Assembly: GCF_003324675.1 (NCBI RefSeq) | Contig: NZ_CP030918.1 | Coordinates: forward strand, 570,001-602,000 | Direction: 5' to 3' | DNA from: Paracoccus suum | Lineage (GTDB): Bacteria > Pseudomonadota > Alphaproteobacteria > Rhodobacterales > Rhodobacteraceae | DNA length: 32,000 nucleotides | In this document: piece after piece, positions 1 to 32,000 of the stretch | Layout: the number at the start of each line of letters is the position of its first letter | Position numbering within the stretch: the first letter of the stretch is position 1 | The notes under the pieces: model-generated | Databases searched by the model: none | What the model was told of the DNA's origin: nothing | The model's input: only the letters and a program-made list of their open reading frames with translations | Translations under genes and position numbers: made by a program

Positions 1-309
1 CGGGGTCATCGCTGCCAGCCGCTCGGCCGCCCAGCCAGTCAGGTGTATCTGCGGCTGGCCGGCGCGGTTGTTGGTCACCGCCATGTCGCGCCAGGCGATG
101 CCCATGCGCAGCCCGGTGCCCAGCGCCTTGCTGCACGCCTCCTTGGCGGCCCAGCGCTTGGCGAGCGTCGCAGCCTCGTGCGGTCGGCGGGCGGCGCGGG
201 CCAGTTCGGTCGGGGTAAAGACCCGCGTGCGAAAGCGGTCCCCATGGCGGTCCAGCACGCCGGCGATGCGCGCGATATTGGCGAGGTCGGTGCCGATGCC
301 GAGGATCAT
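1..309 (-). CDS. acpS: holo-[acyl-carrier-protein] synthase (4'-phosphopantetheinyl transferase); the 3' end runs off the window
   Basis: Reverse complement from the ATG at 309-307 reads [26 protein letters not shown]...[21 protein letters not shown]... This is collinear with E. coli AcpS (GLGTDIVEI...AKRFAVKEAAAKAFGTG). It is absent from the ORF track because its stop lies outside the window. Its start overlaps the upstream gene's stop (306-308) as ATGA. Confidence 0.9.
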
Positions 310-1112
310 TGCCCATCCCACCAGTTGAGCGGGTTCCAGTCCGACCCCGGCCCGGGCAGGGGCGCAGTGCCGTCGGGCGCGACCGGCCCCGCAGGGCTGC
401 CAAAGGCCCAGTCATAGATCGCGCGGAACATGCCGAGGCTGGCGCCCCAGGTGCCACCCAGATCGAGCGCCGGGAGCCCTTCGTAAAGGCCGCGCGCCTC
501 GTCCCAGGCGGCGCCGGGACTTGATGCGACTGCGGCCCAGATCTCGGCCCGGGTCGGGGCCTTCATCCCGCAGACCTGGGTGGCTTCGGGCGGGACGGCA
601 CGTTCCGGGTTCAGCGCGACATCCAGCTCGCGCACCTCGCTCATCATGGCGCATGCGTCGTGCAGCTCCCACGCGGTGGCAGCGGCGATCACGCCGACGC
701 CGATCACCGGGATCGCCTCACCCGCCACGCTGCCGATGTTGCGCGCCGCCCCGCGCGCCGTACGCCGCGCCAGCCGGTCCGAGGTGTCGGCCACAGCCTC
801 GGCCGCCGGCCGCCGCGCACCGCGATAGGTCACCTGCCGCGCCGCGCGCGCCTTGGCGGCCTCGGCCGCCTCGCTGGCGGCACGGGCCTCGGCCCGTGTG
901 GCGCGTGCTTCCAGCGCGGTGGTCCGCGCGGCATTGCGGGTGGCAAGGCTGCGCACGCCGCTGACCGCCTCGACCGCGCCGGCGACCGCGGCGAACACCA
1001 CCGGCGAGACCGCCATAGCGACATTCAGCGCCAACGACGCCGCCATCAGCAACATCATCAGCACCGACCACAACCCGCCGAGCGTGCGCCAGATCAGGCG
1101 GATCGCCCTCAT
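306..1112 (-). CDS. hypothetical membrane protein (N-terminal TM, Ala/Arg-rich helical segment, second TM, Trp/Gly/Pro-rich C-terminal domain)
   Basis: Internal start [29 protein letters not shown]... of track ORF 306..1445. The ATG at 1112-1110 overlaps the stop of the upstream gene (ATGA), and its own stop overlaps the acpS start. Third-position GC is high. I recognise no family. Confidence 0.6.
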
Positions 1113-1567
1113 CGGGCGTCGGCGGTGATCTCGCCGCTGGATTGGTTGATGGTCAGGCGCAGCGTCGCGGGGTGGGCGTCGCTCTCGCCCGGCGTGACCC
1201 GCTTGATAGGCACGGTCACGACCAGCCCCTTGCCGGCCTGATACTCGGCCCGGCGCGCGGCGAAATCGAGACCGAAGAAGCCCGAGCCCTCGGCCTCGCC
1301 CACCAGCCGGCAACGGCGCAGGCCAAGCTCGTCCAGCGGCGGCGACTGGACCATCAGATAGAATGGCGCGCCGGCTGGCTCGACCGTGTCGATCGCGGTC
1401 AGGCGGATCGCACCGTCGGCATAGGTGGCGGTGTTCGCCTCCCACGGCTCGGCAATCGTGTCGGCGCGAGGGCCGTCACCGCAGGGCGTAACCGACTGGG
1501 CCCCGGCCGGGAGGGCAAGCAGCGCAAGCATCGCGGCCAGCCGAGTGCTGCGCCGGCCGCCCATCAT
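1109..1567 (-). CDS. hypothetical secreted/periplasmic protein with a cleavable signal peptide
   Basis: 152-aa ORF with the N-terminus [25 protein letters not shown] (Sec signal, AXA-type site). Its start overlaps the pdxJ stop (ATGATG/TGA at 1562-1567). I recognise no family. Confidence 0.6.
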
Positions 1568-2307
1568 CCGGCGTTCCCGCGCGCAGCGTCCATGCAGCGG
1601 CGCATTTCGGCGATTGCCGGCCCAAGGCCGCGCAGGATGGCCTCGCCGATCAGGAAATGGCCGATGTTCAACTCCAGCACCTCGGGCATGGCAGCGATCG
1701 GGCCGACGTTCTGATAGGTCAGGCCGTGGCCGGCGTGCACCTCCAGCCCCAGCGCGGCGGCGAGGCTGGCGCCGGCGCGCAACCCTTCCAGTTCGGCCTG
1801 CTGCTCGGCCAACCGGCCCTCGATCCCCAGGTCACACCATGCGCCGGTGTGCAGCTCGACCACCGCGGCGCCGGCCTTGGCCGCGGCCTCGATCTGGCGC
1901 GGATCATGGCCGATGAACAGTGACACCCGGCTGCCGGCCTCGCGCAGGGGGGCGATGAAATCGGCCATCCGCCCGGCATCGCCAGCAACGTCGAGGCCGC
2001 CCTCGGTCGTCCGCTCCTCTCGCTTTTCGGGCACGATGCAGACGGCATGCGGGCGGTGGCGCAGCGCGATGGCCTGCATCTCGGGCGTGGCCGCCATCTC
2101 GAGGTTTAGGGGCGCGCTCAGGGTTTCCATCAGCCGGGCGATGTCGTCGTCGCTGATATGGCGGCGATCCTCGCGCAGATGGGCAGTAATGCCATCAGCG
2201 CCGGCGACCTCGGCGACGCGCGCGGCCTCCACCGGGTCGGGCCAGGGCGTGCCGCGGGCGTTTCGGACAGTGGCGACATGGTCGATGTTGACGCCGAGGC
2301 GCAGCAT
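1564..2307 (-). CDS. pdxJ: pyridoxine 5'-phosphate synthase
   Basis: [19 protein letters not shown]...[12 protein letters not shown]...NLEMA...[14 protein letters not shown]...ELHTG...HAGHGLTY...[10 protein letters not shown] is collinear with E. coli PdxJ. I chose the ATG at 2307 (GGAG 8-11 nt upstream). An alternative upstream start at 2334 would add 9 aa. Confidence 0.93.
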
Positions 2308-2414
2308 GGCGAGGGCTCCGGTTGGGACGCGCAAAGACTAGCCTGCGCGCCCGCGGGGCGCGAGTCCCCGTAGCGCGCCTTGCCGCCCCCACCGCTGCGA
2401 GCTAAGCCCAGCCC

Positions 2415-3470
2415 ATGCTGCCCACCGAGCGCCTTCACCAGATCACCCGCCGCTTCGAATATCTCGAGGCGCGGCTGAATGCCGGTCCGGCGCCCGACGA
2501 GATCGCAGACGTCAGCCGCGAATACGCCGAGCTGAAACCGGTCGTGCAGCTGATTGCCGACTGGAACGAAGCCGAGGCCGGCATTGCCGAGGCCCAGGCC
2601 ATGCTGGCAGATGCCGAGATGCGCGACCTGGCCGCGGACGAACTGGCCCGCCTGCGCGCCGTCCAGCCAGAACTGGAGCAGGCCCTGCGCCTCGCCCTGC
2701 TGCCGAAAGACGCGGCCGACGCCCGCCCGGCGATCTTGGAAATCCGGCCCGGCACCGGCGGCGAGGAGGCTGCCCTGTTCGCCGCCGACCTGATGCGCAT
2801 GTATCAGCGCCACGCTGAGGCGCAGGGTTGGCGCGTCGAAGTGCTGGAGCTCGCCGCGACCGAACTCGGCGGCGTGCGCGAGGCCGTCATGCGGATCGTT
2901 GGCGAAGGGGTCTTTGCGCGGCTGAAATACGAATCCGGCGTGCACCGCGTCCAGCGCGTGCCGGAAACCGAATCCGGCGGGCGGATCCACACCTCGGCCG
3001 CGACGGTGGCGGTCCTGCCCGAGGCCGAAGCCGTCGAGATCGACATCCCCGCGACCGACATCCGCATCGACACGATGCGCGCCAGCGGGGCCGGCGGCCA
3101 GCACGTCAACACCACCGATTCGGCCGTCCGCATCACCCACCTGCCGACCGGGATCGTGGTCACCTCGTCCGAAAAATCGCAGCACCAGAACCGTGCCAAC
3201 GCCATGGCCGTTTTGCGGGCGCGGCTGTTCGACTTGGAACGATCGCGCGTCGATGCAGCCCGCGCCGCAGACCGCCGCACCCAGGTCGGCAGCGGCGATC
3301 GCAGCGAGCGCATCCGCACCTACAACTTTCCCCAAGGGCGACTGACCGACCACCGCATCAACCTGACGCTTTACGCGCTCGAAAAGGTGATGGCGGGCGA
3401 TCTGTCCGAGGTGATCGACGCGCTGACCGCGCATGACCAGGCTGCGCGCCTCGCCGCGTCCGAGGGCTAG
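2415..3470 (+). CDS. prfA: peptide chain release factor 1
   Basis: The 351-aa product carries the GGQ motif ([25 protein letters not shown]) and the RF1-type PxT tripeptide ([13 protein letters not shown]), not the RF2 SPF. No frameshift site is present. Confidence 0.95.
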
Positions 3471-3560
3471 CACCGCCTCGCCGGGCGCGATCCGGCGCCA
3501 GGCACCAAGGGGGTTGCGCTGCCCGCCCCGATGGGCACACCATGACCCTGCATTTGACGG

Positions 3561-3587
3561 ACGCCCCCGGCCCAAGGCCGGGGGCGT
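3561..3587 (+). terminator. GC-rich hairpin downstream of prfA (possible intrinsic terminator without a clear U-tract)
   Basis: acgcccccggc / ccaag / gccgggggcgt forms a perfect 11-bp stem with a 5-nt loop. It is followed by tcgcg rather than a T-run. Confidence 0.4.
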
Positions 3588-3647
3588 TCGCGCAAGCTGC
3601 GTGACTGTGGCCCCCGCCGTGAACGAGGCGGTTCTGAGGACCGATGA

Positions 3648-4118
3648 ATGGAACGGATACCGATGACGCGGGCGGGTTTCGCCCAGGCCGAGGAAGAGCT
3701 GCGTCAGCTGAAATCGGTCGAGCGCCCCGCGGTGATCAAGGCGATCGCCGAGGCGCGCGAGCATGGCGATCTCAGCGAGAATGCCGAATACCACTCTGCC
3801 CGCGAAAAGCAGAGCTTCCTTGAGGGTCGCATCAAGGAGCTTGAGGCGATCCTCAGCCGCGCGCAGGTGATCGACGTCGCCGGCATGTCGGGCGCAATCA
3901 AGTTCGGCGCCACCGTCGATCTGGTCGACGAGGATACGGACGAGCGCAAGACCTTCCAGATCGTCGGCGAAGCCGAGGCCGATCTGGAACGCGGGCTGCT
4001 GAACATGCGCTCTCCGCTGGCGCGGGCGCTGATCGGCAAGGACGAAGGCGACAGCGTCGAGGTGGTCACCCCCGGCGGTCAGCGCAGCTATGAAATTCTC
4101 GCGGTGCGCTACGCATGA
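3648..4118 (+). CDS. greA: transcription elongation (cleavage) factor GreA
   Basis: [55 protein letters not shown]... is the classic GreA N-terminal coiled coil with the DLSENAEY motif. Length is 156 aa. Confidence 0.95.
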
Positions 4119-4137
4119 AGTTGGAAAGGGGACCGCA

Positions 4138-5127
4138 GTGTCGGCCTTGAGCAAGGTAGAAGGACTGCGCCGCGCAGCAGCCGAGGACCGCGCCATCGCT
4201 GCGGGCCTCCTGGTCAGCGCGGCGTGGGTGGTGCTGTTTTTGCTTGTCTGGCTGTTCGGCCCCGCCGGCGACGGCGCGGCCCGCAGTGGGGCTGCCCGGC
4301 TGGTGACGCTGGTCGGCGTGTTCGTGCCGCTGGTGCTGATCTGGATGGCCGTCGGCACCGCCCGCGCCCTCGCCGGCCTTCGGGACGAGGCGCATGACCT
4401 TCGCGCCCAGTTGCTGGCGATGCGCCGCGGTGCGCCCGCCGACCTGCCGCCTGAGCTGCAAGCCGGGATGGAGGATGCCGAGGCGCAGATGCTGCCGCTG
4501 GACACGCCCGCCCCGCGCGCCGTTGCCCAGCCCCGGCGCGAGGCCACGCCGCGCACTGCCGCCGCCCCCCGGGCGTCGGCTGGCCGCGCCCGCACGACGG
4601 CCGCAGCCGCGCCGCCGCAGCCGAGCCTCGATCTTGGTGCGCCGCCGGCCGTCGAGGTCGATCCGCATGACCTGATCCTTGCGTTGAACTTTCCCGATGG
4701 CCCCGACGATCACGACGCAGTCGACGCATTGCGCCGCGCCCTCGCCGATGGCGAGACGGCGCGTCTGATCCGCGCCGCGCAGGATGTCATTACCCTGCTG
4801 GCTGCGCGCGGCCTCTACATGGACGACGTGCCGGCCCCGAACGCACCCGCCGAATCGTGGCGCCGGTTTGTCGACGGCGCGCGCGGGGCGGCGCTGGACG
4901 GCATGGACCTGCCGCAGCCCGACCCGAATGCGGAGGCCGCTCTGGCCGAGGCCCTGCGCAGCGACGAGGTATTCCGCGACGCGGCGCACCACTTCCTGCG
5001 CCATTGGGACAAGCTGCTGGGCCGGGCCGTACCGCAACTGGACGATAACGGCGTTCGTCATCTGGCGGCCACCCGTTCAGGCCGGGCCTTCGCAACGCTG
5101 GCGCAGTCCACCGGGATTTTCGGCTGA
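4138..5127 (+). CDS. hypothetical membrane protein (2 TM, coiled segment, Pro/Ala-rich linker, conserved-looking C-terminal domain)
   Basis: Track ORF 4090..5127. I prefer the GTG at 4138 (VSALSKVEG...), preceded by GGAAAGGGGA, because the ATG at 4090 would overlap greA by 29 nt. I recognise no family. Confidence 0.5.
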   Translation: MSALSKVEGLRRAAAEDRAIAAGLLVSAAWVVLFLLVWLFGPAGDGAARSGAARLVTLVGVFVPLVLIWMAVGTARALAGLRDEAHDLRAQLLAMRRGAPADLPPELQAGMEDAEAQMLPLDTPAPRAVAQPRREATPRTAAAPRASAGRARTTAAAAPPQPSLDLGAPPAVEVDPHDLILALNFPDGPDDHDAVDALRRALADGETARLIRAAQDVITLLAARGLYMDDVPAPNAPAESWRRFVDGARGAALDGMDLPQPDPNAEAALAEALRSDEVFRDAAHHFLRHWDKLLGRAVPQLDDNGVRHLAATRSGRAFATLAQSTGIFG

Positions 5128-5269
5128 CGGCCACCTGCTCCGCAGTCGCGCGCGCCCCCACGTCAACGGCAGGCGGCCCCCGGGCTTCCATCAGTCCTGA
5201 CCGGGCGTTCCGCCCTTGTGCCCCTGCGGTAAATCCGGGAACTGTCGGCGAAACCAGCCGAGACCCACC

Positions 5270-6049
5270 ATGCCCCCCGATTCCGTGCCCGGCGCCGCTG
5301 TGCCTGCCTCTGCCCCGACCTCGCGCAACCGGGCGGCGTTCCTTGCCGGGATGCTGCAGGCGCTGCCGTTTCTGATCGTCCTGCTGCCCTTTGGGCTGGT
5401 GTTCGGCGTGACTGCGGTCAACGCCGGCATGGACCTCTGGCAGGTGCTGGGCTTTTCGACCATCGTGCTGGCCGGCGCATCGCAGATCACCGCGGTGCAA
5501 CTGCTGGTCGAGCAGGCGCCGCTGCCGATCGTTATCCTGTCGGCGCTGGCGGTCAATCTACGCATGGCGATGTATTCGGCCTCGCTCGTGCCCTGGGTCG
5601 GCCAAGCCTCGCCACGGATGCGCGCGCTGCTGGCCTATGTGCTGATCGACCAGACCTATGCCCTGTCGATCCGCCGCTACGAGGAAAACCCGCGCATGAC
5701 GCTGCCCGAACGGCTGGCGTTCTTCTTTGGCGTCGTTGTCGTACTGGCCCTGCCGTGGCCGGTTTTCTCGGTCATCGGCGCCACGCTCGGGCAGGCAATC
5801 CCGCCGGAATTCGCCCTCGATTTCGCAGTGCCGATCACCTTTCTGGCGATGATCGCGCCGCTGCTGCGCTCGCGCCCGCATCTGGCGGCCGCGGTCACTG
5901 GCTTTGCAGTGGCGGCGGCGCTGCGGCACATGCCGTCGGGCACCGGTCTGATGATCGCCGCCCCAATCGCCATGGCCGTCGGCGCCGAGCTGGAACGCCG
6001 TCAGGCCCGGCGGCAAGCGCAGCAACCCGCCCCGGAGGGCGCATCATGA
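5270..6049 (+). CDS. azlC: AzlC-family branched-chain amino acid exporter, large subunit
   Basis: Polytopic membrane protein (...FLAGMLQALPFLIVLLPFGLVFGVTAV...GASQITAVQLL...LAVNLRMAMYSASL...) typical of AzlC. It is followed by an ATGA-overlapping small AzlD-like partner. Confidence 0.8.
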   Translation: MPPDSVPGAAVPASAPTSRNRAAFLAGMLQALPFLIVLLPFGLVFGVTAVNAGMDLWQVLGFSTIVLAGASQITAVQLLVEQAPLPIVILSALAVNLRMAMYSASLVPWVGQASPRMRALLAYVLIDQTYALSIRRYEENPRMTLPERLAFFFGVVVVLALPWPVFSVIGATLGQAIPPEFALDFAVPITFLAMIAPLLRSRPHLAAAVTGFAVAAALRHMPSGTGLMIAAPIAMAVGAELERRQARRQAQQPAPEGAS

Positions 6050-6387
6050 CCGGTACCGCCACCGCATCGACTGCCGAAATCTGGCTCGTCATCATCCTGC
6101 TTGGGGCCGGCACCTATTTCCTGCGGTTGTCCTTCCTCGGCCCCCTTGGCCGGCGCAAGCTGCCGGAGGGTTTGCTGCGGCACCTGCGCTATACCCCGGT
6201 CGCAGTGCTGCCGGCGCTGATCGCGCCCGGTGTGATCTGGCCCGCCGCGACCGGCGGCCATGCCGATCCGGCCCGGATTTTTGCCGCCCTGATCACGGTC
6301 GTCACCGGTATCGCCACCCGCAGCACGGTGGCGGCGATCTGCGCGGGGCTGGTGTCGCTTTACCTCGGCCTGTGGCTGGTCGGATGA
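6046..6387 (+). CDS. azlD: AzlD-family small membrane subunit
   Basis: Internal start MTGTATASTAEIWLVIILLGAGTYFLRLSFL... of track ORF 5755..6387. The ATG at 6046 overlaps the azlC stop (ATGA). The product is 113 aa with 3-4 TM segments, the canonical azlCD arrangement. Confidence 0.75.
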   Translation: MTGTATASTAEIWLVIILLGAGTYFLRLSFLGPLGRRKLPEGLLRHLRYTPVAVLPALIAPGVIWPAATGGHADPARIFAALITVVTGIATRSTVAAICAGLVSLYLGLWLVG

Positions 6388-6791
6388 CGCCAGAACTTGG
6401 AATCCGTGACCTGAAGCGCAGCCTCGACTTCTGGGTCGGCATCATCGGTTTTGCGGTGCGCTACACTCGCCCGGAGGAGGGGTTTGCGATGCTCGGCCTC
6501 GGGCCGGCCCGGCTGATGCTGGCCAGCATCAATCTCGGGCGGACCTTCGATGCCGCGCGCGTGCGCGCGGAGGGCGCGCCGCTGGGCCTCGGGATGAACC
6601 TGGAAATCGAAGTCACGGACCTGGATGCGCTGGTCGGCCGGGCGACGCGCTCCGGGCTGACACCGCTGCTGCCGCTGGAGACACGTTGGTATCGCACCGG
6701 GACGGGCGTGGTCGGCCAGCGGCAACTGGTGCTTGCCGATCCCGATGGTTATTTGGCGCGGCCGTTCACCGAAGTGACCGCGTCCGCCTAA
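6384..6791 (+). CDS. VOC (glyoxalase/bleomycin-resistance/dioxygenase) family protein
   Basis: MTPELGIRDLKRSLDFWVGIIGFAVRY...GLGMNLEIEVTDLDAL...LVLADPDGYLARP resembles a small VOC-fold protein. Its ATG overlaps the azlD stop (ATGA at 6384-6387). Confidence 0.65.
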   Translation: MTPELGIRDLKRSLDFWVGIIGFAVRYTRPEEGFAMLGLGPARLMLASINLGRTFDAARVRAEGAPLGLGMNLEIEVTDLDALVGRATRSGLTPLLPLETRWYRTGTGVVGQRQLVLADPDGYLARPFTEVTASA

Positions 6792-6794
6792 CGC

Positions 6795-7424
6795 TTACTG
6801 GACCGGTTTATTACCGGCGCGGGTCAATTCGCCGCGCTGGCGCAGCAGGACGTCATGGTTGTCGGCGGGGTCGCCGTCGTAGTGCTTTTTCTCGGTCGCG
6901 CCCGGCAGCGTCCGGAACCAGTTGCGCAGCTTCAGCGGCGAAAAGCCCGAAGGCGCGCCGGTAAAGCCCGGCACCTTGCGCAGCACCGCGCTGGTGTCGT
7001 TCGCGCAGAAGCTTTTCATCGCAGCGCCGTTCGCCTCGGCCGCGCGGATCGCGGCATCTGCCACTTCGCGGCTGACCGGGACCGTATCGGCGGCGACCCA
7101 GTAGGTCTCGCGCGCATGGTAGTCGATGTAGAAGTTCCGCAGGTTGTCGGTGATGCCGTACAGCACGTCATGCCGCTCGGGCGCCTGCGGGTGCGACCAA
7201 CTGCCGGCCGGGTCATAGATCACGCGCTGGCTGCCGTTGATCATCAGGGCCGAATGCGCACCCTCGCCCCGGGGAATGCCGATCACGGTGTAGAGCGTGA
7301 TCGAGGGCGGTTCGTTCGAGACGAAGCGCGCGCTGCGCACCGCCTCGTCCGAGGCATAGATATTGTCCGCACAGGCCGCCAGGCCCGCCGTCAGAGAGAG
7401 CGCGAGGAAGGCGCGGCGCAGCAT
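6795..7424 (-). CDS. hypothetical lipoprotein
   Basis: The N-terminus MLRRAFLALSLTAGLAAC contains a lipobox (L-A-A-C). It lies 22 nt downstream of ctaH on the same strand. I recognise no family. Confidence 0.65.
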   Translation of the reverse strand: MLRRAFLALSLTAGLAACADNIYASDEAVRSARFVSNEPPSITLYTVIGIPRGEGAHSALMINGSQRVIYDPAGSWSHPQAPERHDVLYGITDNLRNFYIDYHARETYWVAADTVPVSREVADAAIRAAEANGAAMKSFCANDTSAVLRKVPGFTGAPSGFSPLKLRNWFRTLPGATEKKHYDGDPADNHDVLLRQRGELTRAGNKPVQ

Positions 7425-7446
7425 GATAAGACCCCGTGGGAAAAGA

Positions 7447-7647
7447 TCAGGAGTTGGCGAGCGCGAGGAAGATCAGCACGGCCGACATGGCGACCGCATT
7501 CCAGGCGAGGAACTGGACGAAGTAGCCAAACATGCGCTCATGCTCCTGCACGTCCATCGTGCCATGGGTGTGGGCGGCGTGGTCATGGGCATGGGACGTG
7601 CCGTGCGTGGCGGTGGTCGTGTGGGTAGTGGTGACGGTCGTGGCCAT
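7447..7647 (-). CDS. ctaH: aa3-type cytochrome c oxidase subunit IV (small single-TM subunit) with a Thr/His-rich N-terminal extension
   Basis: ...HGTMDVQEHERMFGYFVQFLAWNAVAMSAVLIFLALANS aligns with my recollection of P. denitrificans subunit IV (...[39 protein letters not shown]). A GAAGGGA ribosome-binding site precedes the ATG at 7647. Confidence 0.8.
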   Translation of the reverse strand: MATTVTTTHTTTATHGTSHAHDHAAHTHGTMDVQEHERMFGYFVQFLAWNAVAMSAVLIFLALANS

Positions 7648-7713
7648 GGCGCGTCCCTTCGATGTATCTGTGATGAATGGTTGGCGCAGCGATACCCCAA
7701 GCCGCGGCCCCTG

Positions 7714-8871
7714 TCACGTCCCTGATGCCGCACCCGCGCCCGTCGCGCCCCACAGGGTTCCGCCATCTGCGGTGGTGCCGGCAGCCTCGATCAGCCCCTC
7801 GGCCCGCAGACGATTAATGTGGGCAACCGCCTCGACCAGGGCGAGGCCGAACTCGCCCTCGCCGATGCGCCGGCGGTAGAGGACGTCAAAGCAGCCGACC
7901 GCAGTGCGTGGCGCCTCGGCCAGCACAGAGACCAGCCGATCGAGCGCCGCGCGGTGGTTTCCGATGAGCGCGGCGAGGCGAAACGGCAGGCCGGTGAATG
8001 GCAGGCCGTGGCCGGGCAGCACCAGCTGGTCGGGCCGGGCAAACCGCGCCAGCCGAGCGCAGCTGTCCATCCAGTCGCCGACCGGGTCGGCCAGCGGCTC
8101 GGTCGGATAGACCCCAAGGTTGGGCGAGATCCGCGGCAGCAGCTGGTCGCCGCCGATCACGATGCCATCATCCGACCACAGGGTCGCGTGTTCGGCAGCA
8201 TGCCCCTCGCCCATACGCACCGCCCAGCGTCGGCTGCCGAGGGTAAGGCACTGGCCTTCCTGCAGACGGCGAAAGCCGGGGCGCAGCGGGGCCGCGACAT
8301 CCGCCGAATGCCACGGCCGCTCGGTAGCGCGGCGGGCCAGCATCTCGGCAGGCATGCCGGCGGCCCGCCAGAACTGCAACTGCTCGGGCGGCGGGTGTCG
8401 GGGCTGGTCCAGCCACAACATGCGTGCGGTCAGCCAGGCCGTCCGGCTCATCAGGACCTCGGCGCCCTCGACCTGTAGCGCGCCAGCGCGGCCGACGTGG
8501 TCGGCATGGGAATGGGTAACCAGTACACGTGCGACCCTGCCCGCCAGTGGCCCTGCCCGCAGCGCCGCCCATTGCGCGCGGCTGGGGGCGTCGTCAAAGC
8601 CGGTGTCAATCACGGTCCAGCCGTCATCATCGGCCAAGGCGTAGATATTGACGTGATCGAGCCGCATCGGCAGTGGCAACCGCATCCACAGGACGCCCGG
8701 CGCGACTGTGATCGCGGCGCCGGGCACCGGCGGCTCGGGGAATGGGTAGGCAAGGCCGGCTGCCCCGCCTGCCCGCCCCTCAGTTTCGGCAAATGGCGCG
8801 GGGATCTGCGCCTCGGCGACATCAGTAGACGCGGGGCCGGCCGTGGTCCCCGCACCAGCCCGTTCCCTCAC
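7714..8871 (-). CDS. MBL-fold metallo-hydrolase
   Basis: The THSHADHVG (HxHxDH) motif is present, along with downstream His/Asp ligands (GHAAEH, LPGHG). The GTG start at 8871 overlaps the stop of the upstream acyl-CoA dehydrogenase (GTGA). The exact start is uncertain. Confidence 0.8.
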   Translation of the reverse strand: MRERAGAGTTAGPASTDVAEAQIPAPFAETEGRAGGAAGLAYPFPEPPVPGAAITVAPGVLWMRLPLPMRLDHVNIYALADDDGWTVIDTGFDDAPSRAQWAALRAGPLAGRVARVLVTHSHADHVGRAGALQVEGAEVLMSRTAWLTARMLWLDQPRHPPPEQLQFWRAAGMPAEMLARRATERPWHSADVAAPLRPGFRRLQEGQCLTLGSRRWAVRMGEGHAAEHATLWSDDGIVIGGDQLLPRISPNLGVYPTEPLADPVGDWMDSCARLARFARPDQLVLPGHGLPFTGLPFRLAALIGNHRAALDRLVSVLAEAPRTAVGCFDVLYRRRIGEGEFGLALVEAVAHINRLRAEGLIEAAGTTADGGTLWGATGAGAASGT

Positions 8872-10568
8872 GCGACAAGAACCCCGGCAAAGGCAGCATC
8901 ATCGAGCGCCTGCAGATCGGCAACGCCCGCCCGCGCCTCGGCGAGATCCCCCGACAGCCGGGGCAGGACGCGGGTGATGAAGATCTGCGCCAGAACCTCG
9001 CGGTTGGTCCCGGGGCGCAGCAGCGCGGCGCGCAGATGGAAATGCGCCCCCAGCACCCGCGCAAAGCCCATCAGGAAGGGCACCGCGCCGGCGTTGCGGT
9101 CATCGGCCCCGGCGTCCAGCATCAGGACGGTCGCCTCGCGCAGGCTTTCCGCCGCCTGCCAAACGGCTTCGGCTAGGGCAGGCAGCGCCTCCTGCGCGGA
9201 CTTGGCGCCGGACTGCACCTCGTCGATCAGGGCAAAGGCAGCGGTCCCGCCATCCGCCAGCTTGCGACCGACAAGGTCCATGGCCTGGATGCCGTTCGTG
9301 CCTTCGTAGATCGGGGTGATGCGCACGTCGCGCAGATACTGGGCAACGCCGGTTTCCTCGATATAGCCCATGCCGCCATGGACCTGCACGGCAGCATCGG
9401 CAACCCGGCAGCCGACATCGGTGCCATAGGCCTTGGCGATCGGCGTCAGGAAGGCCGCCCGGGCCGCGGCCTCGGGATCATCCGAGGCGCGGGCGAGGTC
9501 GATCGCGGCGGCGCAGGCAAGGCAGATGGCACGGGCTGCAAAGACCTCGGCCCGCGCGGTAGCGAGCATGCGGCGCACGTCGGCGTGCGCGATGATCGGG
9601 CCGAACTGGACCCGCTCGGCGGCGTAGGCGGTGGCGGCCTGCAGCGCCGCCTCGGCGATACCGACCCCCTGCACCCCGACCGCGAGGCGCGCGTTGTTCA
9701 TCATCGTGAACATCGCCGCCATGCCCTTGCCCTCCTCGCCGATCAGCCAGCCGGTCGCGCCCTCAAAGCTCATCACGCAGGTCGGGCTGCCGTGGATGCC
9801 CATCTTGTGCTCGAGGCTGACGACCCGCAGCGCGTTGGCGAGACCCGGCTTGCCATCCGCATCGGGGATCAGCCGCGGCACCATGAAAAGGCTGATGCCG
9901 CGCGTGCCGGGCGCGGCGCCGGGCAGCCGCGCCAGCACCGCATGGCAGGTGTTCTCGTTGATGTCGCTGTCGCCCCAGGTGATGAAGATCTTCTGCCCGG
10001 TGATGCGATAGGTGCCGTCGCCCTGCGGCTCGGCCTTTGTGCGCAGGGCACCAACGTCGCTGCCGGCCTGCGATTCCGTCAGGTTCATTGTGCCGTTCCA
10101 TGCGCCCGAGATCAGCTTCGGCAGGTACAGGGCCTGCATCTGCGGCGTTGCGTGCTGTTCCAGCGCCTCGATCTGCCCCTGGCTGAGCAGCGGGTTCAGC
10201 TGAAAGGCAAGGCTTGCGCCCGACAGGTATTCGGCGACCGACTGGTTGACGATCTGCGGCAGCCCGGCGCCGCCGTGTTCGGGACTGGCGGCAAGCCCGA
10301 CCCAGCCGCCCTCGGCCAATGCAGCCATCGCCCCGGCAAACCCGGGGGAGGAGCGCACGCGACCATTCTCAAGCCGCGCCGGGGTCGCGTCGGCGCCGCG
10401 GTTCAGCGGGGCAATGATGTCCGTGGCAAGGCGCCCTGCCTCGCCCAGCACGGCGGCAACTGTGTCGCGCGTGGCATCGGCAAATCGGGGCGTTGCGACG
10501 ATTTCCTCAAGCGGGACGATGTGATCGAGGATGAACAGCGTCTCCTCGACCGGGGCGACATAGGCCAT
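8868..10568 (-). CDS. long-form acyl-CoA dehydrogenase (AidB/DmdC-like, with an extra C-terminal helical domain)
   Basis: Internal start MAYVAPVEETLFILDHI... (ATG at 10568) of track ORF 8868..11084. ACAD motifs are present (MNLTESQAGSDVG, GQKIFITWGD, YEGTNGIQAMDLVGRKL). The 566-aa length fits the long roseobacter DmdC-type class. Confidence 0.85.
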   Translation of the reverse strand: MAYVAPVEETLFILDHIVPLEEIVATPRFADATRDTVAAVLGEAGRLATDIIAPLNRGADATPARLENGRVRSSPGFAGAMAALAEGGWVGLAASPEHGGAGLPQIVNQSVAEYLSGASLAFQLNPLLSQGQIEALEQHATPQMQALYLPKLISGAWNGTMNLTESQAGSDVGALRTKAEPQGDGTYRITGQKIFITWGDSDINENTCHAVLARLPGAAPGTRGISLFMVPRLIPDADGKPGLANALRVVSLEHKMGIHGSPTCVMSFEGATGWLIGEEGKGMAAMFTMMNNARLAVGVQGVGIAEAALQAATAYAAERVQFGPIIAHADVRRMLATARAEVFAARAICLACAAAIDLARASDDPEAAARAAFLTPIAKAYGTDVGCRVADAAVQVHGGMGYIEETGVAQYLRDVRITPIYEGTNGIQAMDLVGRKLADGGTAAFALIDEVQSGAKSAQEALPALAEAVWQAAESLREATVLMLDAGADDRNAGAVPFLMGFARVLGAHFHLRAALLRPGTNREVLAQIFITRVLPRLSGDLAEARAGVADLQALDDAAFAGVLVA

Positions 10569-10697
10569 CGGAAAAATATCCCTTTTCAGCGCGGCGCTTG
10601 AGAATGATCGCCCGTCCGCGTATTCGCGCATCACGATAGATTGCCGCGTCGGGACCCGGCGCCGCAAGCCCTGCCGCCCTGAACCGGACGCCGCGTC

Positions 10698-11660
10698 ATG
10701 TCGCCCAACCGCGAGAGCCAGACCGAATTGTTGCGCGACGACGCGGCCGGCATCACCCGTGCGGCGGCGCTGCTGCAGGCGGGCGAACTGGTCGCCATTC
10801 CGACCGAAACGGTCTACGGCCTCGCCGCCGATGCCCGCAACGGCGCAGCGGTGGCGCGCATCTATGCCGCCAAGGGCCGGCCGCAGTTCAATCCGCTGAT
10901 CGTCCATGTGCCCGACGTCGAGGCCGCCCGCCGGATCGCCGTTCTGCCGCCGGATGCCGAGGCCCTGGCCGATGCCTTCTGGCCCGGCCCGTTGACCCTG
11001 CTGGCGCCGCTGCGCGAGGATTCCGGGATCGCCGGGCTGGTAACGGCCGGCCTGCCGAGCGTGGCTCTGCGCGTGCCGGGCCACCCGCTGGCCCAGGCGG
11101 TGCTTGCCGCGAGCGGGGCACCCCTAGCCGCGCCGTCCGCGAACCTCTCGGGCCGCGTCAGCCCCACCACGGCAGCGCATGTGCTTGACGGGCTGGACGG
11201 GCGCATCGCGGCCGTTCTGGATGGCGGGTCCTGCCCTGTTGGCCTGGAATCCACGATTATCGGCTGGGATACGACGGGCGAGGCGGTGCTGCTGCGCCCG
11301 GGCGGCTTGCCCCGTATCGCCATCGACGCGGCGCTCGGCCGCCCCTTGCGCCGCGCCGATCCAGGCACCGGGGACAAGCCAACCGCGCCGGGCCAGTTGA
11401 CCAGCCACTACGCCACCGCCGCCGCACTGCGCCTGGACGTCATCGACCCGGAGGAAAACGAGACCTACATTGCCTTCGGCGCCCCCGGCCCGCTGACCCT
11501 GTCCGCCACGGGCGATCTGCCCGAGGCCGCGGCCGCCCTCTTCGACCGTCTGCGCGAGGCCGACCGCCTCGGCCGTCCGATCGCCGTCGCCCCGATCCCG
11601 GACAAGGGCCTCGGCGAGGCGATCAACGACCGACTGAGGCGCGCTGCCGCGCCGCGCTAG
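10698..11660 (+). CDS. L-threonylcarbamoyladenylate synthase (Sua5/YwlC/TsaC type with C-terminal Sua5 domain), t6A tRNA modification
   Basis: GELVAIPTETVYGLAADARNGAAVARIYAAKGRPQFNPLIVHV and LAAPSANLSGRVSPT are YrdC-domain signatures. The 320-aa length implies the extra Sua5 C-terminal domain. Confidence 0.9.
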   Translation: MSPNRESQTELLRDDAAGITRAAALLQAGELVAIPTETVYGLAADARNGAAVARIYAAKGRPQFNPLIVHVPDVEAARRIAVLPPDAEALADAFWPGPLTLLAPLREDSGIAGLVTAGLPSVALRVPGHPLAQAVLAASGAPLAAPSANLSGRVSPTTAAHVLDGLDGRIAAVLDGGSCPVGLESTIIGWDTTGEAVLLRPGGLPRIAIDAALGRPLRRADPGTGDKPTAPGQLTSHYATAAALRLDVIDPEENETYIAFGAPGPLTLSATGDLPEAAAALFDRLREADRLGRPIAVAPIPDKGLGEAINDRLRRAAAPR

Positions 11661-11685
11661 CCGTCCCCCTGCGCACGGACGCGCG

Positions 11686-13125
11686 CTAGCCCACGACCTC
11701 GCGCGCCATTTCCAGGTCGGCCAGCAACTCCGCCCGCGCCTTTTCCTGCGCTGCCGCGTCGGGGATCCGCAGGATATAGCTGGGGTGCCAGCTCAGCAGA
11801 ACCGGACCGTCGGGCGTGTCCTCGATCTTGCCGCGGCGGCGCGTGATGCCCTCCTTGCGGCCGGTCAGCGCCAGCGCCGCGGTCCCGCCAAGACCCATGG
11901 TCAGTTTCGGGCGCACCAGCCGCAACTCCTCGGCCAGCCACCAGCGGCAGGCCTGGACCTCACCGGCATTCGGGGTCTGGTGCAGGCGACGCTTGCCGCG
12001 GGGGGTAAACTTGAAATGCTTGACCGCATTGGTCAGCCAGGTGGCGGGACGCTGCACGCCGGCCTTCGCCATCGCCTCGTCCAGCACCTGCCCGGCAGGG
12101 CCGACGAAGGGCCGGCCGGCCAGATCCTCGTGATCGCCGGGCTGCTCGCCGACGATCATCAGCGCCGCATTTGGCGCGCCCTCGCCGAACACAGCCTGGG
12201 TTGCGTGCTGGTAAAGATCGCAGCGGGTGCAAAGGCCGCAGGCCGCGCGGGCATCGTCCAGCGAGCGGATCTCGGCCGGCGCGGCCGGCATTCCCTTGCG
12301 ATAGCGGGCGCTGATGGCACTGGCGCGGCCCGGCGCCTCGGTGGCCTCCGCGGCGCGCATGGCGGCAACCCGGCCCTCTGCCGCCGCGAGCATTGCCGGG
12401 ATCTGGTTGGTTTCCGGCAGGTTTTTCCAGTATTTCTGCGGCATCTCGGACCTCATGGCATCAAGCTTGATCCGTGCCGGGTTGAAGATATTGGCGAAGT
12501 AGGTCGCCCACAACGCTTCGTGGGCGTCGTCCGGCAGGTCCGGCCGATCCGCGCCGGCGGCCATCCGCAGGGTCCCGTCCTCGAAAATCGCCGAGGCGTC
12601 GGGCGTGTGGATCGCCCAGTCCATGTCTGCAAAGCGGCGCGCAAAGAACGGCGCGTTCAGGCCGACGATGCGGTGATCCGGCTCGAACCAGGCGGCAAAG
12701 CGGCGGCGCGGCTGGTCGGTCGGCAATTCGCGGAACCGCACGAAGGCGCGCATCTTGTGCATGTCGCGCCGCACCGCCTTGGCGAGGACCTGCACCCGCC
12801 GCACCAACGGATCGGCAGGATCGGCGAGCAGCCCGCGCTCGGCCTGCAGCCGCAGCAGCAGGGTGTAGAGGAGGCCCGGCGCCTCCGGGTCACGATGCGC
12901 CAGCACCAGTTCGGCCAGGGACAGAAAGTCCTTGGGCACGGACAAGCCGCCGCCACCCGGTTGGGCGGCCCGCGGTGCCGGGGCCGAGGCGGCGAACAGA
13001 TCGCCCTCGCCCTCGCCGCCGTGCCACGCGACGTCGGCCGCCGGCACCCCGGCGGCGGCGAGGCCACGCGCCGCCTCGCGCCACGCCGCCATAAGTCGCT
13101 CGGCTGGCAGAGCGACGCGATACAT
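11686..13125 (-). CDS. fusion protein with an N-terminal DUF4130 (TIGR03915-type 'probable DNA metabolism protein') domain and a C-terminal family-4/UdgX-like uracil-DNA glycosylase domain
   Basis: The C-terminal half carries the Fe-S Cys cluster CGLCTRC and the family-4 motif A (VFGEGAPNAALMIVGEQPGDHEDLAGRPFVGPAGQVL). It also carries the loop TNAVKHFKFTPRGKRRLHQTP (KRRLH encoded at 11980-11994) and motif B (SWHPSYILR). The N-terminal ~270 aa (AFVRFRE...FAAWFEPDHRIV...YFANIFNPARIKLDAMRSEMPQKYWKNLPE) matches my memory of DUF4130. The start overlaps the radical SAM gene's stop (TGATG at 13123-13127). Confidence 0.85.
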   Translation of the reverse strand: MYRVALPAERLMAAWREAARGLAAAGVPAADVAWHGGEGEGDLFAASAPAPRAAQPGGGGLSVPKDFLSLAELVLAHRDPEAPGLLYTLLLRLQAERGLLADPADPLVRRVQVLAKAVRRDMHKMRAFVRFRELPTDQPRRRFAAWFEPDHRIVGLNAPFFARRFADMDWAIHTPDASAIFEDGTLRMAAGADRPDLPDDAHEALWATYFANIFNPARIKLDAMRSEMPQKYWKNLPETNQIPAMLAAAEGRVAAMRAAEATEAPGRASAISARYRKGMPAAPAEIRSLDDARAACGLCTRCDLYQHATQAVFGEGAPNAALMIVGEQPGDHEDLAGRPFVGPAGQVLDEAMAKAGVQRPATWLTNAVKHFKFTPRGKRRLHQTPNAGEVQACRWWLAEELRLVRPKLTMGLGGTAALALTGRKEGITRRRGKIEDTPDGPVLLSWHPSYILRIPDAAAQEKARAELLADLEMAREVVG

Positions 13126-14351
13126 CAGATCAGGGCCAGTTGCTCGGGCGGCGGCGCGAAGCGGGCGCGCAGGTCGGCGGCGTCGGTCATCGCGCCGGGC
13201 GTCCAGCCGGGCAGGCTGACGAAGGCCCGCGCGCGTTTCATAAGCGCGCCGATCCGCACCAGATCGTCCCAGCCGAGGCTGCGGTTGCGCCGCGCGGCGA
13301 TGATCCGCTCGACCGTCTTGGTGCCGAACCCCGGCACACGCAGCAGCATCTCGCGCGGGGCGAGGTTCACATCCAGCGGAAAGCTGCCGCGGTTCGCCAG
13401 CGCCCAGGCGAGCTTGGGATCGACCCCAAGGTCCAGCATCCCATCCCCGCCCGAGGCGATCTCCTCTGCCTCGAACCCGTAGAACCGCATCAGCCAGTCG
13501 GCCTGGTACAGCCGATGCTCGCGCATCAGCGGCGGCTTGATCAGGGGCAACACGGCCGAACTGTCTGGGATCGGCGAGAAAGCGGAATAATAGACCCGCT
13601 TCAAGCCATAGCCGGTGTAAAGCCGGGCCGAGGCGTCCAGTATCCGCGCGTCCGAGGCCCCGTCCGCGCCCACGATCATCTGCGTGGATTGGCCCGCGGG
13701 GGCAAAGCGCGCGGGGCGCCTGCCCTTGTGGCTGCGCTCGCGACTGGCCTCGCGCGCGACCTTGACCCTCGCCATCGCGCCCCGGATCGTCTCCGGCCGC
13801 TTTTCGGGGGCCAACTCGCGGATCGACGTGTCCTGCGGCAACTCGATGTTGATCGACAGGCGGTCGGCGAACAGCCCCGCCTCGTCAATCAACTCGGGCG
13901 AGGCGTCGGGGATAGTCTTGAGGTGGATGTAGCCCTTGAAGCCGTGATCAATGCGGAGCGTCTTTGCGATACGCACCATGTCAGCCATGGTCTGGTCCGG
14001 ACTGCGGATGATGCCGGACGACAGGAACAACCCCTCGATATAGTTGCGGCGATAGAATTCCAGCGTCAGGGAGACGACCTCCTCGACGCTGAACCGCGCC
14101 CGCTCGACCTGGCTGGACACGCGATTGACGCAATACGCGCAGTCGAAGATGCAGAAGTTGGTCATCAGGATTTTCAGCAGCGAGACGCAGCGCCCGTCCG
14201 GTGTGTAGGCGTGGCAAATACCGCTGCCCTCGGTGCTGCCTAGGCCGCCGGCGCGCGAATCACGCCGCGTGGTACCGCTGCTGGCGCAGGAGGCGTCGTA
14301 TTTCGCGGCATCCGACAGGATGGCAAGCTTGCGGGCGAGGTCGGGCTTCAT
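13125..14351 (-). CDS. putative DNA modification/repair radical SAM protein (TIGR03916 type) with a C-terminal helix-hairpin-helix-like tail
   Basis: The radical SAM cluster motif CIFDCAYC is encoded at 14130-14153. The N-terminus MKPDLARKLAILSDAAKYDASC is typical of this family. The C-terminal ...LLRVPGFGTKTVERIIAARR is an HhH-type DNA-binding motif. Confidence 0.85.
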   Translation of the reverse strand: MKPDLARKLAILSDAAKYDASCASSGTTRRDSRAGGLGSTEGSGICHAYTPDGRCVSLLKILMTNFCIFDCAYCVNRVSSQVERARFSVEEVVSLTLEFYRRNYIEGLFLSSGIIRSPDQTMADMVRIAKTLRIDHGFKGYIHLKTIPDASPELIDEAGLFADRLSINIELPQDTSIRELAPEKRPETIRGAMARVKVAREASRERSHKGRRPARFAPAGQSTQMIVGADGASDARILDASARLYTGYGLKRVYYSAFSPIPDSSAVLPLIKPPLMREHRLYQADWLMRFYGFEAEEIASGGDGMLDLGVDPKLAWALANRGSFPLDVNLAPREMLLRVPGFGTKTVERIIAARRNRSLGWDDLVRIGALMKRARAFVSLPGWTPGAMTDAADLRARFAPPPEQLALI

Positions 14352-14358
14352 GCGTGGT

Positions 14359-14373
14359 GTTCCCTCAGTGTTC
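14359..14373 (-). promoter_or_regulatory. candidate LexA (SOS) box, alphaproteobacterial direct-repeat type GTTC-N7-GTTC (GAAC-N7-GAAC on the coding strand)
   Basis: gttc cctcagt gttc is an exact match to the direct-repeat SOS box described for Rhodobacter and Rhizobium. It lies 8 nt upstream of the radical SAM ATG, just downstream of the putative -10, and its spacer contains the ribosome-binding site (GAGGGAA). Confidence 0.6.
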
Positions 14374-14377
14374 TCTT

Positions 14378-14406
14378 TTTGTAGTCGCTCTGGACAGGAT
14401 TGTCAC
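14378..14406 (-). promoter_or_regulatory. putative sigma70-type promoter of the radical SAM / UDG operon
   Basis: On the minus strand the sequence reads GTGACA (14406-14401), a 17-nt spacer, then TACAAA (14383-14378). The predicted start would fall inside the SOS box. Confidence 0.35.
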
Positions 14407-14464
14407 CCGTTGTCGCCCTGTCAGCGCAAGGCTATGCCCAAAGAACGTATGAGGGGGGCGAGCG

Positions 14465-15526
14465 ATGGTGCATTTGTGGGTCAGGGCCGAGAGCCGGGCG
14501 AACGAGGACCGGGTCGGCATCACCCCCGAGGGCGTGGCCGAACTGCTGGGCCGCGGCTTTGCCGTCACGGTCGAGGAGAGCCCGCGCCGCGTGATCCCGA
14601 CCGCCGCCTATGCCCGCGCCGGTGCGACCGTTGCCTCCGAGGGAAGCTGGGTCACCGCCCCCGGTGATGCGATAATCCTCGGCCTCAAGGAATTGCCCGA
14701 GGACGGCACGCCCCTGCCACACCGGCACATCATGTTCGGTCATGCCTACAAGGGCCAGCCGGCGGGTGCGGCCCCGCTGGACCGCTTCCGCGCTGGCGGG
14801 GGGCGGCTTTATGACCTCGAATACCTGACGGGCGAGGATGGGCGGCGGCTGGCGGCATTCGGCTATTGGGCCGGTTTTGCAGGCGCAGCCGTGTCGCTGA
14901 AATGCCGCTCGGCGCAGGCCCGCGGCGGCATCTGCGGGCCCGTCGGGGTCTATGCCAGCAAGGATGCCCTGATCGCCGAGGTGCGGGCAGAGCTGGACGC
15001 GATCCTCGCCCCGCGCCCGCACGCGCTGGTGATCGGCGCGCGCGGCCGGGTGGGCAGCGGCGCGGCGGATTTCTGCACCGCCGTCGGTGTACCCGTGACC
15101 CGCTGGGACATGGCCGAGACCGCGCATGGCGGCCCCTTCCCCGAGGTTCTGCAGCACGAGGTGTTCCTGAACTGCATCCTCGCCCAGCCCGGCGCGCCCG
15201 TGTTTGTCCCGGCCGAGGCGAAAAATCCCGGCCGGCAGTTGACGGTGATCGGCGATATCGCGTGTGATCCGACCAGCGATTTTTCCCCGATCAAGGTCTA
15301 TGATCGCACCACGACCTGGGCGCATCCGGCCCTGCGCGTGGCGGAGAATCCACCACTGGACGTGATGGCGATCGACAACCTTCCGTCGATGCTGCCGGCC
15401 GAAAGCAGCGCCGATTTCGCGGCGCAACTGCTGCCCGTGCTGGCGCGGCTGGACCAGATCGAGGACGGCGCCTGGGGCCGCGCGAGCGCCCTGTTCGACG
15501 AACATGCAAAGGGTGGCCGGTCATGA
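14465..15526 (+). CDS. saccharopine dehydrogenase, NAD+/L-lysine-forming type (LYS1-like; lysine-ketoglutarate reductase direction in catabolism)
   Basis: MVHLWVRAESRANEDRVGITPEGVAELLGRGFAVTVEES... and HIMFGHAYKGQ resemble yeast Lys1 and AlaDH/PNT-fold saccharopine dehydrogenases. A GAGGGGGG ribosome-binding site lies upstream. Confidence 0.8.
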   Translation: MVHLWVRAESRANEDRVGITPEGVAELLGRGFAVTVEESPRRVIPTAAYARAGATVASEGSWVTAPGDAIILGLKELPEDGTPLPHRHIMFGHAYKGQPAGAAPLDRFRAGGGRLYDLEYLTGEDGRRLAAFGYWAGFAGAAVSLKCRSAQARGGICGPVGVYASKDALIAEVRAELDAILAPRPHALVIGARGRVGSGAADFCTAVGVPVTRWDMAETAHGGPFPEVLQHEVFLNCILAQPGAPVFVPAEAKNPGRQLTVIGDIACDPTSDFSPIKVYDRTTTWAHPALRVAENPPLDVMAIDNLPSMLPAESSADFAAQLLPVLARLDQIEDGAWGRASALFDEHAKGGRS

Positions 15527-16665
15527 TGGTGCATTGGGTCGGGACGGGTCTTTCGTCAGCGCCGGGCCTGCGCCGGCTGCTGGACGGGCCGCTGGCCGTG
15601 ACGGTCTGGAACCGCGATCCCGAACCGGCGCGGGCCACCGTGGGCAACCGCGAAGCCGAGATTCGCACCTATACCCTGCAGGCGCTGGCTGAGGCGGTCC
15701 GACCCGGCGATATCGTGGTCTCGATGCTGCCGGCGGACATGCATGTCCCGCTGGCCGAAATGTGCATCGCCAAGGGCGCGAATTTCGTCAGCTCGTCCTA
15801 TGTCTCGCCGGCGATGCGCGATCTGGACGGAGCCGCGCGGGCCGCCGGGCTGGCGTTGGTGAACGAGGTCGGCCTTGATCCCGGCATCGATCACATGATG
15901 GCGCATGATCTGGTGGCCGATTACCGCGCGATTGCTGCGCCAGGCGACACCGTCGATTTCACCTCGTATTGCGGCGGCGTTCCGGCCGAGCCGAATGATT
16001 TTCGCTACAAGTTCAGCTGGTCGCCCCTGGGGGTTCTGCGGGCACTGCGCTCGCCCTCGCTGTCGTTGAAGGACGGCCAGCAGCTGGCCGCTGCGCGGCC
16101 CTGGGACGCGATCAGCAGCTATGACGCCCCGCTGCCTGTGCCCGAGCGCTTCGAGGTCTATCCGAACCGCGATTCGCTGCCGTTCGTCGCGCAATACGGT
16201 TTTGACTCCGCTTGGCAGATCCGGAATTTCGTCCGCGGCACCATTCGCCTGGCCGGCTGGCAGGACGCCTGGACCCCGGTCTTTTGCGAGGTCGAAACCT
16301 TGCACGGCCCCGAGGGCGAGGCTCGCCTCGCCGAAATGGCCGACCAGTTCTGGCGCGAAAATGCCTATGCCGAGGGCGAGGCCGACCGCGTGATCCTGTG
16401 CGTCGGCCTGCGGGCCGAGCGCGGCGGGAAGGCGATTTATCACAAGGAATGGGTGCTGGACGCCCATGGCAATGAGGGTGGCAGCGCCATGGCGCAGCTG
16501 GTCTCGACCCCTGTCGCCCTCGCGGTCGAAGCGGTCGCCGCCGGCCGCATCCCGCCGGGCGTTCACGCCGCACCGGACGATCCGGCGCTGACGAGGGAAT
16601 GGCTTGCCGAAGTGGGCCGCATCGCCCAGCATATGCAGCGCGTAGACCACCTCGTCGCAGGTTGA
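15523..16665 (+). CDS. saccharopine dehydrogenase, L-glutamate-forming type (LYS9-like)
   Basis: The N-terminal Rossmann segment is VHWVGTGLSSAPGL. The Sacchrp_dh C-terminal-like region includes NEVGLDPGIDHMMA and FSWSPLGVLRAL. The ATG overlaps the upstream stop (ATGA at 15523-15526). Confidence 0.8.
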   Translation: MMVHWVGTGLSSAPGLRRLLDGPLAVTVWNRDPEPARATVGNREAEIRTYTLQALAEAVRPGDIVVSMLPADMHVPLAEMCIAKGANFVSSSYVSPAMRDLDGAARAAGLALVNEVGLDPGIDHMMAHDLVADYRAIAAPGDTVDFTSYCGGVPAEPNDFRYKFSWSPLGVLRALRSPSLSLKDGQQLAAARPWDAISSYDAPLPVPERFEVYPNRDSLPFVAQYGFDSAWQIRNFVRGTIRLAGWQDAWTPVFCEVETLHGPEGEARLAEMADQFWRENAYAEGEADRVILCVGLRAERGGKAIYHKEWVLDAHGNEGGSAMAQLVSTPVALAVEAVAAGRIPPGVHAAPDDPALTREWLAEVGRIAQHMQRVDHLVAG

Positions 16666-16734
16666 AGCCGGGCTTGCGCAATGCAATGCGCCGCCCCCGT
16701 GGGCAGGGAAGCGCTCGCCCGCTAAACGGGGCCC

Positions 16735-17334
16735 CTAGGCACGCCCCGCAGCCGCCGATAGGACCGAGGGATCGACCCCCATCTGCCGCAGGGCCATGGC
16801 CCATTTGGCATCGTCATCGGCACCGAACAGGATGGCATCGCTGCGCTCGGCAGTCAGCCAGCCATTGGCCAGCATCTCGCCCTCCAGCTGGCCCGGACCC
16901 CAGCCCGCATAGCCCAGCGCCAGCACCGCCTGGGACGGACCCGAGCCGCGTGCGAGCTCCTCGAGGATGTCGCGGGTGGTGGTCATGGCAAGGCCGGGTG
17001 CGATGGCCAGTTGCCCCTCCGGCGGCTCGGGCGCGTCCTCGTCCCGGCTGGCCGCGGCTTCGGTGTTGTGCAGCACGAAGCCCCGCCCGGGCTCGACCGG
17101 GCCGCCAAAGCGCACGGCGATCTGCTGCACGCTGGGGCCGCGGTCTATGTCTAGCTGGCCGAGCAACTCGTCGAACTGCAACTCGCGCAGCGGGCGGTTC
17201 ACGACCAGGCCCATCGCGCCGTCGTCCGAATGTGCGCAGATCAGCACGACCGAGCGGTCGAACCGTGGATCGGCCATGCCCGGCATCGCAATCAGCAGCT
17301 TTCCAGTAAGGTTGTCGGTCTGGTCCATGGCCAC
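16735..17334 (-). CDS. yqgE: YqgE/AlgH family (UPF0301) putative transcriptional regulator
   Basis: LTGKLLIAMPGMADPRFDRSVVLICAHSDDGAMGLVVNRPL... and GYAGWGPGQLEGEM are hallmark YqgE/AlgH segments. Confidence 0.88.
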   Translation of the reverse strand: MAMDQTDNLTGKLLIAMPGMADPRFDRSVVLICAHSDDGAMGLVVNRPLRELQFDELLGQLDIDRGPSVQQIAVRFGGPVEPGRGFVLHNTEAAASRDEDAPEPPEGQLAIAPGLAMTTTRDILEELARGSGPSQAVLALGYAGWGPGQLEGEMLANGWLTAERSDAILFGADDDAKWAMALRQMGVDPSVLSAAAGRA

Positions 17335-17461
17335 GCTTCCCTCTCGCGAACCTCAAGAGTCGGGGTCGCGCGTCGGGATCACAACCCCGCTGGCCCCCGC
17401 TCGGGTCCGGGTGGCGCAGATGTGATTTTTCCCAAGGGGGACGGTCGCCTAAGCCCGTGCC

Positions 17462-18295
17462 ATGCAAATCCGCCTGTTTCATGCCGCTGCCGCCGTTCTG
17501 ACAGTGCTGGCCATTGCCGGCGGGGCGGCGGCCGCGCCGGGCACCGGACAGACCGGCGCGCCTACTGTCCCCGGCCTTGCCAGCGCGGCGCTGCTGCCCG
17601 GCTGGATCACGGCAGCGGGCACGCGCATGATCGCGCTGGACCTGCAGTTGCAGCCGGGGTGGAAGACCTACTGGCGCGCGCCTGGCGATGCCGGCATCCC
17701 GCCGGAGTTCGACTGGGCCGGCTCGACCAACCAAGGGGCGGTCGTGTTCCACTGGCCCGCGCCCGAAGTGATCGACAGCAACGGCACCCGGACGCTCGGC
17801 TTTCACGACCGGTTGGTCCTGCCGATCGAGGTCGCGCCGGCCGCCCCCGGAGCGCCCCCGGACCTGAAGGTCGCCATCGATTTCGGCCTCTGCCGCGAGA
17901 TCTGCGTGCCCGCGCATGTCACCTTGACAGCACCCCCGCCTGGCGCCGCGCCCGATCCGGTGATCGAGGCCGCACTGGAGGCAGCGCCGCTGCGACTGTC
18001 CGGCCAGGCCGCCTGCCATGTCTCCCCGATCGCGGACGGGTTGCGGATCGACGCCGCCGTCAGGCAGGACCTCGGCCCGCAGCCCAAGGCGGCGCTGGAG
18101 CTGATGACCCCGCCCGGTGCCCCGCCGGTTTGGGTGTCCGAGGCCGAGGTCAGCGTCGACGGCCCGACCATCACCGCCGCCGCCGATTTCGTGCCGCCCT
18201 CGGGCGAACCCTTCGACCTCGACCCCTCGCAAGTGCGGCTGACCCTGATCGACGCAGACGGCCGTGCGGTCGAAGTGGATGGCTGCGCGGGCTAG
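17462..18295 (+). CDS. periplasmic DsbD N-terminal-domain (thiol:disulfide interchange) family protein
   Basis: It has a signal peptide (MQIRLFHAAAAVLTVLAIAGGAAAA). GWKTYWRAPGDAGIPPEFDW and the Cys pair in FGLCREICVP are typical of DsbD-alpha/ScsB-like domains. Confidence 0.7.
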   Translation: MQIRLFHAAAAVLTVLAIAGGAAAAPGTGQTGAPTVPGLASAALLPGWITAAGTRMIALDLQLQPGWKTYWRAPGDAGIPPEFDWAGSTNQGAVVFHWPAPEVIDSNGTRTLGFHDRLVLPIEVAPAAPGAPPDLKVAIDFGLCREICVPAHVTLTAPPPGAAPDPVIEAALEAAPLRLSGQAACHVSPIADGLRIDAAVRQDLGPQPKAALELMTPPGAPPVWVSEAEVSVDGPTITAAADFVPPSGEPFDLDPSQVRLTLIDADGRAVEVDGCAG

Positions 18296-18305
18296 CGCCG
18301 GCCCT

Positions 18306-19130
18306 CTACAGCCCCAGCCGGTCCGCAACCGCCAGCAGATCGGCCCATGCCTCGCGCTTGGCAACCGGATTGCGCAACAGATATGCCGGATGTGTCATCG
18401 GCAGCGCCGGGCGGCCAAAGCATTCCGTCCATGCCCCGCGCAGCCGCAGGATGCCCTCACGGCCCAACCCCGCTTGGCAGGGCGTGTTGCCCATCAGCAG
18501 CAGCACCTCGGGGTTTGCCAGCTCGACATGGCGTGCGAGGAAAGGCACCGAGGCCGCGATCTCGGCCGCATCGGGGCGGCGGTTTCCGGGCGGACGCCAG
18601 GTCAGCACGTTGGTGACATAGAATGCGCGGGCCGGGTCCTCGGCATCGCGGCTCAGGCCGATGGCGGCCAGCAACCGGTCCAGCAACTGGCCGGCGCGGC
18701 CGACGAAGGGTTTGCCCTGCGCGTCCTCGCCCTCGCCCGGGGCCTCGCCGATCACCATCACCCGCGCGGCGGGATTTCCGTCGGCAAAGCAGAAGTTCCG
18801 CGCCCCCCGCTTCAGCGAGATGCCGTCGAAGGCCTGCTGTGCGGCGGCAAGGGCGGCCAGATCGGTGGCCGCCGCCGCAAGCGCCTGCGCCGCCGCAACG
18901 ACATCGGCTTCGCCTTCGCCTTCGCCCGCCATCATCAGGGCCGGGGCCGCTGGCTGCGCCTGCGGCGCGGCGGTCGGCGCAACCGGCGCGGGGACTGCCG
19001 CCTCGGCCAGCCGGTCAACGGGTGCGTCCAGCATCGCCTCGTCCCCGCCCATCTCGCACTGCCATTCCAGCAGCGCGAGCGCGAGCGCGCCATCGATCTC
19101 GTGGCCATGGAATCGGGGCAATGACATCAT
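18306..19130 (-). CDS. family-4 uracil-DNA glycosylase with an alphaproteobacterial N-terminal extension
   Basis: Motif A is [30 protein letters not shown] and motif B is [11 protein letters not shown]. The N-terminal ~110 aa is an Ala/Pro-rich extension. Confidence 0.85.
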
Positions 19131-19239
19131 GGCCGCAGGCTATCCCCGGCCTGCCTCGGGGGCCAGTTGGTATCGCCCGGTTGAAGGGTCGCGCGGCATC
19201 TGCGATAGACCCCACGTGACCGTGATCGAGGGGCAGGCC

Positions 19240-20208
19240 ATGACGTTCCGCGCGCGCCATCTGCTGGGGATCGAGCCGCTCTCCCCGCCGGAAATCGTCA
19301 GCCTTCTGGATCTGGCCGAAACCTACGTCGCCTTCAACCGGCGCACGGTGAAGCATTCCGACGCGCTGGAGGGGCTCACTCAGATCAACATGTTCTTCGA
19401 ACCCTCGACCCGCACCCAGTCCAGCTTCGAGCTGGCGGGCAAGCGGCTGGGCGCGGATGTGATGAACATGGCCATGGCCCAGTCCAGCCTGACCAAGGGC
19501 GAGACACTGATCGACACGGCGCTGACGCTGAACGCCATGCGCCCGGACCTGCTGGTGGTCCGCCACCAGGATTCGGGGGCGGTGAACCTGCTCGCCTCCA
19601 AGGTCGATTGCGCCGTCATCAATGCCGGCGATGGCCGCCATGAACACCCGACCCAGGCGCTGCTGGACGCGCTGACTATCCGCCGCGCCAAGGGCCGCCT
19701 GCAGCGCCTGACCATCGCCATCTGTGGCGATATTGCCCATAGCCGCGTTGCACGCTCGAACCTGATCCTGCTCGGCAAGATGGAGAACCGGCTGCGCCTC
19801 GTCGGTCCCGCCACCCTGATGCCCGCCGGCGCGGCCGACCTCGGCTGCGAGGTCTATGAGGATATGCGCGAAGGCCTCGCAGGCGCCGACGTCGTGATGA
19901 TGCTGCGCCTGCAAAAGGAACGCATGGACGGCGGCTTCATCCCCTCGGCCCGCGAATATTTCCACCGCTGGGGACTGGATGCCGAAAAGCTGGCCTGCGC
20001 CAAGCCCGACGCCATCGTCATGCACCCGGGCCCGATGAACCGGGGGGTCGAGATTGACGGCACCATCGCCGACGACATCAACCGCAGCGTCATCCAGGAC
20101 CAGGTCGAGATGGGAGTGGCGGTCAGGATGGCCGCGATGGACCTGCTGGCGCGCAACCTGCGTGCCGAGCGCGGCGCGCGGGCGGCGGAGGAGAGCATCG
20201 ATGTGTAG
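19240..20208 (+). CDS. pyrB: aspartate carbamoyltransferase catalytic chain
   Basis: Internal start [15 protein letters not shown]... (ATG at 19240) of track ORF 18661..20208. Motifs [23 protein letters not shown] and HPGPMNRG are present. Confidence 0.93.
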
Positions 20209-20271
20209 CTCTGGCCCTTTGCCCCGCACGCACCTGCGCGCGATCTGCCGCGCCCCGTTCAGGAGTCCGCG

Positions 20272-21531
20272 ATGAACCTCCACTTCATCAACGCCCGCCT
20301 GATCGACCCCGAGGCGCAGACCGACGCCATCGGCAGCCTGGCGGTCGCCGATGGCGTGATCGTTGCGGACGCGCCCGAGGGGGCGGCCACCATCGATTGC
20401 GGCGGCAAGTGCCTCGCCCCGGGGCTGATCGACTGGGGGGTCAAGATCGGCGAGCCGGGCGAGCGGCACAAGGAATCCCTGCGCAGCGCGGCCGCGGCCG
20501 CGGTCGCGGGCGGCGTCACCACGATCATCGCCCGGCCTGACACCCTGCCCCCCATCGACAGCCCCGAGGCGCTGGAGTTTGCCACCCGGCGCGCGGCCGA
20601 AGTGTCCGCGCGCGTGCGCCACCAGGCGGCACTGACCCGCGGACGCGAGGGCGCCGAGATGGTCGAGATGGCATTCCTGTCCGATGCCGGGGCCATCGCC
20701 TTCACCGATGGCGTACGCGTCACCACGAACACCCGGCTGCTGTCGCGTGCCATGACCTATGCCCGCGGCATCGGCGCTCTGATCGTCGGCCATCCTCAGG
20801 ATGCGGACCTGTCGCGCGGCGCGTCCGCGACCAGCGGCAAGTTCGCCTCGCTCTACGGGCTCGCAGCCGTCTCGACCATGGCCGAGCGCATGGGCCTCGA
20901 GCGGGACCTGGCGCTGGTAGAGTTGACCGGCGCGCGCTGGCACGCCGACCAGATCACCGCCGCCTGCGCCCTGCCCGCGATCGAGCGCGCGCGCACCGCC
21001 GGCCTCGACGTCAGCTTTGGCACCTCGATCCACCACCTGACACTGAACGAGTTCGACGTCGGCGATTATCGCACCTTCTTCCGCTTCACCCCGCCCCTGC
21101 GGTCCGAGGATGATCGCGTCGCAATGATCGAGGCCGTGGCCGATGGCCGGATCGACGTCATCGGCAGCTTTCACACCCCGCAGGACGAGGAATCCAAGCG
21201 CCTGCCCTTTGCCGCCGCCGCGCCCGGCGCCGTCGGGTTGGAGACGCTGCTGCCGGCGGCGATGCGGCTCTACCATCAGGGCGGCCTCAGCCTGCCGCAA
21301 CTCTGGCGGGCGATGTCGCTGAACCCGGCCCGCCGGCTGGGACTGCCGGGCGGGCGCCTGACCGCCGGCGCGCCGGCGGATCTGGTCCTGTTCGATCCCG
21401 ACGCGCCATTCATCCTCGACCGTTTCACGCTGCGCTCGAAATCCAAGAACACGCCCTTTGACGGAGCGCGGATGGAGGGGCGGGTGCTCGGCACATGGGT
21501 CGGCGGTGCGCAGGTCTATGCCCATGAGTGA
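20272..21531 (+). CDS. pyrC: dihydroorotase-like protein with degenerate active site (PyrC'-type, probable non-catalytic ATCase partner)
   Basis: It is collinear with class I dihydroorotases (APGLID....GEPG..HKE, AFTDG, SIHHL, KSKNTPF). However, the HxH metal motif reads DWGVK (20431-20445), the CHVS His position reads ADQI, and TDHAPH reads SFHTPQ. Confidence 0.8.
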   Translation: MNLHFINARLIDPEAQTDAIGSLAVADGVIVADAPEGAATIDCGGKCLAPGLIDWGVKIGEPGERHKESLRSAAAAAVAGGVTTIIARPDTLPPIDSPEALEFATRRAAEVSARVRHQAALTRGREGAEMVEMAFLSDAGAIAFTDGVRVTTNTRLLSRAMTYARGIGALIVGHPQDADLSRGASATSGKFASLYGLAAVSTMAERMGLERDLALVELTGARWHADQITAACALPAIERARTAGLDVSFGTSIHHLTLNEFDVGDYRTFFRFTPPLRSEDDRVAMIEAVADGRIDVIGSFHTPQDEESKRLPFAAAAPGAVGLETLLPAAMRLYHQGGLSLPQLWRAMSLNPARRLGLPGGRLTAGAPADLVLFDPDAPFILDRFTLRSKSKNTPFDGARMEGRVLGTWVGGAQVYAHE

Positions 21532-22120
21532 GGTGCTGGTCTGGGCGCTCGCGGCCATATTTGGCTACCTGCTCGGCTCGGTGCCGTTCGGGATCGTCAT
21601 TACGCGGGCCCTCGGCCTCGGTGATCTGCGTACCATCGGCTCGGGCAATATCGGCGCGACCAATGTGCTGCGTACCGGCCACAAGGGTGCCGCCTTGGCG
21701 ACGTTGCTGCTGGACAGCGGCAAGGGCGCCATTGCCGTGCTGATCGCCCGCTATTTCGGTGGCGAGGTGGCGGGGATCGTCGCCGGCACCGCCGCCTTCG
21801 TCGGCCACCTGTTTCCGGTCTGGCTGGGCTTCCGGGGCGGCAAGGGGGTCGCGACCTTCCTTGGCACCCTGCTGGCGCTGCATCTGCCGCTGGGGCTGGC
21901 CGCGTGCGCCGCCTGGGCGCTGACGGCGGCGGTCAGCCGCATCAGCAGCCTGTCGGCACTGGCGGCAGCCGGCCTCTCACCGGTGATTGCGCTGATGATG
22001 GCCCGCCCGGGCATCGCACTCGCCTGCCTTGGCATGGCGGTCCTGATCGCAGTCCGGCACCGCACCAATATCGCCCGCCTCCGCGCCGGAACCGAACCGA
22101 GGATCGGCCGCAAGGGCTGA
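21524..22120 (+). CDS. plsY: glycerol-3-phosphate acyltransferase PlsY (acyl-phosphate dependent)
   Basis: Internal start MSEVLVWALAAIFGYLLGSVPFGIVITR...GSGNIGATNVLRTG...FPVWLGFRGGKGVAT of track ORF 21458..22120. The start overlaps the pyrC' end by 8 nt. Confidence 0.92.
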   Translation: MSEVLVWALAAIFGYLLGSVPFGIVITRALGLGDLRTIGSGNIGATNVLRTGHKGAALATLLLDSGKGAIAVLIARYFGGEVAGIVAGTAAFVGHLFPVWLGFRGGKGVATFLGTLLALHLPLGLAACAAWALTAAVSRISSLSALAAAGLSPVIALMMARPGIALACLGMAVLIAVRHRTNIARLRAGTEPRIGRKG

Positions 22121-22178
22121 TACTTGGGGGAACCTCCGCGCCATTGCCTAGGTTGCGCCCGTTAGGGGAGGACCACCA

Positions 22179-22916
22179 ATGAAAGCCGTGCTCACCATGA
22201 CCATGATCGCTGCCGCCGGCTTGCCGGCCGCCACCGCCGCCGGCGAGGCCGTGACCTATTCCGCCGAAGGGCGCGAATTCGAGGGTTATTTGGCCAAGGC
22301 CGACAATCCCAAGGGTGCCGTCGTGCTCATCCACGACTGGGACGGGTTGAACGAATACGAGAAGTCGCGCGCCGACCAGTTGGCCGCACTGGGCTACAGC
22401 ACCTTTGCCGTCGACATCTATGGCAAGGGCGTTCGCCCGACCACGATGGAAGGCAACAAGGCCGAGACCGCGAAGCTGTATGGCGACCGGCCAATGATGG
22501 TGAAGCTGCTTGAGGCCAGCGTGGCCGAGGCGCAGAAGCAGGGGCTGAAGTCGGCCGTCGTGATCGGCTACTGCTTTGGCGGCGCGGCGGCGCTGGAGCT
22601 TGCAGCCGCCCAGCCCGAGGGCGTGGTGGGCTACGGCACCTTCCATGCCGGTCTGGGGCAGCTAAAGGACACCGACTTTGCCGCCGCCAAGGCACCGGTG
22701 CGGCTATGGCATGGCGGCGCTGACGCCTCGGCCCCGCTGACCGCTCTGGCGGTGGTGGGCGATAAGCTGAATGCGGCGGGAACGCCGTGGCGCGCCACGA
22801 TCTATGGCGGCGCGCGCCACACCTTCACCGTCCCCGGCACCAAGGATTACGTCGAGGCTGATGACAAGGACAGCTGGGCGCAGTTCCAGGCCTTCCTTGC
22901 CGAGGTCTTCAAATGA
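22179..22916 (+). CDS. dienelactone hydrolase family protein (secreted)
   Basis: It has a signal peptide ([22 protein letters not shown]). [11 protein letters not shown]...AVDIYGKG...VIGYCFGG (nucleophile elbow with Cys) and a C-terminal HTF are typical of the DLH family. Confidence 0.8.
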
Positions 22917-23311
22917 GGATCACGCGGGCGGGCAGCCAGCCCTCGAAACCCGGGCCCAAGGAATGGTTCACCGGCAGTGTCCGGCTGGATGCGCCGATTG
23001 CCACCGAGGCGCCGGCGCGTCTTGCTGGCGCAAGCGTGACGTTCGAGCCCGGGGCGCGAACCAACTGGCACACCCATCCGCTGGGACAGACGCTGGTCAT
23101 CACCGCTGGCCTCGGCCGCGCGGCACGCGAGGGCGGCCCGGTCGAGGAATTACGGCCCGGCGACATCGTCTGGTTCGCCCCGGGCGAGCGGCACTGGCAC
23201 GGCGCAGCCCCGGACACGGCGATGACCCACCTCGCCTTGCAGGAAGCCGGCGAGGATGGCAGCGCTGTGACTTGGCTGGAGCCGGTCAGCGCCGCAGATT
23301 ATCGGGCTTGA
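22913..23311 (+). CDS. cupin domain protein
   Basis: [23 protein letters not shown]...[16 protein letters not shown] carries cupin motifs 1 and 2. Its ATG overlaps the upstream stop (ATGA). Confidence 0.8.
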
Positions 23312-23660
23312 CCGGGCCCTGAACGATGGGCGGACCGGCGCGGCGGACCGCGGCGCCCGCTTGCGGGACAAGCCCCTGCGGCGCAGGGGCGCCGCGGCCG
23401 GCACTGCCGCCGCGCGCGATAGCTTCGGCCGCCTCGGCCGTGCGCCGCGTGTTGGCGTGAATCCCCAGCGCGATATAGGCAAAGCCGAAGGTCAGGATGA
23501 TGGACACCGCCCCGGCGACGACGACCGCAACGGCCGCGATCAGCGCCTGTGGCCGGTCCGAGATTGCCGTGAAGTAAGCCGTCGTCAGCACACCCAGCAC
23601 TGACAGCACGACGAACAGTCCCAGCAGCCGTTCCATCCAGGTAATGAAGAAATCGCGCAT
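23286..23660 (-). CDS. hypothetical small membrane protein (2 TM, basic/Ala-rich tail)
   Basis: 124-aa ORF lying 54 nt downstream of gshA on the same strand ([25 protein letters not shown]...). Its 3' end overlaps the convergent cupin gene by 26 nt. I recognise no family. Confidence 0.5.
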
Positions 23661-23714
23661 CAGATCACTCGCTTTGCCTTGCCCAACGGACCGCGCCGCC
23701 GCCGGGCCGAAGGT

Positions 23715-25085
23715 TCAATAGGAATATTCGGCGTAGACCCGGGACAGATCGCCCTGCCATTCGCCGTGATACTTGGCCAGCAACTCGTCCGCCGGCACGC
23801 GGCCGCTCTCGACGCTGTCCTGCAACGCCTCCAGAAACCGCGTCTCGTCTGGCACCAGCCCATCCGATCCGGGGCGCGCGCGCGCCTTCAGGCCGGAATG
23901 AGCGATGTCGACGGCCTGCCGTGCGATCTCGTGGAGCGAGACGCCGTTCGCCTCGCCCTGAAGGGCATCGCGGGCGGCAGCGCGGCGCAGCCCCTCGCGC
24001 GTCTCGTGATCCCAGCCCTTGACCAGGTCCCACGCGGCATCGAGCGCCGTGCCATCATACAGCAAACCGACCCACAGCGCCGGCAGCGCGCAAAGGCGGG
24101 CCCAAGGGCCGCCATCGGCGCCACGCATCTCGATGAATTTCTTGACCCGCGCCTCGGGGAACACGGTCGTCATGTGGTCGGCCCAGTCCGACAGGGTCGG
24201 CCGCTCGCCCGGCAGTGCCGGCAGCTCGCCCTTCAGGAAGTCGCGGAAGGATTGGCCCAAGGCATTGATGTACTTGCCGTCGCGGTAGACGAAATACATC
24301 GGCACATCGAGGACATAGTCCACCCAACGCTCGTAACCGAAACCGTCCTCGAAGGCGAAGGGCAGCATGCCGGTGCGGTCCTCGTCGAGGTTCTGCCAGA
24401 TATGTGCGCGCCATGACTTGTAGCCGTTCGGCTTGCCATCAAGGAACGGCGAATTGGCGAACAGCGCCGTTGCCACCGGCTGCAGGGCAAGGGCAACGCG
24501 CATCTTCTTGACCATGTCGGCTTCGCTGCCGAAGTCGAGGTTCACCTGCACAGTGCAGGTGCGATACATCATGTCGGTGCCCATGGTGCCGACGCGCTTC
24601 ATGTAGTCGGTCATCAGCCGATAGCGCCCCTTGGGCATCATCGGCATCTGGTCCAGCCGCCAGATCGGCGCGGCGCCCAGGCCCATGAAGCCGGCGCCGA
24701 TGGAATCGGCCACGGTCTTGACCTCGCGCAGGTGCTGATTGACCTCTTCGCAGGTGTGATGGATCGTCTCGACCGGCGCGCCGGACAGTTCGAACTGCCC
24801 CCCCGGCTCCAGGCTGATGTTGGCGCCGTCGCGGGTCAGGCCGATGATGTTGCCCTGTTCCAGCACCGGCTCGTAGCCAAAGCGCGCCTGCATCCCCTCG
24901 AGCATCGCCTTGATCGAGCGTGGGCCGTCATAGGGCAGCGGCAGCAGGTCATCGCGGGTATAGCCGAACTTTTCGTGTTCGGTACCGATGCGCCAATCCG
25001 CGGAGGGCTTTTCACCCGAGGCGATGTATTCGGCCAGTTCTTCGGGCCGTTCGATCAGGCCACCGCCCTGCTGCGGAATGGACAT
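23715..25085 (-). CDS. gshA: glutamate--cysteine ligase, plant/alphaproteobacterial type (GCS2 family)
   Basis: MSIPQQGGGLIERPEELAEYIASGEKPSADWRIGTEHEKFGY... continuing to ...MRGADGGPW... is characteristic of the plant-type gamma-ECL. I chose the ATG at 25085 (the track ORF extends to 25136). Confidence 0.9.
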   Translation of the reverse strand: MSIPQQGGGLIERPEELAEYIASGEKPSADWRIGTEHEKFGYTRDDLLPLPYDGPRSIKAMLEGMQARFGYEPVLEQGNIIGLTRDGANISLEPGGQFELSGAPVETIHHTCEEVNQHLREVKTVADSIGAGFMGLGAAPIWRLDQMPMMPKGRYRLMTDYMKRVGTMGTDMMYRTCTVQVNLDFGSEADMVKKMRVALALQPVATALFANSPFLDGKPNGYKSWRAHIWQNLDEDRTGMLPFAFEDGFGYERWVDYVLDVPMYFVYRDGKYINALGQSFRDFLKGELPALPGERPTLSDWADHMTTVFPEARVKKFIEMRGADGGPWARLCALPALWVGLLYDGTALDAAWDLVKGWDHETREGLRRAAARDALQGEANGVSLHEIARQAVDIAHSGLKARARPGSDGLVPDETRFLEALQDSVESGRVPADELLAKYHGEWQGDLSRVYAEYSY

Positions 25086-25145
25086 GGCACTAGCCTCTCG
25101 TGGTGCATGACGTGGCCAGACAGGTGGCCCGCCCATGGGGCCGAG

Positions 25146-25742
25146 TCAACCCGGCGGCAGGTGGGAGGTTGGCCCGGCTTGCGGCGGGAACGGCGGCTGG
25201 CCCGGGGCCCGGTCTGGGGGTGGGATGTTGGAGCGCGGCGCGGTCCAGGCGACCAGCACGGCCGGGCCGCCCTCCGCCTCGGCCCGGGCCAGGGCGGCGG
25301 CGATACGGGTCAGGTCGGCCCCCGGCAGGCCGGCAAAGGCATCTGCCAGCACCTCGGCCCCGGCGGCATCGGCAGGGATCAGCAGCGCCTCGCCGCCGCG
25401 CGTGCGCAGCCGCCAATGCGCCCTGCCATTCAGGCGCAGCACGCGAACCTCGGCGAGATCGCGAAGCGAGACCTCTCCGCCCAGCACGCGGGCCGCGAAG
25501 TAGCGAACCATTCCTTCTTCGACCTCGACCATGCCCGGCCCGTCCGCCCGCCCGCGCAGACGCAGATGGGCCAGTTCGACCGCCAGCCAGCCGCCCGCCC
25601 CGGCGAAGACCAGCGTGCCCAGCGGCCAGAACACCCAGCCGCCGCGGCTGAACACCCAGCCGCCCAGCAGCATAGCGGCCACGGCAACAAGCGCCGGGCG
25701 CCACGGCGCGAGCCGGCGGGCGAGATCGGGACGGATCAGCAT
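25146..25742 (-). CDS. hypothetical membrane protein (2 N-terminal TM plus a soluble domain)
   Basis: MLIRPDLARRLAPWRPALVAVAAMLLGGWVF... The ATG at 25742 is preceded by GGGAGG. It ends 60 nt upstream of gshA on the same strand. I recognise no family. Confidence 0.55.
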   Translation of the reverse strand: MLIRPDLARRLAPWRPALVAVAAMLLGGWVFSRGGWVFWPLGTLVFAGAGGWLAVELAHLRLRGRADGPGMVEVEEGMVRYFAARVLGGEVSLRDLAEVRVLRLNGRAHWRLRTRGGEALLIPADAAGAEVLADAFAGLPGADLTRIAAALARAEAEGGPAVLVAWTAPRSNIPPPDRAPGQPPFPPQAGPTSHLPPG

Positions 25743-25960
25743 GCAGCCTCCCAAGGTTGCGAACGTGTTAGCGCGGATCGCAGGTCGTTGCGAGCCGGGT
25801 GCCCGTCACGTTTGCTCAAAGCGGGCGCATCGCGAGAGAGGCTCCCGCAGAACGACCGGCGGCACGCTGAGGTGCGGCGAAGGCTTCAGGCACTCCGTTG
25901 CGCGCCCCTGACGCGGTCCACCGCTTGCTTGCCGCGCGGCCCGGCGGCGCTTATCTGCGG

Positions 25961-26761
25961 ATGATGCGCATCCCGTTTTTGTCCCCATCGCCACCTGCCG
26001 TTGCCGTCATCCGCCTGCAGGGGCTGATCGGCGCCGGCCGACCGGGGCTGTCGGATGCCGGCGTCGCGCCCATCCTGCACCGCGCGTTTCGTCGCAAGCG
26101 GCCGGTCGCGGTAGCACTGGCCGTCAACTCACCCGGTGGATCGCCGGTCCAATCCTCGCTGATCGCCGCCCGCATCCGCCGCCTGGCGGAGGATCATTCC
26201 GTTCCGGTGCATGCCTTTGTCGAGGACATGGCGGCCTCGGGCGGATACTGGCTGGCGAGCGCGGCGGACGACATCTGGTGCGACGAAAGCTCGATCCTCG
26301 GCTCGATCGGGGTGATCTCGGCCGGGTTCGGCTTTCACGACCTGATCGCCCGCTACGGGATCGAGCGCCGCGTCCATACCGCCGGACGCTCGAAATCGCT
26401 GATGGACCCGTTCCGGCCCGAGCGCCCCGAGGACGTCGCCCGGCTGGAGACGCTGCTGCGCCCGATCCATGCCGCATTCAAGGCGCAGGTGATCGCCCGG
26501 CGGGGCAAGCGGCTAGCGGAGGGCATCGATCTGTTCACTGGCGATATCTGGGCTGGGCGCGAGGCGGTGACGCTGGGCCTTGCCGACGGGATCGGCCACA
26601 TGGTCCCGCGCCTGCGCGAGCTTTACGGTCGCGACGTGCGCCTGCTGCCCTACGGCATGCGCCCGCCGCTGCTGCGGCGGCTGGGGCTGACGGCGGCCGA
26701 GGGGGTTCTGGACGCGGCCGACGAGCGCCTGGCCTTTTCAAGATTCGAGGCACGGACATGA
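25961..26761 (+). CDS. S49 family serine peptidase (SppA/SohB-like)
   Basis: VAVALAVNSPGGSPVQS...FVEDMAASGGYWLASAADDIW (catalytic Ser context) and ...HTAGRSKSLMDPF (Lys context) are present. The start MMRIPF at 25961 lies inside track ORF 25898..26761. Confidence 0.85.
   Translation: MMRIPFLSPSPPAVAVIRLQGLIGAGRPGLSDAGVAPILHRAFRRKRPVAVALAVNSPGGSPVQSSLIAARIRRLAEDHSVPVHAFVEDMAASGGYWLASAADDIWCDESSILGSIGVISAGFGFHDLIARYGIERRVHTAGRSKSLMDPFRPERPEDVARLETLLRPIHAAFKAQVIARRGKRLAEGIDLFTGDIWAGREAVTLGLADGIGHMVPRLRELYGRDVRLLPYGMRPPLLRRLGLTAAEGVLDAADERLAFSRFEART

Positions 26762-32000: not shown

Follow-up and report, generated by a model that had tools for sequence, protein, structure and literature searches.

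Two putative accessory envelope genes occupy a variable slot between pdxJ and acpS in Paracoccus suum

The DNA analysed here, a 32,000-nucleotide stretch of the P. suum genome (contig NZ_CP030918.1, positions 570,001 to 602,000; hereafter the window), begins with four consecutive minus-strand genes: pdxJ, two uncharacterised genes that we refer to as ORF152 and ORF268, and acpS. Neighbouring members of the chain are joined by ATGA overlaps (Table 1), and prfA (2415-3470, plus strand) is divergent from pdxJ. PdxJ matched Pfam PF03740 (E = 3e-96; 321.5 bits against a cut-off of 24.5) and NCBIfam NF003624 (E = 6e-122; 405.7 bits against a cut-off of 331), while the 103 AcpS residues that lie inside the window matched Pfam PF01648 (E = 6e-20; 71.8 bits against 25) and TIGR00516 (E = 3e-25; 88.8 bits against 59.8). 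A GGAG motif sits 10-13 nt 5' of the pdxJ ATG, and GGGATGGG is found 5' of the acpS ATG, whose ribosome-binding region is held by the last codons of ORF268. No Shine-Dalgarno-like motif was present 5-13 nt upstream of the ORF268 start. A promoter and terminator scan of positions 1-2600 found neither a sigma-70 consensus nor a terminator, and Rfam and tRNA scans of the window returned nothing relevant.

Table 1. Genes, predicted protein segments and junctions at the P. suum pdxJ-acpS locus, in window coordinates.
Feature	Position	Strand	Remarks
acpS (holo-ACP synthase), first 103 codons	1..309	-	ATG 309; runs off window at base 1
ORF268/acpS overlap	306..309	-	ATGA; junction gcaATGAtcc; intrinsic to Met-Ile start of AcpS
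ORF268 (DRW48_02770), 268-aa predicted inner-membrane protein, family F268	306..1112	-	ATG 1112, stop 308-306
ORF268 residues 158-268	309..641	-	acidic C-terminal domain, probably periplasmic
ORF268 residues 134-157	642..713	-	conserved hydrophobic helix, family hallmark
ORF268 residues 54-133	714..953	-	Ala/Arg-rich helical segment of variable length, probably cytoplasmic
ORF268 residues 11-53	954..1082	-	long hydrophobic stretch, probably a helical hairpin with two membrane spans
ORF152/ORF268 overlap	1109..1112	-	ATGA; junction ccgATGAggg
ORF152 (DRW48_02775), 152-aa predicted exported beta-rich protein	1109..1567	-	ATG 1567, stop 1111-1109
ORF152 predicted Sec signal peptide, residues 1-23	1499..1567	-	cleavage before QS
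pdxJ/ORF152 overlap	1564..1567	-	ATGA; junction cggATGAtgg
pdxJ (pyridoxine 5'-phosphate synthase), 247 aa	1564..2307	-	ATG 2307, stop TGA 1566-1564
pdxJ-prfA divergent intergenic region	2308..2414	.	presumed promoter site for the chain

ORF152 has an in-frame GC3 of 0.868 that is high in all 30-codon windows, next to values of 0.862 for pdxJ and 0.903 for acpS. Read by eye, its N-terminus has the positive n-region, hydrophobic core and A-x-A motif of a Sec/SPase I signal peptide; the position of the A-x-A followed by Q is conserved among homologues (alignment A1), and the AlphaFold2 (AF2) model has low pLDDT around this segment. Two other export routes were considered and rejected. A lipoprotein was dismissed as there is no L-[AS]-[GA]-C lipobox and the first cysteine, C29, lies six residues past the A-x-A with VTP before it, and a Tat substrate was dismissed as RRSTRL does not fit the S/T-R-R-x-F-L-K motif and homologues do not conserve the RR. 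The homologues, found in 42 clusters, make up an orphan family restricted to Rhodobacterales in which C29, C86 and E40-P41-W42 are invariant (alignment A1). The AF2 model comprises nine strands (pLDDT 87, pTM 0.79). ORF152 gave no matches in Pfam, NCBIfam, PHROGs or PADLOC and none in a PDB profile search at E up to 10, and the best Foldseek matches (E = 0.27 in the PDB and 0.12 in BFVD, TM at most 0.41) were not significant. Assignment to a known fold, such as the periplasmic lysozyme-inhibitor barrel or the NTF2-like fold, was rejected for want of a significant profile or structure match.

ORF268 carries a comparable coding signal (in-frame GC3 of 0.877, high in all 30-codon windows), and its homologues, which fell into 45 clusters in a word search, share the start MRxxRL. 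This supports the ATG at 1112 over a longer ORF beginning at GTG 1445. Residues 11-53 score at least 1.6 in Kyte-Doolittle 19-residue windows centred on 19-47, the N-tail contains three arginines, and AF2 places N-terminal helices at 2-35 and 37-51 (pLDDT approximately 79-92 as 10-residue block means). The segment that follows (17 K+R versus 8 D+E) differs in length by tens of residues across homologues; it includes a conserved VTYRG hairpin and an R117/R124 motif, and is modelled as helices 56-91 and 103-130 joined by a hairpin at 93-102. Hydropathy peaks again at 135-138 within the family-hallmark helix. E132, P135, G138 and C154 are invariant in alignment A2; in alignment A4 the last three are still invariant and E132 nearly so, and across 128 family members P135, G138, C154 and C181 are invariant. 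The C-terminal domain (6 K+R versus 14 D+E) contains invariant C181, P186, W192 and P199, and C181 is the likely disulfide partner of C154. ORF268 had been predicted to be a two-TM protein. Hydropathy and charge, taken together with an AF2 model that is weak overall (pTM 0.32), suggest a hydrophobic hairpin plus a third helix at 134-157, which makes the count of two approximate.

As with ORF152, no family could be assigned to ORF268. There was no Pfam or NCBIfam match, and 30 and 128 family members returned only coiled-coil noise; the best PDB profile had an E of 0.17, a Foldseek search of the AF2 model against the PDB gave no matches, no PHROGs or PADLOC hit fell below E 0.06, and in PADLOC neither ORF matched below E 0.38. 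The original prediction of two uncharacterised envelope-type proteins in the pdxJ-acpS junction is thus borne out, and the profile and Foldseek searches that it proposed as a route to a family for either protein returned nothing significant.

A literature search on the gene arrangement found only the description of the E. coli operon, in which pdxJ and acpS lie in a housekeeping cluster with rnc and era (PMC8708148). The P. suum locus resembles it in that both genes recur within a housekeeping cluster, with order and strand unchanged. It differs in that the order in Rhodobacterales is pdxJ-[slot]-acpS-lepB-rnc-era, lepB-rnc-era coming after acpS in related loci, and in that pdxJ in P. suum points away from prfA instead of coming after spoT and DUF2062. 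Our survey took in the loci of the 80 PdxJ proteins most closely related to that of P. suum; 73 of these loci have both pdxJ and acpS. The gap between the two genes ranged from 0 to 3990 nt across these 73 Rhodobacterales loci; they were directly adjacent in 17, and the junction was interrupted by at least one extra gene in the other 56. Occupants elsewhere include LysE, Dabb, a cytidine-deaminase-like protein, DUF1003, an alpha/beta hydrolase and orphan membrane proteins, among them a membrane-protein family of approximately 145 aa that fills the slot in seven loci. On this survey, the stretch between pdxJ and acpS in Rhodobacterales is generally variable and tolerates extra genes. Within Paracoccus all four states are present (both genes, ORF152 only, ORF268 only and neither), so that the junction can be regarded as a cargo slot with contents that change even between members of a single genus. 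Synonymous positions have reached saturation at 50-56% protein identity.

The chain itself is as originally described, an unbroken run of ATGA overlaps from pdxJ through both ORFs to acpS, and all three junctions read accordingly. Translational coupling at overlapping stop and start codons (ATGA or TGATG) is known from E. coli trpE-trpD and trpB-trpA, which P. suum resembles in its three consecutive ATGA overlaps and in the missing Shine-Dalgarno motif of ORF268. The ORF152/ORF268 overlap is retained in the related locus L003, where the three ATGA overlaps of the chain are kept, and the chain has the stop/start overlaps expected of a translationally coupled operon. In contrast to the trp pairs, coupling in P. 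suum is putative; overlaps of this kind are frequent in the window, and the one at acpS is set by the Met-Ile start. A crude gene map gave five more ATGA/GTGA stop/start overlaps in the window (8868, 15523, 22913, 30747 and 30995) among approximately 21 other same-strand junctions, and the chain exceeds chance only weakly. Because AcpS begins Met-Ile (ATGAT), its start was ATGA or GTGA in all 73 loci, and in 47 of them the upstream ORF, whichever gene it was, stopped in this TGA. Such overlaps are nothing out of the ordinary in this genome, and that at acpS is intrinsic to acpS. They may allow translational coupling; fixed stoichiometry is not implied by them. The suggestion that expression of the two ORFs is deliberately tied to the cofactor genes is therefore not upheld, given a variable slot, ordinary overlaps and an intrinsic one at acpS. 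For annotation, the lesson is that a neat overlap chain in an essential operon does not alone signal a functional module.

The two middle genes have quite different distributions. ORF152-type genes were seen in 17 of the 80 surveyed loci and in 15 of these they directly preceded acpS. The family is spread over at least 12 genera, every known context is pdxJ-X-acpS-lepB-rnc-era, and its remotest members (Pseudophaeobacter arcticus, L099) are likewise found as pdxJ-X-acpS. ORF152 therefore appears to be a lineage-specific predicted periplasmic protein found only in the pdxJ-acpS slot, a confidently folded predicted domain that has no PDB or BFVD match and a strictly fixed genomic address. ORF152-type genes occur alone in 15 of the 17 loci that carry them, for example L002, and ORF268-type genes occur alone in slot loci L081, L097, L101, L113 and L114, as they do at all loci outside the slot. 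Paracoccus beibuensis and locus L008 have neither gene. The pair is adjacent and overlapping in P. suum, L003 and one Paracoccus MAG, and in L102 the order is reversed. Thus, when asked whether the pair always occupies the junction across Rhodobacterales, the survey answers with each gene alone, both or neither, and the two do not constitute an obligate module since either gene occurs without the other. Co-occurrence in at least three lineages, in both orders, nevertheless leaves room for a facultative interaction.

An exhaustive profile search recovered 1258, 879 and 166 representative clusters (at 50% identity) of the ORF268 family, F268, at E 1e-3, 1e-10 and 1e-30, respectively, and a metagenome scan was run with profile A5. 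Most members lie outside the pdxJ-acpS junction, next to tyrosine integrases, and the elements concerned measure 3-5 kb and border tRNA genes. An integrase is directly upstream of the F268 member in at least nine distinct loci (L084, L091-93, L105, L106, L107, L109, L120-122 and L128), a phrog_4756 or DUF5906 protein is directly downstream, and a tRNA marks the element edge in L091, L105, L106, L118, L122, L125 and L128. The typical layout is integrase, small ORFs, F268, DUF5906/phrog_4756 protein and a tRNA gene at the end. Other members reside in defence-type islands with ThsB_TIR, SIR2-STALD, PIN and NACHT neighbours. F268 is accordingly a large family, absent from Pfam, that is tied to tiny integrase-bearing elements and defence-type islands, and it has the associations of mobile-element cargo, the P. 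suum copy itself having no nearby integrase. We read the ORF268 gene as derived from mobile elements, the direction of transfer, element to slot or the reverse, being taken from a simple neighbour-joining tree in which the integrase-linked F268 clade is nested inside slot-resident members. An HMM search found no ORF152 relatives beside ORF268 homologues outside the slot.

Small tRNA-targeting islets and satellites that combine a tyrosine integrase with a primase or replication protein (P4-like, PICI-like and tycheposon-like) are familiar, and the F268 loci share their succession from integrase through small ORFs and F268 to a DUF5906/phrog_4756 protein and a tRNA within 3-5 kb. They differ in that the candidate F268 elements lie outside the window and contain no capsid or packaging genes that we could see, and in that P. 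suum ORF268 is a solitary copy within an operon. Phage records contained no match to ORF268 or P0081, and IMG/VR viral contigs no match to the A3 profile; with no F268 member in either collection, the elements are not demonstrably phage-derived. Plasmid records queried with ORF268, P0081 and P0109 gave a single match, on a Sulfitobacter plasmid, where a truncated copy adjoins IS66.

We consider it likely that ORF152 and ORF268 are two unrelated accessory envelope genes, independently acquired, in a variable slot heading the Rhodobacterales pdxJ-acpS-lepB-rnc-era cluster. The proposal that they instead form a dedicated periplasmic/membrane complex, made by design in constant proportion to PdxJ and AcpS by way of the overlaps, appears quite unlikely to us. 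It can draw on the adjacent, overlapping arrangement in P. suum, L003 and the Paracoccus MAG, on the presence of both genes in reversed order in L102, on the conserved cysteine pairs of two envelope proteins and on an ORF268 that has no Shine-Dalgarno motif of its own. However, each gene stands alone in several lineages and both are missing in P. beibuensis, many unrelated genes fill the slot, no ORF152 relative adjoins any ORF268 homologue outside it, where most of the F268 family lies beside integrases, and the overlaps are commonplace with the acpS one intrinsic. The complex put forward in the original prediction thus fits poorly with families that occur independently.

The restriction of the ORF152 family to the position immediately upstream of acpS would make sense if ORF152 had a housekeeping role linked to its fixed neighbours, for example in an envelope or lipid-related process involving AcpS or the signal peptidase LepB. 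The invariable context of ORF152, its place right before acpS in 15 of 17 loci, frequently overlapping by 4 nt, and its presence in at least 12 genera are all in keeping with such a role, to which we would assign a low probability: with only 17 of 80 loci carrying ORF152 and some Paracoccus lacking it, the gene is dispensable, and it evolves much faster than its neighbours, the L003 copy being 56% identical where PdxJ and AcpS are 79-82% identical. Vertical inheritance and the need to keep acpS coupled can alone give a fixed position. There is next to no chance that both ORFs are annotation artefacts, long untranslated open frames of a GC-rich genome. Although high-GC DNA yields many long spurious ORFs, including antisense ORFs with mirrored GC3 in the window, the frame-specific GC3 of 0.87-0.88 equals that of the flanking genes, dozens to hundreds of homologues have invariant residues and in-frame indels, the ORF152 AF2 fold is confident, and both genes are intact in relatives at approximately 35-55% identity, with none of the frame disruption that had been named as a possible refutation. 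The artefact reading is effectively refuted, and by their codon signal and conserved homologue families we take both middle ORFs to be real coding genes.

If the two are independently acquired accessory genes, the four cistrons would be transcribed together from upstream of pdxJ, and ribosomes would re-initiate at the ATGA overlaps to translate ORF152 and ORF268, the latter having no ribosome-binding motif of its own. ORF152 would be exported by Sec and cleaved after Ala23, and its mature form would fold into a small all-beta periplasmic domain held by a C29-C86 disulfide. ORF268 would sit in the inner membrane, its N-terminus facing the cytoplasm. After the hydrophobic hairpin would come an Arg-rich coiled coil in the cytoplasm, then a third span, and finally a C-terminal domain in the periplasm in which C154 and C181 are disulfide-bonded. 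Once captured by an operon that is always on, ORF268 would have become constitutively expressed, and the overlaps would reflect ordinary operon compaction and acpS dependence on upstream coupling rather than special design.

Superinfection and entry exclusion involve inner-membrane proteins of prophages and integrative elements, such as P22 SieA, HK97 gp15, T4 Imm and F TraS. Many ORF268 homologues are similarly small, predicted inner-membrane cargo at the integrase or att end of an element, and the likeliest single role for ORF268, though speculative and itself somewhat unlikely, is that of mobile-element cargo for envelope-level protection, for example the exclusion of incoming phage or element DNA. 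ORF268 differs from these proteins in that it has no sequence or profile similarity to them, no phage record has the family and the P. suum copy has no integrase nearby. Searches of PHROGs and PADLOC found no homology between ORF268 and characterised exclusion or defence proteins, which counts against membership in a known exclusion family and not against working like one. A broader proposal, which we consider unlikely, is that F268 is the signature payload of miniature integrative elements of 3-5 kb that target tRNA genes and form a class not described before, acts as an inner-membrane exclusion or defence factor, was domesticated at least twice into the pdxJ-acpS operon by Paracoccus and several other Rhodobacterales and is thus always expressed, and may cooperate with ORF152 in some lineages. 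An exclusion or defence role for ORF268 would add a widespread marine-bacterial system, and a housekeeping operon would be serving it as a constitutive expression platform.

Two further features of the F268 loci were observed. A PqiA-like partner in L091 was considered as a member of the approximately 145-aa membrane family that occupies the slot elsewhere and does not match it. In L084, L091-93 and L106 the ORF268 homologues are flanked by twin 28-nt repeats, each a simple GC hairpin of 10-14 bp closed by a tetraloop. Integron attC sites were rejected as an identity for these repeats, which have no GTTRRRY cores and lie next to a co-oriented rather than divergent integrase, as were recombinase core sites (11-6-11). 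We read the repeats as RNA hairpins on account of G-U pairing within the stems, a tetraloop that is the sole difference between the two copies, and runs of T after the downstream copy.

Reading the minus strand bore out the gene chain of the original prediction, pdxJ-ORF152-ORF268-acpS, in which the upstream stop overlaps the downstream start as ATGA at every junction of the four-gene row (see table). In-frame GC3 was 0.868 for ORF152 and 0.877 for ORF268, the same as in the flanking genes of this 69% GC genome, and both ORFs kept this coding signature across every 30-codon window. Homologue N-termini favoured ATG 1112 as the start of ORF268 over a longer ORF from GTG 1445 in a mechanical list. 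A crude GC3-based gene caller also picked two plus-strand ORFs antisense to acpS and ORF268; their high GC3 (0.88–0.90) is an artefact, mirroring third-codon positions of the genuine genes on the minus strand. In P. suum, pdxJ and prfA are divergent; pdxJ comes after rpoZ-spoT-DUF2062, in the same orientation, in several further Rhodobacterales (comparison loci L081, L098 and L099), and in L097 a GHMP kinase lies upstream instead. As these neighbours differ between P. suum and other Rhodobacterales, the operon head has been rearranged in the P. suum lineage.

Features of the pdxJ-acpS locus and of related loci
Feature	Sequence	Position	Strand	Remark
pdxJ	window	ATG 2307 to TGA 1564	minus	Pfam PdxJ 3e-96 and NCBIfam equivalog, unambiguous
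ORF152	window	1567-1109	minus	152 aa; DRW48_02775, annotated hypothetical
ORF268	window	1112-306	minus	268 aa; DRW48_02770, annotated hypothetical
acpS, first 103 codons	window	309 to window edge	minus	Pfam ACPS 6e-20 and NCBIfam equivalog, unambiguous
Antisense ORF	window	68-328	plus	opposite acpS
Antisense ORF	window	853-1128	plus	opposite ORF268
prfA	window	2415-3470 (region compared: 2308-3470)		divergent from pdxJ
ATGA/GTGA overlap	window	8868-8871		presumed co-directional genes, crude call
ATGA/GTGA overlap	window	15523-15526		as above
ATGA/GTGA overlap	window	22913-22916		as above
ATGA/GTGA overlap	window	30747-30750		as above
ATGA/GTGA overlap	window	30995-30998		as above
ORF152 tandem copies	L021	6761-7599		just upstream of acpS
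ORF152 tandem copies	L041	9613-10693		just upstream of acpS
Reversed gene order	L102	777-2054		pdxJ, ORF268-type, ORF152-type
Defence-type genes	L090	700-6828		adjoin ORF268 homologue
350-aa variant and NTPase	L131	3114-6495		NACHT/STAND
Truncated ORF268-type gene	L096	18102-18524		140 aa
Twin repeats	L091	2024-2051 / 3251-3278
Twin repeats	L106	5071-5099 / 5868-5896
Twin repeats	L084	4946-4971 / 5686-5711

At the level of sequence, the overlaps resemble classic ATGA translational coupling. The chain is not very special, as such overlaps are commonplace: roughly mapping the genes of the whole window gave five more ATGA/GTGA stop/start overlaps among ~21 other same-strand junctions. Because AcpS begins Met-Ile (ATG ATY), the acpS start read ATGA or GTGA in 73/73 related loci examined, and the upstream ORF, whatever its identity, terminated in the acpS-start TGA in 47 of these 73. 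The overlap at 306–309 is thus a property of acpS rather than of ORF268, and the pattern suggests that acpS generally relies on coupling to its upstream neighbour. As no Shine-Dalgarno-like motif was found 5–13 nt before the ORF268 ATG, ORF268 would depend on re-initiation after ORF152 for its translation. The C-terminal tail at 309–340, 'NPLNWW/F-D-G-Q/K', is kept by several slot-resident ORF268 homologues; its codons TGG GAT GGG CAA TGA also hold a Shine-Dalgarno-like GGGATGGG and the acpS ATG, and this dual coding may constrain the tail.

The pdxJ-acpS junction of E. coli (PMC8708148) is similar to that of the window locus, except that the latter is interrupted. We located pdxJ, acpS, ORF152 and ORF268 in the 80 genome loci with the PdxJ closest to that of P. 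suum (L001–L080), almost all from Rhodobacterales. Both pdxJ and acpS were present in 73 loci, directly adjacent (gap ≤82 nt) in 17 of them, with gaps from 0 to 3990 nt; acpS was absent within 6 kb in the other seven. Three occupants of the slot were found in 7 loci each: a LysE-type translocator, a Dabb domain protein and a ~145-aa orphan multi-TM protein. A cytidine-deaminase-like protein occupied it in 4 loci and DUF1003 in 2, and further occupants were an alpha/beta-hydrolase membrane protein, a chaplin-like protein and several membrane proteins that are orphans. In these loci the pdxJ-acpS junction is a hot spot where extra genes occur. The ORF152 family occurred in 17 of the 80, from at least 12 genera, as the last gene ahead of acpS in 15 of the 17 and duplicated in tandem in two loci. 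Its most distant placed members, from Pseudophaeobacter arcticus and a metagenomic lineage, also lay in the context pdxJ-X-acpS-lepB-rnc-era, and no member was found outside the slot among the loci searched.

In the junction each gene also occurs alone, and both may be missing. All four states were found within Paracoccus: both genes (P. suum, L003 and a MAG), ORF152-type only (P. amoyensis, L002), ORF268-type only (Paracoccus sp. MBLB3053, L097) and neither (P. beibuensis, L008, gap 38 nt). A lone ORF268-type gene also lay between pdxJ and acpS in L081/82, L101, L113 and L114, and the order in L102 was the reverse of that in P. suum and L003. Separate occurrence and reversed order do not fit an obligate pair, and a facultative interaction could still occur in lineages carrying both. 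While the observation behind the original prediction held, its interpretation was only partly supported: with the genes independent, the slot variable and the overlaps commonplace, a dedicated ORF152/ORF268 envelope complex deliberately slaved to the cofactor genes is improbable. The P. suum arrangement is most likely an ordinary variable operon slot with two independent accessory envelope genes, and in this respect the finding is mostly ordinary. ORF152 would be a slot-restricted periplasmic protein, vertically inherited and frequently lost, whereas ORF268 would have been captured from a family of genes carried as cargo by mobile elements.

As had been reported of both proteins, neither could be placed in a named family: Pfam, NCBIfam, PHROGs, PADLOC and PDB sequence-profile searches gave no match for either. 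ORF152 has a typical predicted Sec signal peptide followed by QS, with the A-x-A-then-Q position conserved in the family alignment; neither a lipobox nor a Tat motif was found. C29, C86 and an E-P-W motif were invariant across 26 aligned homologues. An AlphaFold2 model built with the family alignment gave a confident all-beta domain of nine strands (pLDDT 87, pTM 0.79), for which Foldseek returned no significant match (best E 0.27 in PDB, 0.12 in BFVD). This periplasmic fold, apparently without a match and tied to one genomic address, is a modestly interesting by-product.

ORF268 was modelled as helical, in a model that was weak overall (pTM 0.32) and for which Foldseek returned nothing. An Arg-rich N-tail precedes a 40-residue hydrophobic stretch (residues 11–53). 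Next come a segment rich in Ala and Arg whose length varies (net charge +9), the helix that is the hallmark of the family, and a C-terminal domain that is acidic (net charge −8). On the positive-inside rule, we infer that the N-terminus is inside and is followed by a membrane hairpin, a coiled coil in the cytoplasm, a third membrane span and, in the periplasm, a C-domain that a disulfide between the family-invariant C154 and C181 would close.

With a profile of the conserved core (residues 90–216, alignment A3), an exhaustive search recovered 1258 representative clusters at E ≤1e-3, of which 879 reached 1e-10 and 166 reached 1e-30; P135, G138, C154 and C181 were invariant in 128 clusters, and Pfam showed coiled-coil noise and no other domain. 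Only 7 of 39 metagenomic loci of the family had the pdxJ/acpS location. A tyrosine integrase (often DUF6538 plus Phage_integrase, or else Arm-DNA-binding type) lay directly upstream of the homologue, separated by at most 1–2 small ORFs, in L084, L091-93, L105, L106, L107, L109, L120-122 and L128. Directly downstream was a ~500-aa protein matching phrog_4756 (E 1e-42) or DUF5906, and a tRNA gene (Gln, Met, Leu or Pro) marked the element edge; the integrase-to-tRNA-Gln unit of L106 totals ~3.2 kb. These loci are candidate 3–5 kb mini integrative elements, resembling small tRNA-targeting islets with an integrase and a replication protein. In a neighbour-joining tree the integrase-linked clade fell between two slot-resident groups, a position that implies at least two exchanges between slot and mobile elements. 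This large, unannotated family of integrase-associated membrane proteins is likewise a modestly interesting by-product.

Homologues also adjoined defence-type genes: in L090 ThsB-TIR, SIR2-STALD and PIN (PIN7), in L131 a NACHT/STAND NTPase, in L140 a DEAD/DUF559 helicase and in L086/88 NYN/VWA/WYL. Phage records and IMG/VR contigs yielded no homologue. Given the recurrent integrase/defence-island position and the membrane topology, the best functional guess is that ORF268 might act in envelope-level protection, excluding incoming phage or element DNA; this is tentative, of rather low probability, and drawn by analogy rather than homology. It resembles prophage or ICE exclusion proteins by context only, and such a role would be well served if an operon of housekeeping genes kept it constitutively expressed. 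The truncated gene of L096, on Sulfitobacter faviae plasmid NZ_CP139730, immediately follows IS66; a relaxase gene and a pair of genes for an AAA-ATPase and an S8 peptidase lie close by. Twin direct repeats of 26–32 nt flank the ORF268-family cistron in three loci (in L091 together with a PqiA-like partner). Their predicted folds, at −19 to −26 kcal/mol, are GC hairpins of 10–14 bp closed by tetraloops; the copies differ solely in the loop, and the downstream copy is followed by a T-run. They may act as terminator, stabiliser or cassette boundary.

Follow-up and report, generated by a model that had tools for sequence, protein, structure and literature searches.

On the minus strand of Paracoccus suum, a gene for a radical SAM protein is followed by one for a DUF4130::UdgX fusion, both lying behind a candidate LexA (SOS) operator. 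This arrangement raises the question of what the two proteins might do together after DNA damage and whether the radical SAM enzyme exists for the sake of the UdgX-type glycosylase. All sequence features named in the original prediction are present in the analyzed stretch of DNA (32,000 nt, hereafter the window) at the positions it gave (Table 1). The operon is typical of a gene pair that is widespread, inducible by DNA damage and already catalogued; within the TIGR03916/TIGR03915/TIGR03914 family it is ordinary, with no material difference and with the usual gene order and fusion. Judging from sequence, the explanation that we consider probable as a whole, including the mechanism proposed below, is a LexA-repressed, translationally coupled DNA-damage-response module of the TIGR03916/TIGR03915(/TIGR03914) type.

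Table 1. Features of the P. suum operon, with window positions unless residues are indicated
Feature	Position	Strand	Basis or remark
Putative sigma-70-type promoter, directly upstream of the operator	14406-14378	-	GTGACA 14406-14401, 17 nt, TACAAA 14383-14378
Candidate LexA operator GAACACTGAGGGAAC	14373-14359	-	Exact GAAC-N7-GAAC on the coding strand (GTTC-N7-GTTC on the + strand)
Shine-Dalgarno GAGG, in the LexA box spacer	14366-14363	-	Sequence
Gene 1, TIGR03916 radical SAM/HhH protein, 408 aa	14351-13125	-	HMM search
CX3CX2C motif CIFDCAYC, residues 67-74 (C67, C71, C74)	14130..14153	-	Radical SAM [4Fe-4S] cluster motif
C-terminal helix-hairpin-helix (HhH) region, ~residues 309-374	13230..13427	-	Predicted DNA-binding; hairpin VPGFGTKT 339-346
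Gene 1/gene 2 TGATG stop/start overlap	13127-13123	-	1-base overlap, sequence read
Gene 2, DUF4130::UdgX fusion, 479 aa	13125-11686	-	HMM search
DUF4130/TIGR03915 domain, residues 12-239	12409..13092	-	TIGR03915 199.2 bits, PF13566 137.3 bits
UdgX-type family-4-like UDG domain, residues 242-473	11707..12402	-	TIGR03914 291.6 bits (cutoff 190)
UDG domain motifs	CxxC 299-302, GEQPG 326-330, C393, HPSYILR 447-453 (residues)	-	Sequence
R-loop KRRLH, residues 378-382	11980..11994	-	His382, counterpart of crosslinking His109

Two coupled genes and their protein families

HMM searches bore out the three family assignments proposed earlier, with scores that far exceed the curated cutoffs. The gene 1 protein reached 573.9 bits against TIGR03916 (cutoff 343.5) and also matched Pfam Radical_SAM; its sequence matches a Paracoccus suum protein at 100% identity and its counterparts in other Rhodobacterales at 76-86%. 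The TIGR03914 model matched by gene 2 is titled 'UdgX family uracil-DNA binding protein'. Coupling of the genes through TGATG, as originally proposed, is supported by the overlap itself and by a 1- or 4-nt overlap kept in 58 of 78 alphaproteobacterial loci, and DUF4130 is fused to UdgX in 74 of the 75 alphaproteobacterial loci that have both domains.

In the gene 1 protein, C67, C71 and C74 are invariant in all 62 aligned family members, and P340-G341-x-G343 of the HhH is likewise invariant in the family alignment; the N-terminal C46 and C55 show partial conservation only. The C-terminal HhH tail finds support in a match to RuvA domain II (E 3.9e-5, PDB sequence search) and in matches of homologs to HHH_3 and HHH at the tail, although its own score against Pfam HHH_5 (24.7 bits, E 3.4e-5) falls under the 27-bit cutoff. 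An AlphaFold2 model of this protein (pLDDT 86.5, pTM 0.84) returned HydE, HydG, BioB, RlmN and MiaB in a fold search at TM ~0.44, with HydE and BioB nearest. The modeled structure is a generic barrel, not lyase-like, and since the fold matches are only generic relatives, the search gives no clue to the substrate.

For gene 2, a phmmer alignment to M. smegmatis UdgX (MSMEG_0265; PDB 6ajo, 6ail, 8iie and others) covers residues 289-477 (E 2.5e-51 against 6ajo) and puts His382 on His109, confirming that KRRLH corresponds to the UdgX KRRIH loop; in the same alignment, the P. suum R-loop is 2 residues shorter. The two proteins have in common GEQPG (motif A), NAVKHFKF, KRR[I/L]H, HPS..LR (motif B), and a CxxC with one further Cys. 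GEQPG, the loop His and HPS are kept across 75 fused alphaproteobacterial homologs, the loop His being present in all but one degenerate copy among the 40 commonest loop variants listed. The Fe-S site had been read as the Cys triad of CGLCTRC; its CxxC (C299, C302) is conserved in the family, but C296 is lineage-specific and the third conserved cysteine is instead C393. Mycobacterial UdgX, in contrast, is a stand-alone protein of ~210-230 aa, whereas the P. suum domain forms the C-terminal half of a 479-aa fusion, coupled to a radical SAM gene behind a LexA box; in two mycobacterial loci, the region ahead of the UdgX gene showed no GAAC-N4-GTTC box.

The radical SAM-DUF4130 core and the place of UdgX

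The distribution of the modules bears directly on the role of the radical SAM enzyme. Radical SAM-DUF4130 pairs without any UDG occur in Thermincola, Breznakia, Helarchaeota and several metagenomic contigs (Firmicutes, Asgard archaea and others), and these are damage-regulated too; natural radical SAM::DUF4130 fusions also exist (proteins P0124, P0126 and P0139). In the mycobacterial loci, UdgX is a stand-alone gene with neither a radical SAM nor a DUF4130 neighbor. The conserved core is thus radical SAM plus DUF4130, and because this pair is found without UDG in many lineages, it appears to be ancient and self-sufficient.

In the mechanism that we propose, LexA would sit in unstressed cells on GAAC-N7-GAAC, which lies between promoter and ribosome-binding site, until DNA damage brought about RecA-stimulated LexA self-cleavage, freeing transcription of the operon; this switch and the joint production of the two proteins are its strongly supported part. 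The DUF4130 half of the fusion, a predicted adaptor, would then dock on the radical SAM/HhH protein, and such docking would bring together in one complex three modules, namely a radical SAM catalyst that binds DNA, an adaptor that binds nucleic acid but is not catalytic, and a glycosylase of the UdgX type. A complex of this kind is supported by the DUF4130::UdgX fusion, the radical SAM::DUF4130 fusions elsewhere, the conserved stop/start overlap and an AlphaFold 3 heterodimer reported in a preprint (bioRxiv 10.64898/2026.08.19.745780).

As every UdgX signature residue is kept, the UdgX domain should flip out and excise uracil, whereupon His382 would join C1' of the abasic site; we infer crosslinking by the fused domain from motif conservation. 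The uracil could arise where cytosine deaminates in exposed single-stranded DNA or where SOS synthesis incorporates dUMP, and the His382-C1' attachment would cap the abasic site and so guard the strand from breaking. The radical SAM-DUF4130 pair itself would most likely act through a 5'-deoxyadenosyl radical on a DNA lesion or a sugar, in DNA that is damaged or single-stranded. UdgX in Alphaproteobacteria would be an additional module that serves to target lesions and shield abasic sites, and not the radical SAM enzyme's raison d'être. A point against this explanation is that the clusters of radical SAM enzymes are oxygen-labile, and Paracoccus is a largely aerobic genus.

Covalent shielding of abasic sites has a precedent in HMCES and YedK, which protect such sites in single-stranded DNA through a covalent link. 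These SRAP proteins (COG2135, 'SOS response-associated peptidase') use an N-terminal Cys thiazolidine, whereas UdgX forms a His-C1' bond following its own uracil excision, and the folds and chemistry are unrelated; the likeness to P. suum UdgX, a damage-induced covalent cap, would be one of functional analogy only. Passages of PMC3765255 and PMC8565304 also describe SRAP proteins as LexA-regulated in some phyla.

If the fused UdgX does crosslink to abasic sites, the radical SAM enzyme might cleave or reverse that crosslink, possibly through sugar hydrogen abstraction in a self-resolving DNA-protein crosslink cycle. This was the variant favored in the original prediction. The tethering of UdgX to the radical SAM enzyme through DUF4130 and the conservation of the loop His in fused forms fit it, as does the report that overexpressed M. 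smegmatis UdgX requires RecA-dependent processing (PMC4787834), which implies that adducts are a burden in need of a resolver. However, the damage-regulated pairs without UDG and the mycobacterial UdgX without either partner imply that adduct resolution cannot be the enzyme's general role and that the pair must have a substrate other than a UdgX adduct. This weakens the claim that the radical SAM enzyme exists to process the adduct, and a link between UdgX and a radical SAM enzyme was not found in the UdgX papers of the literature searched. We consider adduct resolution unlikely; at best, it could be a derived function in some lineages.

Alternatively, the operon could combine two independent activities, namely SOS-induced uracil repair or shielding by UdgX and reversal by radical SAM/DUF4130 of an unrelated lesion, for instance a pyrimidine damaged by UV or radicals, as spore photoproduct lyase does, with the fusion serving merely co-expression or co-localization. 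To our knowledge, that lyase, SplB (COG1533), is the only one among radical SAM enzymes for which direct repair of DNA is proven. Like SplB, the P. suum protein is predicted to act on DNA, and published passages point to SOS regulation of both in several phyla, but SplB belongs to a separate family and the P. suum protein carries a RuvA-like HhH2 domain at its C-terminus, with DUF4130 as an obligatory partner. The analogy to the lyase drawn originally lacks sequence and fold support alike: the PDB sequence search with the radical SAM protein gave only RuvA-like HhH matches and no photoproduct lyase structure, and the lyase is not among the top 50 fold matches of the model. Each module is also found separately in nature, and a passage of PMC8565304 treats the genes as repair genes, a 'UDG-based base excision repair system', both of which suit independent activities; the 74 of 75 fused loci and the radical SAM::DUF4130 fusions, however, favor a physical complex on one DNA site and leave this reading rather improbable.

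A third possibility is that the proteins modify or mutagenize DNA instead of repairing it, for example by radical methylation, thiolation or thymine modification aiding translesion polymerases. PMC3765255 predicted DUF4130 to be a mutagenesis-related, perhaps thymine-modifying enzyme, one metagenomic contig carries the operon lexA-DUF6504-dinB-rSAM-DUF4130, in which the DUF6504 gene is ImuB-C-like, and the fold neighbors include the methylase RlmN and the methylthiotransferase MiaB. The same bioRxiv preprint (10.64898/2026.08.19.745780) that favors nucleic-acid modification nevertheless finds DUF4130 without conserved catalytic residues; moreover, C46 and C55, the possible ligands of a second cluster, are only partly conserved, and co-regulation with repair genes suits repair equally. 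We regard modification or mutagenesis as very improbable.

Candidate LexA operator and damage regulation across phyla

The box ends 7 nt before the gene 1 ATG and conforms to GAAC-N7-GAAC/GTTC-N7-GTTC, the alphaproteobacterial LexA site (PMC3323433). It is exact, as originally described, but window-wide its occurrence alone does not beat chance: GTTC-N7-GTTC has 2 matches in the window against 0.48 expected, the second lying within uvrC, and at least 2 matches arose in 10 of 100 shuffles. Its significance derives from its placement in a 113-nt intergenic region and its conservation in orthologous loci. Of 79 orthologous alphaproteobacterial loci, drawn from Rhodobacterales, Hyphomicrobiales, Caulobacterales, Sphingomonadales and Acetobacterales, 77 have an exact box ahead of the operon, where the background rate of 17 matches in 661,814 nt predicts 0.0074 per region; in 68 of the 77 it is oriented as in P. 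suum. The P. suum spacer is GC-richer than the AT-rich family consensus GAACATATAaNGAAC.

The promoter hexamers reported earlier are present; the putative promoter is weak, however, and was not called by the promoter scanner because its -10 element lacks the final T. In related loci, a TTGAC-like -35 element abuts or shortly precedes the box, suggesting that the operator overlaps the core promoter; across these loci the box either has such an overlap or directly adjoins the ATG, and in the Caulobacter loci among those compared, the box lies at about -41 to -44. Beyond Alphaproteobacteria, GAAC-N4-GTTC boxes lie within the promoters of the Thermincola (Firmicutes) and Chloroflexi homologs, each the sole exact copy in its 9-kb locus. 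Together with the lexA-dinB-rSAM-DUF4130 operon, the conserved box and these phylum-appropriate boxes uphold the proposed SOS control, so that LexA control of the P. suum operon is strongly supported by comparative sequence evidence. That the box is a chance match and the operon lies outside LexA control in P. suum would fit the second copy in uvrC, the shuffles and the divergent spacer, but is exceedingly improbable given the box at the equivalent position in nearly all orthologous loci, the other LexA motifs preceding homologs in other phyla, and agreeing regulon data in the published passages of PMC8565304.

We take COG4277 to be the TIGR03916 radical SAM family, in part from the source name of P0063, 'Predicted DNA-binding protein'. 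Passages of PMC8565304 (Sanchez-Osuna et al. 2021) place a COG1573-COG4277 UDG operon of Bacteroidetes under SOS regulation and cite earlier SOS reports for Verrucomicrobia (Erill et al. 2016) and Caulobacter, an alphaproteobacterium (da Rocha et al. 2008). Like the P. suum operon, it pairs a UDG with an HhH/radical SAM gene behind the local LexA motif; these passages, in contrast, present it as generic uracil base excision repair and mention neither the UdgX crosslinking loop nor DUF4130. PMC3765255 had tied DUF4130, radical SAM and UDG to SOS in 2013, and according to a passage of PMC12392091, the DNA-damage regulon of Acinetobacter under DdaA, a LexA-replacing activator, includes radical SAM and TIGR03915 genes. 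There the radical SAM-DUF4130 core is again under damage control, but through a WYL activator instead of LexA, and the passage names no UdgX domain. The original prediction had considered the reason for SOS control undescribed; as these passages indicate, SOS control of the UDG/radical SAM operon is already published for Alphaproteobacteria, Verrucomicrobia and Bacteroidetes. A WYL regulator gene also adjoins the Chloroflexi homolog.

Domain composition of the operon

The radical SAM (rSAM) gene (gene 1) and the gene that follows it (gene 2) are coupled, where the original prediction had placed the junction, by a TGATG stop/start overlap in which the two ORFs share a single base. Profile HMM searches bore out all three proposed family assignments with scores above the cutoffs. 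The gene 1 protein reached 573.9 bits against TIGR03916 ("rSAM_link_UDG"; cutoff 343.5) and also matched Pfam Radical_SAM; in the gene 2 protein, residues 12-239 matched TIGR03915/DUF4130 (199.2 bits, cutoff 112.25; for PF13566, 137.3 bits vs 27) and residues 242-473 matched TIGR03914 (291.6 bits, cutoff 189.95), currently named "UdgX family uracil-DNA binding protein" at NCBI.

The best matches of the gene 2 protein among PDB sequences were the structures of UdgX from M. smegmatis (E 2.5e-51). In the alignment, motif A, GEQPG (residues 326-330), falls on 51-GEQPG-55 of UdgX, where Gln replaces the Ala/Gly of family-4 UDGs (PMC10359453). The R-loop KRRLH (residues 378-382) falls exactly on KRRIH-109, with His382 as the counterpart of His109, as predicted. 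Motif B, HPS(S/A)(L/V)(L/V)R, has its counterpart in HPSYILR (residues 447-453), and NAVKHFKF and HPS..LR are also common to the two proteins. The proposed Fe-S triad CGLCTRC survived in part: its CxxC (C299 and C302) is conserved, as is C393, but C296 is not. Retention of the UdgX catalytic signature in the gene 2 protein is thus strongly supported by alignment; a search of the available literature returned no assay for a covalent uracil-DNA complex of a fused DUF4130::UdgX protein.

The CX3CX2C motif of the gene 1 protein, CIFDCAYC (C67, C71 and C74), shows no variation across the 62 relatives aligned. Its C-terminal helix-hairpin-helix (HhH) scored just under the cutoff of Pfam HHH_5 (24.7 vs 27 bits), but RuvA domain II (E 3.9e-5, phmmer against PDB sequences), HHH_3 matches in homologues and an invariant P-G-x-G hairpin all confirm it. 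The AlphaFold2 model is confident (pLDDT 86.5, pTM 0.84), and its nearest solved structures among the top 50 Foldseek matches were HydE, HydG, BioB, RlmN, MiaB, LipA and viperin (TM ~0.44, E ~1e-7); these modelled fold matches comprise generic radical SAM barrels only and offer no clue to the substrate. The original prediction had drawn an analogy to spore photoproduct lyase (SplB, COG1533). The lyase was absent from the Foldseek top 50, and phmmer against PDB sequences returned the RuvA HhH alone, plus ThiH/HydG at E >0.2, so that neither search supports the analogy, by sequence or fold, beyond the generic radical SAM core.

N-terminal to CX3CX2C, the protein has three further cysteines (C22, C46 and C55). 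A Cys at about position 21/22 is common across the rSAM family, C46 and C55 occur in only ~60% of its members, and residues 22-40 are disordered in the AlphaFold2 model. These N-terminal cysteines may hold an auxiliary or second Fe-S cluster in a subset of the family.

Coordinates of the features discussed (window positions, or positions within the comparison loci designated by L-numbers)
Feature	Position	Strand	Remarks
Gene 1 (rSAM/HhH)	14351..13125	-	ORF, 408 aa
Region of extra cysteines in gene 1	14130-14290		residues 22-74
Gene 2 (DUF4130::UdgX)	13125..11686	-	ORF, 479 aa
Candidate LexA box	14359-14373		exact repeat, 7 nt from ATG
Divergent neighbours	14465-16665	+	4-nt start/stop overlap, 15523-15526
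uvrC	28119-30020	+	GIY-YIG, UvrC_RNaseH, HhH domains
Second exact GTTC-N7-GTTC	29226-29240	-	within uvrC
Hemerythrin insertions	L069:5574-6191, L071:5261-5740, L079:5262-5786		three sphingomonad genomes
Toxin-antitoxin-like pairs	L036:4520-5467, L041:5236-6506	opposite to operon	two rhizobial genomes
Orphan udgX neighbourhood	L083:1-1430, L084:1-1430		M. fortuitum
WYL regulator	L086:2915-3886		Chloroflexi
LexA/CI-like repressor gene	L087:3230-4003	divergent	Breznakia sp.
rSAM-DUF4130 pair	L088:4001-5876		Asgard archaea
lexA-dinB-rSAM-DUF4130 string	L089:1473-5368	same strand	metagenomic

LexA boxes and probable damage control of the module

Upstream of gene 1, GTGACA-N17-TACAAA is followed by GAACACTGAGGGAAC (14373-14359), with GAGG in its spacer, and then, 7 nt on, by the ATG. 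The repeat fits GTTC-N7-GTTC, the LexA motif of Alphaproteobacteria (PMC3323433). The promoter that had been proposed here is present as a sequence, but its hexamers are weak, and the promoter scanner called no sigma-70 site in 11400-14800; two terminator-like hits in that interval lie inside coding sequence and are as numerous as in shuffles. Across the window, exact GTTC-N7-GTTC matches number 2 vs 0.48 expected, and the box alone is not significant at this scale.

The comparison of orthologous loci carries the argument for damage control. With an 8-sequence alignment as the query, we gathered 80 loci with rSAM relatives (61-81% identity) from one-genome-per-species contigs, nearly all of them from Alphaproteobacteria (Rhodobacterales, Hyphomicrobiales, Caulobacterales, Sphingomonadales and Acetobacterales; one record is labelled uncultured gammaproteobacterium). 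In 77 of the 79 loci that had enough upstream sequence for the scan, the 250 nt upstream of the rSAM gene contain an exact GAAC-N7-GAAC or GTTC-N7-GTTC, as a rule 16-65 nt from where the protein match begins, against a background of 17 matches in the remaining 661,814 nt of the same loci, or 0.0074 per equal-sized region (290 nt). One of the two exceptions, L053, has a box with one mismatch. The orientation is that of the window in 68 of the 77 loci, and the boxes share an AT-rich spacer consensus (GAACATATAaNGAACa) between unconserved flanks. LexA control of the P. suum operon is, on this comparison, very likely, and operon structure, family membership and LexA-type damage control can all be regarded as strongly supported.

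The operator appears to overlap the core promoter, since in many alphaproteobacterial loci a TTGAC-like -35 element abuts the box or lies closely 5' of it, and in others, with the box at ~5-30 nt upstream of the rSAM start, only 1-4 nt separate its end from the ATG (for example, in the comparison loci L005, L006, L007, L010, L011, L022, L029 and L055). The P. suum operon differs from these near-ATG loci in its 7-nt gap and in carrying GAGG inside the box. The AT-rich spacer of the near-ATG boxes resembles a -10 element, and the mRNAs of these loci are probably leaderless.

The operon is flanked by housekeeping genes unrelated to it: downstream, in convergent orientation, Sua5/TsaC, and upstream a divergent pair with an AlaDh_PNT_N-domain protein and saccharopine dehydrogenase, probably a lysine-metabolism pair. 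The start codon of this pair at 14465 is ~92 nt from the LexA box, so the pair may share its control. The second exact match in the window lies ~1.1 kb into the uvrC coding sequence and, given this intragenic position, is probably a chance match, though curiously in a repair gene.

Outside Alphaproteobacteria, a Thermincola rSAM homologue has CGAACGTTTGTTC between TTGACG and TATAAT, and a Chloroflexi homologue has GAACATAAGTTC adjoining TATAAT, each of them the sole exact Gram-positive-type LexA box (GAAC-N4-GTTC) in ~9 kb. These boxes are consistent with LexA control of the module beyond the class, and the SOS control inferred in the original prediction is very probably right. The LexA regulon table for S. 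venezuelae in PMC9380542 includes a "radical SAM protein", vnz_31145 (tabulated at 19.97 and 1.31; box at -61), which may be of either the TIGR03916 or the SplB family.

Several loci outside the class have regulatory genes next to the module. In the metagenomic locus L089, lexA, a DUF6504 gene (72 aa), dinB, rSAM and DUF4130 form one same-strand, partly overlapping string; the DUF6504 gene possibly belongs to the ImuB-C-like family of PMC3765255, and a GTATAC-N4-GTATAC repeat over the promoter upstream of lexA may be the LexA motif of this organism. In Breznakia sp. (L087), the rSAM-DUF4130 pair has a divergent HTH_3 + Peptidase_S24 repressor gene (LexA/CI-like) opposite it, and the stretch separating the -10 region from the ribosome-binding site includes a perfect palindrome, AGTACGTAAACGTACT, a candidate non-canonical LexA operator. 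In a Chloroflexi contig (L086), an HTH-WYL-WCX regulator of the PafBC/DriD/DdaA type is encoded directly upstream of an rSAM gene without a DUF4130 neighbour, with a GAAC-N4-GTTC box in the intervening promoter; this arrangement suggests that the locus may be under two different DNA-damage regulators.

SOS control of the module is not undescribed: both this control and the neighbourhood are already published and catalogued. In 2013, PMC3765255 connected DUF4130, a "SplB-like" rSAM enzyme and UDGs with the SOS network as well as with ImuB-C domain genes. PMC8565304 describes a "UDG base excision repair" operon of two genes, COG1573-COG4277, that is under SOS regulation in Bacteroidetes, and credits Erill 2016 and da Rocha 2008 with earlier reports for Verrucomicrobia and Alphaproteobacteria; damage induction in relatives is documented indirectly, via papers cited there. 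In Acinetobacter, which lacks LexA, the WYL activator DdaA has the rSAM and TIGR03915 genes in its regulon (PMC12392091). The module is found in every bacterial DNA-damage regulon that could be examined for it, including LexA regulons with at least three operator types and that of DdaA. The P. suum locus is a clean, typical and ordinary member of this known family and adds nothing beyond it.

Fusions, partners and orphans

DUF4130 and UdgX are fused in 74 of the 75 alphaproteobacterial loci that have both domains, the one split case being a metagenome-assembled genome in which a frameshift could be responsible. The loop His, GEQPG and HPS are kept throughout these fused homologues, with the exception of a degenerate copy in Acetobacter nitrogenifigens. 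An adjacent DUF4130 partner of the rSAM gene was found in 78 alphaproteobacterial loci (58 of them with a gene overlap of 1 or 4 nt) and also in Thermincola, Breznakia, a Helarchaeota archaeon and three metagenomic contigs. Direct rSAM::DUF4130 fusions occur in three independent representatives (the proteins P0124, P0126 and P0139; 666-729 aa). In a 2026 preprint, DUF4130 is presented as a DHH/DHHA1-like domain that binds nucleic acids and is not catalytic, and a DUF4130-rSAM heterodimer is confidently predicted by AlphaFold 3 (bioRxiv 10.64898/2026.08.19.745780). Taken together, the occurrence of fusions to either neighbour, the conservation of translational coupling and the heterodimer prediction point to DUF4130 as the putative physical bridge of a three-module complex.

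In Thermincola, Breznakia, the Helarchaeota archaeon and the three further contigs, the rSAM gene is accompanied by a stand-alone DUF4130 without a UDG; the UDG is dispensable for the rSAM-DUF4130 module. Two Chloroflexi contigs have the rSAM gene alone, one of them adjoining the WYL regulator. The rSAM-DUF4130 pair was also observed in Asgard archaea (Helarchaeota and Hodarchaeota metagenome-assembled genomes; L088 and the proteins P0432, P0439 and P0463), which have no LexA, implying that the module predates or crosses the bacterial SOS system.

Some operons carry insertions. In three sphingomonad genomes, a hemerythrin gene (PF01814, ~160-205 aa) lies between the rSAM and DUF4130::UdgX genes, and its product could sense, or protect against, O2/NO on behalf of the oxygen-labile Fe-S enzymes in these aerobes. 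In two rhizobial genomes, toxin-antitoxin-like pairs on the opposite strand split the operon; by eye, the L036 pair looks PIN/VapC-like and the L041 pair HigB/HigA-like.

Possible mechanisms and the UdgX-rSAM link

We found no paper in the searchable literature on the biochemical function of the rSAM/DUF4130(/UdgX) module. In the mechanism that we favor, cleavage of LexA would lead to both proteins being made together, with the rSAM/HhH protein serving as the docking partner of DUF4130. Uracil would then be excised by the UdgX domain, which would cap the abasic site via His382, after which the rSAM enzyme would perform 5'-deoxyadenosyl-radical chemistry on damaged or single-stranded DNA. Because rSAM-DUF4130 is damage-regulated and widespread without UdgX, we take it to be the self-sufficient core, to which UdgX, as an accessory, would add the targeting of lesions and the shielding of abasic sites.

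A more specific, and in our judgment unlikely, version is that the fused UdgX acts as a covalent "harpoon" anchoring rSAM-DUF4130 at uracil or abasic sites in SOS-exposed ssDNA, where the rSAM enzyme would carry out sugar- or base-radical chemistry, one possibility being release of the His382-C1' adduct or conversion of the capped abasic site to a repairable end. Were it true, a glycosylase-DNA crosslink would for the first time have an enzymatic route of turnover, radical SAM DNA repair would gain a new class, and the studied stand-alone mycobacterial UdgX would be a degenerate orphan of the system.

The original prediction had suggested, as an alternative to lesion reversal, that the rSAM enzyme could process or resolve the UdgX adduct. 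Such resolution cannot be the general function of an enzyme that so often occurs without a UDG; it might have arisen secondarily in lineages with the fusion, where the His of the loop is kept, and even there we regard it as quite improbable. Anti-phage defense and riboswitch/sRNA readings were dropped because neither protein matched any PADLOC family at E up to 0.01 and no Rfam family was found in the region.

The residual interest of the system lies in the unrecognized link between a much-used protein and a damage-induced rSAM enzyme. UdgX is in wide use as a uracil-mapping and base-editing reagent, and its physiological role is "largely unknown" (PMC10359453); no paper in the literature searched mentioned UdgX and radical SAM together. 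The biochemically characterized UdgX lineage, sampled by two proteins (one 97% identical to the PDB sequence, the other from M. fortuitum), has neither rSAM nor DUF4130 within 6 kb, and no GAAC-N4-GTTC was found upstream of stand-alone mycobacterial udgX in the sampled loci. Mycobacterial UdgX is thus an orphan, whereas in Alphaproteobacteria UdgX nearly always shares a polypeptide with the adaptor of a damage-induced rSAM enzyme; this difference offers genetics and biochemistry a concrete starting point, and the comparative data make the UdgX-rSAM link directly testable. Bacterial microcompartment shell genes (EutN_CcmL, BMC, CsoS1D_N) are encoded within a few kb of the orphan udgX in M. fortuitum, and in one strain udgX is directly followed by an integrase/Peptidase_M78 island.

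Follow-up and report, generated by a model that had tools for sequence, protein, structure and literature searches.

A probable pseudo-dihydroorotase encoded next to pyrB in Paracoccus suum, a predicted partner of aspartate carbamoyltransferase

The pyrB-pyrC′-plsY locus

The analysis covers a 32-kb window of the Paracoccus suum chromosome (the whole stretch of DNA that was analysed), which has a G+C content of about 70%. A gene for a dihydroorotase-like protein, pyrC′ (or pyrX), is located directly downstream of an intact pyrB gene for the catalytic chain of aspartate carbamoyltransferase (ATCase), in the same orientation, and is followed by plsY (Table 1). On the other side of plsY lie a dienelactone-hydrolase-like gene, a cupin gene, and then gshA on the minus strand. 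The spacer between pyrB and pyrC′ contains a Shine-Dalgarno-like sequence, CAGGAG, 7 nt ahead of the pyrC′ ATG; in the relatives that were compared (Ruegeria, P. contaminans, and the closest metagenomic relative), one or two additional ORFs are found in this spacer. The placement of pyrC′ behind pyrB is kept in these relatives: Ruegeria sp. TM1040 has the order pyrB, one extra ORF, the dihydroorotase-like gene, and plsY, with gshA downstream as in P. suum; P. contaminans has pyrB, the dihydroorotase-like gene, and plsY, the latter with the same 8-nt overlap as in P. suum; and the pyrB, dihydroorotase-like, plsY order is also kept in the closest metagenomic relative.

The initial annotation of this DNA had described an overlap of 8 nt between pyrC′ and plsY, and the codon positions agree with it: the plsY ATG begins at position 21524 and the pyrC′ TGA occupies positions 21529-21531, so that the genes share the nucleotides ATGAGTGA (21524-21531). 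A second possible plsY start, the ATG at position 21518, would give a 14-nt overlap with pyrC′. Judging from the overlap and the conserved gene order, it is plausible that pyrC′ and plsY belong to one transcription unit. Promoter and terminator scans around pyrB-pyrC′-plsY revealed no promoter-like or terminator-like site, and an Rfam scan of the window revealed no RNA family.

Table 1. Genes of the pyrB-pyrC′-plsY region and active-site positions of the pyrC′ product (positions are those of the window; residues before the arrows are numbered as in Aquifex aeolicus dihydroorotase)
Feature	Positions	Strand	Basis or detail
AlgH-like gene	16735-17334	-	
DsbD_N-domain gene	17462-18295	+	
Family-4 uracil-DNA glycosylase	18306-19130	-	
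pyrB, aspartate carbamoyltransferase catalytic chain, 322 aa	19240-20208	+	NCBIfam NF002032, PDB matches
pyrB-pyrC′ spacer, 63 nt	20209-20271	+	Sequence
pyrC′ (pyrX), class I dihydroorotase-like, predicted non-catalytic, 419 aa	20272-21531	+	Alignments, selection, model
Former D-x-H-x-H motif, now D54-W55-G56-V57-K58 (GAC TGG GGG GTC AAG)	20431-20445	+	H61→G56, H63→K58
Substrate-binding Arg65→G60	20449-20451	+	Alignments
Substrate-binding Asn95→D90	20539-20541	+	Alignments
Zinc-bridging Asp153→G147	20710-20712	+	Preceding D146 (in FTDG) aligns with D152
H174, equivalent to beta-site His180	20791-20793	+	Alignments; sole metal ligand still present
Beta-site His232→Q227	20950-20952	+	Alignments; within HADQI (20941-20955)
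SFHTPQ segment	21166-21183	+	Alignments; catalytic Asp305→F300, His306 kept as H301, His309→Q304
plsY, glycerol-3-phosphate acyltransferase	21524-22120	+	TIGR00023, 162.8 bits (cut-off 137)

The PyrB protein of P. suum scores 395 bits against the NCBIfam model NF002032 (cut-off 263), and its catalytic motifs are intact. Its best matches in PDB are the ATCases of B. subtilis and A. aeolicus, not those of the E. coli type, and no pyrI-like regulatory gene is present next to pyrB. The N-terminal extension of the Acinetobacter and Pseudomonas PyrB proteins is missing from the P. suum protein. Among solved structures its nearest relative is the B. subtilis trimer, which is self-sufficient, so P. 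suum PyrB may have no need of a partner. The STRTQ variant in PyrB was considered as a sign of a defective ATCase and was rejected: the variant is common to all alphaproteobacterial PyrB proteins examined, and the other motifs are intact.

Active site, selection and fold of the pyrC′ product

The pyrC′ product is collinear with class I dihydroorotases (DHOases) over its whole length, as had been proposed at the outset. A phmmer comparison with the A. aeolicus DHOase (PDB 3d6n) aligned P. suum residues 9-416 at approximately 34% identity with high posterior probability (E-value 1.4e-70), and two further independent alignments, by MAFFT with 133 diverse representatives and by L-INS-i with five sequences, gave the same register. 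In the numbering of the A. aeolicus enzyme, which is used for all residue losses, the complete set of alpha-site zinc ligands (H61, H63, and D153) and the catalytic Asp305 are replaced in the P. suum protein. Three substrate-binding residues are replaced as well (R65G, N95D, and H309Q), and in all three alignments Cys181 corresponds to P175, which adjoins the retained H174. The initial annotation had read the D-x-H-x-H motif as DWGVK, the later metal-histidine position as ADQI, and the catalytic TDHAPH segment as SFHTPQ with loss of the aspartate; each of these readings is correct, although the list was incomplete, as it omitted the losses of D153, R65, and N95 and the retained beta-site histidine H174.

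In the Aquifex enzyme, a single catalytic zinc is bound by H61, H63, and D153, with D305 nearby (PMC3880350). The H180A/H232A beta-site mutant of the same enzyme stays active, and the metal site that catalysis requires is the alpha-site (PMC3880350). The case for inactivity of the P. suum protein thus rests on catalytically needed residues, because H61, H63, D153, and D305 are all replaced and the beta-site is dispensable in Aquifex. A structure-based match confirmed that there is no alternative set of ligands elsewhere in the chain. The best explanation of the aligned residues is that the protein lacks the means both to coordinate the catalytic zinc and to deprotonate the hydrolytic water, and we infer that DHOase activity is absent.

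The altered protein is well conserved in the genus. In 26 Paracoccus orthologues with 80-88% identity, the mean column identity is 86%, and residues D54, W55, G56, V57, K58, G147, H174, P175, Q227, F300, H301, and Q304 are invariant, so that the replacements among them cannot be ascribed to chance. The dN/dS ratios of pyrC′, calculated by the method of Nei and Gojobori, are 0.146 between P. suum and a metagenomic relative with 88% identity and 0.179 between P. suum and P. contaminans; the corresponding values are 0.127 for pyrB, 0.155 for gshA, and 0.14-0.36 for plsY. The purifying selection acting on pyrC′ is therefore comparable to that on pyrB.

An AlphaFold2 model of the P. suum protein, built from an alignment of 80 sequences, has a mean pLDDT of 97.0 and a pTM of 0.95; the 80-sequence alignment was used in place of a run on the 26 close Paracoccus sequences only, which was discarded (pLDDT 53.8). 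A Foldseek search of PDB with this model identified as the best match chain A of 3d6n, the Aquifex DHOase bound to ATCase (TM-score 0.95, rmsd 1.8 Å, 422 columns), followed by the enzymes of B. anthracis, S. aureus, and T. thermophilus. In the model, the class I DHOase fold of the P. suum protein is complete.

Distribution of the ligand loss and a separate class II dihydroorotase

A HMMER search through 1.84 billion representative proteins, of which the best 150 clusters were taken, was used to place the P. suum protein among its homologues. The ligand set is missing in all of the approximately 46 top-scoring clusters at the 50% identity level, which have scores above ~272 bits and 38-53% identity, whereas proteins with the intact H-H-R-N-D-D-H-C-H-D-H-H set are confined to scores of 272 bits or less (~37-40% identity). 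Because these ~46 nearest clusters are all degenerate, the loss is old and family-wide. Among 92 degenerate proteins, H61 is kept in 3, D153 in 4, H63 in 18, and D305 in 43, while D59 is retained in 89 and H306 in every one. Residues D59 and H306 are presumably structural; the replacement residues vary widely between lineages of the degenerate clade. This pattern, with H306 and D59 nearly fixed and the zinc ligands variable, could guide structural work on how the subunits of this clade keep ATCase trimers together.

In a rough neighbor-joining tree rooted at the midpoint, the proteins of P. suum, Ruegeria, and S. meliloti fall into one clade that is degenerate throughout. The pyrB-linked protein of Acinetobacter baumannii, which served in both the tree and the alignment as a stand-in for the Pseudomonas PyrC′ type, falls into another clade of degenerate members only, and intact enzymes separate the two clades. 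By this tree, the P. suum protein clusters with S. meliloti PyrX and not with the gammaproteobacterial PyrC′, as represented by A. baumannii. The topology hints that inactivation arose more than once; it is taken as a hint only, since fast-evolving pseudo-enzymes are prone to tree artefacts.

P. suum represents a long branch; a second, intact dihydroorotase gene is absent from its 32-kb window. A tblastn search of a plasmid collection with the E. coli and S. meliloti PyrC proteins found five Paracoccus records with a class II pyrC, namely those of P. denitrificans, P. pantotrophus, P. versutus (two records), and P. ferrooxidans, which are second replicons filed as plasmids. In P. ferrooxidans, the annotated pyrC is followed by pyrE. 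When the PyrC protein of P. ferrooxidans was used as the query, full-length orthologues of 347 aa were found in more than 20 named Paracoccus species; the best 120 matches listed were all from Paracoccus, with no P. suum among them. The class II ligands H14, H16, K99, H136, H174, and D246 are all invariant in these orthologues. A scan of a genome collection for the motif CGCAGCFTAPN located the gene in at least 120 loci from Rhodobacterales and related bacteria, again with no P. suum among the matches listed. The pseudo-enzyme and the class II PyrC occur together, among the matches listed, in at least seven named species (P. ferrooxidans, P. versutus, P. niistensis, P. sediminis, P. alkenifer, P. 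subflavus, and P. yibinensis), and a class II pyrC is expected in P. suum itself.

The P. suum pyrC′ product is 100% identical to a database protein named “dihydroorotase [Paracoccus suum]”, and the same name is carried by hundreds of Paracoccus and Rhodobacterales orthologues. Its score against the broad model TIGR00857 (pyrC_multi) is above the cut-off (300.8 against 279.05); the best equivalog, NF006558, gives 495.9 against a cut-off of 645, and all other NCBIfam equivalogs also remain below their cut-offs. Since the orthologues of the pseudo-enzyme carry the name “dihydroorotase”, metabolic reconstructions would put EC 3.5.2.3 on the wrong gene, the real enzyme being the class II PyrC, whose gene adjoins pyrE.

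Proposed role and comparison with known systems

We propose that the P. suum ORF probably encodes a pseudo-dihydroorotase (PyrC′/PyrX/pDHO), which would act as a partner of ATCase and leave ring closure to a class II PyrC. The reading of the gene as a PyrC′ pseudoenzyme, already put forward in the initial annotation, is supported by the residue losses, the fold, the purifying selection, the adjacency to pyrB, and the genetics of the S. meliloti orthologue described below. By analogy with class A ATCases, PyrC′ dimers would bridge two PyrB trimers to form a 6+6 dodecamer of approximately 480 kDa, in which PyrC′ would stabilise or enable aspartate carbamoyltransferase as an architectural subunit; real ring closure would fall to a distinct class II PyrC, with its gene at another site of the genome beside pyrE. 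The same analogy predicts a physical association of PyrB with PyrC′ in P. suum and a dependence of its ATCase on PyrC′. The family has been known since 1995 and an alphaproteobacterial case was proposed in 2018. The P. suum protein is a further, uncharacterised member; a search of the literature on Paracoccus suum found nothing relevant.

A conserved pseudo-enzyme could also have a job other than the assembly or activation of ATCase, for instance as a regulatory or ligand-binding subunit, as a scaffold for carbamoyl-aspartate toward the class II PyrC, or in a role tied to plsY. The former pocket is occupied by W55, K58, Q227, F300, and Q304, which together with D54, H174, and H301 form the constellation seen in Rhodobacterales; these residues are invariant in Paracoccus and mostly common to Ruegeria, and this counts for another role, since such invariance would not be expected if the site had simply been relaxed. 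The adjacency of pyrC′ and plsY, which is kept across alphaproteobacteria and takes the form of an overlap in Paracoccus, and the resemblance of PyrB to self-sufficient trimeric ATCases point in the same direction. However, the pocket residues differ between Rhodobacterales and S. meliloti and vary across the degenerate clade, and there is no new site common to the family; the constant feature is the linkage to pyrB, and the phenotype of the S. meliloti mutant is, specifically, pyrimidine auxotrophy. On balance, a role apart from ATCase appears unlikely.

That the protein is still a dihydroorotase, with unconventional chemistry or a different metal site, is highly improbable. The database name and the score above the TIGR00857 cut-off would fit an active enzyme, and P. 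aeruginosa PyrC2 was reported to be active despite an altered ligand set (PMC2770081). However, PyrC2 has lost only one histidine, which is replaced by Gln (PMC11672702), in contrast to the loss of all alpha-site ligands, the catalytic aspartate, and three substrate binders in P. suum; moreover, the best equivalog score is far under its cut-off, and an intact class II PyrC is available in Paracoccus genomes. The gene might finally be a decaying relic that was made redundant by the class II pyrC and is drifting toward loss, as the missing active-site residues and the widely differing replacements between lineages could suggest. Nevertheless, the full-length reading frame is intact, the dN/dS values of 0.15-0.18 equal those of the neighbouring housekeeping genes, column identity is high throughout the genus, the modelled fold is confident and native-like, and the degenerate clade is large and old. 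With the invariance in 26 orthologues, the dN/dS ratios, and the AlphaFold model, decay is effectively refuted and its probability is negligible.

A wider combination of ideas can be added to the preferred reading of the protein as a pseudo-dihydroorotase and ATCase partner. In this combination, catalysis would have been lost in alphaproteobacteria independently of the Pseudomonas and Acinetobacter PyrC′, the re-fixed Rhodobacterales pocket could bind a regulatory ligand, and the conserved translational coupling to plsY could link the supply of CTP, a pyrimidine, to phospholipid synthesis. Taken jointly, these proposals are speculative and their conjunction is doubtful. If the loss was independent, ATCase-bound DHOases would, in the presence of a class II PyrC, repeatedly become scaffolds and nothing more.

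The closest known system is that of S. meliloti. Disruption of smc01361 led to pyrimidine auxotrophy despite an essential PyrC encoded elsewhere (diCenzo et al. 2018, PMC5929573), and the gene product was proposed to be an inactive dihydroorotase, PyrX, needed for PyrB (PMC5929573). The smc01361 result is a genetic one, and the insertion could have a polar effect on plsY. Across their full length, PyrX and the P. suum protein share 48% identity, and both belong to the same degenerate clade. The order of pyrB, the DHOase-like gene, and plsY is as in P. suum and continues with dprA and topA; however, pyrX shares 4 nt with pyrB, and plsY, which overlaps pyrC′ in P. suum, starts 35 nt downstream of pyrX. 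Both proteins have lost H61, H63, D153, H232, and D305, but the replacements are R/F/G/E/S in S. meliloti and G/K/G/Q/F in P. suum, and His180 is lost in S. meliloti as well. A separate class II pyrC-pyrE pair is present in the S. meliloti genome. The phenotype on record is that of the S. meliloti gene, not of the P. suum gene.

The PyrC′ (pDHO) of Pseudomonas putida and P. aeruginosa was reportedly described by Schurr et al. in 1995 as a subunit of a class A2 ATCase. Like the P. suum protein, it is a DHOase homologue of approximately 45 kDa, encoded right after pyrB, that has lost the zinc ligands, and the Pseudomonas genome relies on a class II PyrC. In P. aeruginosa, pDHO is inactive, yet active ATCase does not assemble without it (Patel et al. 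2020, PMC7053772). The pyrB-linked protein of A. baumannii, taken as the Pseudomonas stand-in, has 27.7% identity to the P. suum protein and belongs to a separate degenerate clade. The label “Pseudomonas-like” thus holds for the probable way of working but not for the lineage, and a transfer of the mechanism from Pseudomonas crosses a long distance because of the ~28% identity and the different clade.

In the class A1 dodecamer of Aquifex, two trimers of ATCase are joined by three dimers of DHOase. The Aquifex DHOase (3d6n) is the best match of the P. suum protein in both sequence and structure, and the two proteins have a common two-domain architecture with no notable insertions. However, the Aquifex subunit is a genuine enzyme that possesses the H61/H63/D153 zinc site as well as Asp305; every one of these residues is missing from the P. 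suum protein. A pseudo-DHOase is also known from the fungal URA2 and Chaetomium CAD-like proteins, in which a zinc-ligand-free DHOase fold is an architectural module next to ATCase (PMC7053772). The fungal pseudo-DHOase is a domain of a multifunctional polypeptide, in contrast to the separate subunit of P. suum, and is not among the top structural matches of the P. suum model. Placed beside these systems, the P. suum protein would be one more example of pseudo-enzymes retained as architectural subunits, which leaves the current understanding of the pathway unchanged.

Replicon location of the two 'dihydroorotase' genes

In the group of P. denitrificans, P. versutus, P. pantotrophus and P. ferrooxidans, the class II pyrC-pyrE pair is located on records of 1.4-2.2 Mb filed as plasmids (the P. 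ferrooxidans locus L002 and H61-H65, the class II PyrC tblastn matches in five Paracoccus records of the plasmid collection). The P. ferrooxidans pair (CP038202.1) is adjoined by dnaB, gap and purB, and the pseudo-DHOase of this species is found on a 2.5-Mb contig; therefore, the two 'dihydroorotase' genes are located on different replicons.

Genes around pyrB and the dihydroorotase-like gene

In P. suum, pyrB and the dihydroorotase-like gene are separated only by a 63-nt spacer (window 20209-20271). In relatives, this interval contains one or two additional ORFs without family assignment (Table).

Table. Features of the P. suum window and of related loci
Feature	Location	Strand	Remarks
DUF4130 + UDG-superfamily gene	window 11686-13125	minus	
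Radical-SAM gene	window 13125-14351	minus	
Family-4 uracil-DNA glycosylase (UDG)	window 18306-19130	minus	HMM match covers residues 105-270 only
Dienelactone-hydrolase-like gene	window 22179-22916		
Cupin	window 22913-23311		132 aa
Interval ORF, P. contaminans	L128:3345-4004		219 aa; no Pfam family
Interval ORF, Ruegeria sp. TM1040	L004:2361-2894		177 aa; annotated as hypothetical protein
Two interval ORFs, closest metagenomic relative	L129:404-1610		no Pfam family for either

Upstream of pyrB, the block of AlgH-like (DUF179), DsbD_N-domain and family-4 UDG genes is inverted in P. suum (window 16735-19130) relative to P. contaminans (L128:1-2237): the order and strands are DUF179-, DsbD_N+, UDG-, pyrB+ in the former and UDG+, DsbD_N-, DUF179+, pyrB+ in the latter. 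In the P. suum family-4 UDG, an Ala-, Pro- and Glu-rich N-terminal extension of ~100 residues precedes the 170-residue UDG domain. The second uracil-DNA-glycosylase-like gene of the window, which encodes DUF4130 and UDG-superfamily domains, directly follows the radical-SAM gene with a stop/start overlap.

The dienelactone-hydrolase-like and cupin genes overlap by 4 nt, and the cupin scores 191.5 against the NCBIfam (R)-mandelonitrile lyase model, above the cut-off of 140. The closest metagenomic relative (L129) likewise carries this gene pair downstream of plsY.

Sequence features of PyrB

The carbamoyl-phosphate loop of P. suum PyrB (window 19240-20208) reads STRTQ at residues 56-60 in place of the usual STRTR. 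This variant is shared by the proteins of P. contaminans, Ruegeria and S. meliloti, and is absent from Acinetobacter and B. subtilis PyrB. The Acinetobacter protein possesses an N-terminal extension, whereas the alphaproteobacterial PyrB proteins lack it.
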